In this document: positions 1 through 64,000 of the stretch, one piece after another | How positions within the stretch are numbered: position 1 is the first letter of the stretch | How the letters are laid out: every line of letters starts with the position of its first letter | Origin: Eledone cirrhosa | Taxonomy: Eukaryota | Length of the DNA: 64,000 nt | Assembly: GCA_964016885.1 (NCBI GenBank) | Contig: OZ024763.1 | Span: forward strand, 13,454,001-13,518,000 | Reading direction: 5' to 3' | Program-made: the position numbers and the translations under genes | Notes under the pieces: model-generated | Databases searched by the model: none | Told to the model about the DNA's origin: nothing | Seen by the model: the letters and a program-made list of their open reading frames with translations, nothing else

Positions 1-1502
1 ATGAGCTTGGCTGGTCACGCTTGGGGATCCATTCGGATCAATTGGAGACCGTAGCCTCTGACATGACCCGCTAGAAGGAGTACTTGAGGACTCTGCCCCC
101 AAAACCCTCTCAAGAATAAGTGGGCAAAGAATAAACCACCCACTCTAATACATATTTTTCTTTTGTATTTGAAAGGCTGGTATTTATTTTATCGATGCCT
201 TTTTGTCAAACTGCTAAGTTGTGGACAAAGAAACACACACGCATTCTTTACTGGTTTCAATCAAACTGTGGCCATGCTAGGGCATTACCTTAAAGTGATT
301 TAGTGGATTATAATAAACCCCAATATTTATATTTTTCAAAGTCTTGTACTGATTTTATCAACTTTTTGGTGAAACTGCTAAGTTAAGGGATGTCAACAAA
401 CAGTAAACACAAACACATACAGAAGAGGCTTCCACACAGTTTCTGTCTACCAAATTTCGTTCACAGGACACTAGTCAACCTGAGGCTATAGCAGAAGATT
501 CTTGCTGAAGATAGCAAGCAGTGGGACTGAACCCGAAGACTGGTTGCAAAGTAAACCTCCATAATCGATATTCCATTTACATGCTTTGCTACCCACCTCC
601 ATTGATCACATTCACACCCAGTGAACCATAAACATGTCATGTCCAAGCATTAATCAGACCATGCCATGCCAGACAGTATGTCAGCCACCACATCACTAGA
701 GTGTGTAAAAGCTAAACTCACACACACACACACATTTGGAGAGTTGGTTGCAGGTGTTGACCGCTGAAATCATGTATTGGTCCAGTCAAGTCAGATGGTC
801 TGAAGCCAATATGTGGCCCTCGCATACATAATGTACACTGTGGGAGCCATCACTAGCAGTCAAGACTTGCATTAGACATCAGTGCAGTGATTGCAGTGAA
901 TGGTCATCCTCTGGTCACGCTGTAATGGACTCACTGATCTGAGCCAGCTCGACCAATCTCGGCAAACGCCGACAAGTATACAAATATAAGTATGACCAGT
1001 TGAATGAGAAGTACTGACCAAGTCTAATATACTGTAATGACCACACACAGGTCTTAGGCGGAATCTGTGATAACTTGACCAGGAATGGAAAAGGTCTTCA
1101 ACTCATGATGGATATGTAGAGGCACTGTCCTAATACACGAGTATCTTAGAGCATTTTAAACCTGGTTGAGCCCAGGCTTCTCGAGGATCTTGACCAGATC
1201 AGAGATAAAATAACAATAGATTATACAGCAGTAAATCCTCATAGAAATGTTAACCAGGATCTGGGATGTCTTGACCACAGAGTAAATTATTTCTGACCCC
1301 ATACCACCACCACCAGCAGAAAAGAACTGTTGTTGGTGATGGTGATGATAGGAACGTAGGAAAGTTTAAGTAACTAAGATAATAAACTGCAACGACATTA
1401 ACAAGAGCACAGACGATGGTGCCAATAAGTTCAGAAATGAAGGTAAGAGCGTTCCTACTACTGCCTAGCCAGGCTAGTTGTGGACTCTTCCATGTAGCGT
1501 AC

Positions 1503-1654
1503 CTGATGCCTCGAACTGGTTCCTTATGACCCTGAAACATCTTAACATTGTTCATGTTTGATTGCCAGTACTTTATATAACCAGCATGATCTGCAGTAAC
1601 CATCCATGTGTCGCTGTGACTCCACACCATGGCACGCACTGATGTATCATGTGC
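1503..1654 (-). CDS. WDR33: WDR33 coding exon 5 ([50 protein letters not shown]); gene continues beyond the left edge
   Basis: ttctag|GCA...ATC AG|gtacgc, 152 nt, phase 2; contains the [13 protein letters not shown] hallmark. Confidence 0.95.
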
Positions 1655-1735
1655 CTAGAACACACAAAGAAAAACAAGAAAGAAGATACATGAGAAATTT
1701 TATAATTAGGAAATTAAACACACACACACGCACAC

Positions 1736-1780
<45 letters not shown>

Positions 1781-1988
1781 GTTCAAGAATAGACAAAAAC
1801 ACATGCAAAAACACAAAAGTTTTAGTTCCACCCTTATATGTATATACACATATATAACACACACACACACAAATATATATATATAACATACATACATACA
1901 TACACACGTTTTACAAAGATGCGTTAATTTTTATTTGTACATCTATATAAATTGTCTGAGAAAGGGATCTTTTTTAGATTATGATCTA

Positions 1989-2035
<47 letters not shown>

Positions 2036-2280
2036 TAAGAATTAAAATACTAGAGTGTGTTGGAGTTAAACACCCTCTTCGTATTATAGAAATGACAGTA
2101 AAGGTATAGCTCAATGTAATTAAACAGAGCCGAAGAATTATGAAAATAAACCAAAGAAGCCTTCAATACATCAAAAGTCTTTATGTATTGAAGGCTAATA
2201 AAGACTTTTGATGTATTGAAGGCTTCTTTGGTTTATTTTCAAAATATATACATATATATACATATATATATATATATATC

Positions 2281-5200
2281 ATCATCATCATCATCGTCAT
2301 CGTTTAACGTCTATCTTCCATGCTAGCATGGGTTTAGTCGGTAATTGTCCCGCGTGAGGCAAGAGTGGTTGTCTTGCTCGCATAGGACTGTCTGGCGGGT
2401 TTTCTACAGCTGGATGCCCTTCCTAACACCAACCACATTTACAGTGTGGACTGGGAGATTTTTACCGTGTTACCTACACGGCCACATTACAGCGTGGACT
2501 GTGTGTTTTTTGTCGTGACACCTACACGATCTCATTTATTGAGGACTGGATGTTGTGGCACCAACATAACTTTATAGAGAAAGGGGTAGTGTAGATGGGG
2601 TTGGGAGTAGGGGTAGTGGGATGGAGGTGTATTTTTGGTTAGGAGGTGCCTAGTGTAGGTTTCGCTTTGTACTTAGGCAAGGCGGGTTTTCTGTATTACT
2701 ACGTAGCGCCAAAGATCTCGGTCCAGTGACATTGTCTTGGAGAGGTGTAAGTATGCAAGGTCGGAATTTATCAAATCGTCCCAGGTTTTTCTGGGTCTGC
2801 CTACTCCGTAGCTTCCATCTATTTTGATCGACTTGCACTTTTTTATACAGCTGTCGTCTTTCATGCGCATCACGTGACCATACCAACGTTGTCTTCTCTC
2901 GAGTAAACAGCATCTGATCCCTCTTATTCCTAATTTCTCAGTTCATTTATGCTTTGCCGTTCACATATATTACTATTACACATCCAACGGAGCATGCAAG
3001 CTTTGTTCCTCTCCAGTCTGCGCAGATCCTCTGCACACAATGCCCATATCTCACTGCCATGTAACATTGCTGTTCGTATGCAGGCATCATACAGTCTGCC
3101 TTTCATTTTTAGGGAGAAACCTTTAGCGGCCAATAGTGGTATAAGCTCTCTGAACTTTTTCCATCCCGTTCTGACTCTAGCTACTGTACTTTCAGAGACC
3201 CTCCCCCACTGCTGATTTTGTCACCCAGGTAACGGAAGGTGTCCACTATTTCTATAGAACCATCTGTGCAATGGAAGGAGCTAGTATCCTGTGGGCACTT
3301 GCTACCACTTATTGCACCTGGGCACCGGCCACATATAAAATCTATGTTCTTAGTTAGTTTACCTGTGATCCCACTACATCTTTTATGTACCCATACTTTG
3401 CATTTGGGACATAAAATGGAGTTTCTGCCTACTCCTTTCCTACACACTGAGCATGGCCATTGCCCAGATGGGACCGGTGCCCTATTTTCCTTCCTACATA
3501 CTAGAACTTTAGTCTTAGACAAGTTAATTTTAAGGCCTTTTGATTCTAGGCCATGCTTCCAAGTTTGGAATTTCTTCTCTAGTTCAGCCATTGATTCAGC
3601 TATGAGCGTTAGATCATCTGCGTATAGAAGTTCCCATGGGCAGCCGGTCTTGAACTCCGCTGTTATAGCCTGAGGGGCAATAATAAATCGGAGGGGGCTA
3701 AGAACAGAACCCTGATGAACACCGACTTTTACATTAAATTCTTCACTATATTCGTTGTTAATTCTAACCTTGCTGCCTGTTTCTTTATACATGGCTTGTA
3801 TAGCTCTCGCGAGCCATTCATCAACACCTAGTTTTCTAAGAGCCCACCAGATAATGGAGCGGGGGACTCTGTCAAAGGCTTTCTCCAAGTCAACAAAAGC
3901 TAAGTAAAGAGGTTTACTTTTAGCTAGGTACTTCTCGTGTAGTTGTCGTACAAGGAAAAGAGCGTCTGTGGTACTTTTACCTGACACAAACCCAAACTGC
4001 ATTTCATCTAGATCAATTCGCTCTCTGATTAGTTGTGCTATAACTTTTTCTGTGACCTTCATGACCTGGTCAATTAATTTAATACCTCTATCGTTTCCCC
4101 TATCTAGGGCATCTCCTTTACCCTTGTAGCAGTTAATGATGATGCTGCTATGCCAGTCATTTGGTATGACCCCATTCTGTATGACTTGGTTTACTATCCG
4201 GGAGACCATAGTGTGTCCCACTGATCCAGATGCTTTCAGTATTTCAGCAACTATCTCCGAAGGCCCAGCTGCTTTGGCTGTCTTCATATCTTTAATTGCC
4301 TTACTTATTATACTACCTTCAACTTGTACTGCTGGATCGATTTGGGGCAGACTATCTTTTTCCCACTTATTCAAAGCTACCTTCTTATCAGTATCAGTGA
4401 TGGCAAGTACACCATCATCATTACGGACACACTTCTCCCTGACAATATCACAGTTTTCCTTGACACATTGTCTAGCAATCCTGAACACCTCACGTTTTTG
4501 GTCCTCGCGTTGTAGAACATGCTTGAACTTTCTTTCCCCTGCTTCCCTTCTTGCAAGGTACAGTCTCCTAGCTTCCCTCCTGGCCACTCGATAGTGTTCT
4601 CTACTTCCCCCATCCCGCCATACTTTCCAAGCTTGCTTTTTGGCTTTGATTGACTCCTCCACCTTACTGTTCCACCACCATGTTACTCTCCTCCTGCCTA
4701 TAGGTCTGCTCCAGCCACAGATTTCATCTGTCACTTTCAGCAGGTTAACTTTCAGGAATTCCCAGTTCCTCTATACAGTACGTCTCTAATCGATCTTCCT
4801 TACTGTCAAAAGCATCAAGTAATAAGCTTTTAAATTTGTTACTGGCTGTGGGGTCCTTTAACTTCCATATTCTTCTTCTCAGGGTGGTCCTCCTCTGTTG
4901 TCAAGTACGTCTCGACCTGACTATGAGGTCACTAACTATGAGGCTATGTTGGGAGGTGCATTCTTTGTGGAGGGATTTAGTGTTTACAACCGACACTTTG
5001 TCACATGTGGTAAGGATATAATCTGACTGGCGTGTTCCCCTGATCTATAGGTGATCAAGTGATTGTCTCGTTTTTTGAACTTTGTGTTGCAGATAGTTAT
5101 GTTATTTGCGTCACAGGATTCCAGAATTCTGAAGCCTTCCTCATTTCTGGTACCAAACCCGTAGCCTCCATGGATTCCGTCATAGCCGTCACAATATTGT

Positions 5201-5645
5201 CCAACATGACCATTTAGGTCGCCAGCGATAATTATGTAGTCACTGTCAGTTAGTTGGGAGGTAGTGAGCATTAGCGACTCATAGAATCTGTCTTTTATAA
5301 CGCCAGGCAGTCCAGATTGGGGTGCATAAGCAGATATTATTGTCACAGTAGTTCTATTTAGGACAAGTCTTATTTTGATTATTCTGTCGTCCACTATTTA
5401 CGTCAATTACCTTATCTACCCAATTTTCTGCTAACATAATTCCTACCCCACCCAGCCCATTTTCATTTCCCACCCAGAAAAGTTTATATCATCGTTTTTT
5501 ACCCACAATGAATCTAGCAGACCCACCCCTCCACCTGGTCTCTTGGACACAACAAGCATCAACTTCCTTACGTTCAAGCATCTCTACAACTTCATTAGAG
5601 CGACCTTTTAAAGTGCCTACATTCATGGTACCAACTCTGAAGTTT
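2281..5645 (-). mobile_element. Near full-length degenerate RTE-clade LINE (APE endonuclease, RT, PHD-like Cys cluster) with (GAT)n tail, inside a WDR33 intron
   Basis: ORFs 4984-5394 (SAYAPQ, GDLNGHVG), 3181-4734 (DLEKAFD, QGSVLSP, YADD), 2930-3133 and 2673-2873 (GRPRKTW); several frameshifts. Confidence 0.93.
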
Positions 5646-5878
5646 TGGATTTTGTTACAAAGTGTTTCAGTTTGCTTGAAGCATAGTAGAATAAGAAATA
5701 CAAATTTAAATATTTGGAAGCCCTACAATGCATGCAAGATTAAAAGTGCCAAGGTAATAGGAGTTATAAAAAATTCTATCATCATCACACTTTTCACAGT
5801 CTTTTATTCTCTATAACGCCTTTTGCCTTGGCACTTATAATCTTGCCTGCATTGTTGGGCTTCCAAATATTTAAACTT

Positions 5879-5913
<35 letters not shown>

Positions 5914-5915
<2 letters not shown>

Positions 5916-6101
5916 CGAAGGCAATGTGGTAAGGAACCAAGTGGACCATAACGCACCAAAGTACTCAATACTTAGGGTAGTAGAGTGGGTAATAGGAACG
6001 AGTAGGACCCCGACGGCTGAGCTCAAGCCGTTTCGACGGCTAATTCTGGACTAATTAGCCGTCGAAACGGCTCGAGCTCAGCCGTCGGGGTCCTACTCGT
6101 T

Positions 6102-6104
<3 letters not shown>
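5914..6104. mobile_element. About 190-bp hairpin element in (TA)n (probable Penelope-like remnant); copies at 10865-11070, 35051-35168, 35219-35410 and 36097-36292
   Basis: Shared body ...gtactcaatacttagggtagtagagtggg followed by an inverted repeat of about 50 bp; always flanked by (TA)n. Confidence 0.7.
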
Positions 6105-6145
<41 letters not shown>

Positions 6146-7092
6146 ATGAAATAGTGCTTCCTTTTAACCCTTCTGTTATATTTCTAATGAAAGACACTGT
6201 CTAGGATTTTCAAATAATTTTGAAAATAATCAAGAATTTGGAGGGATTTAGTAATATAACTAACTTTCTCCTAATTAAGTGTGTGTTTAGCACTTGATGG
6301 TTCTTTCATAAAATTATGATTACCATATTTCTAATGAAAGACAGCGCCTATGATTATTCAAATAATTTTTGAAAATAATATAGTATTTTGGAGTTATTTA
6401 GTAATGTAACTAACTTCCGCATTAACTCTCGACATCCTGTATAATGATTTAGCAGAAAATATCTAAAAACAGTTCTGCTAATTCAAATGTTAAGATCAGA
6501 GTTGGAGTGACTTGAGTCCACACATACAGATGTAGCTGGCTTCCTGTAAGGTTGTATATTATAAGTTTTAATGATAGGGACCCCAGTCCGATTGTGAAAA
6601 TCAATGTGAAATGAAGTGTCTTCCACAAGAACATACACTGCCTGATCCAGAAATCGAACCCATAACCTTATGATCATGAGTCCAACACCTTAACCAGGCC
6701 AATACACACACAGTATCTTTACTAGTGGACAGATTATGTGGAAATTTGCAGTATTTGAGTAAAGAATATCATTTTTAATGTAATGCAGGCAATAGTACTG
6801 TTTTGTACTTTCAAGGTTTTGCTTATGTGGCCTCATATTTTACAGGAATACTTAAACTGGTGTTTGGAACATAACTTAACACTTTACATTACTCTATATT
6901 TACTATTGTATTTTCACAGCAAACATACCTCACATAATTATTTCACATAATATCGAATCTATGAGATTTTGATGTATATTTTGAGAAAAATACCTTAACA
7001 TCAGTAGGAGCAGCCAGTTACAGCTGGTTTGAACAGTAAGAGGCGAGAGTATTCTGTCCAGTTATGGCCAGTTTATGGACGGTTCTTATTTA

Positions 7093-7317
<225 letters not shown>

Positions 7318-7389
7318 TTAATATTTATGTAGTTATTAAAATGACAAAACTTAAAACATTGCAAATTGTCACAAATATATACTACATGG

Positions 7390-7443
<54 letters not shown>

Positions 7444-8792
7444 ATCATCATCATCATCATCATCACCGTTTTACATCCGTTCTTCCACGCTAGCATGGGT
7501 TAGACGGGTTGTCCTTTTGTGGGCAGTGTCCGGTCGGCTGACCTTGTCTTGCTCACACGGGAACTGATTCTAGCTTGATTTCTACAGCTGGATGCCCTTC
7601 CCAACACCAACCTCATTTACCGCGAGTGCTGGGTGCTTTTTTTTCCATGGCGCGTACACATCCACTTTACAGTGTGGGCTGGGTGCTTTTTTGCTGTGGC
7701 ACCTCCACGACCACTTTGTGGAAGATGGACGTTAAACGATGATGATGATGATTATATATATATATAATTTAATTGATGATTATATATATATATATAATTT
7801 AATTTTAGGTTTAATCAGTACATATAAAATTTATATTGATAATGTTTCTCAGTACAAAGCTCAAACTTCTAACCAGAGCATCTATAATAATTATAAATGA
7901 TATATACCTTGATATACTAGTATTTTGTACATAAAGCAAATGATATGTAGATTTTAATACAAATTTAAATATATACTCTTAGGTGCTGAGAGTGTGCTGT
8001 ACTTACATAATTCTTATGTAAGTACAGCATAATTTTAACACCTAAGTGTTGGTATATCATTTACTTTATATATATATGTAGAAAATACTACTTTGTTTCT
8101 TAATTGATATATCCAGGTATATATTGTTTACACACAATCATCATCATTTTACGTCTGCTTATCCTTGCTTGCAAGGGTGGGACGGGTCCTATTCAGCACA
8201 GCATCTCTCTATCCGTCACGGTCCTTTGCCATCTACTCTGTGAGCTTCAGCAAGCTGAAGTCAGCTCTCACCACCTCCGCCCATGTTTTTCGTAGTCTTC
8301 CTCTACTGCGTCTTCCTTCCACCGGGATTTCTTGGCACTACTTCACCCAGTGATCATCTTTCATGTGCATCACATGTCCATACCAACGCAGTCTTCTCTC
8401 CCGCACACTACAGCTTATCCTTCTTATACACAGTTTCACTCTCAACTCGTCTATGCTTGGTCGTTCAAATAAATAAAAGGATAAAGATTCCATAATTCCT
8501 TCGTAGAGGCACCATCATACTGTGTGTCTAGGGCACATTTAAACCTGGCAGAGTCCAGCCCTTTCCAGGTCTGAACACCGGTGATTTTTTTCTATAGAGG
8601 AAGAATCGACCTGAGTACTGGACTTTTTTTATCGACCTCAAAAGGATGAAAGGTAAAGTTGACCACGGCTGGATTTGTGCTCGGAGTACGCAATGAGGTG
8701 AGCATTCTATCAGACCTCTTAACGACTCTGCCAATTCGATGCCTAGTAGATATATATAAGTAATAATAAATGTGAAGACTAAAATGCAAAAA

Positions 8793-9183
8793 GGAGGCAC
8801 ATGGCTCAGTGGTTAGAGCATTAGCCTTGCTATCGAAAGGTTGTGAGTTCAATTCTCAGACCGGGTGATGTGTTGTTTCCTTGAGCAAGACACTTTATTT
8901 CCCATTGCTCCAGTTTACTCAGCTGTAGAAATGAGATGATAGGGACTGGGGTCCCTATCATTCCACTGCAAAGTGGTCGTGGAGGTGCCACGGAAAAAAA
9001 GCACCCAGCCCACACTGTAAAGTGGACGTGGAGGCGCCACGGAAAAAGCACCCAGCACTCACTGTAAATGAGGTTGGTGTTAGGAAGGGCATCCAGCTGT
9101 AGAAATCAAGCCAGAATCAGTTCCCGTCCCACCCTTGCAAGCAGGGAAAAGTGGACGCAAAATGATGATGATGATGATGATGA
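8793..9183 (+). mobile_element. SINE family A (tRNA head, CORE-like ccttgagcaagacacttt, RTE-derived tail, (GAT)n)
   Basis: A-box TGGCTCAGTGG, B-box GAGTTCAATTC; tail cccttgcaagcagggaaaag matches the RTE 3' end. Confidence 0.88.
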
Positions 9184-9200
9184 CTCCAGAGTTTTTATAT

Positions 9201-9258
<58 letters not shown>

Positions 9259-9532
9259 GAAAATGGACGTTAAACGAAGATGATGATGATATATACCCAC
9301 ACACATCTACACATTTATTGAAAATTATTAGAGTGCAAGCCCAACTACCAACTAATCAATATTTAATAACACACACGATATAAATATATATATATATATA
9401 TATTTATTAAAATAACACAAAGTTTAAGCAAAGAATCGCTGCTTCCACCTAACGGGATCTTCTGAAACTATATATATACGTGTGTGCGTGTGCGCGTGTG
9501 TGTATATATATGTATATATAGCTATTACTTAC

Positions 9533-9637
9533 CGTTAAAACAAATATTGGGCATCTGAACTTGTTGGTTGATGTACGGACAAATTTTGTGACAACACAGT
9601 TCATTGGATTGTGAAGCACGCTGAGTGGTGGCACTAA
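9533..9637 (-). CDS. WDR33: WDR33 coding exon 3 ([35 protein letters not shown])
   Basis: cccaacag|TTA...ACG|gtaagt, 105 nt; matches the conserved [17 protein letters not shown] motif. Confidence 0.93.
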
Positions 9638-10312
9638 CTGTTGGGAGAGAAAGAGGCACAGATTAGTAATAGCATTGACTGGGGGGAGACAGAGGCATAG
9701 ATTAGTGGTGGTACTGACTGGGGGCGAGAGAAAGAGGCACATAGATTAGTAGCGGCACTGACTGGGGGGAGACAGAGGCACAGTTTAGTGGTGGCATTGA
9801 CTGGGGGGGAGACAGAGGCACAGTTTAGTGGTGGCATTGACTGGGGGGGAGACAGAGGCACAGATTAGGGGTGGTACTGACTGGGGGGAGACAGAGGCAC
9901 AGATTAGTAGCGGTACTGACTGGGGGGAGACAGAGGCACAGATTAGGGGTGGCACTGACTGGGGGGGAGAGAAAGAGGCACATAGATTAGTAGTGGCACT
10001 GACTGGGGGAAGACAGAGGCACAGATTAGGGGTGGTACTGACTGGGGGGGAGAGAAAGAGGCACATAGATTAGTAGCGGCACTGACTGGGGGAAGACAGA
10101 GGCACAGATTAGGGGTGGTACTGACTGGGAGCAGACAGAGGCACAGTTTAGTGGTGGCACTGCCTGGGGGGAGAGAAAGAGGCACATAGATTAGTAGCGG
10201 CACTGACTGGGGGAAGACAGAGGCACAGATTAGGGGTGGTACTGACTGGGAGCAGACAGAGGCACAGTTTAGTGGTGGCACTGACTGGGGGGAGAGAAAG
10301 AGGCACATAAAT
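9624..10312. repeat. 39-45 bp minisatellite, 17 units, built from the WDR33 exon 3 acceptor
   Basis: Minus-strand unit ctaatctgtgcctctgtctccccccag|tcagtgccacca; the last unit is the real acceptor. Confidence 0.93.
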
Positions 10313-10675
10313 CAGTGGGATTTGAACTCAGATCATAAAGGGACGTAACTATGCTGGAAAGCATGGTGTCCGACCCTCTACCAATACTACTTAATAATTG
10401 TTTCTACTTTTGGCACAAGGCCAGTAATTACACCCAGTGCATTACTGGTACTTTATTTTATCGACCCCGTAAGGATGAAAGGCAAAGTTAACCTCAGCGG
10501 GATTTGAACTCAGAAAGTAAAGGACCATAATGGGAGTTAGTTATATTACTAAATCCTTCAAAATTCTTGATTATTTGATTTCATTAGAAATATGGGAAAG
10601 AAATAGATAAATAAGCAAGTTAAGAAGGACCCCAATAAAACCCAATCATTCTATTTATGGTAATGAAATACTTAC

Positions 10676-10744
10676 CCCTTCTTGGAAAAGGCAGTCTGGT
10701 TGAATGGCACGGAAATCACGATGGTCCCTTTGATAAAGTCGATT
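10676..10744 (-). CDS. WDR33: WDR33 coding exon 2 (NRLYQRDHRDFRAIQPDCLFQEG)
   Basis: Not in the ORF track; read manually. tttttgtag|AAT...GGG|gtaagt, 69 nt, in frame; resembles vertebrate NRIWQRDQRDMRAIQPD. Confidence 0.92.
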
Positions 10745-10826
10745 CTACAAAAACAGAAAAATTGACATGCTTAGTAAAATTATAAATAAAACAAAAATTA
10801 TTTTTATTCCACCTGCTTCTTATATG

Positions 10827-10866
<40 letters not shown>

Positions 10867-11703
10867 CGGAGGAAATGTGGTAAGGAACCAGGTGGACCAT
10901 AACGCACCAAAGTACTCAATACTTAGGGTAGTAGAGTGGGTAATAGGAACGAGTTGGACCCCGACGGCTGAGCTCAAGCCGTTTCGACGGCTAATTCTGG
11001 ACTATATTAGTCCAGAATTAGCCGTCGAAACGGCTTGAGCTCAGCCGTCGGGGTCCTACTCGTTCCTATATATATATATATATATATAAATGAAGTAATT
11101 CCGTCGGAATTACTTGCATGTGTGTTTTTATTTTTCCTTTCCTTCTTCCTTTTCCAGCCTCACTTTCATACAGATTATATTTTTGTTTTTAAAATCCAAC
11201 ACCAATAAATACACCAGGATTTTTTCATTCTGATGATTGAAAGCAAAATTTTTTTGCTTTTAAGAAACCACTGGTAAATGAAATAATTGCCTTATGTTGT
11301 TTATTACATAACTATATATATATATATATATATATGATGGCTGAAACTCTGCTAAGAGTATTGCAATCGCTTGTAACAGATCCTGAACAAGCAATGCACT
11401 CGACCAATCCCACTCTTTGGGCTTCAAAAGCACTACCCGAAAAGGAGAACTTGTCAACATCATTCGATGCTTCTGAAGCCGCAGGTTTTTTTTTCAGAGT
11501 TTCCCTCTCCTAGAAAAGTGTTGCGACAAGGCCTTTCGCTCCCAGGTGAAAAAAAAAAGTACTATTTGGATAGCATTTGACTCTGTTGAGTTCCCCCGCC
11601 CTTTGCCGAGTTTTGTATTTCATCCTCTGCAGGGTGTCCAAATATCACCCTCCTCACCAAGCAAGCTTGGTGGGATTGCCGGTTTAGTCGACGACGACCT
11701 GAG

Positions 11704-11756
<53 letters not shown>

Positions 11757-13307
11757 CAGAAGGCAAACAGAAATAACAAAGCAAACCACAATAAATCATA
11801 GCTTAGAAAATCAGGTAAAATACCCCTAGAGATGGGAAAAAGTGGCTAGCAGCTGTTACAGAGAATCCAACTCTATATATCTCAAATTCCAGCTGAATAC
11901 TTTAAACATTAAGCTAAGTGGCAGCTGACCATAGATTCCAACAAATTTAGGTAGCTATACCCACAAAAAACACAACTAAACTGTCACACACAGTCAACAA
12001 ATGAAATAAACAGTCATCAAAACGTTGTTATACTTGACACCTATGTAGGTTTAGCTGGCCTCCTACAAGGTTGCATCTTGTTTCTTGGGTGTATAAATTA
12101 CAGAGGCCCCAGTTCTGTCATAAACTCACATATATGTTATTGTTACAGCTAACACTTATGTAGGTTTAGCTGGCCTCCTACAAGGTTACATCTCATAGGT
12201 TTCTTGGGTATGTAAATTATAAGGGCCCCGGTCCTATCATAAACTCACGCATATGTTATTGTTACAACTTACAACTGTGTAGGTTTAGCAGGTTCACTAC
12301 AAAGTTGCATCTCATATAAGGTTTCTCTGGTGTTTTAATGATAGGGGGCCTTTATTTTATGATGAAAAGCAACATGAAATGCATATATAATCTGTTGCAA
12401 GAATCAAACCCACAATACCAAACCCTTTAAGATCACAAGTTCAACACTTTAACCACTAGATTAAATTAAGAGAGTCCCAAAACGGGATGCTCATCAATCC
12501 CATGTATATCTTTGTTTCGGTGCATTAAAGTAAGTGAGAGTATACACTTCCCCCTGGACAAGACCACTGTAGGATTAAACCTCAGTTACTGTTACTGGTG
12601 TGGAGGCATGTGGCCTAGTGGTATGCGTGTTGGACTTATGGTTATAATGTCATGGGTTCGATTCCTGGACTGAGTTGTGTGTTGTGTTCTTGAGCAAAAA
12701 CCACTTCATTTCACTTAGTTCCAATATACTCAGCTAAAAATGAGTACCAGCAATAGCTGACAGAGTTTAACACTGATGGACTGGAGTCTTGTTCAAGGGA
12801 AAGTGTTGTACTCGCAGTCTCTTCACATCACAAAAACTAGAATAAGCACCAGCCTGATGTGCCCCCCGAGCTCGAAACAGACATTTTGTCTGTTACTGGT
12901 ACTTATTTTTAGCTGAGTTCACTGGAGCAACATGACCCGAAATGTCTTGCTCAAGAAAACAACGTGTCGACCAGTTTAAGAAGCAAACAGATGACCGTAT
13001 GATGGTGAATCCAACACCCGAACGACTAGGCCATGCACTTTCATGAAACCTCGTTACAGTTGAAAAAACAATGGTTTTTGATTTAGGCACAAGGCGAAAG
13101 ATTTTGGAAGGGAACATTGATTAATTCAACCCAATGCATTACTGGTACTTTATTTTATCAACCCCCATAAGGAGGAAAGGCAAAGCTAACCTCTGCAGGA
13201 TGTGAACTCAGAACATAAAAGGACGTAACAGCATGTTGTCCAAAGATCTAACGATATTGCCAATCCACTGCCCTTGAAAGAAATAAAAGAAATAAAAGAA
13301 AGAATAC

Positions 13308-13634
13308 CTCGAGATATTTCACAACAGCCGAATTATAATCGACAGTTTTCCTGTGGACAGCCTTCCTCATACGTTTGCCGTCAAACATAATACCCTGGCT
13401 GGCCATCATTTTCTGTTGCATGTATGTACGTTGTTGTAATTGTTGTTGTTGCTGCTGCTGTTGCTGTTGTTGTTGCTGTGATCCCTGCGGAGGCATCATG
13501 CCGCCGGGGCCTTGAGACATGGCCATCGGAGGTGGCATATTGAATCTAGGAGGCATGTTAGGTGGAGGGTGGTTCAAGTTGGGTAGCTGTGGAGGAGGCC
13601 CCGTCATTGGGGGCAAAGACACTGGCATCATCAT
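13308..13634 (-). CDS. WDR33: WDR33 coding exon 1 (Pro/Met/Gln-rich N-terminus plus [18 protein letters not shown] motif)
   Basis: Translation ends ...[27 protein letters not shown], matching the WDR33/Pfs2 N-terminal motif. Acceptor ttttccag with exon starting at 13655, ATG at 13634, donor GAG|gtattc at 13308/13307. 109 codons, phase 0. Confidence 0.93.
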
Positions 13635-13660
13635 CTTGAAGAGTTTGGGTGTGACCTGGA

Positions 13661-13765
13661 AAAAGAGATTTAAATAGAAAAATAAAGATTTAAATAGAAA
13701 AATAAAGATTTAAATAGAAAAATAAAGATTTAAATAGAAAAATAAAGATTTAAATAGAAAAAAAA
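13661..13765. repeat. 20-bp tandem repeat x5 abutting the WDR33 coding exon 1 acceptor
   Basis: (taaatagaaaaataaagatt)n. Confidence 0.9.
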
Positions 13766-14081
13766 ACAATTTAAATTATTAATACATCCATTCTGTGAAG
13801 TCGGCAATCAAATGAAGATAATACAGACTAGAGAGGAATCTTAGAGACTTGCAGAGGACGTGACAATCTCTCTGGTGTTAACACCACAATAGAATGCACC
13901 CAGTACACTCTGTAAAGTAGTAATACAGATCCCTATTCTGTTGGCTTCATTAATTTTCGATATAACACCATATTGGCAGGCTGTCCTCAAATAGGGTTTT
14001 CTATATTCTCTATCTCCTATCTTCCATTATAAGTTTGGGTTCAATGTAATCCTGAAACCTGTTACATAATTCTGCAGATGA

Positions 14082-14150
14082 CACCTGATGAGATCGCCTT
14101 CTCTCATCATAATTGGATGATAAAGCTAGGCCATTGAAATATGAATAGTG
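14082..14150 (+). ncRNA. Minimal hammerhead motif
   Basis: cac-CTGATGA(14085)-stem II (gcct/aggc, tcatc/gatga)-GAAA(14136)-tatgaa-TA-gtg. Confidence 0.55.
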
Positions 14151-14217
14151 ATTTTGCCGAATTAAAATTCTAAAGTAAATTTTCCAATCCAGCCTTCTGT
14201 TTTAATGTGTCTGTGTG

Positions 14218-14270
<53 letters not shown>

Positions 14271-14329
14271 CAAGGCTCTGAAACCATCAACACCAAAAAC
14301 ACAGAGCTGGCATATCTAAGAACTGACTA

Positions 14330-14385
14330 ACTGCCTGATGAGGTCATAGCCATACAATGGCTATCATCGAAATATATATAGCAGT
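14330..14385 (+). ncRNA. Minimal type I hammerhead ribozyme motif (Penelope pLTR type)
   Basis: actgc-CTGATGA-(atagccat/atggctat stem II)-GAAA-tatata-TA-gcagt, followed by AATAAA at 14387. Confidence 0.75.
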
Positions 14386-14791
14386 AAATAAAGGATTATG
14401 AGTTCATGCAATTGACTTATGTTTTGTCACTATATATATATATAAGCTGTAACCAGCCACTCATAACGATAAGGTATTTTTCTCAAAATAAATAACAACA
14501 TCTCAGATTAGATATTGTGTGAGATAATTATGAGATAAAGCCTTTACCATGAAAATACAATAGTATATATAGAGTAATGTAAATGCTAAAGGGTCAAGCA
14601 AAGATTTGCTACTTTCACCCTATTCTGGGATCTTCTGAAATGTCAGAAGATCCCAGAATAGAGTGAAAGCAGTGATTCTTTGCTTAAACTTTAATCTGTA
14701 CTAATAACAAATATTTGCTCAATGGTTTTTACATATATATATAATCCTTATCGAGCCCTCTTCGGATTTTGGTCTTCATAATTATTATTAC

Positions 14792-14845
<54 letters not shown>

Positions 14846-15166
14846 AATATAAATTAATACATATGATGAAACACAAATACCAACATATCTGTGTTTATAT
14901 TGTAAAAGAAATTAAGTTAGCTAGAATGAAATATACTAATTATAATATTACAGTTTGCCCATATCGATTTAAAATAATAAATCAACAAAAACAAACAGTA
15001 TTGGCAAATGCCAATTTCTTTTACAATATAAACAGATATGTTGGTATTTGTGTTTCATCATATATATTAATTTATATTTACATGTATTACACGGCTCAGA
15101 AATATTTTTTTCTTTGAGCTATTTCATTGTAAAGGAATGCTTGAGTTCTGAACTCAATACACTTAG

Positions 15167-15199
<33 letters not shown>

Positions 15200-15334
15200 T
15201 TACACATACACCAATTAAACAAAGTCACAGGTTATTGCAACTTTTCACGATGTGGCTCAATGGATGTATGTTCGATGTGGCTCGATGATGTATATATATT
15301 ATCAAATAATTCTCTGGACATGCTTTACTTTATA

Positions 15335-15382
<48 letters not shown>

Positions 15383-15479
15383 AGTAGTAATAGGTAAGTA
15401 AAAATCCAAGGTGGAGAGCAACTCAAGACCTTAGGGTAAGTTTGAATATAATTATTCCAGCCAGTATTAGTAACTGACC

Positions 15480-15481
15480 TG

Positions 15482-15529
<48 letters not shown>

Positions 15530-15577
15530 CACACACACACACACGTATGTATATGTGTGTATATATATATATAAATA

Positions 15578-15618
<41 letters not shown>

Positions 15619-15625
15619 ATATATT

Positions 15626-15658
<33 letters not shown>

Positions 15659-15665
15659 ATATATT

Positions 15666-15698
<33 letters not shown>

Positions 15699-15705
15699 AT
15701 ATATT

Positions 15706-15745
<40 letters not shown>

Positions 15746-15813
15746 TGTATGTATATGTGTGTATATATATATATATAAATATATTTATATATATATATAC
15801 ATATAAATATATT

Positions 15814-15847
<34 letters not shown>

Positions 15848-15918
15848 TGTATGTATATGTGTGTATATATATATATATATAAATATATTTATATATATAT
15901 ATATACATATAAATATAT

Positions 15919-15957
<39 letters not shown>

Positions 15958-15961
15958 TGTA

Positions 15962-16007
<46 letters not shown>

Positions 16008-16019
16008 TATGTATATGTG

Positions 16020-16087
<68 letters not shown>

Positions 16088-16131
16088 AAACCAAGATGAG
16101 CACCAGCCAACTGAGCCTTCTGGCTTAAGAC

Positions 16132-16179
<48 letters not shown>

Positions 16180-16180
16180 C
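15480..16180. repeat. Compound (TA)n/(CA)n microsatellite with higher-order duplication
   Basis: Blocks acatataaatatatttat(at)n...(ac)n atgtatgtatatgtgtg repeated about 4 times. Confidence 0.85.
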
Positions 16181-16540
16181 ATATACATACATGCATGTGG
16201 AACCATATGTAAGCTAGATGTGAACCCCCAAGCTGTCTGGGAGGCCAGTTACCCCCACTTCAGTACAGACCCATCCAACCCTTATTAGTAGGGAAAGTGG
16301 ACATTAAATGATGATGATATATATATATATATATACACACACATCTACATTTTTGAGTGCCACCTACTGTGTCTTCATCTTGTTAAATCCAATTGTACCT
16401 TGGTATTTTGCAGCGATGCTTAGTAACCCCAGCATGAACCTCTGTTAGCTATCTTTAACCCCCCCCCCCCCTATTATTTTTTCTGATTGTTCGTGTGACT
16501 AAGTTATTGTGGATCTTATACTCAACACGGTATTTGTTGA

Positions 16541-16585
16541 GCTCTGATGATTCCTGCCTAAAGGTGAGGATGAAACATTGTTAGT
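16541..16585 (+). ncRNA. Minimal hammerhead motif
   Basis: gct-CTGATGA(16544)-tcct..agga-GAAAC-att-GTT-agt, then AATAAA. Confidence 0.55.
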
Positions 16586-16686
16586 GAATAAAGAGTATGT
16601 AAGCCTTCTTTGGTTTCTTTTGCATATATATATATATATATATACATACATCAGGAGGTCATATAACTGTCCATGCATTAATAAAT

Positions 16687-16733
16687 TGCTCCGAAGAATC
16701 CAAACCTCGGTTTGGAGGAAACAGCTGTAAGCA
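16687..16733 (+). ncRNA. Hammerhead motif with CCGAAGA core variant
   Basis: tgct-CCGAAGA-tccaaac/gtttgga-GAAAC-agct-GTA-agca. Confidence 0.55.
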
Positions 16734-17606
16734 CAATAATGTTTTGAACAGTTCTTTGATTCCTATATTTCATATAACTGCTCTGTAAATCATCTGATGT
16801 CTTTACATTGAGCTACTTAACTTACTGGTAATAAGGTAGTAATACATTACTGCCTACCACTATTTAGGGTGTGTGTAAAATACTTATAACTGCATAAGGT
16901 TTTGTATTTACATAACCATAAATAGTATAACTAATACTATATATACATCTACATTTCTAAGCTTGCATCAGTTAGATGAGTCATCTACATTATGATACAA
17001 GTCTAACCAGTTGGCTGTGCCGTTCTTTGTTCAAACAGAACAGTATTTTGGCTGAATGCCCTTACTAACACCAACCACATTTACAGTGCCTAACTGGGTG
17101 GTCCTGTTATGAGACAAGTATGTTACTTCTCTTTACATTCTGTGTTCAAATCCCACTGAGGACAACACAGCCTTTCAATCCTTACTTCAGAGGTCAATAA
17201 AATAAAGTGCTAAGTAGTGGGGCCGATAAAATCGATTTTCCCCTTTGTATGCCTAAATTTCAAACAATTATTTTTAGATGGCATTTGCAACACAACAAGA
17301 GGATCATCATCATCATCATCGGTGGATTGGCAGAATCGGTAGAACGTCAGACACCGTGCTTTATAGCATAGAGTTATGGCTCTTTATGTTCTGAGTTCAA
17401 ATCCCACTGAGGTTTAACGGGGTCGATTACCAGTAACATACTGGGGTTGATTTAATTGACTTTCCCCTCTCCCCAAATTGCTGTCTTGTGTCTATAGTTG
17501 AAATTATTATTATCATCATTGTTGTTTTTACATCTGTTTTTCCACTCTTAAATGGGTTTTGAACAGAAAGAGGTGAGAGAATTCTTGCCAAATACGGCCA
17601 GTTTAA

Positions 17607-17824
17607 CCCTTTAACATTTACATTACTCTATATATATTATTGTATTTTCATGATAAAGGCTTCATCTTACATTATTATCTCACATAATATCGAATCTACG
17701 AGATTTTGATATTTATTTTGATAACAATACTTTAAAGTCAGTACGAGCAGCCAGCTATAGCCAGTTTGAACAGAAAGAGGTGACAGAATTCTGGCCAGAT
17801 ACAGCCGGTTTAAATACTAAAGGG
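17607..17824. mobile_element. piggyBac-type MITE
   Basis: TIR ccctttaacattta / taaatactaaaggg flanked by TTAA on both sides; partial copies near 6875, 14440 and 17830. Confidence 0.8.
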
Positions 17825-18675
17825 TTAAGTGAAGAGTTCTCTTACCTCTTTCTTTTCAAACCAGCTACTCATACTTATGTTAAGGTATTGTTCTCAAAAT
17901 AAATAATATCAAAATGTCATAGATTCAATATTATATGAGATAATTACGTGAAATAATGTTTACAGTTGTAAATATAGAGTAATGTAAATGATAAAGCGTT
18001 AAATACGAAACCTTTAAAACTTATAACTGTGTTTCATAGAACCAGAGGCAGTTTTAGGTGGGTTTGTATCGGAAGGGTTAAGCCAACAGTTCAAAGCTGA
18101 AGTGCAGAGTTCTAATCACAGCTACAGTAAATATGTAAACATGAAAGTTACACCTGAACTGAATTGATTATAGATTCTCATACCTGACATTCTAGTCACA
18201 TCTCTCTAACTCATTAAAAAAGTCATTAAATAACGTGTGTGTGTGTGTGTCATTCCTACTAGTCAGCAATCAATATCACCATGGTACCACAATAGGAATT
18301 ATCAAACAAGGTTTTATAATTTAAATGTCCTTACAGCTAGCAATCGATGTTATACACACACGTATATCCCTTTTAATTTCAGTTTATTTTGATCATGCCT
18401 TTATTTTTAAATGTTCTCATTCCTTGTATGCTTGATCATGCTTTATTTTTATTTATTATTTATTATATTTTTGTCTTTATTTGTTAATTTTTCATTCGCA
18501 CCGTTTCCTTTCGCTATATGTCTCTCCACCACTCCCCTACACACCTTTTGAACTCTCACCTGAAGAAGGGCTTATGCCCGAAACGTCGTCCCCCACCTAC
18601 CCCCCACTCTCCTGAGCGTGAATTTAATAAACATTTGTCGTACTGCCTCTCTGTTCTGTCCCTGTTCAATTTTTC

Positions 18676-18722
<47 letters not shown>

Positions 18723-19457
18723 TCATCAACATTTAACATCTATTTTTCCATGCTAACATGGGTTAGATGGGTCATCCACATTATGAGGCAAGTCTGGTTA
18801 TATATACACACACATATATATATATAATTGGTGTTAGATGCTTAAAGCGTCCGTATGCGGTAGGCCGTATGAGCACTCGATGCCCTCATAGAGCAGAGTA
18901 TGATATCACAGAAAAAAGAGAATCAGTGTTGTGACGAAAGGAATTTATTGGACATATTACAATTGTTTCTTGGGTGACCAGCTCGAGGCAGGTTTGATCA
19001 CCACATCGATCATGCCTCGAGCTGGTCGGAGAGAAACAATTGCAATAAATTCCTTTCGTCGCAACACTGATTCTCTTTTTTCTGTTTTATATATCATCAT
19101 CATCATCATCACCGTTTTACGTCCGTTCTTCCATGCTAGCATGGGTTAGACGGGTTGTCCTGTTGTGGGCAGTCTCTGGTCGGCTGACCATGCCTTGCTC
19201 ATACAGGAACTGATTTTGGCTTGATTTCTACAGCTGGATGCCCTTCCTAACACCAACCTCATTTACAGTGAGTGCTGGGTGCTTTTTCCGTGGCGCCTAC
19301 ACGTCTACTTTACAGTGTGGGCTGGGTGCTTTTTTGCCGTAGCACCTCCACGACCACCTTGCAGTGGGAGGGTGTGGGGGCATATTGTCTATATGCTTCA
19401 GCTTGTACCCATGGGAGGTCGGGTACTCTGTATTACTGCGTGATGCAGTATATATAT

Positions 19458-19795
19458 ATATATCATCATCATCATCATCTTACGTCCGCTTTTCCCTGCT
19501 TGCAAGGGTTGGACGGGTCCTATTCAGCACAGCATCTCTCCACTTGTCACGGTCCTTCATCATCTCCTCAGTGAGCTTCAGCGATCTGAGGTCTGCTCTC
19601 ACCACCTCCGCCCATGTTTTACGTGGTCTACCTCTACTGCGTCTTCCTCCTACTGGGATTTCTTGGCACTTCTTTACCCAGCGGTCATCCTCCATGCGCA
19701 TCACATGCCCATACCAACGCAGTCTTCTCTCCCGCACACTACAGCCTATCCCTCTTATACACAGTTTCTCTCTCAACTCGTCTATGCTTATAACA
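19458..19795 (-). mobile_element. RTE LINE 3' fragment ending ...TRPTLASREKRT* plus (GAT)n
   Basis: ORF 19480-19803. Similar fragments at 8150-8460 (-), 26120-26790 (+) and 52915-53130 (+). Confidence 0.85.
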
Positions 19796-19999
19796 GACGC
19801 CATATATATCTTATGCCATATATATTATTTCTTTTGTATGATTTTAACCACACACATACATACATAATAAGTTAGTTCCACAAAAAATGAACAAGTTGTG
19901 GAACTAACTCTCTATACTGAACTCGTCCTTTGGACTGAGTGCTCTACCAACTCTGGATATAAACTTTTGTTTTTTATATTTATTTTTATTTTTCCATTC

Positions 20000-21242
20000 A
20001 TAGCTGAATCTATGGTAGAACTAGAGAATAAATTCCAAACCTGGAAGCAGGGACTAGAGAGAAAGGGCCTCAAAGTCAACATGACAAAGACTAAGGTCCT
20101 TATAAGTAGACGAGAAAACAGAACCCAGATCCCCTCAGGGAAATGGCCTTGCTCAGTATGTAGGAAAGGTGTAGGTAGGAACTCCATTCTTTGCCCCAAA
20201 TGCAAACAATGGGTACACAAGAGATGTAGCGGGATCTCAGGAAGCTTAATTAAGAATGTAGGATTCACATGCAGCAGCTGTGCTGAAACAGCAAGCAAAC
20301 AGCCACAGGAAACAAGTACCACCAATCTCTGGGAGGGCCCTGTAGAAACAGTAGACAGCTTCTGCTACCTAGGTGACCGAATTAGCAACGGAGGTGGTGC
20401 TCAGAAAGTACAATAACTAGGGTAAGAACGGGATGGAAGAAGTTTAGGGAACTACTACCACTGCTAGCTGCAAAAGGCTTCTCCCTCAGAATGAAAGGCA
20501 GACTGTATGATGCGTGTATCCGAACAGCGATGTTGCATGGTAGTGAGACCTGGGCGCTGAAGGTGGAAGACTTACGTAGATTAGAGAGAAACGAAGCCTG
20601 CATGCTCCGATGGATGTGTAACAGTAATATATGTGAACGACAAAGCATAAATGAATTGAGAGAGAGACTGAGCATAAGAGGAATCAAATGCTGCGTGCAG
20701 GAGAGGCGGTTACGCTGGTATGGACATGTGATGCGTATGAAGGATGACAGCTGCATAAAAAGGTGCAGAGCACTAGAAGTTGATGGAAACCGCGGAGTGG
20801 GGAGACCCAAGATGACTTGGGATGAGGTGATAAAAGCCGACCTTACCCAACTACACCTCTCAAAGTCAATGACACACGACCGTGACTTCTGGCGTCACGC
20901 AGTAATACAGGGTACCCGACCTCCCATGGGTACATGCTGAAGCATATAAACAATATGCCCCCCCCCCCCCACCGCAAGGTGGTCGTGGAGGTGCCACGGC
21001 AAAAAAGCACCCAGCCCACACTGTAAAGTGGACGTGTAGGCGCCACGAAAAAGCACCCAGCACTCACTGTAAATGAGGTTGGTGTTAGGAAGGGCATCCA
21101 GCTGTAGAAATCAAGCCAGATCAGTTCCTGTATGAGCAAGGCATGGTCAGCCGACCAGACACTGCCCACAACAGGACAACCCGTCTAACCCATGCTAGCG
21201 TGGAAGAACGGACGTAAAACGGTGATGATGATGATGATGATA
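20000..21242 (+). mobile_element. 5'-truncated RTE LINE with 3' UTR module and (GAT)n tail
   Basis: ORFs 19898-20416 and 20491-20940 (LHGSETW, RLRWYGHV, GRPKMTW). Confidence 0.9.
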
Positions 21243-21514
21243 TTGTGTGCTTTACTCTGTAACTTCCCTTCTTACTCCCTCTCGAAGTTCCTGATGATAT
21301 ATATATATAAAGAAAAAGAAGTTGAAAATGCGATTAAAGTCTTTAAGAAGGTTTATTTACAATAATTTATAACTTTACCAGTTACTATCTCTCATAACCT
21401 TTGAAAATTATGAAACTTGTCAAACTGGTAAAGTTATAAATTATTGTAAATAAACCTCCTTAAAGACTCCAATTCTATTTTTACCCATGTGGGATATATT
21501 AAAAAACCTTAATT

Positions 21515-21550
<36 letters not shown>

Positions 21551-21878
21551 TATATACACATACTATTTAGCTGGCTGCTATTTCTAGTATATATACACTT
21601 CAGTTGTATAAGGGCACAACCACCTCTCTACTGTTGGTAGCATGATAAATGCACCCGGTACACTCTGTAAAGTGACTGGTGACAGCAAGGGCATCCAGCT
21701 CTAGAACATCAACCAAGGGACTGGGAAGGCTCTTCAGTTGTACCCAAGACATAACAACCTCCCTAATGCTAGTGACATAATAAAATGCACGGTACACTTT
21801 GTACTAAGGAAAGTATAGATTTGGTCTGTGACATGCCCAAAACTTGCTAGCAGGAAAAACAGACATTAAATGATGATG

Positions 21879-21928
<50 letters not shown>

Positions 21929-21954
21929 TTCATGTGTGTGTATGCACATAAATA

Positions 21955-22290
21955 TCATCATCATCATTTTACGTCCGCTTTTCCCTGCTTGCAAGGGTGG
22001 GACGGGAACTGATTCTGGCTTGATTTCTACAGCTGGGTACCCTTCCTAACACCAACCTCATTTACAGTGAGTGGTGGGTGCTTTTTTACCGTGGCACCTC
22101 CACAACCACTTTGCAGTGGAATGATAGGGACCCCAGTCCCTATCATCTCATTTCTACAGCTGAGTAAACTGGAGCAATGGTAAATAAAGTGTCTTGCTCA
22201 AGGAAACAACACATCACCCGGTCTGAGAATTGAACTCACAACCTTTCGATTGCAAGGCCAGTGCTCTAACCACTTAGCCATGTGCCTCCA
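21955..22290 (-). mobile_element. SINE family A, full length
   Basis: Near-identical to 8793-9183; a 5'-truncated copy lies at 23517-23800 (+). Confidence 0.88.
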
Positions 22291-22392
22291 TATGTAAATT
22301 ATTTCTCATTCTATCTTCTGATGGACTAGAATCTGAAATGTAAAGACTCTTTTTCTACTGTATCAACCATTAAACTGTGTTGTTTGTCTTTA

Positions 22393-23082
<690 letters not shown>

Positions 23083-24278
23083 CACACACACACACATACG
23101 TCCCCCCGTATTCGCGGGGTGTACATGCCTAGAGCATCCACGAAGAGTGAAACAGTGGTAAAAAAGGTAAATGAAAGACGGATTCTTCTCCAAGGCCTCA
23201 GCTATTGAGATGGTCTTAGACAGTTTCAAATCCTACCAATGGTGCTGCTCGGCCACTTGGGGTTAAAACATATGAGGAGCTTCTGATTCCAGAGTCAGGA
23301 TTGATCATTAATCGATTGTTCCTCGAGCTGATTGACAGTGAAACATATGTAATATGTAATTAAATATGTATATGATGTAACAGTGATTCTTTGTTCTCTC
23401 ATACATTAAGACTATTGATACTCTGCTTCCCAAGAACACTGAGTGCTGATTCAGTATACTACCTATGGACGCAATTAACTTGCACCTTAACACTTAGATA
23501 TATATGTATATATTTAAGGTTGTGAGTTCAATTCTCAGACCGGGTGATGTGTTGTTTCCTTGAGCAAGACACTTTATTTCACATTGCTCCAGTTTACTCA
23601 GCTGTAGAAATGAGATGAAAGGGACTGGGGTCCCTATTATTCCACTGCAAAGTGGTCGTGCAGGTGCCACGGCAAAAAAGCACCCAGCACTCACTGTAAA
23701 TGAGGTTGGTGTTAGGAAGGGCATCCAGCTGTAGAAATAAAGCCAGAATCAGTTCCCGTCCCACCCTTGCAAGCAGGGAAAAAGCGGACGTAAAATGAAT
23801 GAAATGAGGATATATAAAAATAGATGTACAACATTTAGGTGATACAATACCTAACAAAGAGAGCCTGTAAGACCTGAAGACAAGGGTATACACAGAGAGA
23901 TTGTGATGATCAGGGGAGGTAATTTTGGTTGATTTTAACCAGCGTGAAAAAGGGTCTCCCTCTGATCTGAGCTGGGAGCTAAACTTTTCACTAAAAAAGA
24001 TCTGGCGGTTAAACCTTACACTCAGGTCTCAGCTGGAAGTTAAAACTCTCACTCAACAACAGAGGAAAGTAGTAAAGTTGTCACACAAGTTTACAAATTA
24101 AATAAATCAAGAAAGGGGGCTTGGTTTCCTTAACGGCCAGAAAATACTTAACTACTAAACAATTGCTTACATATATACACACAAATGTATATATATATAT
24201 TTTTTTTTTTCCCCAATATGTGTGTATACTTATATATATATATATATATATTTTCCAAATATATGTGTATATTTAGAT

Positions 24279-24318
<40 letters not shown>

Positions 24319-24337
24319 CCAAATATGTGTGTATATT

Positions 24338-24398
<61 letters not shown>

Positions 24399-25721
24399 GC
24401 GCGTATGTATGTATACTCACACATGTAACCAGGGTTCATTTAGCTCAATGGTACAAAGCACACAGCCAGAATTTGAAAGGTACAGAGTTCAATTCTCTAC
24501 AGCAGCTGTTGGCCACATTTTCTGTCTATAGGGGTATTTTACCTGCTTTTCTAAAGCTCTGTACACAGATATTTTTCTGTGTTCGAGATTTTAAGCCCCA
24601 TTATTAGACTATATTATTTAGTCGACGGTAGAGGGTCAGATGCCATGCTTTGAAGCATAGAGTTACCTCCCTTTATGATCCGAGTTCAAATCCTGCCTTT
24701 CATCCTTACGGGGTCGATAAAATAAAGTACCAGTAATGCACTGGGTAATTTGCTGGCCTTGTGCCTAAAGTAGAAACAATTATTTAGTCGATTGGCAGTA
24801 TCGGTGGAGCATCAGCCCTCATGCTTTGCAGCATAGAGTTATGGCCCTTTACGTTCAGAGTTCAAATCCCACCGAGGTTAGCTTTGCCTTTCATCCTTAC
24901 GGGGTCGATAAAATAAAGCACCAGTAATGCACTGGGTAATTGCTGGCCTTGTGCCAAAAGTAGAAACAATTACTTAGTCAAAATGTTACATCAAAGCTAG
25001 GTGAACCTACATTAATCTGGACGTTACAATCACTAAACTATAAACTATATATATATATATATATATATACAGTCCACACTGTAATGTGGCCGTGTAGGTA
25101 ACACGATAAAAACCTCCCAGTCCCACACTGTAAATGTGGTTGGTGTTAGGAAGGGCATCCAGCCATAGAAAACCTGCCAGATAGTCCTATACGAGCGAGT
25201 CAACCGACCAATCTTGCCTCAAATTGGGACAACTCCCGTCTAACCTATGCTAGCGTGGAAGATAGACGTTAAACGATGATGATGATGATATTGTCATCAC
25301 CATTTAACTTCTACGCTAGAGTGGATTAGATGAGTTGTCCCGTTGTGAGACGAGTCAGATCAGATGAGCATGTCTTGCTCATACATACCTGATTTGTGCT
25401 TGGTTTCTACGGCTGGATTCTGTTCCTAATGTCAACAGTGTGTACTGGGTACTTTTTGTCAAGATACCTCCATGACCACTTAACAGTATAGGCTGATGAC
25501 TTTTTGTCATGACACCAACCTGACCACTCTACAGTGTGGACTGAGTGCTTTTTGTCATGGCAGACATCTACAGGACTAGAACTGTTTTATTTGTATGAAA
25601 CTATCAAACCTAACCTTGTAGAAGTAATTTCTATATAAAATAAAGATGCCTATACTATACCAAATTATTCAGTACCTTTTTTAACTATAGTTATGTCTTG
25701 ATCCCTATCAAGAATCCACCC

Positions 25722-25772
<51 letters not shown>

Positions 25773-25819
25773 AGAAAAAAGGAGAATCAGTGTTGCGACG
25801 AATGGAATTTATTGGACAA

Positions 25820-25853
<34 letters not shown>

Positions 25854-26336
25854 CCAATAATTGTAGGTAACACAGTAAAAAGTTCCCAGTTCCACACTGT
25901 AAATGTGGTTGGTGTTAGGAAGCGCATCCAGCCATAGAAAACCTGCCAGATAGTCCTATATGAGCGAGACACGGTCACCCGACCTACCTTGCCTCAAGTG
26001 GGACAACTCGTCTAACCCATGCTTGCGTGGAAGATGGACGTTAAACAAAGATGATGATGATGATAATAATAATATGAGATTCCGGCTTCACTTGATTAAC
26101 AATGAGCAGATTGGGTTGGAGTCAGGTCTATAGCTTTAATAGAATGGGTTCGAATAACTGCTCTCACTGCTGACAACAAAAGGTTTCTCCCTATGTACAA
26201 AAGGAAGGCTGTATGACACCTGTGTGCAGAGTGCGATGCTGCATGGTAGTGAAACATGGGCTGTGACTGAAGAGAAATGAAGCAACCTTGATTCATTGGA
26301 TGTGCAATGCAAATGTGAGAGAAAGGCAGAGTTTAA

Positions 26337-26554
26337 CCTTTTAGCATTTAATCCGGCCGTATCTGGCAAGGATTCTCTCACCTCTTTCTCTTCAAACTGG
26401 CTACAGCTGGCTGCTCATACCGACTTTAAAGTATTGTTATCAAAATAAATATCAAAATCTCGTAGATTCGATATTATGTGAGATAATTATGTAAGATAAA
26501 GCGTTTACTGTGAAAATACAATAGTATATATAGAGTAATGTGAATGCTAAAGGG
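26337..26554. mobile_element. piggyBac-type MITE (same family) inserted in an RTE fragment
   Basis: TTAA|ccttttagcattt...aatgctaaaggg|TTAA. Confidence 0.8.
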
Positions 26555-26925
26555 TTAAGGGGAATCCGAGATGGTGTGCGGGAGAGAAGACTGCGTTGGT
26601 ATAGACATGTGATGTGCATAGGCAATGACCAATGGGTGAAGAAATGACAGGAAATTCCAATGGAAGGAAACCGCAGTCGAGAATGACCAAGAAAGACTTG
26701 ATGAGAGGTTGTAAGATCTGACCTCAAATTGCTAAGACTGGCAGAGGAGATGATGAAGGAACAGGACAAGTGGAGAGATGGTGTGCAGAGAAAAACCCAG
26801 TAGATTTAAGGGAATGTAAAATATTTGATAAAAATCTACTTGATGCGCTATTTTGTTTAATCAAAGAGATTCCAATTACTAATTCAAGATTCTTCAAATA
26901 CACTTTTAGGCATTTCCACTTATTT

Positions 26926-27006
<81 letters not shown>

Positions 27007-27060
27007 TATATTGAAATCATTGGATATTGATCTATACCTTTATATATACATATATATATA

Positions 27061-27616
27061 TCATCATTTTCATCATCATCATTTCATTTTACGTCCGCTT
27101 TTTCCCTGCTTGCAAGGGTGGGACGGGAACTGATGCTGGCTTGATTTCTACAGCTGGATGCCCTTCCTAACACCAACCTCATTTACAGTGAGCGCTGGGT
27201 GCTTTTTCGTGGCGCCTACACGTCCACTTTACAGTGTGGGCTGGGTGCTTTTTTTGCCGTGGCACCTCCACGACCACCTTGCAGTGGGGGGTGTGGGGGC
27301 ATATTGTCTATATGCTTCAGCTTGTACCCATGGGAGGTCGGGTACTCTGTATTACTGCATGACGCCAGAGGTCACGGTCGTGTGTCATCACCTTTGAGAG
27401 GTGTAATTGGGTATGGTCGGCTTTTATCACCTCGTCCCAGGTCATCTTGGGTCTCCCCACTCCGCTGTTTCCATCGACTTCTAGTGCTCTGCACCTTTTT
27501 ATGCAGCTGTCATCCTTCATATGCATCACATGTCCATACCAACGCAACCGCCTCTCCTGCACACAGCATTTGATTCCTCTTATGCTCAGTCTCTCTCTCA
27601 ATTCATTTATGCTTTG

Positions 27617-27617
<1 letters not shown>
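27061..27617 (-). mobile_element. RTE LINE 3' fragment with 3' module
   Basis: ORF 27317-27691 (RLRWYGHV); closely similar to 20640-21120. Confidence 0.85.
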
Positions 27618-27663
<46 letters not shown>

Positions 27664-27805
27664 TATTCCGGGTTGAATCGGAGGTAACCACAGTAAGTAA
27701 GATACTCTATACATAGCAGAGTATAAATGTTTTAATATAGAAGAGCTTCTACAGGACCAGAACTGTTTCATTTGTGAGAAATCATCAGGAAATGTGTGTG
27801 TGTGC

Positions 27806-27846
<41 letters not shown>

Positions 27847-28105
27847 AACATATATACAGCATATGTTTACATGTTTATTTCATATTCACGATCCCATGAG
27901 CCTTCTGGGAGTTTATAAACCTTCTAGAAACAGCTGTTGCTAGTTATTTATGAGTGATGATGATGATGATGATAATAATAATAATAATAATATGAGATGA
28001 TATAAACATGTCAGTTAAATGTAATATATAAAGATGCAACTTATGCAGATGTTATATATCAGCATGTGTACATATCACATCATACACATATGTCATAAGT
28101 GCATG

Positions 28106-28145
<40 letters not shown>

Positions 28146-28321
28146 AGGTGTATTATTGGTTGTGTCAAACAATCCAATAACATTTTTGTTAGCAATAATA
28201 AGTTCTCCGCGCTTTTGTATATCTCCAATTCCATTTATGGGAACAGCTAGATGATGTAAAACGAAGTATTTGTATCAAAATAAAGATCCGAAGGCATGGT
28301 ATAAATTTCCAATCATTTTAA

Positions 28322-28395
28322 TCACGACACATGTTTCAATAAGAGATAGATCGATCGTGTAGCCATGATCGATTATCACTGATCTCATCAGGTGA
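28322..28395 (-). ncRNA. Hammerhead motif, left arm (same strand as WDR33)
   Basis: Reverse complement reads tcac-CTGATGA-...-GAAAC-atgt-GTC-gtga. Confidence 0.75.
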
Positions 28396-28482
28396 AAATT
28401 AACTGTTCATTCAGAGTTTAGCCCCTCATATGAACACCGTTAATTTTCTCCCTCATATCAAGGATTTGAAGACAATTCATTT

Positions 28483-28556
28483 TCACCTGACGAGATCAGT
28501 GATAATCGATCATGGCTACACGATCGATCTATCTCTTATTGAAACATGTGTCGTGA
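28483..28556 (+). ncRNA. Hammerhead motif, right arm of an inverted duplication
   Basis: tcac-CTGACGA(28487)-long stem II (atcgatc/gatcgat)-GAAAC(28541)-atgt-GTC-gtga. Confidence 0.75.
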
Positions 28557-28600
28557 TTAAAATGATTGGAAATTTATATCATGCCTTCGGATTTTTATTT

Positions 28601-28645
<45 letters not shown>

Positions 28646-28959
28646 TGTATATATAGTGTATTTTGCAATACACTGTATGCTTAATTAAAAGCATTTCGAA
28701 GACCTTACGCTATTGTTTTAGAGTAGTGACAGTCTCACTTACTTCAATTTTCAGCAAACAGGGGAGATAAAGCTGACAGAGCTCTGTTTCGCACTTTTTG
28801 GTGCTTATCAAAGCCAACTACTCCGCCTGTTTGCTGAAAATTATAAATGCTTGATTCTTATAGAATTCCAGTAATAATTTATATATATTATATTATATTA
28901 TATTATATATTTTTTGAGGGTCATGCTGCCAATAAAATTCAAAACCAAATATATATATT

Positions 28960-29317
28960 GACTTCTAATGCTCTACACCTTTTTATGCAGCTGTCATCCT
29001 TCATACGCATCACATGTCCATACCAACGCAACCGCCTCTCCTGCACACAGCATTTGATTCCTCTTATGCTCAGTCTCTCTCTCAATTCATTTATGCTTTG
29101 CTGTTCACGTATATTACTATTACACATCCATCGGAGCATGCAGGCTTCGTTTCTTTCTAATCTACGTAGTAAGTCTTCCACCTTCAGCGCCCAGGTCTCA
29201 CTACCATGTAACATTGCTGTTCGGATACACGCATCATACAGTCTGCCTTTCATTTTGAGGGAGAAGCCTTTTGCAGCTAGCAGTGGCAGTAGTTCCCTGA
29301 ACTTCTTCCATCCCGTT

Positions 29318-29320
<3 letters not shown>
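28960..29320 (-). mobile_element. RTE LINE internal fragment
   Basis: ORF 28939-29253 is nearly identical to 20491-20780. Confidence 0.85.
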
Positions 29321-29378
<58 letters not shown>

Positions 29379-29675
29379 ATACATACACACACACACAAAG
29401 AAATTCGTTTTCAAATATAAAAACTGGAAAGATGTAGATGAAAAGTCCTAGGAGGATGAAACGTGTAAATTAAATTATCATATAAATAGTGTTTGGTAAC
29501 ATTTTAATGTATATAAATATATATATAGGGACCTGTCCCTTGTTTGTGCTTTCCTTCTATTTCTAAATACAGTTTATCAAGTAACCACCCAGCCCCTTGT
29601 TCCTTCTAAATTTTTATTAATTTTTTGCTATGACTTGTTCTTTCTCTCCATCTCCCTTATTATTAACTTTCCCTG

Positions 29676-29862
29676 GGTGGATTGGCAGCATCGGTAGAGT
29701 CGGACGCCATGCTTTGACGCATAGAGTTACGGCCCTTGCCATTCTGAGTTCAAATCCCGCCGAGGTTAATTTTGCCTTTCATCCTTACGGGGTCGATAAA
29801 ATATAGTACCAGTAATGCACTGGGTAATTGCTGGGCTTGTGCCTAAAGTAGAAACAATTATT
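29676..29862 (+). mobile_element. SINE family B (tRNA-like head, core gcctttcatccttacggggtcgataaaataaagtaccag), representative copy
   Basis: B-box GAGTTCAAATCC. Further copies near 8575, 10315, 13075, 17321, 24620, 24790, 37845, 41222, 42250, 52317, 54862, 55407 and 58670. The core resembles the Meta-type SINE domain (recalled, unverified). Confidence 0.85.
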
Positions 29863-30389
29863 AACTCTTTCCCTTTCTCTCTCCTTCTCACTTATACCCT
29901 CTTTCTCTCTGCTCCCTTACTACCGTTTTCTCTCGTCTGCCTCTTTTCCCCTACTCCCACCAAGGTTAGACTTGTTTTTCTTCACTCTCCCTATCTTGCT
30001 GTCAATAAGACCTCTGCCTCATGTCCAGCCACCGGTTTGACTTCCCTCTCTCTCCCGGTTACTTACATACATGTGCTTCTCCTCGTCCCCCCACCCCTTT
30101 ATCAGTATGTTTTCTGCACCTTTTTTCTCTTATTTTCCCTTCTGTTTAATTTATTTTCTCTCTCTCCTTTTTTCTTTCCCCAATAACTTACAACAGTTAT
30201 TGACTCACTGGGGTGAGACATATTGTCTTTAATGTGTTGAAATGTCTGAGACCCCCAGCAGACAACTGAAGATGATTCAGGCATGTCCCTTGTTTGTGCT
30301 TTCCTTTTATTTCTAAATATATAGTAATACAGAAGACCCGACTTCCCATGAGCACAAGCTGAAGCATATGTACAATATGCCGTACCCAC

Positions 30390-30692
30390 AACCCACACTG
30401 TAAAGTGGCCGTGTAAAAGACACTGCAAAAAGCACCCAGCCCACACTGTAAAGTGGCCGTGTAAAAGACACTGCAAAAAGCACCCAGCCCACACTGTAAA
30501 GTGGACGTGTAAAAGACACAGCAAAAAGCACCCAGCCCACACTGTAAAGTGGCCGTGTAAAAGACACTGCAAAAAGCACCCAGCCCACACTGTAAAGTGG
30601 ACGTGTAAAAGACACAGCAAAAAGCACCCAGCCCACACTGTAAAGTGGCCGTGTAAAACACATGGCAAAAAGCACCCAGCCCACACTGTCAA
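30390..30692. repeat. About 48-bp subrepeat expanded to 6-7 copies inside an RTE/SINE 3' module
   Basis: Repeated aaaaagcacccagcccacactgtaaagtggccgtgtaaaagacactgc. Confidence 0.88.
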
Positions 30693-31027
30693 TGTGGTTG
30701 GCGTTAGGAAGGGCATCCAACTGTAGAAAACCAGCCAGAAACACCCCTACATAAGCGAGACACAGTCACCCGACACAACTTGCCCCAAAATAGGACCTGC
30801 CTAACCCATGCTAGCGTGGTAAATGGACGTTAATCAATGATAATATATATATAAATGAAAGGTATAGAAATTGTTGTAGCAAGGAGCTAACATATATATA
30901 TATATATATATATAACATATATATATATATACATATGTAAGGTAGATCAAATGAGTTGATAATACAACTATATAAGGCAGACAGATATTCAAAGCTCTAA
31001 TGTGATTTTATTATCCACAGCAAGATT

Positions 31028-31960
31028 ATTTACACGTTTCATTCAAATTAATTGATTTACACAGGTTTCATTCAAATTAATTGATTTACACAGGTTTCAT
31101 TCAAATTAATTTACACAGGTTTCATTCAAATTAATTGATTTCCACAGGTTTCATTCAAATTAATTGATTTACACAGGTTTCATTCAAATTAATTGATTTA
31201 CACAGGTTTCATTCAAATTAATTGATTTACACACGTTTCATTCAAATTAATTGATTTACACACGTTTCATTCAAATTAATTGATTTACACGTTTCATTCA
31301 AATTAATTGATTTACACACGTTTCATTCAAATTAATTGATTTACATGTTTCATTCAAATTAATTGATTTACACGTTTCATTCAAATTAATTGATTTACAC
31401 ACGTTTCATTCAAATTAATTGATTTACACACGTTTCATTCAAATTAATTGATTTACACACGTTTCATTCAAATTAATTGATTTACACACGTTTCATTCAA
31501 ATTAATTGATTTACACACGTTTCATTCAAATTAATTGATTTACACATGTTTCATTCAAATTAATTGATTTACACATGTTTCATCATCATCATCATTTCAT
31601 TTTACGTCCGCTTTTTCCCTGCTTGCAAGGGTGGGACGGGAACTGATTTTGGCTTGATTTCTACAGCTGGATGCCCTTCCTAACACCAACCTCATTTACA
31701 GTGAGTGCTGGGTGCTTTTTTGCCGTGGCACCTCCACGACCACTTTGCAGTGGAATGATAGGGGCCCCAGTCCCTAGCATCTCTTTTCTACAGCTGAGTA
31801 AACTGGAGCAATGTGAAATAAAGTGTCTTGCTCAAGGAAACAACACATCACCCGGTCTGAGAATTGAACTCACAACCTTTTGATTGCCAGGCCAATGCTC
31901 TAACCACTAAGCCATGTGCCTCCATTCAAATTAATTGATTTACACATGTTTCATTCAAAT
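31028..31960. repeat. About 29-bp tandem repeat, about 20 copies, interrupted by a SINE at 31581-31924
   Basis: Unit tacacacgtttcattcaaattaattgatt; resumes after the SINE. Confidence 0.92.
31581..31924 (-). mobile_element. SINE family A, full length, inserted in the 29-bp array
   Basis: Same consensus as other family A copies. Confidence 0.88.
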
Positions 31961-32424
31961 TTTTTTCATGTTTGAAGTCACTAAACATGCAGTTGGTAAA
32001 AAATATCTATTTTATATTATCTAATGATTCTGACGATTTCTCTACAGTTAAATTAAATGCGACTTCCATTTGTATTTGAATGAAATGTTTTAATATATTA
32101 AATAATGTATTAAACATTGGTTATTTATATATTCATATTATATATATATCAGTCCTATACGAGCGAAACAACCAATCTTGCCTCAAGTGGGACAATTCCT
32201 GTCTAAACCCATGCTAGCGTGGAAGATAGAAGTTAAACGATGATGATGATGATATATATATATATATACCACATATGACGGCGTACAAGTTGATCCGGCG
32301 CATAGTTCTAAGGTGTAGTTCAGGTGAAACAGCATGCATATTTCTACATTTTATATTCAGCAGACAAGTCGACTCCTAGTTTTGGAGAAATATTTTTAAG
32401 CCCCAAATGTCGACTTGTACGCCA

Positions 32425-32475
<51 letters not shown>

Positions 32476-32839
32476 CATTGTTTTTATCTCCAGTTTTCCA
32501 ATTTACAACTGGATGCCCTTCCTGATGCCAACCCTTTTAGTCGCCTTATACAACATGCAGGGAGTGTACCTGTTCTAAAAACTGGAATACACACACATAC
32601 ACATAGCCACGTGCATGCATATATATGTATATATGTATGTATATATATATAGATATGTTTATGTGTGTGCGTGTGTGTGTGTATATATATATGTATATGT
32701 ATATTATTATTGTTGTTGTTGTCATTATTATTATTATTAATGTATATGTGTGTATATATATTTCTTTTTATTTTATTTTATTTTTTTATTAATTTTTTTT
32801 TCTCCTCGTGCAATGGCCATACTCGATAACGAGGGGGCA

Positions 32840-32885
<46 letters not shown>

Positions 32886-33463
32886 TACATACATAGGCAC
32901 ACGTGTGTGTGTGTGTGAGGAAACTATTCTGCACCAATCTCTGTACCCTCCCCCCAACTAGCTATGTATCCCACTCTTTCATGTCAAACTTGCTTACTTG
33001 TTTCAACCCCACCCAAACCATCATTCCTCACCCCTAATTCACCTCTCCTGCCCAACCCACGTGTACAAGCATGAAAGCTGGACATGCTTGACATCTGATT
33101 TCCCACAATGCTGATGCCACGATAAAAAAATAAAAAAAAATTTAAAAAAAAGCACTAAATCCACCCTAGATTGCAGTGGTGACACGAGAAAAAACAAGCA
33201 CCCAATCAACCCTGTAAAGTGGTCGTGCTGGTGCCACGATAAAAAGCGCCCAGTCCACCCTGTAACGTAGTTGGCATTAAGAAAGGCATCCAGCCGTAGA
33301 AACCAAACCAGAAACAGATCCGTATGAGCAAGACGTGGTCACCTGACCTGACATGTCTCGTAACGGGACAACCTGTCGAACCCATGCAAGCGTGGAAATT
33401 GGACGTTAAACGATGATGATATCTACTTTGGAATAGCATCCTTTACGTGTTACCCAATATAAT

Positions 33464-33521
<58 letters not shown>

Positions 33522-34604
33522 CATACATACATACACACACACACTGTGTATATATTACATAACATTAACAATATAAGTAGCTACATGTGTGTATATAGAA
33601 AGGAAAACGAAGAGTATATATATATAAATGGGGAGAGAGATAGAGAGAGAAAACAAAAGACTACGAGGTCGATTAATCTGCTAAAAATAGCAGTCAAATA
33701 CCGCATCTTATCACACACAAAAAACGTGGGAGAGGATAAGGGACGAAGACATTGGATTGCGTAGTTAGAAATAGCAGTCAAACCTTTCTTATGACATTCA
33801 ATCATTTTTATATTTAAGAGGGGGGGGTGGGGGGGGGGGGCGAAGAGTAAATTGGGTTAAGGAGTTCCTGAAACTGTTAGAAATAGCAGCTAAATGAAGA
33901 ACACCGTAGATAACGCTGACAGGTTAGTCATATGTGAACCACCTTAGATCAGACAGAGGCTTACTTGATAGGGACTGGCCTGGGGTTAAAATAACAGCAA
34001 CCAGTAAGTAAAAAGTGAGTAATACTGGTGTAAATATGAGACAGAAAGGGGTAGGGAGCTATGAATAGTTACTCACACGAGCAACAATCGGGGTTAACCA
34101 CAGTAAGTAAGGTACTCAATACATGAAACAGTTCTAGACATGTAGAAGCCATTTCTATATTAAACATATATTTATATATATATATATACGATATATTAAC
34201 AAATGGAAACTATATTTATTTCATTATACATATTTCAAGGACACCAAGTCAAATTATGGTGTGCTTTCATCAGATAAAATATAATATAGATCAGTTTTAT
34301 AAATAAATATTGACATACCCTTAAAGAATGCAACCATTACTGTTGGAAGCTCCCGAGAGCTTGCATTCTTTAAGAGTATGTCAATATTTATTTATAAAAC
34401 TGATCTATATTATATTTTATCTGATGAAAGCACACCATAATTTAACTTGGTGTCCTTGAAATATGTATAATGAAATAAATATGGTTTTATAAATATAGTT
34501 TCCATTTGTTAATATCGTATTTTTACTCCAAATATTTGTTGAGTGCTTTATATCAGTTATAAAAATATTTGCTTGTTGTATCCCAACAAATTAAATAGAA
34601 CTCT

Positions 34605-34658
<54 letters not shown>

Positions 34659-34722
34659 ATATGCCAAGACTGAAATTGAACCATCAACACCGTTGAGGTA
34701 TGTCGTACATCAATTTATATAT

Positions 34723-34784
34723 TTTATCTGATGAGGACGTACTGAAAAAACACCACAAGTACCTCTGAAATATATATAATAAAA
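34723..34784 (+). ncRNA. Hammerhead motif family tttat-CTGATGA...GAAA-tatata-TA-ataaa; other copies with cores at 34421, 34273 (-), 35862 and 41585
   Basis: Stem I tttat/ataaa; stem II gtac/gtac or acacca/tggtgt is retained despite sequence differences between copies. Confidence 0.65.
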
Positions 34785-34867
34785 CATATTTTGAGTGCGT
34801 CAATGTCTCCATTTATTAATATTTTGAATTTATATATATATATATATAATGATGATGATGATGATGA

Positions 34868-34902
<35 letters not shown>

Positions 34903-35004
34903 GTATAATAAACAATGCAATATAATTACCCCATTACCAGAGGTTTCCCGAATAAGACAAATACAAGAAACGTCCTCATGACTTTTTCAACGGAAACTTC
35001 AATA

Positions 35005-35053
<49 letters not shown>

Positions 35054-35165
35054 ACGAGTAGGACCCCGACGGCTGAGCTCAAGTTCCTATTACCCACTCT
35101 ACTACCCTAAGTATTGAGTACTTTGGGCGTTATGGTCCATCTGGTTCCTTACCACATTTCCTTCG

Positions 35166-35221
<56 letters not shown>

Positions 35222-35489
35222 AAGGAAAAGTGGTAAGGAACCAGGTGGACCATAACGCACCAAAGTACTCAATACTTGGGGTAGTAGAGTGGGTAATAGG
35301 AACAAGTAAGACCCCGACGGCTGAGCTCAAGCCGTTTCGACGGCTAATTCTGGACTGAATTAGCCGTCGAAACGGCTTGAGCTCAGCCGTCGGGGTCCTA
35401 CCTGTTCCTATATATATATATATATATACGATATATTAACAAATGGAAACTATATTTATGTTGTATCCCAATAAATTAAATATAACTTC

Positions 35490-35529
<40 letters not shown>

Positions 35530-36057
35530 ACATTCATGAGCTCGGCTGGTCTCGCTTGGGAATCCAGTCGATTGCTTCTGACAGGACTCGCTAGAAGAAG
35601 GATGTTTCAGAACTCTGACCCCCATGACCCGTTCAGGATTACGTGGGCGAAGATATATATAAATATATAAGTATTCAATGATATTAAATAAATGGAAACT
35701 ATATTTATAAAACCATATTTATTCTATTATATATATTTCAAGAGTACCAAAAAGTTTGGTGCGATTTCAAGGATAATTTGGTATAATCCAAGGATAATTC
35801 AACTGATAAGGTATGTTTCCTTGGCTATGTCAAAATTTATAAAACACACTTTGTATTTTATCTGATGAGAGCGTACCAAAGTTTTGGTACCCTTGAAATA
35901 TATATAATAGAATAAATGAATAAATATGGTTTTATAAATATAGTTTCCATTTATGTAATATCATTGAATATTTACTCCAGAAAACCGGTCGAGTGCTCTG
36001 AATCAGTTATAAACATTTATATTTGTTGAATTTCCAACAAATTAAATATCCCTTCTG

Positions 36058-36098
<41 letters not shown>

Positions 36099-36291
36099 CG
36101 AAGGAATTGTGGTAAGGAACCAGGTGGACCATAACGCACCAGAGTACTCAATACTTAGGGTAGTAGAGTGGGTAATAGTAACGAGTAGGACCCCGACGGC
36201 TGAGATCAAGCCGTTTCGCCGGCTATTTCTGGTAGTCCAGAAATAGCCGTCGAAACGGCTTAAGCTCTGCCGTCGGGGTCATACTTTTTCC

Positions 36292-36415
<124 letters not shown>

Positions 36416-37055
36416 CGTGGCACCTGGTGCTAGTGTTTCGTACTAGAGCCTCAGGTTGAACAATTTCGATTGAGTGGATTTTGGTAGACGGAAACTGTAG
36501 AAGCCCGTCGTGTGTGTGAGAGAGAGTTTATGTCGTCTAATATGGCGGTTCGACGAAAAGTGACCGATACAATAAGTACCAAACTAGAAAAAAATGTAAC
36601 AAATACTAATAAATCTAATGGGTGAAACCAGTAAAAGAATAAAAGAACTTGAATATATATATATATATATATATATAGTGTTTAATATTATACAGTGTGT
36701 ATATGTATTATTCTACTCTGCGATGTGTATATATATCTATATATATACTACTTCACTTTTCCATGATGGCATGGGCTGGACACGATGGGAGAGAGAGCGA
36801 TTTATATGTATGTATATATATATATATATATATATAGTTTTGTGTGTATATATATAAAGATGTACATACATATATACATAAAGAAAGAATGTGTGTATGT
36901 ATGATAGATTTACTTTGTTATAATATACACACATTATATACATACATATGCGTGCGTGAACACAAGTTTTCGTCGCTTTCAAACATTTCAAACCTTTCTG
37001 AGTAGCAATGGAGTGAATATATTGTATATATCGATTACTGATTCTCACGTGTATG

Positions 37056-37092
<37 letters not shown>

Positions 37093-37160
37093 AGTGTGTG
37101 TATATAATCATATGAGGTGTATATAATATTGTAGTAATACCAGATAAAACAAATACTCAC

Positions 37161-37560
37161 CTATGGAAATGTCTATATAATGTGACCGTATATATAATGT
37201 TACCGTATATATAAAGCTAGATTGATGTATATGAAAGTCCAATGTAAACTTTATGTGTGTCCTCTAAGGCTATAAATTCGCCGTAGTAGTGTTAGTAGTC
37301 GATGTGATGGTCGTTATTGGAGTGGAAGACTGGACTATCAACAACATGGCAGCTTCACTCTCTCTCACTTCCCTCCCTTTCTTCTTTTCTATGATACTAC
37401 AAGCGTCACCTAGCGGACTGAACCGATACGAACACAACGACAACCGCGCAAATATAAGAAGAATACATAAAGAAACAGAGAAAACCAAGAGGAGATAATC
37501 TTTGTTGACCTGCTTGTTTTTGTATTTTTTCGACTTTTCGTCGTGATTCGTTTAATTGTT
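37161..37560 (-). other. WDR33: Probable non-coding first exon (5' UTR) of WDR33; 5' boundary approximate
   Basis: Island of unique, non-repeat sequence ending in a consensus donor AG|GTGAGT at 37161/37160. Coding exon 1 has an acceptor 21 nt before its ATG, so an upstream exon is required. Confidence 0.55.
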
Positions 37561-37620
37561 TTTTTTTTTAGGAATTAGGTCAACTTTAGCCTCACACCGA
37601 GATAATGGCGCCGGCCACTT
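37343..37620. promoter_or_regulatory. Putative WDR33 promoter/TSS region with YY1-like motifs
   Basis: AACATGGC at 37343-37350 and ATAATGGCG at 37602-37610 resemble the YY1 AANATGGC motif; local CpG enrichment. Confidence 0.35.
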
Positions 37621-37677
37621 TAAAACTGATATATATATATATAGATATAGATATATATGTGTATATATATGTGTATA

Positions 37678-37712
<35 letters not shown>

Positions 37713-38250
37713 GTGTGTGTGAGTGAGTCTCGGGATCAATAGCGGGTAACCACAATAAGTAAGGTACTCAATACATTACTAGAGAGTAAACATGATATGA
37801 TGTTGACCGGCAAAAATGAGTACTCAATACCGAAGTAGATTTTAATAATGATTTCTACTATAGGCACAAGGCCAGCAATATGAAAGGAAGGGGAAATTCG
37901 ATTAAATCGATCCCAGTGCATTACTGGTACTTTCTTTTATCGTCCCCGTAAGGATGCAAGGCAAAGCTAACCTCGGCGAGATTTGAACGTAAAGGGCCAT
38001 AACTCTATGCCGTTAAGCATGTTGTCCGACGCTCTACCGATTCTGCTAATTCACCGCCCGAGTAATATTATTCTTTATTCAGGCTGTGATGAGTCTTGTT
38101 ACTCAGGAGTTTCACGTGAGTACTCACAGGATGATCAGCCACGACTATCTTGTCTGATCATCCTGTGAGTAGTCAGGTGAAACTCCTGAGTAATGAGATT
38201 TTTAACATAGTCACAATAAAGAAAGAAATATATATATATATATATATATA

Positions 38251-38595
38251 TGGAGGCACATGGCTTAGTGGTTAGAGCATTGGCCTTGCAATCGAAAGGT
38301 TATGAGTTCAATTCTCAGACTGGGTGATGTGTTGTTTCCTTGAGCAAGACACTTTATTTCACATTGCTCCAGTTTACTCAGCTGTAGAAATGAGATGATA
38401 GGGACTGGGGTCCCTATCATTCCACTGCAAAGTGGTCGTGGAGGTGCCATGGCAAAAAAGCACCCAGCACTCACTGTAAATGAGGTTGGTGTTAGGAAGG
38501 GCATCCAGCTGTAGAAATCAAGCCAGAATCAGTTCCCGTCCCACCCTTGCAAGCAGGGAAAAGTGGACATAAAATGAAATGATGATGATGATGAT
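38251..38595 (+). mobile_element. SINE family A, full length
   Basis: Same consensus as other family A copies. Confidence 0.88.
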
Positions 38596-38639
38596 ATACA
38601 AAGTAATCAATAAAATGATGTGTCAAACACACTGACTTC

Positions 38640-40950
38640 TTCTTCGCCCACTTATTCCTGTGAGGGTTGTGGGGGCAGAGTCCTCAAACGCACCTTCCTG
38701 TCAGAAGTAACCATCTCCAACTGATCTGGCTGGATCCCCAAGCATGACCAGCCAAGCTCATGGATATTATCCAACCATCTTGCTTGGGGTTTGCACCTGG
38801 GTCCCCTGCCAATTGATTTTGCCTGTAAAATCTATCCAGCGATTCTTTTCTGAGACATTCTAACCACATGCCCGTAGTATCAGAGCTGTGATCTCTCAAT
38901 ACAGAGAAGTAGCAGTTCTACCTGGAGCGACTCTCTGATCTCCGAGCTACAAATCTGTCCAGTGATTCTTTCCTGAGACATTCTAACCACATGCCCATAG
39001 TATCAGAGCTGTGATCTCTCAATTCAGAGAAGTAGTGGCTCTACCTGGAGTGACTCTCTGATCTCCAAGCCATGCACTTTATCGAGTAGTGTTACTCCAA
39101 AGACCCTTCAGAGGAATCCCATTTTGGCCAGTTGTATTCATAATCGTATTCTTTCGGTCATGACCATAGGTAAGGGTTGACACGGAAACCAAATTGAAGA
39201 CAGCGAGGTTGGCGTTTACGCCCACCCCCCTTCTTCTGATTACTGAATGCTGAAAATGCACCAGCATTTGCAATTTTTGCACTTACTTCATTATTATATT
39301 AATACTCCATGCTGTATTGACCAGATTGATAGCATCACAACTTAGAAAGTACACCACGTTGAGTGCTTAATCCTGTCTACACTTTTTATTGGTTGATCAA
39401 CGAGTACAATTTGAAGACCAACAACGGATTAACTAACATCAATGAACTAAATAAATATTTATATATGCATGGTCAACAATCTTGGGTAATGACCGAAAGA
39501 ATACAATCATAAATACAAGCGGCTGGAATGAAATTCCTCCGAAGGGTCTTTGGAGTAATGTTATTCAATAGAGTGTGTCACTCCAGGTGGAGCTGCTACT
39601 TCTCCGAATTGAGAGATCACAGCTCCGATACTATGGGCATGTGGTTAGAACATCTCAGGAAAGAATCACTGGAGAGATTTTACAGGCAAAACAAAATGGC
39701 AAGAGTCCCAGGGGTAGACCCCAAGCAAGATGGATGGATAACATCTATGAGCTGGACTGATCACGCCTAGGGATCCAGCTGGATCAGTTGAAGAAAGTTG
39801 CTTCTGACAGGAGCTGTTGGAAGGAGTGTTTGAGGACTATGCCCCCCCCCCCCCCCTGACCCTCTCAGGAATAAGTGAGTGAAGAAGATATATATGCACA
39901 CATAGATACACACACACACACACACACCCTCACATACGTATCTTTTCCAGCACACCATCTTCCACTTGTTGCGGTCCTTTGTAATCTCCTCTGAGTTTCA
40001 GCAATATGTGATAAGGAAACAATCTCTCTCCAGGTCTTCCTTCGTCTCCCTCTACTGCAGCTTCCTTCCATTGGGACATCTTGGTATTTCTTCACCTAAT
40101 GATCATCATCTATATGCATCACATGGATGGCCATACCAGTGCAATCATCTCCCCTACACACAAAATCTAATTCCTTTATATTCAGCTTTTCTTTCGACTT
40201 ATCTATGTTTTGCCTTTTACACATATTAACATTGAACCTTCATTGAAGTATGCTCGCTTCATTTCTCTCTATCCTCTGCATTCATTGTCCATGTCTCACT
40301 GCCATAAATATCATACAGCTGGCCTTTCTTTTGTAGAAAGAAACCTTTTGTTCTTAACAGCGGTTGTGGCTCTCTGAATGTTTTCCATCCTGTTCTTATC
40401 CTAACTGCTATGTTCTCAGTGCAACCTACTCCACTGTTAATTAAATCACTCAAGTAGCAGAAGCTATCAACTACTTCTGTTGACTTTTCATGAGATTGGA
40501 AAAAGTTTATTTCACTGATGCTCTTACTACCAACTAGGAGTCTAACCCATGCTAGCATGGAAAATGGACATTAAATGATGACTATATCCCTGTGTATCTA
40601 GCTCATATAAAGTCTACCTTTTTCTGTTAGTCAGCCTGGTATCCCATTACACCTCTTGCGTACCCAGTATTTACATTGTGTACATCATATAGTTTACACC
40701 TACTGCTTTTCTACATATCAAGCATGGCCACAGGGTCTTGCCATCTTTCCTACTTACAAAAACTTTAGGGTGTTTTTCCCAAGTTTTCTCTAAGCACTTT
40801 TGATCTTTAAAGTTCTGTTTCTGATGCCAGAATTTTTCTCTAGTTCTTTCACTGATTTGGCTATAAGAACCAGGTCATCATACAGAAATTCTCATGAACA
40901 ACCAACCTGTCTTAAACCCCTCTGTTAAGGTCTGGGGAGCTATAACAAAC
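38640..40950. mobile_element. Cluster of decayed RTE fragments in both orientations (38640-39260 -, 39480-39880 +, 39945-40500 -, 40600-40950 -)
   Basis: RIERSQLRYYGHVVR, GRPQARW, VDSFCYL and YGSETW remnants. Confidence 0.75.
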
Positions 40951-41678
40951 ATGAGTGAGTATGACCCCCTCGTGTATTAGTTTATTTATTATAAGGTTTA
41001 CTAATTCAGCTACTACCTCTCCAGAGGGTTTCAGCATTTTATTAACTATATCCGACTTCCACATAAAGGTAACTCAAAACTACATCAATAAAGTCACATG
41101 ATTTTATACCATAAATTACTATTCTATCATAAATATCTAGACTGGGACATTAACCTAAATATCCTCTATAAATTCATTCAGATTATCATCTATATAAGGC
41201 TTCTGAAGATGTACAATATTTAATTGTTTCTATTTTTTGGCACAAGGCCAGCAATTACCCAGTGCATTACTGGTACTTTATTTTATCGACCCCGTAAGGA
41301 TGAAAGGCAAAGTTAACCTCAGCGGGATTTGAACTCAGATCATAAAGGGCCGTAACTCTTTGCTGCAAAGCATGGCGTCCGACCCTCTGCCGATACTGCC
41401 AATCCACCACACTCAATATTTTCCTCTTTAACTACATTGAAATAACATAAGCATTAGTTGAATAAGATGTATTGAAACATATGTAACACTATTAAATTGT
41501 TTAAAGAAATCTTCTTTGTCATCACATATATTGTTATATATAATATATATATATATATAACTAGATCACTAGAATTCTATTTATCTGATGAAAGCGTACC
41601 AATGTGTCTTGGTATCCTTGAAATATATATAATAAAATAAATATGGTTTTATAAATATAGTTTCCATTTATTTAATAT

Positions 41679-41745
<67 letters not shown>

Positions 41746-42108
41746 AAAGAATAGAGGTGTAACACACAAGTTATTATATATTGGTAAACGGAATAGAAAA
41801 TGCTGACAAATTGTTCACTGTCAGCATTTTCTATTCCGTTTACCAATATATTTGGTAGGTCAGACGTGATCATCGCGATTCACATACGACCTACCATACA
41901 TCTTACTTATATATATATATATATATATATAAACTAATATGTATGTGATGAAACACAGATACCAACACATCTGTATATATATTGCAATATATATACAGAT
42001 GTGTTGGTATCTGTGTTTCATCACATACATATTAGTTTATACACGGCTCAGTGGGTATTTTCCTCCTTCGAGCTAATTCCATTGTAAAAGAATTCATTAC
42101 CTTATTAA

Positions 42109-42183
<75 letters not shown>

Positions 42184-42449
42184 TGTGTGTGTGTGTGTGA
42201 TATAGCTATAGATATGCATACATATATATATATATATATATATAATAATAATTGTTTCTACTTTAGGCACAAGGCCAGCAATTACTCCAGTACATTACTG
42301 GTACTTTATTTTATCGACCCCCGTAAGGATGAAAGGCAAAGTTAACCAATACAAGGACGATTTGTTAAGCCTTCATTACGCTTATTGATCGGCGACGAGC
42401 GTTTCGCTATTGATCAGCTCAAAGTTCATTCTGTCATTACTCCAGCAGA

Positions 42450-42534
42450 GGTCCGACGAGCTTTTGATTCCAGAGTCGGACCAGATCGATACAGATCAAA
42501 GCTTGAGCTGATCAATAGCGAAACGTGTGGCACC
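42450..42534 (+). ncRNA. Degenerate hammerhead motif with extended stem II, inside a fold-back remnant
   Basis: ggt-CCGACGA(42453)-gct...agc-GAAAC(42520)-gtgt-GGC-acc-aataaa; the inverted arm retains GAAAC-gctc-GTC. Confidence 0.45.
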
Positions 42535-42741
42535 AGTCAATAAACGTATTGAAGGCTTAACAAATTGTCCTAGCATTATAAAGTACCAGTAATGTACTGG
42601 GGTAATTTGCTGGCCTTGTGCCAAAAGTAGAAACAATTATTATATTACTCTCTGTCTAGCTCTACACCTCGATACTGACGTGGACCTAGACATCGAGTGC
42701 TCACCTGGGTGAACCTACAGTAACTTCCTGTTACACTCCCT

Positions 42742-42797
<56 letters not shown>

Positions 42798-42819
42798 AGG
42801 GAGTGTAACAGGATGTATA

Positions 42820-42870
<51 letters not shown>

Positions 42871-42953
42871 GTTTTAATATAGATGAGATTCTACAGGACT
42901 AGAACTGTTTCATTCATTATGTGGTTACCTCCGATTCAACCCGGAATAACGTA

Positions 42954-43805
<852 letters not shown>

Positions 43806-44131
43806 GTAGATTGGGAGAGCAGTAGACGGATAGAAATTTTTGTTTGTGTATATATATATATATGTTAAGAGAGAGGGGAAGAAAAAGCCAAAGTGCGACA
43901 GAGGGGGAGAGAGAGAGAGTCAAAGTGTGTGTATATGTGTGTTAGAGAGAGAGAGAGTGTGTGGGCGACAGACAGAGTTTGTATACATTACAGTATGAAC
44001 CAGTAATGGGCCACCGACTGTATAACAACGTGAGTAAAACCCAATATTTAGAGTTACTTCCCCTGTTCTGTGAGCCACCTTCACGACCTCAACAGCGTCA
44101 AAGTGAACTGTTTGTATTTTGAGGGTTAAAA

Positions 44132-44215
44132 ATGCCACTAAATTTATCGGAAAAATTAACAACTAAAAAGGTCGATATTCACAATTACATCGATGCCCAT
44201 ATTATTGAAATCAGG
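44132..44215 (+). CDS. C3orf33: C3orf33-like exon 1 (MPLNLSEKLTTKKVDIHNYIDAHIIEIR)
   Basis: ATG at 44132, donor AGG|gtaaga; aligns to the recalled human ...WADDHLRLVR segment. Confidence 0.75.
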
Positions 44216-44510
44216 GTAAGATACTATTAAATGATTATTGATATAAATTAGTTAATAGTTTTAATGGTGTGTTTAGTTTAGGAGCAGTGAATGAAAATAT
44301 TTTACCCCATTATTTATTTATTTATACCTGTATATCGTTTCATTTTCATAAATCATAAGTCGGTATGTGTTTACACATATATATTTATATCGTATATAGT
44401 TGTTGTTTTGGTGGGTCCTTAGCAGGTAAACGGCGATCTTTTGTATCAGGTCTCAGCAATGTAAACAATGATTTTAGCAGTTTCCTCCGAAATTTTCGCT
44501 TTCGTAGTCG

Positions 44511-44554
<44 letters not shown>

Positions 44555-44773
44555 CGTAAATCACAGATTGGCCGATCACGCACACGCACATACACACACA
44601 CACAGAAATATATATAATATATACATAAATAATGTTTTTCTGGGTGGGATCGAAAGAAACTGACAGTTAAATAAGATACTCAATACGTTAGTCGAGAAGA
44701 ACCATCTTTATTTTATACAGAAATGACTTCTACAGGACTAGAACTGTTTCATAGCTGTAAAATCATTTCTATA

Positions 44774-44820
<47 letters not shown>

Positions 44821-45363
44821 GATAAATATATATCCTAGAAACACATATATATCCTAGAAACGATCGTTAAATAATGAACTTTTTTTGTTTAATATAAGGA
44901 ACTGTCTCATTGTTTATTCATTATTTGTTTAATATTTTATATATATATATATATATATATACATAGGTGGGTGTACGTGTGTGTGTGTATACGTGTTTGT
45001 GTGTACATATATGTGTGTGTACATGTGTGTGTGTGTGTGTATACGTGTTTGTGTGTACATATATGTGTGTGTACATGTGTGTGTGTGTGTGTGTGTTATA
45101 CGACGAGCTTGCCGGTAATGAAAGGAAAACAGAAAATAACGCCCGTGTAAAACAATTGCCGAAATCATTGTTGACATTGCCTAGGGTCTAGGGCCCAAGA
45201 CTTAAAACGAAGGATCCCACTATATTTTTTCTGGGGAATATGAGGAGCAAATCCGTTAACTTTTCTTTGTCTGTCCTTTGGCATTGACCCTTATAACAGC
45301 AATGTTACCTATGTCCTTGAGGAAGCCACGAATATCGCGAGCTAACGTGAAAGATGTTCTACC

Positions 45364-45366
<3 letters not shown>

Positions 45367-45401
<35 letters not shown>

Positions 45402-47460
45402 AATTATTGTGTACAGTGCTCAGGTGCACTACAACTCGTCAAAGGTGCATGTATAGTACATAGAATAATATACAAATGTCAGGGAAGTGAATAGTGTATG
45501 AGTCATGATATACATGTGTGTCTGTGTATGGAGGGGGAGCATTAGGTGTAGTGTTGGCGAATCTCGGGAAGCATGGAGGTTTTAAAGGATGCAGTGTCTC
45601 GACAGCTAACAACTGATGCAGGTAGTTTGTTCCATGGAGGTTTTAAAGGATGCAGTGTCTCGACAGCTAACAACTGATGCAGGTAGTTTGTTCCATGGAG
45701 GTTTTAAAGGATGCAGTGTCTCGACAGCTAACAACTGACGCAGGTAGTTTGTTCCATGGAGGTTTTAAAGGATGCAGTGTCTCGACAGCTAACAACTGAC
45801 GCAGGTAGTTTGTTCCATGGAGGTTTTAAAGGATGCAGTGTCTCGACAGCTAACAACTGACGCAGGTAGTTTGTTCCATGGAGGTTTTAAAGGATGCAGT
45901 GTCTCGACAGCTAACAACTGATGCAGGTAGTTTGTTCCATGGAGGTTTTAAAGGATGCAGTGTCTCGACAGCTAACAACTGGTGCAGGTAGTTTGTTCCA
46001 TGGAGGTTTTAAAGGATGCAGTGTCTCGACAGCTAACAACTGATGCAGGTAGTTTGTTCCATGGAGGTTTTAAAGGATGTAGTGTCTCGACAGCTAACAA
46101 CTGACGCAGGGAGTTTGTTCCATGGAGGTTTTAAAGGATGCAGTGTTTCGACAGCTAACAACTGACGCAGGGAGTTTGTTCCATGGAGGTTTTAAAGGAT
46201 GCAGTGTTTCGACAGCTAACAACTGACGCAGGGAGTTTGTTCCATGGAGGTTTTAAAGGATGCAGTGTCTCGACAGCTAACAACTGATGCAGGTAGTTTG
46301 TTCCATGGAGGTTTTAAAGGATGCAGTGTCTCGACAGCTAACAACTGACGCAGGGAGTTTGTTCCATGGAGGTTTTAAAGGATGCAGTGTCTCGACAGCT
46401 AACAACTGACGCAGGGAGTTTGTTCCATGGAGGTTTTAAAGGATGCAGTGTTTCGACAGCTAACAACTGACGCAGGGAGTTTGTTCCATGGAGGTTTTAA
46501 AGGATGCAGTGTCTCGACAGCTAACAACTGACGCAGGGAGTTTGTTCCATGGAGGTTTTAAAGGATGTAGTGTCTCGACAGCTAACAACTGACGCAGGGA
46601 GTTTGTTCCATGGAGGTTTTAAAGGATGCAGTGTTTCGACAGCTAACAACTGACGCAGGGAGTTTGTTCCATGGAGGTTTTAAAGGATGTAGTGTCTCGA
46701 CAGCTAACAACTGACGCAGGGAGTTTGTTCCATGGAGGTTTTAAAGGATGCAGTGTTTCGACAGCTAACAACTGACGCAGGGAGTTTGTTCCATGGAGGT
46801 TTTAAAGGATGCAGTGTCTCGACAGCTAACAACTGATGCAGGGAGTTTGTTCCATGGAGGTTTTAAAGGATGCAGTGTCTTGACAGCTAACAACCGATGC
46901 AGATAGTTTGTTCCATGGAGGTTTTAAAGGATGCAGTGTCTCGACAGCTAACAACCGATGCAGATAGTTTGTTCCATGGAGGTTTTAAAGGATGCAGTGT
47001 CTCGACAGCTAACAACTGATGCAGGTAGTTTGTTCCATGGGGGTTTTAAAGGATGCAGCGTCTCGACAGCTAACAACTGATGCAGGTAGTTTGTTCCATG
47101 CTTCAGCATCTCTGAGCGTGAAAAAATGTTTCCGTAAGTCATGGGAGCTGTGCTGTTTTCTGACTTTGTGGGCATGCCCACGTGTGTTAGACACATGGAA
47201 ATCAAAAAGGTACTCAGGGTTGTTGTTAGCAAGATGGTTAATAATTTTGTGGGCGTTTACCAAGTCAGCTGCCAGGCGTCGGAGCTTCAATGTATCCATG
47301 CCCAGAGAAGCAAGGCGTTCAGAGTGTGGTAGATGCCTGATGGAGGGTATTCGCTTGGTTGCACATCTCTGAACAGTTTCCAGGCGGTCAATGTTCTCAG
47401 CAAGATAGGGCTTCCAGACTGGTGCTGCAAATTCTAAGTGTGGCCGCACCATAGCCATGA
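45367..47460 (-). mobile_element. CR1/L2-type LINE 3' fragment with (ATT)n tail and internal 61-bp array
   Basis: VRPHLEFAAPVWKPY...LETVQRCATKRI; same family as 59210-60765. Confidence 0.85.
45572..47100. repeat. 61-bp tandem repeat, about 25 copies, derived from the LINE 3' end
   Basis: Unit ggaggttttaaaggatgcagtgtctcgacagctaacaactgatgcaggtagtttgttccat; present once in the sister copy at 59341-59405. Confidence 0.95.
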
Positions 47461-48070
47461 TAGTAAAGATAGTAGACACGACCTTCACCTGCTTAAATAT
47501 GGTTTCTCGATTTGGCCCAAATGCCAGCAATCGCATTGTTTGTATTAGAAAAACACCCACTCTCGATTTCTGTAGGAAATAATTATTCCCTCTCGGGACT
47601 TTCGTGCGTAAGCAACTAATATCACCTCCGAACGTGTCGCAAGCACTTTTTTTTTTTTTTTCGAAAAACAGAGGGGAGGGAGAAATCTCGGACTCACCCC
47701 ACCTGCTAATATAGTGCAAAGGACTTTTTTTCCCGGGAACAGGGAAGGAAGGCCCTCGGACTTTCACCCCCCCCCCCCACGCAGTTTTCTTTACCATTAT
47801 TGTTTTCGTGTGTTATATCATTTGTTTTTTAGTTAACTGCACCTCACGACAAATGTCGGGAGGGTTAGGGTTAAGGCTAGAGGTGGGTTTAGGTTTCAGT
47901 TTAGGGGTTAGGGTTAGTGTTAGTTACGGGTTAGGGTTAGTTACGAGGTCAGATTCCTCGATAACATGCGAAATGAACTATGAAAAAATATATATATATA
48001 TATTTCTCACCAAACGAGAGAGTCGTGCACATCTGCGAAACTCCTTTTCCTTCACTTTTTTCTACATAGC

Positions 48071-48436
48071 TACTCTCGGGTCCCAAATAATGGGGGAAGG
48101 GGGATATTTGCTTAAATTCTTATAAGCGGGGGAGGGGAAGGTGGATTCGGTAATTGTATAGTGTACGCTCGTAAATATGGGATTTCTTGTAATGTTCTTT
48201 ATTGTCATATATAATATTTTTTTTTAATGTAAAATAAAATAATTATTAGATTTTCCAGCTGCTGTATCAATATGAATCACTTACAATAAAATTTCACCGG
48301 AGTTAGGTTAGTAAAATTTTATAAGTGGTGGGGGTGTGTGGAATAAACGCCCGGATGAGGGAGGGAGGGTGTTGTAAAAATTTGAAATATTAATAAGCAG
48401 GCGAGGGGGGTGGGGATTATTCAAGACCTGAGAGTA
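48071..48436. mobile_element. Tc1/mariner-type MITE
   Basis: TA-bounded imperfect TIR tactctcgggtcccaaataat / attattcaagacctgagagta, with internal ataagc-gggg subrepeats. Confidence 0.6.
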
Positions 48437-48519
48437 GTCGTTTTCTACTGGTTTGGAGATCATGAAATGTGAAATGAAGTGCCTTGCTCAAGGATCCATC
48501 ATGGCAATGTGATCATGAA

Positions 48520-50097
48520 TCCAACACCCTAACCACAAGGCCACACATGGTAATGCAATCAGTTAACCCTTCTCTAATCCAACACCCTACCCACTAGGTC
48601 ACACATAGTAACGCAGTGTCAGTTAACCCTTCTTTATTACAACACCCTACCCACTAGGCCACACATGGTAACCCAGTCACCATTAACCCTTCTCTAATCC
48701 AACACCCTAACCACTAGGCCACACATGGTAACCCAGTCACCATTAACCCTTCTCTATTCCAACACCCTAACCACTAGGCCACACATGGTAACCCAGTCAC
48801 CATTAACCCTTCTCTATTCCAACACCCTACCCACTAGGCCACACATGGTAACCCAGTCTCTATTATCTCTTCTTTATTACAACACCCTACCCACTAGGCC
48901 ACACATGGTAACCCAGTCTCTATTAACTCTTCTCTATTCCAACACCCTACCCACTAGGCCACACATGGTAACCCAGTCTCTATTAACTCTTCTCTATTCC
49001 AACACCCTAACCACTAGGCCACACATGGTAACCCAGTCACCATTAACCCTTCTCTATTCCAACACCCTACCCACTAGGCCACACATGGTAACCCAGTCAC
49101 CATTAACCCTTCTCTATTCCAACACCCTACCCACTAGGCCACACATGGTAACCCAGTCTCTATTATCTCTTCTTTATTACAACACCCTACCCACTAGGCC
49201 ACACATGGTAACCCAGTCTCTATTAACTCTTCTCTATTCCAACACCCTACCCACTAGGCCACACATGGTAACCCAGTCTCTATTAACTCTTCTCTATTCC
49301 AACACCCTAACCACTAGGCCACACATGGTAACCCAGTCTCTATTATCTCTTCTTTATTACAACAGCCTACCCACTAGGCCACACATGGTAACCCAGTCAC
49401 CATTAACCCTTCTCTAATCCAACACCCTACCCACTAGGCCACACATGGTAACCCAGTCTCTATTAACTCTTCTCTATTCCAACACCCTACCCACTAGGCC
49501 ACACATGGTAACCCAGTCACCATTAACCCTTCTCTAATCCAACACCCTAACCACTAGGCCACACATGGTAACCCAGTCTATTAACTCTTCTCTATTCCAA
49601 CACCCTACCCACTAGGCCACACATGGTAACCCAGTCTCTATTAACCCTTCTCTAATCCAACACCCTAACCACTAGGCCACACATGGTAACCCAGTCACCA
49701 TTAACCCTTCTCTAATCCAACACCCTAACCACTAGGCCACACATGGTAACCCAGTCTCTATTATCTCTTCTTTATTACAACACCCTACCCACTAGGCCAC
49801 ACATGGTAACCCAGTCTCTATTAACCCTTCTCTAATCCAACACCCTAACCACTAGGCCACACATGGTAACCCAGTCTCTATTAACCCTTCTCTAATCCAA
49901 CACCCTAACTACTAGGCCACACATGGTAACCCAGTCACCATTAACTCTTCTCTAATCCAACACCCTAACCACTAGGCCACACATGGTAACCCAGTCTCTA
50001 TTATCTCTTCTTTATTACAACACCCTACCCACTAGGCCACACATGGTAACCCAGTTTCTATTATCTCTTCTTTATTACAACACCCTACCCACTAGGC
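48520..50097. repeat. 60-bp tandem repeat, about 26 copies, ending just upstream of C3orf33-like exon 2
   Basis: Unit ccaacaccctacccactaggccacacatggtaacccagtcaccattaacccttctctatt, with several variant subtypes. Confidence 0.95.
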
Positions 50098-50142
50098 AAC
50101 AAACCTTCTCCTTACTACCATTTACCCTTCTCTATTGCACAG

Positions 50143-50202
50143 AATGGTGTTTACTGTATCGGAGCAGTTGGAGTGTTGTTATGTTTGCGGAGCCTCAGGC
50201 CT
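50143..50202 (+). CDS. C3orf33: C3orf33-like exon 2 (NGVYCIGAVGVLLCLRSLRP, putative transmembrane helix)
   Basis: gcacag|AAT...CCT|gtaagt, 60 nt; resembles NISTGMAIAGIMLLLRSIRL. Confidence 0.85.
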
Positions 50203-50257
50203 GTAAGTATGAAATCCCAAATTTTCAGATATTTATAATTCTCCTCGGCTTAATATA

Positions 50258-51172
50258 ATTGCTTTTACTTTAGGCACAAGGCCGGCAATTTTGGGGGAGG
50301 GGAAAGTCGGTTAAATCGACCCCAGTACATTACTGGTACTCTATTTTATCGACCCCCGTAAAGGTGAAAGGCAAAGCTAACCTCGGCGGGATTGGCACAC
50401 ATCATGGTCCGACTCCTATCGATACTGCCAATCCATTGCTCTTGGTTTCTGATTTAGGCACAAGGTCATCAATTTGGGGAGGAGGAGGAGAAAGTCGATT
50501 AAATCGGCTCCAGTACGTTACTGGTACTTTATTTTATCAACTTGAAAAGATGAAAAGCAAGGTTTATCTTGGCAGGATTTGAACTCAGAAAGTAAAGGGC
50601 CGTAACTCTATGCCGCAAAGCATATTGTCCGACCCTCTACCGAGTCTGCCAATCTGCTGCTCTGTCCTGAGCATAATATAATTGTTTCTACTTTAGGCAC
50701 AAGGCCAGCAATTACCCAGTGTATTACTGGTACTTTATTTTATCGACCCCCGTAAGGATGAAAGGCAAAGTCAACCTCGGCGGGATTTGAACTCAGATCG
50801 TAAAGGGACGTAACTGAGCATAATATAATGGTTTATAATTTAGGTATAAGGCCAACATTTTGTGTGGAAGGGGAAAATCTATTAAATCAACCTCAGTGCA
50901 TTACTGGTACTTTATTTTATCGACCCTATAAGGATGAAAACCGAAGGTAACCTCAGCAGGATTTGTGTTCAGGGTGTAAAAGGACATAATTATATGCCAC
51001 AAAACATGTACGAAGCTCTACTGATTCTACTGCCTAACCACCACCCTAGGAATAATTGTTTCTACTTTTGCCACAAAGACATAAATTTGAACTCAGAAAC
51101 TAAAGGGCTGTAACTCTATGCCACAAAGCATGTTGTCTGACTTTCCACCACTACTGCCAATCCACCACACTT
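50258..51172 (-). mobile_element. Tandem cluster of 4-5 SINE family B copies filling C3orf33-like intron 2
   Basis: Repeated ggcacaaggcc...tactggtactttattttatcgacccc...gatttgaactcag. Confidence 0.85.
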
Positions 51173-51208
51173 GGAATAATATTATTTTTTTTTATTATAT
51201 TTTTTCAG

Positions 51209-51353
51209 TTTTCTAAATTCTCCAAGGTGGAGGAGGTTCCGATGAAGTTTATCCAGAAGAATGTGACACTGCAAGGAACGGTGAAGAAAATTGAAGAGGA
51301 GGGGAAAATATTGATTGACCATAAACCAATAGTAAAACTACCATGGCACGAAG
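51209..51353 (+). CDS. C3orf33: C3orf33-like exon 3 (FSKFSKVEEVPMKFIQKNVTLQGTVKKIEEEGKILIDHKPIVKLPWHE)
   Basis: ttttcag|TTT...GAA G|gttagt, 145 nt, phase 1; matches the KFxxxxxxPxxFIxxxVxLxG..H.P motif. Confidence 0.88.
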
Positions 51354-51827
51354 GTTAGTGGTGAAAACTTTGATATGGTAAGAGGAAGGAGACAGATGAG
51401 GGTCTTAACCCTTGAGTATTTACATTAATTTATATTTACTATTAGCTGCAGTATCCAGTAATACTCGGAAAGGTGGGGTTATTCGCAGTTCCCAGAGTGC
51501 ACCTGAAAATGCTAGCGACCCTGGGTGCCCATACTGGATTTTCAATAGCAACCTTTGCTTGGTGTGTTTATGGCAGATCAATTTTTTTGTATGGAATTAT
51601 CAATAGCTGTTTAAGTCATAACTCCTTCTTCCATCCAGCTTTCCTTCTCCATTGTAAAGATGTCCTTAGGGGTTCCATTATTGATTTTCATTGAAATCCA
51701 ATTAGCCAGTCCTGTTTCTGAATATTAGCTTAACATGTGTGTAAAATTTCATCAGGATCTGGTTATACACAGATACACAGGCAGAAATTATTATATATAT
51801 ATATATATATATATTATACATATATAT

Positions 51828-52162
51828 ATCATCATCATTTTACGTCCGCTTTTCCCTGCTTGCAAGGGTGGGACGGGAACTGATTCTGGCTTGATTTCTA
51901 CAGCTGGATGCCCTTCCTAACACCAACCTCATTTACAGTGAGTGCTGGGTGCTTTTTTTGTCGTGGCACCTCCACGACCACTTTGCAGTGGAATGATATG
52001 GATCCCAGTCCCTAGCATCTCATTTCTACAGCTGAGTAAACTGGAGCAATGTGAAATAAAGTGTCTTGCTCAAGGAAACAACACATCACCTGGTCTGAGA
52101 ATTGAACTCACAACCTTTCGATTGCAAGGCCAATGCTCTAACCACTAAACCATGTGCCTCCA
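51828..52162 (-). mobile_element. SINE family A, full length
   Basis: Same consensus; another copy at 58878-59207 (-). Confidence 0.88.
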
Positions 52163-52711
52163 TATATATATATATATATACACACACACAGAAATATCCA
52201 CGGTTACTTGTGGGGTCTAGTCTGCATGAAGAAGAAACGATCGTAAAGCAGTGAAGTATATTTCTAATGACTTGAATTTTTATTTCATTGTTTCAACTTA
52301 TATATATATATATATAGTTGTTTCTACGTTAGGCACAAGGCCAGCAATTACCCAGTGCATTACTGGTACTTTATTTTATCGACCCCCGTAAGGATGAAAG
52401 GCAAAGTCAACCTCGGCGGGATTTGAACTCAGATCGTAAAGGGATGTAACTGAGCATAATATAATGGTTTATAATTTAGGTATAAGGCCAACATTTTGAG
52501 AGGGGAGGGGAAAATCCTTGGCAGGATTTGAACTCAGAAAGGCAAGGGCCGTAACTCTATACGTCAAAGCATGGCGTCCAACCCTCTACCAATACTGCCA
52601 ATCCACCGCCCTAATTACTATCACTATATATATATAGTGATAGTAATTAGGATATTGTGATAAATGTTGTCCAATTCTATTCATTCACTTTCTCTCTCTC
52701 TCTCTCTCCAG

Positions 52712-52866
52712 ATAAACCGTGCCTCCCCATTCGGTTAGCATTCCTATCAATAGGTCCACAGAGTAGACAGTGGTTATTGAACAACATACAGAATCAACAT
52801 GTTTGGTTCCAACCAATTAAGATTTCAAATGGAGGTTTATCTATCGACTGCCTAGTTTATGAAAAG
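52712..52866 (+). CDS. C3orf33: C3orf33-like exon 4 (DKPCLPIRLAFLSIGPQSRQWLLNNIQNQHVWFQPIKISNGGLSIDCLVYEK)
   Basis: (ct)n-ccag|AT...AAG|gtaggt, 155 nt; phase compatible with exon 3; WL...WFQ motif. Confidence 0.87.
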
Positions 52867-53500
52867 GTAGGTCTGTGAATTGACTAGTGCTTACATAAAT
52901 GTTTATGTTGATTATGTGATGCGCATGGAGGATGACCGCTGGGTAAAGAAGTGCCAAGAAATCCCAGTAGGAGGAAGACGCAGTAGAGGTAGACCACATA
53001 AAACATGGGCGGAGGTGGTGAGAACAGACCTCAGATCGCTGAAGCTCACAGAGGAGATGACGAAGGACTGTGACAAGTGGAGCGATGCTGTGTTCAATAG
53101 GAGACGTTCAACCCTTGCAAGCAGGGAAAATGTTTAGATATACACAGGTGTTGTTATGTTTACAGAAATGTTTACACAGGTGTGACTATATGTTGACTAA
53201 TTTTTTACAGAAATGTTTACATGAGTGTAACTCTATATGTTGACTAATGTTTACACATGCGTAACTATATGTTAACTAATTTTTACAGAAATGTTTACAC
53301 AAGGGCAATTCTATATGTTGACTGAAATGTTTACAGAAAGGAAGTCCTAATGTTTACATAAACACAGGTCTTTCTATGTTTATAGAAATATTTACACATA
53401 TGTATCTCCCTATATTGACTGTAATGTTTACATAATCAAAAGACTAAGAAAAAGAAGAACGATTTATGTTGATTATTAAGTAGCACTCCATTGGTTATGG

Positions 53501-53823
53501 CAGAGGTTTTCAAACTTTTTGGGCCACTGCCCTCCTCATGGCTATGTAATACCCTCAGCCCCACCCTCAACCTTATTTCCTCAGAGACCTGCCTACATGA
53601 AAATTGTGAATAATATATAATAAATAAAATCGTTAATTGATATATAATAGATAATATAATATATACTATGTATAAATAAATATTATATATTTTTTATTTT
53701 ACTATATTTATATATAATATGTATCATTTGATATTTAATATACTATCATATCATCTCTACCACCCCCTGGACCGTCTGAACATATCCCTGGGAGGGCGGT
53801 AGCACCCACTTTGAGAACCTCTG
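53501..53823. mobile_element. hAT-type MITE
   Basis: TIR cagaggttttcaaa / tttgagaacctctg; 8-bp TSD ggttatgg / agttatgg (7 of 8 match). Confidence 0.8.
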
Positions 53824-55102
53824 AGTTATGGTGACGAGTGTTCCAGTTGATCTGGGAAATTAACCTGCAAGTGGCTGATAATTCCTCAGGCATATATACC
53901 CTTAATGTAGTTCTCAGGGAGATTCATCCTTATGCAGAATGTGACAAGTCTGTCCCTTTGAATTACAGGTACAACTCACTTTTGCCAGTTGAGTAAATTG
54001 GAGCAATGTGAAATTAAGTGTCTTGCTCAAGGATGTGATGCCCTACCATAAAAATGAATATTGTTTGTTTTTAATATGTTCAATACCTTCACCCCTCACC
54101 CAAGTCTTCAGCCCACACTAAAGACTGGTCGTATAGGTGTCGCTACAAAAGTACCCAGTCCACACTGTAAATGTGGTTGGCGTAAGGAAGGCTCTGTATG
54201 AGCAAGACATGGTCACCTGATTTGACTTGTCTGACAACGGGGCAACTCGTCTAACCCATCTTAGCATGGAAAATAGATGTTAAATGATTTTGATGATTAT
54301 ATATATATATCATCATCTTCGTTTAACGTCCATTTTCCACGCTAGCATGGGTTAGACGGGAGTTGTCTCACTTGAGACAAGGCTGGTCGGGTGACCGTGT
54401 CTCACTCATATAGGATTATCTGGCAGGTTTTCTATGGCTGGATGCCCTTCCTAACACCAACCACATTTACAGTGTGGAACTGGGAACTTTTTACCGTGTT
54501 ACCTACACGGTATATATATATATACACACACACACTGTAAATGTGGTTGGTGTTAGGAAGGGCATCTAGCTGTAGAAAACCTGCTAGATAGTCCTATACG
54601 AGCGAGATACGGTCACCTGACCAATCTTGTCTCAAGAGAGACAACTCCCGTCTAACCCATGCTAGCGTGGAAGATGGCCATTAAACAATGACGGTGATGA
54701 TGATGATGATACACACTGTAATGTGGTTGGTGTTGGGAGGGGCATCCAGCTGTAGAAACCAAGCCAGAAACAGTTCTGTATGAGCAAGAGATGGTCATCT
54801 GACCTGGCTTATCTCACAACGGGACAACTTGTCTAACCCATGCTAGCATGGATATTAAACAATAATTGTTTCTACTTTTGGCACAAGGCCAGGAATTACC
54901 CAGTACATTACTGGTACTTTATTTTATCGACCCCGTAAGGATGAAAGGCAAAGTTAACCTCGGCGTTTCATCCTTACGGGGGTCGATAAACAATAATGAT
55001 TATGAGTCAATGTCAAACATTATCACCTTCATTGTGATGTATCTACTTCCACATTGTTGCTGTTGCTGTTGCTGTTAATGATAGGTGTGTTTTCTTTTGT
55101 AG

Positions 55103-55375
55103 CATCTTTGGCGAAAGGTCAACATTAACGAGAAGATGCTGATCTCAGGTAACAGCAAGCTCGAGGAGAATATCAACCTTCCCGTATATTCGAAATATAC
55201 GAAATATGTGGCCGACCTTGTCAAACTGGAGAGCAAAGCTGACAAGAAAGGTGTTGGAATCTGGGCTCAGGAGAAAGAAGACAAGGGGTTACTGAAAATA
55301 ATCAAAAACTTTTTCAAAATGGCTGTAGATGGCTATAAATCTCTGAGCAGCAAAATTTCTCAAAAAGCAAGCTAA
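55103..55375 (+). CDS. C3orf33: C3orf33-like last exon (HLWRKVNINEKMLISG...ESKADKKGVGIWAQE...stop); SNase/thermonuclease-like C-terminus
   Basis: ttttgtag|CAT, in frame with ORF 55136-55375; NxNExxL..G and E..A.KKG.GIW motifs. Spliced CDS is 717 nt (238 aa plus stop). Confidence 0.88.
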   Translation, partial: HLWRKVNINEKMLISGNSKLEENINLPVYSKYTKYVADLVKLESKADKKGVGIWAQEKEDKGLLKIIKNFFKMAVDGYKSLSSKISQKAS

Positions 55376-55789
55376 AACAATTGTTGTTGTTATTATTATT
55401 GTTGTTGGGTTGGCAGTATCAGTAGAGGGTTGGACACTATGCTTTGCAGCATCGAGTTACGGCCCTTTATGGTCTGAGTTCAAATCCCGCCGAGGTTAAC
55501 TTTGCCTTTCATCCTTACGGGGTCGATAAAATAAAGCACCAGTAATGCACTGGGGTCGATTTAATCAACTTTCCCCCTCCCCCAAAATTACTGGCCTTGT
55601 GTCTATATGAGAAACCTTTCATCTTTACAGGGTTGATATAATAAAGTACCAGTAATGCACTAAGGTCGACTTAATTGAATCTCCCCTTCCCTTCAAGTTT
55701 CTGGCCTTGTGCCAAATATAGAAATAGTTAATACTGTTGTTGTTGTTGTTAGGTGGAGCGTCAGACACAATGGTTGTGGTGTTTAGTTA

Positions 55790-57250
55790 TCTTCTTCTCG
55801 CAGTTATTTCCTGAGATGGTCATTGGGGGAAGAGTCCTCAAAAACTCCTTCCAGCAGGTCCTGTCAGTAGCAATTGTCTCCAACTGATCCAGCTGGATCC
55901 ACAAGCGAGACCAGCGAAACTCATGGATGCTATCCAACAACTTGCTCGGAAATCTACCCCTTGGTCTCCTGCCGGTTGGTTTTGCCCATAAAATCTGTCC
56001 AGCAATTCTTTCCTGAGATATTCTAACCACAAGTCCGTAGTATCGGAGCTGTGATCTCTCAATTCAGAGAAGTAGCAGATCTACCTGGAGTGACTCTCTG
56101 ATCTCAGAGCTACAAATCTGTCCAGTGATTCTTTCCTGAGACATTCTGACCACAAGTCCGTAGTATCGGATTTGTGATCACTCAATTCAGAGAAGTAGCA
56201 GATCTACCTGGAGTGACTCTCTGATCTCCAAGCTACAAATCTGTCCAGTGATTCTTTCCTGAGACATTCTGACCACAAGTCCGTAGTATCGGATTTGTGA
56301 TGTCAATTCAGAGAAGTAGCAGATCTACCTGGAGTGACTCTGATCTCCAAGCTACAAATCTGTCCAGTGATTCTTTCCTGAGATATTCTAACCACAAGTC
56401 CATAGTATCGGATTTGTGATCTCTCAATTCAGAGAAGTAGCAGATCTACCTGGAGTGACTCTCTGATCCCTAAGCTACAAATCTGTCCAGTGATTCTTTC
56501 CTGAGATATTCTAACCACAAGTCCGTAGTATCGGATTTGTGATCTCTCAATTCAGAGAAGTAGCAGATCTACCTGGAGTGAATCTCTGATCTCAGAGCTA
56601 CAAATCTGTCCAGTGATTCTTTCCTGAGATATTCTAACCACAAGTCCATAGTATCGGATTTGTGATCTCTCAATTCAGAGAAGTAGCAGATCTACCTGGA
56701 GTGACTCTCTGATCCCTAAGCTACAAATCTGTCCAGTGATTCTTTCCTGAGATATTCTAACCACAAGTCCATAGTATCGGATTTGTGATCTCTCAATTCA
56801 GAGAAGTAGCAGATCTACCTGGAGTGACTCTCTGATCCCTAAGCTACAAATCTGTCCAGTGATTCTTTCCTGAGATATTCTAACCACAAGTCCATAGTAT
56901 CGGATTTGTGATCTCTCAATTCAGAGAAGTAGCAGATCTATCTGGAGTGAATCTCTGATCTCCAAGCTACAAATCTGTCCAGTGATTCTTTCCTGAGACA
57001 TTCTGACCACAAGTCCGTAGTATCGGATTTGTGATCTCTCAATTCAGAGAAGTAGCAACTCTACCTGGAGTGACTCTCTGATCTCCAAGCTACAAATCTG
57101 TCCAGTGATTCTTTCCTGAGACATTCTAACCACATATCTATAGTATTGGAGCTGTGATATCTCAATTCGGAGAAGTAGCAGATCTATCTGGAGTGACTCT
57201 CTGATCTCCGAACTATGCACTTTATCAAGTAACGTTATTTCAAATACCCC
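55790..57250 (-). mobile_element. RTE 3' fragment with internal 123-bp x10 tandem expansion
   Basis: ORF 55761-56030 (GRRPRGR); units start at 55991, 56114, 56237, 56356, 56479, 56602, 56725, 56848, 56971 and 57094. Confidence 0.85.
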
Positions 57251-57482
57251 TTCAGTTATGGCTTTCCATAACTAAAGTGTGTTGGTTCAAATCCCAGGTT
57301 AACTTTCCCTTTCTTCCTTTTGAGTTCAATAAAATATAGTACTAGTTATGTACTGGAGTTGATTTAATCAAATTGTTGGCCTTGTGTCAATGTTAGAAAG
57401 AGTTGCTGTTGTTATTTAATCCCAGGTGAGTCCTGATAGATTAAAGCTGTTCCAGCTGTGATCGTCTTATCTTTTATTTAGA

Positions 57483-57945
57483 CACAATATATCTAGGACT
57501 ACATTATCTAATGTCCTTTCTTGGTGTTCACACCGTTTAACTAGGACTACATTATCTAATGTGTTCTTTCTTCTTACTGTTTTTGACAGTGTATCTAAGA
57601 CTACATTATCTAATGTGTCCTTTCTTCTTACTGTTTTTGACAGTGTATCTAAGACTACATTATCTAATGTGTCCTTTCTTCTTACTGTTTTTGACAGTGT
57701 ATCTAAGACTACATTATCTAATGTGTCCTTTCTTCTTACTGTTTTTGACAGTGTATCTAAGACTACATTATCTAATGTGTCCTTTCTTCTTACTGTTTTT
57801 GACAGTGTATCTAAGACTACATTATCTAATGTGTCCTTTCTTCTTACTGTTTTTGAAACAGTGCATATGGGACTCCATTATCTAATGTGTCCTTTCTTCT
57901 TGTTGACACAGTGTATCTAGGACTACATTATCTAAAGTGTCCTTG
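57483..57945. repeat. 54-bp tandem repeat, about 8 copies
   Basis: Unit ctaagactacattatctaatgtgtcctttcttcttactgtttttgacagtgtat. Confidence 0.92.
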
Positions 57946-58139
57946 TTGTTTGAAACAGCCTCTCTAGCGATGGTGTCATAATACTCAGTAGAATGTGGAA
58001 CCATAAGTAAGATGCATGCCTCCAGTCTGTCTGGGAGATCAGTAGTCCCAAATGAGTACTGACTCAGTCTTGAAAACCTGCCCGACCCTTGCTAGCAGTG
58101 AAAATGGATGTTAAATGATGACTACTATTGTATGTGCCT

Positions 58140-58645
58140 TGCACTGGAGAAACACCAGGATTCTGGCTTTCATGTAACACCGGCTCAGAGCAGGAGAGTT
58201 AAGGCAAAAAAGATATCGGATGCTGAATTTGTCGACGACATAGTTCTGGTGACAAACACAGTGAAGGAGGCAGAGGGTTTGATGCAGGAGGTGGAGACTG
58301 TGTCGATGAATGTGGGGCTGAGAATGAATGAGATTAAGTAGAAAATATTAAGAAGCCAGAGAAGATTACTAATGTAGGCGGGAAACCGCTAGAATTAGTT
58401 GAGGACTTCCTGTATTTGAGAGCAAAGATTGGGAATATGGGAGATGATGAACAAAGCCTGCGCGACATGCAACAGCTTGAGATCGGCGTGGAAGTCAGAC
58501 CTTCGTGAAGACCTGAAGATCCGTCTTTTCGTTGCTATAGTAGAGTCTGTGCTGCTGTACGGGTCTGAGACTTGGACACTGACCAAGAAACTCAGATGGT
58601 GGATGGGTGCTACACAAGAATGCTGAGGATGGCTCTGAACATTAA
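58140..58645 (+). mobile_element. Decayed RTE-like LINE RT fragment
   Basis: EFVDDIVL (FADD-like) and VESVLLYGSETWTLTK. Confidence 0.75.
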
Positions 58646-59209
58646 TCAGTATTAATCAGTATCAATAACTATGCTGGAAAGCATGGAGTAGAGGGTCGGA
58701 CGTCATGCTTTCCAGCATAGTTACGTCCCTTTACGATCTGAGTTCAAATCCCGCCGAGGTTGACTTTGCCTTTCATCCTTACGGGGTTGATAAAATAAAG
58801 TACCAGTAATGCACTGGTTAATTGCTGGCCTTGTGCCTAAAGTAGAGACAAGTATTAATCAGTATCAATGAGAATATCATTTCATTGTACGTCCACTTTT
58901 TCCCTGCTTGCAAGGGTGGGACGGGAACTGGTTTTGGCTTGATTTCTACAGCTGGATGCCCTTCCTAACACCAACCTCATTTACAGTGAGTGCTGGGTGC
59001 TTTTTTGCCGTGGCACCTCCACGACCACTTTGCAGTGGAATGATAGGGACCCCAGTCCCTATCATCTCATTTCTACAGCTGAGTAAACTGGAGCAATGTG
59101 AAATAAAGTGTCTTGCTCAAGGAAACAACACATCACCCGGTCTGAGAATTGAACTCACAACCTTTCGATTGCAAGGCCAATGCTCTAACCATTAAGCCAT
59201 GTGCCTCAA

Positions 59210-60765
59210 AAGTGTATGTATAGTACATAGGGTAATGTACAAACGTCAGGAAAATGAACAGTGCACGAGTCATGATATACACATGTGTGCGTGTGTATGG
59301 AAGGGGGACATCAGGTGTAGTTTTGGCGAATTTCGGGAAGCATGAGGGTTTTAAAGGATGCAGTGTCTCAACAGCTAACAACTGATGCAGGTAGTTTGTT
59401 CCATGCTTCAGCAACTCTGAGCGTGAAAAAATGTTTCCGAAAGTCATGGGAGCTGTGCTGTTTTCTGACTTTGTAGGCATCTCCACGTGTGTTAGACACA
59501 TGGAGATCAAAAAGGTACTCAGGGTTATTGTTAGCAAGATGGTTAATAATTTTGTGGGTATTTACCAAGTCCATTGCCAAACATCGGAGCTTCAATGAAT
59601 CCATGCCCAGAGAAGCAAGGCATTCAGAGTATGGTAGGTGTCTGATGGAGGGTATGCGCTTGGTTGTACGTCACTGAACAGTTTCGAGGAGGTCAATGTT
59701 CTGAACAAGATAGGGGTTCCAGACTGATGATGCGAATTCCAAGTGTGGTCGTACCATAGCTGTATACAACTTTAGATAAATGGCTGGAGAGCGGCTAACA
59801 AAGGTCTTGCTGAGTGATGCCAAGACACCCTCGGCCTTCTTGACAATTTTAGAGATGTGCTTTATCCAACGCAAATCGCTGCTGACAGTAATGCCCAGGT
59901 CACGTTCACAAGAGGACTTCTTGATATCAGTGTTGTGGAAGGCGTATGTGGACACTGGATTTTTCCTCCCAAAATGCATGGTGGTACACTTCTCCACAGC
60001 CAGCTTCAGTTGCCAGTCTGTGGTCCATTGCTGCATTGTGTCCAGGTCTGATTGTAGGAAAGAGTTATAGATTTCAGGATCTGTCCTTTTGATTTTTGAC
60101 AGGTGACGTGCGGTCGCCCTTTTTGAACAGGGGAATGACACAGGCAATTTTCCATTGCTCCGGAGTAGCACCATTGTTGAGACTATTGAAAGAAGAAAGA
60201 AAGCTGGTGCAAAAGAAAGTACCCGCCACGTTTGAGAAGCAGGTATGTAACACCATCAACACCAGGGAAGGCATAGTTGCGTTTATTCTTAAGGTGATGT
60301 TGCAGCATTGCAGGTGTAAATTCCATAGTTGTTATGGCATTTGATGTTAGAGATGGTGGAGATGGTACATTCTGGTTTTCAACAGTAAAAATGCTTGCAT
60401 AGCACTCAGCAATGAGTTCTGCGCATTCTTTGGGATCGTCAGTCATCTGGCTTGTGTGGGGATTGCGAAGAGGACCAACTGGAGAGTGAGGTCTCTGCTT
60501 TGAATGAACATATTTCCAGAACACCTTACTGTCAGGGCTGGTTGCTGTGCACTGTTCAAATTCAAGCACTGCCTTTTTTGTCACTTGCTTGAGATGGTTG
60601 GAAGATTTATTCTGCTTTTTTCTGTTGGCATCTGATTTATGCAGTTTATATTCCTGTTCAGCATTCCAACGTTCTTTCCTGGCAAGTCGGACCGCTGAAG
60701 TTTCCCAAATTGCACTTTTGGGGTGCTTTTTTTTCTGCTTACGTGGCACTGATGCTGCACACGCT
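59210..60765 (-). mobile_element. CR1/L2-type LINE ORF2 fragment with internal deletion of the RT core
   Basis: FWKYV, PGVDG, WKIACVIPLFKKGD, RDLGI, VRPHLEFASSVWNP, RKHFF..RV..WNKLP. The sequence jumps from KKGDRTSPV to the post-FADD region near 60100. Confidence 0.88.
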
Positions 60766-60917
60766 ATCCATATATATATAACCCTCATCGTTTAACGTCC
60801 ATTTTCCATGCTACCATGGGTCAGATAGGTTGATCCATTGGAGGTAAACTGGGTCAGGTGAATGTGTCTTGCCCATATAGAACTGTTTCTGGCTAGGTTT
60901 CTAGCCAGAAATAGTTC

Positions 60918-60948
<31 letters not shown>

Positions 60949-61018
60949 GTATAGAGCAAATGGAAACAACAAAGCAAACAACACAGTACAATAAAGAAAT
61001 ATATTAGTTTAACATTTG

Positions 61019-61055
<37 letters not shown>

Positions 61056-61152
61056 TATATGTATGTATATATACACACATACACACACACATAATCATCA
61101 TCATCACTGTTTTACGGTGACGATGATGATGTGTGTGTATGTGTATATATAT

Positions 61153-61189
<37 letters not shown>

Positions 61190-61286
61190 CATATATATAT
61201 GTGTGTATATATATCCCGTCTAACCCATGCTAGCGTGGAAGAACGGACGTAAAACGGTGATGATGATATATACATATATATGTACA

Positions 61287-61325
<39 letters not shown>

Positions 61326-61479
61326 AAGTATGTATGAAGTATCTTTGTTAGAAGAAATAGAAGATAAAATGAAACATTGTTTATAACTTGAAGTCAAGTG
61401 ACAAACAGTGTTTTATTATCTTCTGACAATGAGAGTTTATTAATACAATTAATATATTATTCTGCCTACTACAAAGACA

Positions 61480-61542
61480 TTTATAGTTTTATATATAAAC
61501 ACACATACATATATATATATAGACACACACACCCAGATACAG

Positions 61543-61585
<43 letters not shown>

Positions 61586-61702
61586 TGCACACATGTATGT
61601 ATATATATATATATATGGGAGAAGTAAACAGAAACAAAAAGCAAACAATACAGCGCAATGAAGAAATATATATATATATGCACATATACATACATATACA
61701 CT

Positions 61703-61796
<94 letters not shown>

Positions 61797-61806
61797 AGAA
61801 AAATAC

Positions 61807-61841
<35 letters not shown>

Positions 61842-62145
61842 AAGAAAAAATACTCACACACATATATATATATACATATATATATACACATACATACATG
61901 CACAAACACACACCACACACACATAAATATACATGTATATATAAATATATACCTGTATATATATACGTACGTATATACATATACACATATACATACGTAT
62001 ATACATATACACATATACATACGTATATACATATACACATATACATACGTATACACATATACATACGTATATACATATACACATATACATACGTATATAC
62101 ATATACACATATACATACGTATATACATATACACATATACATACG

Positions 62146-62189
<44 letters not shown>

Positions 62190-62247
62190 TGTATATATAT
62201 ATATGGATATATATACCGATATATACTGATATATATGTATATATATA

Positions 62248-62308
<61 letters not shown>

Positions 62309-62353
62309 ATATAAACTGATATATACTGATATATATATACTGATATATATATA

Positions 62354-62393
<40 letters not shown>

Positions 62394-62419
62394 CATATAT
62401 GTATATAAACTGATATATA

Positions 62420-62463
<44 letters not shown>

Positions 62464-62651
62464 AATATATATATATAGTTTTTTTTGTGGAATAACAAAT
62501 ACGACCAAGTTTAAATAATTACTCAATACATATTAATCAGGGAGAATCTGTAGCGGAATATACATACATACATGCATATATATATATATATATATGAATA
62601 TACATACATACATGCATATATATATATATATGAATATACATACATACATGC

Positions 62652-62682
<31 letters not shown>

Positions 62683-62684
62683 CA

Positions 62685-62742
<58 letters not shown>

Positions 62743-63910
62743 TATACATACATGCATATATATATATACATGCATATATATATATATATATACACACATG
62801 TACTCATATGTATACAATATTAATATATAATAAATTGTTCATGGCAAGGGTTCATTATATCACACATTCCTGGAGGTTTTCTGTCCAAGGGCGGCAAGAT
62901 GTGTATGTGTGTGTCTGTGTGTGTGTGTGTGTGTGTCTGTGTGTGTGTGTGTGTGTGTGAGATGTAGGGCGGCAAGATATGTATGTATATGTCTGTGTGT
63001 GTGTGTTTAAGTGTGTGTGTGTATATGTGTATGTGTGTGTGTGTATAATTGTTTGTGTGTGTTGCGTATGTATGTATGTGTATATTTGTTTGCGTGTGTC
63101 GGTTTAAACTGTGTATGTATTGTGTGTGTGTGTTGTGTTTGTGCTGGGTGTCTGTGTGTTTGTATGTGTGTAGAGTGTGTGTTGTGTGTAGGGTGTGTGT
63201 TGTGTAGAGTGCTGTGTGTGTTGTGTGTAGGGTGTGTGTTGTGTGGAGTGCTGTGTGTGTTGTGTGTAGGGTGTGTGTTGTGTGGAGTGCTGTGTGTGTG
63301 TGTTGTGTGGAGTGCTGTGTGTGTAGGGTGTGTGTTGTGTGGAGTGCTGTGTGTGTTATGTGTAGGGTGTGTGTTGTGTGGAGTGCTGTGTGTGTAGGGT
63401 GTGCGTTGTATGAACTGTGTGTGTATATGAGGTGTGTGTGTATGTGTAGTGCTGTATGTGTATATGAGGTGTGTGTGTATGTGTAGTGCTGTATGTGTAT
63501 ATGAGGTGTGTGTGTGTGTATGTGTAGTGATATGTGTATATGAGGTGTGTGTGTATGTGTAGTGATATGTGTATATGAGGTGTGTATGTGTAGTGACATG
63601 TGTATATGAGATGTGTGTGTGTATGTGTAGTGCTGTATGTGTATATGAGGTGTGTGTGTATGCGTAGTGATATGTGTATATGAGGTGTGTGTGTATGTGT
63701 AGTGATATGTGTATATGAGGTGTGTGTGTATGTGTAGTGATATGTGTATATGAGGTGTGTATGTGTAGTGACATGTGTATATGAGATGTGTGTGTGTATG
63801 TGTAGTGCTGTATGTGTATATGAGGTGTGTGTGTATGTGTAGTGATATGTGTATATGAGGTGTGTGTGTATGTGTAGTGCTGTATGTGTATGAGGTGTGT
63901 GTGTGTCAGT
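61480..63910. repeat. Low-complexity TA/CA/TG micro- and minisatellite field
   Basis: Degenerate tandem units such as atacatatacacatatacatacgt and gtgtatatgaggtgtgtgtgtatgtgtagt. Confidence 0.9.
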
Positions 63911-64000
63911 AACTATAGTAACACACAGCCTTGTGTGAACGATGAAGAGTTGTTTGTGTCCTGGATCTCAATCAAAGAACGTTCCTGAATGTTTTCACTT

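What the first reader, a model, noticed from the sequence alone, without database searches (positions are those of the whole stretch)
1250..1654. WDR33 intron read-through encodes a hydrophobic tail at the junction that yields human membrane-bound short WDR33 isoforms
Seen: the exon 5 donor is non-consensus (AG|GTACGC). The frame stays open 83 codons into the intron (GIR-YATWK...DPG*, stop at 1250) and includes a hydrophobic run [27 protein letters not shown] plus a second apolar patch [11 protein letters not shown]. The predicted product is about 333 aa with only about 2 WD40 repeats. Established (recalled): human WDR33 makes short intronic-polyadenylation isoforms that diverge at the equivalent ...EAIREAR| junction, gain transmembrane segments and were linked to STING regulation. 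Inference: a membrane-anchored truncated WDR33 may exist in a mollusc, meaning ancient conservation or convergence of this isoform switch. An 83-codon open frame can also arise by chance.
Basis: partly seen in the sequence, partly recalled or inferred. Interest (0 to 1): 0.8.

Follow-up and report, generated by a model that had tools for sequence, protein, structure and literature searches.

The report
Cephalopod WDR33 short membrane-tailed isoform
This cephalopod's WDR33 gene, which encodes an mRNA 3'-end factor, has an open, hydrophobic reading frame running into one intron that other cephalopods share, so it likely makes the short membrane form known from humans, flies and a sea anemone, but in a lineage reported to lack STING, the partner that form regulates in humans.

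Summary
Coding exon 5 of WDR33 reads 83 codons into a 16.7-kb intron at the junction where human V2 diverges, giving 333 aa with two WD repeats and one hydrophobic segment. About 1.4% of donor-like sites nearby do this by chance. Cuttlefish-type relatives share the tail (20 of the first 21 residues), two of them on contigs with upstream exons already joined. RNA-like contigs of two organisms enter the intron. In exon-selected animal loci, 17 of 18 lineages avoid a stop-forming donor, and indels mostly keep the frame, though amino acids are weakly constrained. This is not new in kind: Liu and Manley already reported V2 in fly and Nematostella, and this scan found it before in cartilaginous fish. 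The twist is that two published surveys list no STING in Octopus bimaculoides, which goes against the proposed V2-STING co-evolution. My own STING searches failed their control. The second apolar patch is not conserved. The proposed poly(A) signal at 183-188 is passed over; a hexamer cluster 343-487 nt beyond the window edge is a better candidate. Protein, membrane insertion and function are untested. Feedback attenuation with a degradable tail is the main rival.

The parts
13308..13634 (-). WDR33 coding exon 1 (from the first ATG)
   Evidence: tblastn with P0002; boundaries
10676..10744 (-). WDR33 coding exon 2
9533..9637 (-). WDR33 coding exon 3
7204..7299 (-). WDR33 coding exon 4 (first WD repeat region)
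1503..1654 (-). WDR33 coding exon 5 (equivalent of human exon 6; second WD repeat)
1497..1505 (-). Phase-2 donor CAG|GTACGC; forms no stop on read-through. When spliced it joins exon 6 about 16.7 kb downstream (G000:C24 near 13,438,757, outside the window)
1250..1502 (-). Intron-encoded tail: 83 codons plus TAA
1381..1502 (-). Conserved part of the intron (about 41 codons): alignable at 80% or more to an RNA-like contig of organism B and, as protein, to P0121, P0122, P0001 and P0369
1367..1447 (-). Hydrophobic segment, predicted single transmembrane helix (KD19 2.22; helical in a low-confidence model)
1295..1327 (-). Second apolar patch: lineage-specific, not transmembrane-like
183..188 (-).
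1..1249 (-). Predicted 3' UTR of the short isoform. It continues past the window edge to five AATAAA hexamers 343, 347, 393, 457 and 487 nt beyond it (G000:C24 about 13,453,513-13,453,657), the candidate poly(A) region

Best explanation
This is likely the cephalopod counterpart of WDR33 V2: the frame runs unbroken from exon 5 into the intron, and transcripts likely end by intronic polyadenylation about 1.6-1.75 kb past the stop, giving a 333-aa protein with two WD repeats and a predicted single membrane helix. Shown: the frame, the junction, the conserved tail, and contigs entering the intron. Inferred: splicing of the 16.7-kb intron competes with a hexamer cluster 1.85-2.0 kb past the donor. 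A fraction of transcripts is cleaved there, so the stop lies in the last exon and would escape junction-dependent decay. The protein cannot close the seven-blade propeller and would leave the CPSF complex. It would insert into the ER with its WD blades in the cytosol and lend them to a WD partner, as proposed for human V2 and WIPI2 in autophagy. Because octopus is reported to have no STING, that partner is likely not STING. What is selected is an open frame plus a hydrophobic stretch, with an added nucleotide-level constraint on the first 60 or so intron bases.
For: (1) Junction and phase match mammalian V2 (326-aa named isoforms; donor in L087). (2) P0121, P0122 and P0001 share 20 of the first 21 tail residues, apart from one in-frame extra codon here, and have KD19 2.0-2.5. 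P0001 and P0369 carry joined upstream exons plus the tail, and P0369 is in the cluster of a named Sepia pharaonis WDR33. (3) X22 (same organism code as the DNA holders, RNA-like) has a 719-nt contig from the exon end into the intron with 0 differences, and cover to about the first hexamers. X15 (another organism) has both an exon contig that stops at the donor and a 1,057-nt contig entering the intron. (4) Exon-selected loci: a stop-forming donor in 1 of 18 lineages against 14 of 29 other WDR33 donors in the same loci (p=0.003). The in-frame tail is longer than the other frames in 12 of 16 lineages (p=0.007). In the largest lineage, 14 of 19 indels in the first 150 nt are multiples of three, against 44 of 150 further on (p=4e-4). 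T is enriched at codon position 2 in 10 of 12 sets (p=0.003). (5) Published V2 homologs in fly and Nematostella.
Against: No protein, localisation or 3'-end data. The runs are not on record as RNA, are contigs only, and carry 30 exon letters, one short of the tool's 31-letter rule for bridging; nascent RNA could give similar cover. X10 shows only the spliced path at the donor. Tail pN/pS is 0.63-0.84 against 0-0.05 in the exon, and 4 of the 5 visible tail differences to X15 are non-synonymous. In this window T is not enriched at codon position 2, and the +1 frame is as hydrophobic (2.26 against 2.22). Five of 16 lineages have tails of 13 aa or fewer. Hydrophobic tails are common in intron read-through generally: 5 of 8 tails at a later WDR33 junction also reach KD 1.8, as Kesner et al. 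describe. The ER-adaptor role is taken over from human work.
Confidence: 0.58

Rival explanations
1. Feedback attenuation. The conserved thing is the RNA switch (a weaker donor, a conserved intron start and an intronic poly(A) site) that lowers full-length WDR33 when 3'-end processing is high. The hydrophobic tail only marks the truncated protein for BAG6-type degradation.
For: CstF-77 is regulated through a conserved weak donor and an intronic poly(A) site (abstract). Hydrophobic C-tails from noncoding translation are captured by BAG6 (abstract). Tail pN/pS is near 1, and tail pS is below exon pS in three lineages. The first 21 codons are nearly invariant while the membrane segment varies. 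Five of 16 lineages have almost no tail. Two earlier reports on cartilaginous fish lean this way (not tested here).
Against: Attenuation alone needs no open frame, yet stop-forming donors are avoided and indels keep the frame. A degron would explain this only if the tail itself is selected. No donor-masking structure was found and there is no Rfam match. Human V2 is a localised protein with a knockout phenotype.
Confidence: 0.24
2. A STING regulator as in humans: this cephalopod has a diverged or unannotated STING, and the short isoform restrains its oligomerisation.
For: Human V2 binds and regulates STING, and the authors propose co-evolution, with loss of both in C. elegans. Oyster has STING. 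My searches of G000 cannot exclude STING: the Mab-21 control search also found nothing.
Against: O. bimaculoides is listed with 0 cGLR and 0 STING (PMC9980059 supplement). It appears only in the CD-NTase sheet of PMC10732462, where oyster is in the STING sheet. Both surveys may rest on the same gene set.
Confidence: 0.1
3. A chance open frame in a T-rich intron; the contig cover is unspliced pre-mRNA.
For: 0.3-5.7% of sites give such a frame by chance. The runs are not on record as RNA. The window's own codon-position test is negative.
Against: The junction was specified in advance by the human case. The tail is shared with cuttlefish-type relatives, while intron sequence beyond 1381 is unalignable at 80% even to organism B. 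Cross-lineage frame tests are positive.
Confidence: 0.08

Closest known systems
Human WDR33v2 (rat NET14); Liu and Manley 2024, PMC11019558 and PMC11445923
   Same: Same gene, junction and intron phase; read-through into the intron after the second WD repeat; similar size (333 against 326 aa); hydrophobic intron-encoded tail; candidate poly(A) signals downstream.
   Different: Tail sequence unrelated and shorter (83 against about 118 aa). Intron is 16.7 kb, so full retention is implausible. Octopus is reported to lack STING. No localisation or binding data here.
Drosophila and Nematostella V2 homologs (PMC11019558, section 15 and Fig. S7)
   Same: Invertebrate V2-type forms with two WD repeats and a predicted C-terminal transmembrane domain.
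   Different: Those lineages have STING. No mollusc was examined (term absent from the supplement), and no test of frame selection appears in the passages read.
CstF-77 (CSTF3) intron 3 intronic poly(A) feedback (PMC3708835); PCF11 (PMC6458999, search listing only)
   Same: A 3'-end factor gene with a large intron, a sub-consensus donor and a proximal intronic poly(A) region.
   Different: The CstF-77 short isoforms have no apparent protein product, whereas here the frame is kept open across lineages.
BAG6-triaged hydrophobic tails of noncoding translation (bioRxiv 10.1101/2022.07.20.500724)
   Same: A T-rich intron giving a hydrophobic C-terminus.
   Different: That is a generic, unconserved by-product; this tail is conserved across coleoid-type sequences.

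Membership tests
WDR33 V2-type isoform | Diverges from full-length WDR33 at the donor after the second WD repeat (human intron 6) | tested here: met
WDR33 V2-type isoform | [quoted passage not shown] | tested here: met
   the next WD exon lies 16.7 kb downstream
WDR33 V2-type isoform | C-terminal transmembrane domain predicted | tested here: inconclusive
   KD19 2.22 (mammalian V2-type P0237: 1.86); helix with pLDDT about 74 in a model of mean 57.6; marginal (+1.2 to +1.3 kcal/mol) on a recalled biological hydrophobicity scale; no TMHMM-type tool available
WDR33 V2-type isoform | Transcripts retain the 5' part of the intron | tested here: inconclusive
   Contigs of X22 and X15 enter the intron from 30 nt inside the exon, but the runs are not on record as RNA. 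Relatives P0001 and P0369 have joined upstream exons plus the tail.
WDR33 V2-type isoform | mRNA ends at an intronic or exonic poly(A) site | tested here: inconclusive
   Hexamer cluster; X22 and X10 cover stops near it while the DNA-size run continues, but X15 has a contig further on; a weak hint only
WDR33 V2-type isoform | ER localisation and no binding to CPSF subunits | not testable with these tools
   needs an experiment
WDR33 V2-type isoform | Binds and regulates STING | tested here: inconclusive
   Own-genome searches were uninformative (control failed). Published tables give no STING in O. bimaculoides.
Autoregulatory intronic poly(A) of 3'-end factors (CstF-77 type) | Large intron with a sub-consensus donor and a proximal poly(A) signal | tested here: met
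Autoregulatory intronic poly(A) of 3'-end factors (CstF-77 type) | Site use responds to the factor's own level | not testable with these tools
   needs knockdown and 3'-end sequencing
Autoregulatory intronic poly(A) of 3'-end factors (CstF-77 type) | Short isoform has no apparent protein product | tested here: inconclusive
   The frame is kept, but amino-acid constraint is weak

The most novel reading that the evidence does not exclude
The membrane-tailed short WDR33 is a widespread animal isoform, kept by selection on donor sequence and reading frame rather than on tail sequence. It persists in coleoid cephalopods that have lost cGLR-STING signalling. Its ancestral job is therefore STING-independent (an ER or autophagy adaptor, or a protein-level brake on CPSF), and octopus is a natural STING-null system in which to find it.
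Probability: 0.4. Interest if true: 0.72.

Novelty: new member of a known kind. Interest (0 to 1): 0.5.

Why it matters
The V2 isoform is known only as a STING regulator, and its evolutionary link to STING rests on a small hand-checked table. A conserved V2-type frame in cephalopods, where published surveys find no STING, would break that link and point to an older function. The cross-lineage signal (stop-avoiding donor, frame-keeping indels, position-2 T bias) also offers a way to tell selected intron-encoded membrane tails from the generic hydrophobic by-products of intron read-through.

Tried and rejected
RNA holders: none is listed on record; this is not evidence either way. Only 4 of 24 runs were laid, so organisms C, D and E remain unexamined. 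Parts without contig cover (X22 at L010 1-150 and 301-375) prove nothing alone. Donor-masking hairpin: fold z = +1.2, with 181 of 200 shuffles folding as well; donor pairing 0.62 against 0.62 in shuffles; rejected. Structured RNA: the only Rfam match is a chance one (E 0.38, 22 of 107 bits). STING in G000: PF15009 gave no candidate, and the PF23417 top hit is a low-complexity repeat with stops. The Mab-21 control also found nothing, so these searches say nothing. A tail-only protein search found nothing and missed the known positive P0001; it is uninformative. The near-length search with P0001 as query could not be made. The second apolar patch and the AATAAA at 183-188 were rejected as key parts. 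Protein-database counts of long tails were down-weighted: length limits and 50% clustering favour long, divergent tails, and a control junction looked similar. The first exon-joining attempt had off-by-one boundaries and was corrected. Papers on cephalopod STING: nothing useful. A sequence look-up in earlier findings returned nothing.

Full report
Setting. The window is G000:C24:13454001-13518000 in a 3.0-Gb genome, and the stretch is single-copy there. WDR33 lies on the minus strand. Five coding exons are in the window and at least eight more lie downstream. The closest full-length relative, P0002, clusters with a named Sepia pharaonis protein, so the host is a cephalopod. That it is an octopod is my inference; no named Octopus record was returned.

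Observation. Exon 1654..1503 matches human WDR33 residues 159-206. It ends at the phase-2 donor CAG|GTACGC. Splicing joins exon 6 about 16.7 kb away and restores the canonical sequence. Without splicing the frame runs 83 codons to TAA at 1252..1250, and the joined product is 333 aa. The best 19-residue KD mean is 2.22; hydropathy values are recalled scales. An AlphaFold model from a 4-row alignment is poor overall (mean pLDDT 57.6) but has a helix over the segment at pLDDT about 74. Chance: 3.9% of 487 AG|GT sites on this strand read through as far, and 1.4% are also as hydrophobic; the range over other site sets is 0.3-5.7%. In 400 shuffles, 2.0% were open, 1.8% as hydrophobic and none both. 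The frame is unusual but would not convince alone.

Conservation in cephalopods. P0121, P0122 and P0001 each match 20 of the first 21 tail residues once one extra in-frame codon here is set aside. They match 14, 7 and 6 of the next 20, mostly with hydrophobic swaps, and have tails of 64-66 aa with KD19 2.0-2.5. P0121 also ends in a motif like the window's last eight residues. The tryptophan-rich patch is found only here. P0001 and P0369 encode joined upstream exons followed by the tail, which indicates processed transcripts that keep this intron start.

Sequencing runs. None of 24 listed runs is on record as RNA; four were laid on window -520..1715. X22 has the same organism code as the large DNA-size runs, but holds 88 million letters and covers the exon (depth 16-23) with almost nothing in the upstream intron (0.5), so it looks like RNA. 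Its 719-nt contig starts 30 nt inside the exon and runs to window 814 with no differences. Further contigs reach window 2, crossing the AATAAA at 183-188. Cover ends near the first of five AATAAA hexamers 343-487 nt beyond the window edge. X15 (organism B) has an exon contig that stops at the donor and a 1,057-nt contig entering the intron, alignable to window 1381 with 10 differences and 3 gap letters. X10 (organism A) shows only the spliced path at the donor. Limits: 30 letters is one short of the tool's bridging rule, depth cannot rank isoforms, nascent RNA can cover a 5' intron end, and X15 has a contig beyond the first hexamers. A denser A-rich hexamer cluster lies 6.5-6.9 kb downstream. 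Of the differences visible for X15 (93 table rows were not shown), 4 of 4 in the exon are synonymous and 4 of 5 in the tail are not, one of those probably a gap artefact.

Across animals. Protein searches show many short forms at this junction. Of 34 spliced, truncated rows there I dropped 3 (two canonical starts, one joined to a late exon). Of the remaining 31, 24 have tails of 35 aa or more and 14 reach KD 1.8. This set is biased, since 5 of 8 tails of 25 aa or more at a later junction do too. I therefore used loci found by exon patterns: 164 confirmed, best 80 kept (ranking may slightly favour read-through), 74 parsed, 63 with the intron, 18 lineages. One lineage has a stop-forming donor, against 14 of 29 other WDR33 donors in the same loci (counted by hand; p=0.003). 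In 16 scorable lineages the in-frame tail is longer than the other two frames in 12 (p=0.007); 11 have 37 aa or more and 5 have 13 or fewer. In the largest lineage (20 distinct sequences), 14 of 19 gap events in the first 150 nt are multiples of three, against 44 of 150 further on (p=4e-4; events are not fully independent). pN/pS is 0.63-0.84 in the tails of the three lineages with 3 or more sequences and 0-0.05 in their exons. T at codon position 2 exceeds positions 1 and 3 in 10 of 12 sets, and the in-frame hydrophobicity exceeds the other frames in 8 of 12, but the window itself fails both tests. Selection therefore seems to keep the frame and a hydrophobic character, not a sequence, and not in every lineage.

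Mechanism. The most likely reading is competition between splicing of a long intron and a proximal poly(A) region, as described for human intron 6. It yields a two-blade WD protein that is likely anchored in the ER. The partner is open. Human V2 acts on STING and WIPI2, and the authors argue that V2 co-evolved with STING and NF-kB. O. bimaculoides is listed with 0 cGLR and 0 STING and is missing from a second survey's STING sheet, where oyster is present; the two surveys may share one gene set. My own searches are uninformative. The main rival is feedback attenuation of the CstF-77 type with a BAG6-degraded tail. Near-invariance of the first 21 codons fits an overlapping RNA element, although no structure or Rfam family was found.

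Literature seen. PMC11019558: part 1 of 10, passages, sections 15 and 16, supplement passages; the tick marks of Fig. S7B are a picture and could not be read. PMC11445923: passages. PMC3708835 and bioRxiv 2022.07.20.500724: abstracts. PMC10732462: passages and supplement rows. PMC9980059: supplement rows. PMC11359984: passages. PMC6458999: listing only. Searches for WDR33 with cephalopod and with mollusc plus isoform returned 0 papers in this open-access library; two searches returned no study of an invertebrate V2 beyond Liu and Manley. Earlier scan reports describe the same isoform in cartilaginous fish.

Verdict. A real, conserved V2-type frame and a new member of a known kind. Its interest lies in its apparent survival without STING and in the frame-selection signal, both directly testable. 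Interest 0.5.

Noticed in passing
window 2650-5560, minus strand: A broken LINE-type retroelement (endonuclease and reverse-transcriptase frames, the longest 529 aa) inside WDR33 intron 4.
   Followed up: no
window about 45,550-47,250: Tandem array of about 183-bp units that resemble the 3' end of a retroelement; a related single copy lies near 59,100-60,800.
   Followed up: no
window 9,640-10,330: Tandem repeat directly upstream of exon 3 whose unit resembles the exon's first bases; possible decoy acceptors.
   Followed up: no
window 13,307 (exon 1 donor): Second sub-consensus donor (GAG|GTATTC), with a short 19-residue, partly apolar read-through.
   Followed up: partly
P0377 against P0369 and P0378; P0217 against P0186: Some records read Trp where near-identical tails stop, extending the tail. 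This would fit A-to-G change of a stop codon (editing or polymorphism).
   Followed up: no
P0001, P0004, P0012, P0026, P0045, P0122, P0174, P0179, P0181: Otherwise unrelated tails of 55-84 aa end in Ile/Val-Thr-stop, hinting at a shared terminal motif or DNA element about 200 nt into the intron.
   Followed up: no
L030, first 30 intron bases; tails of P0045, P0062, P0171, P0174: A CTCF-like motif (recalled consensus) may lie just after the donor; the strict pattern did not match.
   Followed up: partly
L026 lineage (8 loci): The tail is only 9 aa, the donor is strongly base-paired (0.98 against 0.56 in 25 shuffles), and longer apolar frames lie in +1 and +2. This may be a different way of weakening the donor.
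   Followed up: partly
11 of 74 parsed loci (for example L050, L064, L069): No intron at this junction, so a V2-type form cannot arise this way in those lineages.
   Followed up: no
L002 94-1371, 4115-4577, 5417-5759: Tandem arrays (86 bp x15, 95 bp x4.8, 31 bp x11) deeper in the same intron.
   Followed up: no

Follow-up and report, generated by a model that had tools for sequence, protein, structure and literature searches.

WDR33 gene and its genomic neighborhood

The window (the whole 64-kb stretch of DNA that was analyzed) is animal DNA rich in AT microsatellites and contains many minisatellites besides the one discussed here. A minus-strand gene spans positions 1 to 13.7 kb and is identified by protein similarity as WDR33/PFS2. 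The exon at 1505-1654 matches all 218 candidate proteins, many of them named WDR33, and the closest protein, P0001, which clusters with Sepia pharaonis PFS2, matches this exon at 96%. A coleoid cephalopod is accordingly the most likely host, and the repeat landscape is reminiscent of an octopus. In the order of transcription, the first coding exon (13308-13654), located like those that follow by tblastn of P0001, encodes a Pro/Gln-rich N-terminus; it is followed by the 69-nt second coding exon (10676-10744; donor GGG/GTAAGT), the 105-nt, phase 0 third coding exon (9533-9637; donor ACG/GTAAGT), the fourth coding exon (7204-7299), which is joined to 9533 in a spliced contig, and a further coding exon starting at 1654. 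Because an acceptor lies directly before the first coding exon, at 13654, an untranslated exon is likely to be located upstream. What the original prediction called exon 3 is the third coding exon, a numbering that probably leaves out this untranslated exon.

Within the first coding exon, a CAG/CAA repeat (13430-13479, minus strand) encodes a polyglutamine run longer than that in P0001, and the spliced contig ends about there. The intron between the 7204 and 1654 exons harbors a broken LINE-like retroelement (3181-5722, minus strand), with ORFs that, judged by eye, resemble an endonuclease and a reverse transcriptase. On the plus strand, exon-like ORFs at 51104-55375 represent a second gene, which we take to resemble C3orf33; the last of these ORFs has a weak staphylococcal nuclease-like Pfam match (E 0.005, below the cut-off).

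Tandem copies of the acceptor in front of the third coding exon

The 1038-nt intron between the second and third coding exons holds a minus-strand tandem array at 9624-10318 (TRF: period of about 39, 16.6 copies, 81% matches, score 815), for which TRF also reports a 121-nt higher-order row. The array consists of 17 units, 39-44 nt apart, that is, 16 decoys and the unit carrying the real acceptor, 9637. Each unit includes a branch-point-like CTRAW motif, a pyrimidine tract, CAG and a copy of about 14 nt of the exon start, the template of which is the first 14 nt of the third coding exon (9624-9637). The decoy minisatellite proper (9638-10318), which ends at the real acceptor, contains about 27-31 nt of intron end and about 12-14 nt of exon start per unit, with decoy exon starts at 10284, 10245, 10206, 10163, 10124, 10085, 10041, 10002, 9958, 9919, 9880, 9840, 9800, 9761, 9717 and 9678. 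All 16 decoys retain CAG and, 24-29 nt upstream, the branch-like motif (CTAAT in 11, CTAAA in four and CTGAT in one); 9637 alone runs on into the 105-nt exon. The array unit has no other match anywhere in the 64-kb window.

The central structural claims of the original prediction, namely, 16 extra tandem copies of a complete 3' splice site, every unit with the full set of signals, and the real acceptor as the most downstream unit, are therefore borne out, with a spacing marginally narrower than the predicted 39-45 nt and a single CTGAT beside the predicted CTAAT and CTAAA. The accompanying statement that the spliceosome must bypass 16 upstream AGs needs correction: in 13 units, a second AG is located 4 nt downstream of the main CAG, bringing the array to 29 AGs, and the wording assumes scanning from the upstream donor.

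Upstream, the array abuts pieces of a dispersed repeat (10319-10520, minus strand) that has 38 further blastn matches in the window and that we describe as SINE-like on account of this dispersal. A truncated copy of this repeat runs straight into the first unit of the array and likely supplies its CTGA. Because the two sequences merge, what the intron originally looked like above the branch point cannot be recovered from the window.

Comparison of the authentic acceptor with the decoys

The authentic 3' splice site (9638-9666, minus strand) comprises CTAAT, the A of which at -26 is the predicted branch nucleotide, followed by a pyrimidine tract and CAG, and is the site used by the spliced contig. 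Its CTAAT straddles a unit junction, in agreement with the original prediction; that it was created by the junction is a separate matter, given that the merger of the upstream end of the array with the truncated dispersed repeat makes a junction-made motif and the original branch point indistinguishable.

The real site differs from all 16 decoys at three positions, with AA versus CC at -5/-4 and T versus C at exon position +2. In terms of tract composition only, the decoys contain 5-6 T among 17 positions and the real site 6 of 17, whereas three other acceptors of the WDR33 gene are T-richer than every acceptor of the array (10-12 of 17). By T content, CAG and branch motif, no clear weakness sets the decoys apart from the real site, so that the choice between them would depend on context. 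Concealment of the decoys by RNA structure is rejected: the array RNA folds no better than shuffled sequences (z -0.35).

The CAG is invariant among the decoys, but so are 24 of the 39 unit columns and 9 of the 37 triplets. The invariance of the decoy CAG and branch motifs does not exceed that of the remaining unit sequence, and selection on the splice signals, whether favorable or adverse, is not apparent. Strong conservation of the alternative site, which would be expected of an NMD control element, was not observed, and the unit differs between species (see below).

Several other roles for the array were considered and ruled out. A micro-exon ladder or recursive splicing would call for donor sites, and the array lacks AG/GT, its best donor match being 6/9; an intronic poly(A) signal is excluded by the lack of AATAAA in the array; and a coding role is excluded by the absence of the repeat ORFs from homologues.

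Acceptor usage and predicted products of the decoys

When the reading frame is continued from donor 10676, all 16 main decoys and all 13 second AGs lead to a premature stop. The nearest decoys, 9678 and 9717, would add 41 and 80 nt, respectively, and shift the frame, precisely as predicted. The in-frame AG at 9757 does lead to TAA, as had been pointed out, but the main decoys 9880, 9919 and 9958 are in frame as well and reach a stop at 9787. Main-decoy stops fall 101-493 nt upstream of donor 9533, and the decoys would define exons of 146-752 nt compared with the authentic 105 nt. For all 16 decoys, the distance from the stop to a downstream junction would exceed 50 nt, as in NMD-controlled isoforms, a property that chance alone also predicts.

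Evidence on splicing comes from one contig in one sequencing run (hereafter X4), which carries the same species label as the window but derives from a different sample; its library type is not on record, and its status as RNA rests on the spliced contig itself. This 574-nt contig (depth 16) matches 9533-9638 without a mismatch; at one loose end it continues with the 3' end of the 10676 exon, and at the other with the beginning of the 7299 exon. The contig is therefore a spliced message in which donor 10676 is joined to acceptor 9637. No X4 contig covers 9639-9720, a stretch that would be included in any decoy isoform, but this carries no weight as evidence, given that contig assemblies drop minor isoforms and that NMD would hide still more of them. 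The share of sampled words found in X4 (0.20) is explained by exon words (11%) and dispersed-repeat words (16%). Among the 134 proteins compared, 55 lacked the anchor pair and were left unscored; the 26-residue spacing across the 10676/9637 junction is kept in 78 of the 79 homologues with both anchor motifs.

These observations bear on the possibility that the array leaks, that is, that the nearest decoys (9678 and 9717) capture a few percent of the splicing events, the products are removed by NMD, and longer alleles slightly lower the level of WDR33 mRNA, making the array an accidental splicing QTL. The decoys look like usable acceptors, and all of them give stops that would trigger NMD. Furthermore, two human minisatellites that repeat the donor rather than the acceptor (6-16 and CBS IVS13) show additional use of the two nearest pseudo-sites (PMC1557585), which makes some leak plausible in WDR33, too. 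However, the sole spliced contig uses 9637, and for acceptor-side repeats of amphioxus, RT-PCR revealed no aberrant mRNA (PMC3087553, PMC3902484). Low-level decoy use masked by NMD is thus plausible, whereas the leak as a whole, with its effect on WDR33 mRNA, appears unlikely. A more demanding version, under which the nearest decoys divert a measurable fraction of WDR33 pre-mRNA to NMD, allele length sets the dose, and the array has been kept in at least two cephalopod species for this reason, strikes us as quite improbable.

The array in sequencing reads and in a second species

None of the 23 runs listed is on record as RNA, and the contigs of four runs were compared over 9518-9720 only. One of the four, X6 from organism C, yielded no contig there, an outcome that carries no evidential weight. 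Three runs from one sample, possibly the source of the assembly, contain 0.42-0.62 of the 112 sampled words. In a short-read DNA run from this species (X1), one contig with a depth of 4.8 covers both the exon and the last decoy (9518-9705), and the contigs that represent units reach a summed depth of up to about 73; the resulting ratio of about 15 is rough and does not measure copy number.

A run from a second species, produced in a separate study (X5, organism B), yielded an exon contig with four substitutions, all synonymous; with about 25 synonymous sites, dS between the two species is near 0.18, with a wide error. This contig stops 19 nt above 9655, at CACTAAT. Two short contigs cross a unit junction in the same run, with a summed depth of 209 compared with 20.9 for the exon, a ratio of about 10 that is likewise rough and not a copy number. 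The unit of organism B ends differently (..CACAG/TTG), its end being closer to the real acceptor. It is very likely that organism B carries its own version of the array, the contiguity of which with the exon lies beyond the contig evidence. Accordingly, the array likely predates the split of the two species, with recurrence as the alternative.

Given that the array was not spanned by any single contig, that the best DNA run contains only 0.62 of the sampled words, and that all five contigs over 9669 in that run differ from the window, the array could be suspected to be a collapsed or expanded assembly error. Several lines of evidence speak against this explanation: the unit variants are ordered and non-random, the X1 contigs reproduce them and in one case connect the exon to the last decoy, and in the second species, the depth of the unit is about tenfold that of the exon. 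The occurrence of units in short-read DNA from both species speaks for a real array and not an assembly error, and we regard an artefact as extremely improbable. The exact number of 16 decoys may nevertheless be specific to the assembled allele.

At 9669, within the last decoy unit, all five X1 contigs read G, whereas the window has A (plus strand); this mismatch points either to a different allele or to a wrong base in the window.

Turnover of the array and the case for selection

Unit 2 has the same sequence as unit 5, and unit 3 the same as unit 6, reflecting a 121-nt duplication of three units; a single change separates unit 12 from unit 13. Divergence is greatest in units 16 and 17, with an average of about seven changes relative to the others. 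By the comparison of units, this is a pattern of ordinary, recent minisatellite turnover that left out the edges.

The original prediction went further and proposed a copy-number rheostat coupled to NMD, or a sink for U2AF/SF1, that is, an element selected to tune an essential polyadenylation factor. Splicing-coupled NMD control is common among RNA-processing factors, and the host gene is one; the presence of the array in two species and the stop codon that follows every decoy could be read in the same way. However, stops are what chance alone predicts after random insertions, the splice signals show no excess conservation, the units differ between the species and turn over like those of any minisatellite, and the window contains many other minisatellites. 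As for the sink, 16 C-rich tracts per pre-mRNA would be negligible compared with the cellular U2AF. Moreover, the spliced contig uses 9637, and the same arrangement has been published as harmless to splicing (PMC3087553, PMC3902484, PMC2630376). The proposal of a rheostat or sink is therefore unsupported, and we consider a selected element highly improbable.

Relationship to known 'mirage' repeats

Minisatellite-like duplications of intron/exon boundaries that carry AG/GT signals, termed mirages, have been described in amphioxus. Amphioxus mirages leave splicing undisturbed by RT-PCR, vary in length among haplotypes and undergo concerted evolution from which the edges are excluded; in BflGb6, the duplicated segment consists of an intron's 3' end together with the 5' part of an exon (PMC3087553). 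Troponin C and PGBD5 were subsequently added to the mirage hosts (PMC3902484).

The WDR33 array resembles the amphioxus mirages (Adh3, troponin C, the globins BflGb6 and BflGb9, and PGBD5), which are tandem boundary copies with splice signals and a normal mRNA. Its unit spans the intron/exon boundary, the authentic boundary forms the edge unit, and the extra units are intronic, the same geometry of intron 3' end plus exon 5' part as in BflGb6; the unit size falls within the Adh3 range of 10-72 bp. Regular splicing at the authentic site is represented by one contig, a type of evidence blind to minor isoforms. Concerted evolution with divergent edges is apparent from the identical interior pairs and from the species-specific unit end in organism B, and parallels the amphioxus repeats, with their unit identity of 81-100% and divergent edge units. 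Unlike the amphioxus repeats, the array resides in a cephalopod mollusc, includes 17 units compared with 3-6 in BflGb6, and was seen in two species; length polymorphism among haplotypes is known in amphioxus, whereas the WDR33 array is known from contigs that do not span it.

Human genes provide further parallels. In CBS 844ins68, a 68-bp duplication at the intron 7/exon 8 boundary, the copy with the intact exon is strongly favored (PMC2630376). As in WDR33, the acceptor region and exon start are duplicated and the mRNA is normal; the difference is one extra copy in CBS versus 16 in WDR33. The human donor-side minisatellites (F7 IVS7, 6-16/IFI6 intron 2, CBS IVS13, LMNB2 and PDGF; PMC1557585) are similar in that the edge unit spans the exon boundary, the splice site is reiterated into the intron, the exon-adjacent site dominates, and the pseudo-sites have the potential to function, but repeat the 5' splice site. 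In the literature searched, which left most subscription journals outside its coverage, a mirage-type repeat in a cephalopod or in WDR33 was not found.

Taken together with the geometry and turnover of the array, these parallels make membership in the known mirage class the most likely assignment. We conclude that the array is probably a near-neutral mirage minisatellite, with the exon-adjacent acceptor in use, rather than a regulatory element.

Proposed origin and maintenance of the array

The near-neutral mirage minisatellite could have originated from a single duplication of a piece of about 40 nt across the acceptor, probably via a short CACT/ACT microhomology that the branch-point region shares with exon positions 10-14. 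Slippage or unequal crossing-over would then have expanded and homogenized the copies, with the edge units remaining the most divergent. Whenever an acceptor is duplicated in this way, the complete exon stays with the last copy.

With an intron of 1038 nt, the 3' site is more likely to be chosen across the 105-nt exon than by scanning from the upstream donor. The last acceptor would likely win by exon definition, whereby U1 at the strong, near-consensus donor that follows after 105 nt, along with enhancers in the exon body, would recruit U2AF/U2 to the nearest 3' site; the decoys would lack an adjoining exon body. In any rare decoy product, the next junction would follow the stop by at least 101 nt, and NMD would likely remove it. 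With the last copy used and the rare decoy products cleared, the array would cost little, and this low cost would allow it to persist and drift. Exon definition, NMD clearance and neutrality are likely, proposed parts of this account. What counts against it is that the array lasted, or arose again, across two species separated by four synonymous changes in about 25 sites, on an essential gene.

The near-neutral mirage reading adds cephalopods to the hosts of a known repeat class, and indicates that an essential gene can tolerate an array of 16 decoy acceptors, even beyond the separation of two species. The array also offers a natural substrate for the study of exon definition at the 3' splice site, in that its 17 acceptors are nearly identical and differ in their distance from a single donor; in practice, it can mislead gene annotation and short-read mapping. 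It points to no new biology unless use of the decoys is found. Were the array indeed a leak that sets the WDR33 dose and was kept for this reason, a function would be known for a mirage repeat for the first time, and its alleles would form a natural series for the study of distance competition among 3' splice sites.

Other tandem repeats in the window

A 54-nt x 7.5 array at 57541-57944 (plus strand) has a unit with CTAAT, a pyrimidine tract and CAG. It is located beyond the stop of the plus-strand gene, with no exon found after it, and its likeness to an acceptor is probably a chance resemblance. Two large minisatellites are located at 45572-47100 (61 nt x 25) and 48520-50101 (60 nt x 26); neither was seen to span a splice site, and the former appears to have been taken out of a LINE-like element, which carries on at 47100. 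Within WDR33, a T-rich tandem repeat with a 20-nt unit (13666-13776, minus strand; 5.5 copies with 96% matches) stops about 12 nt short of the first coding exon's acceptor, on its upstream side; the tract region is repeated, but not the AG.
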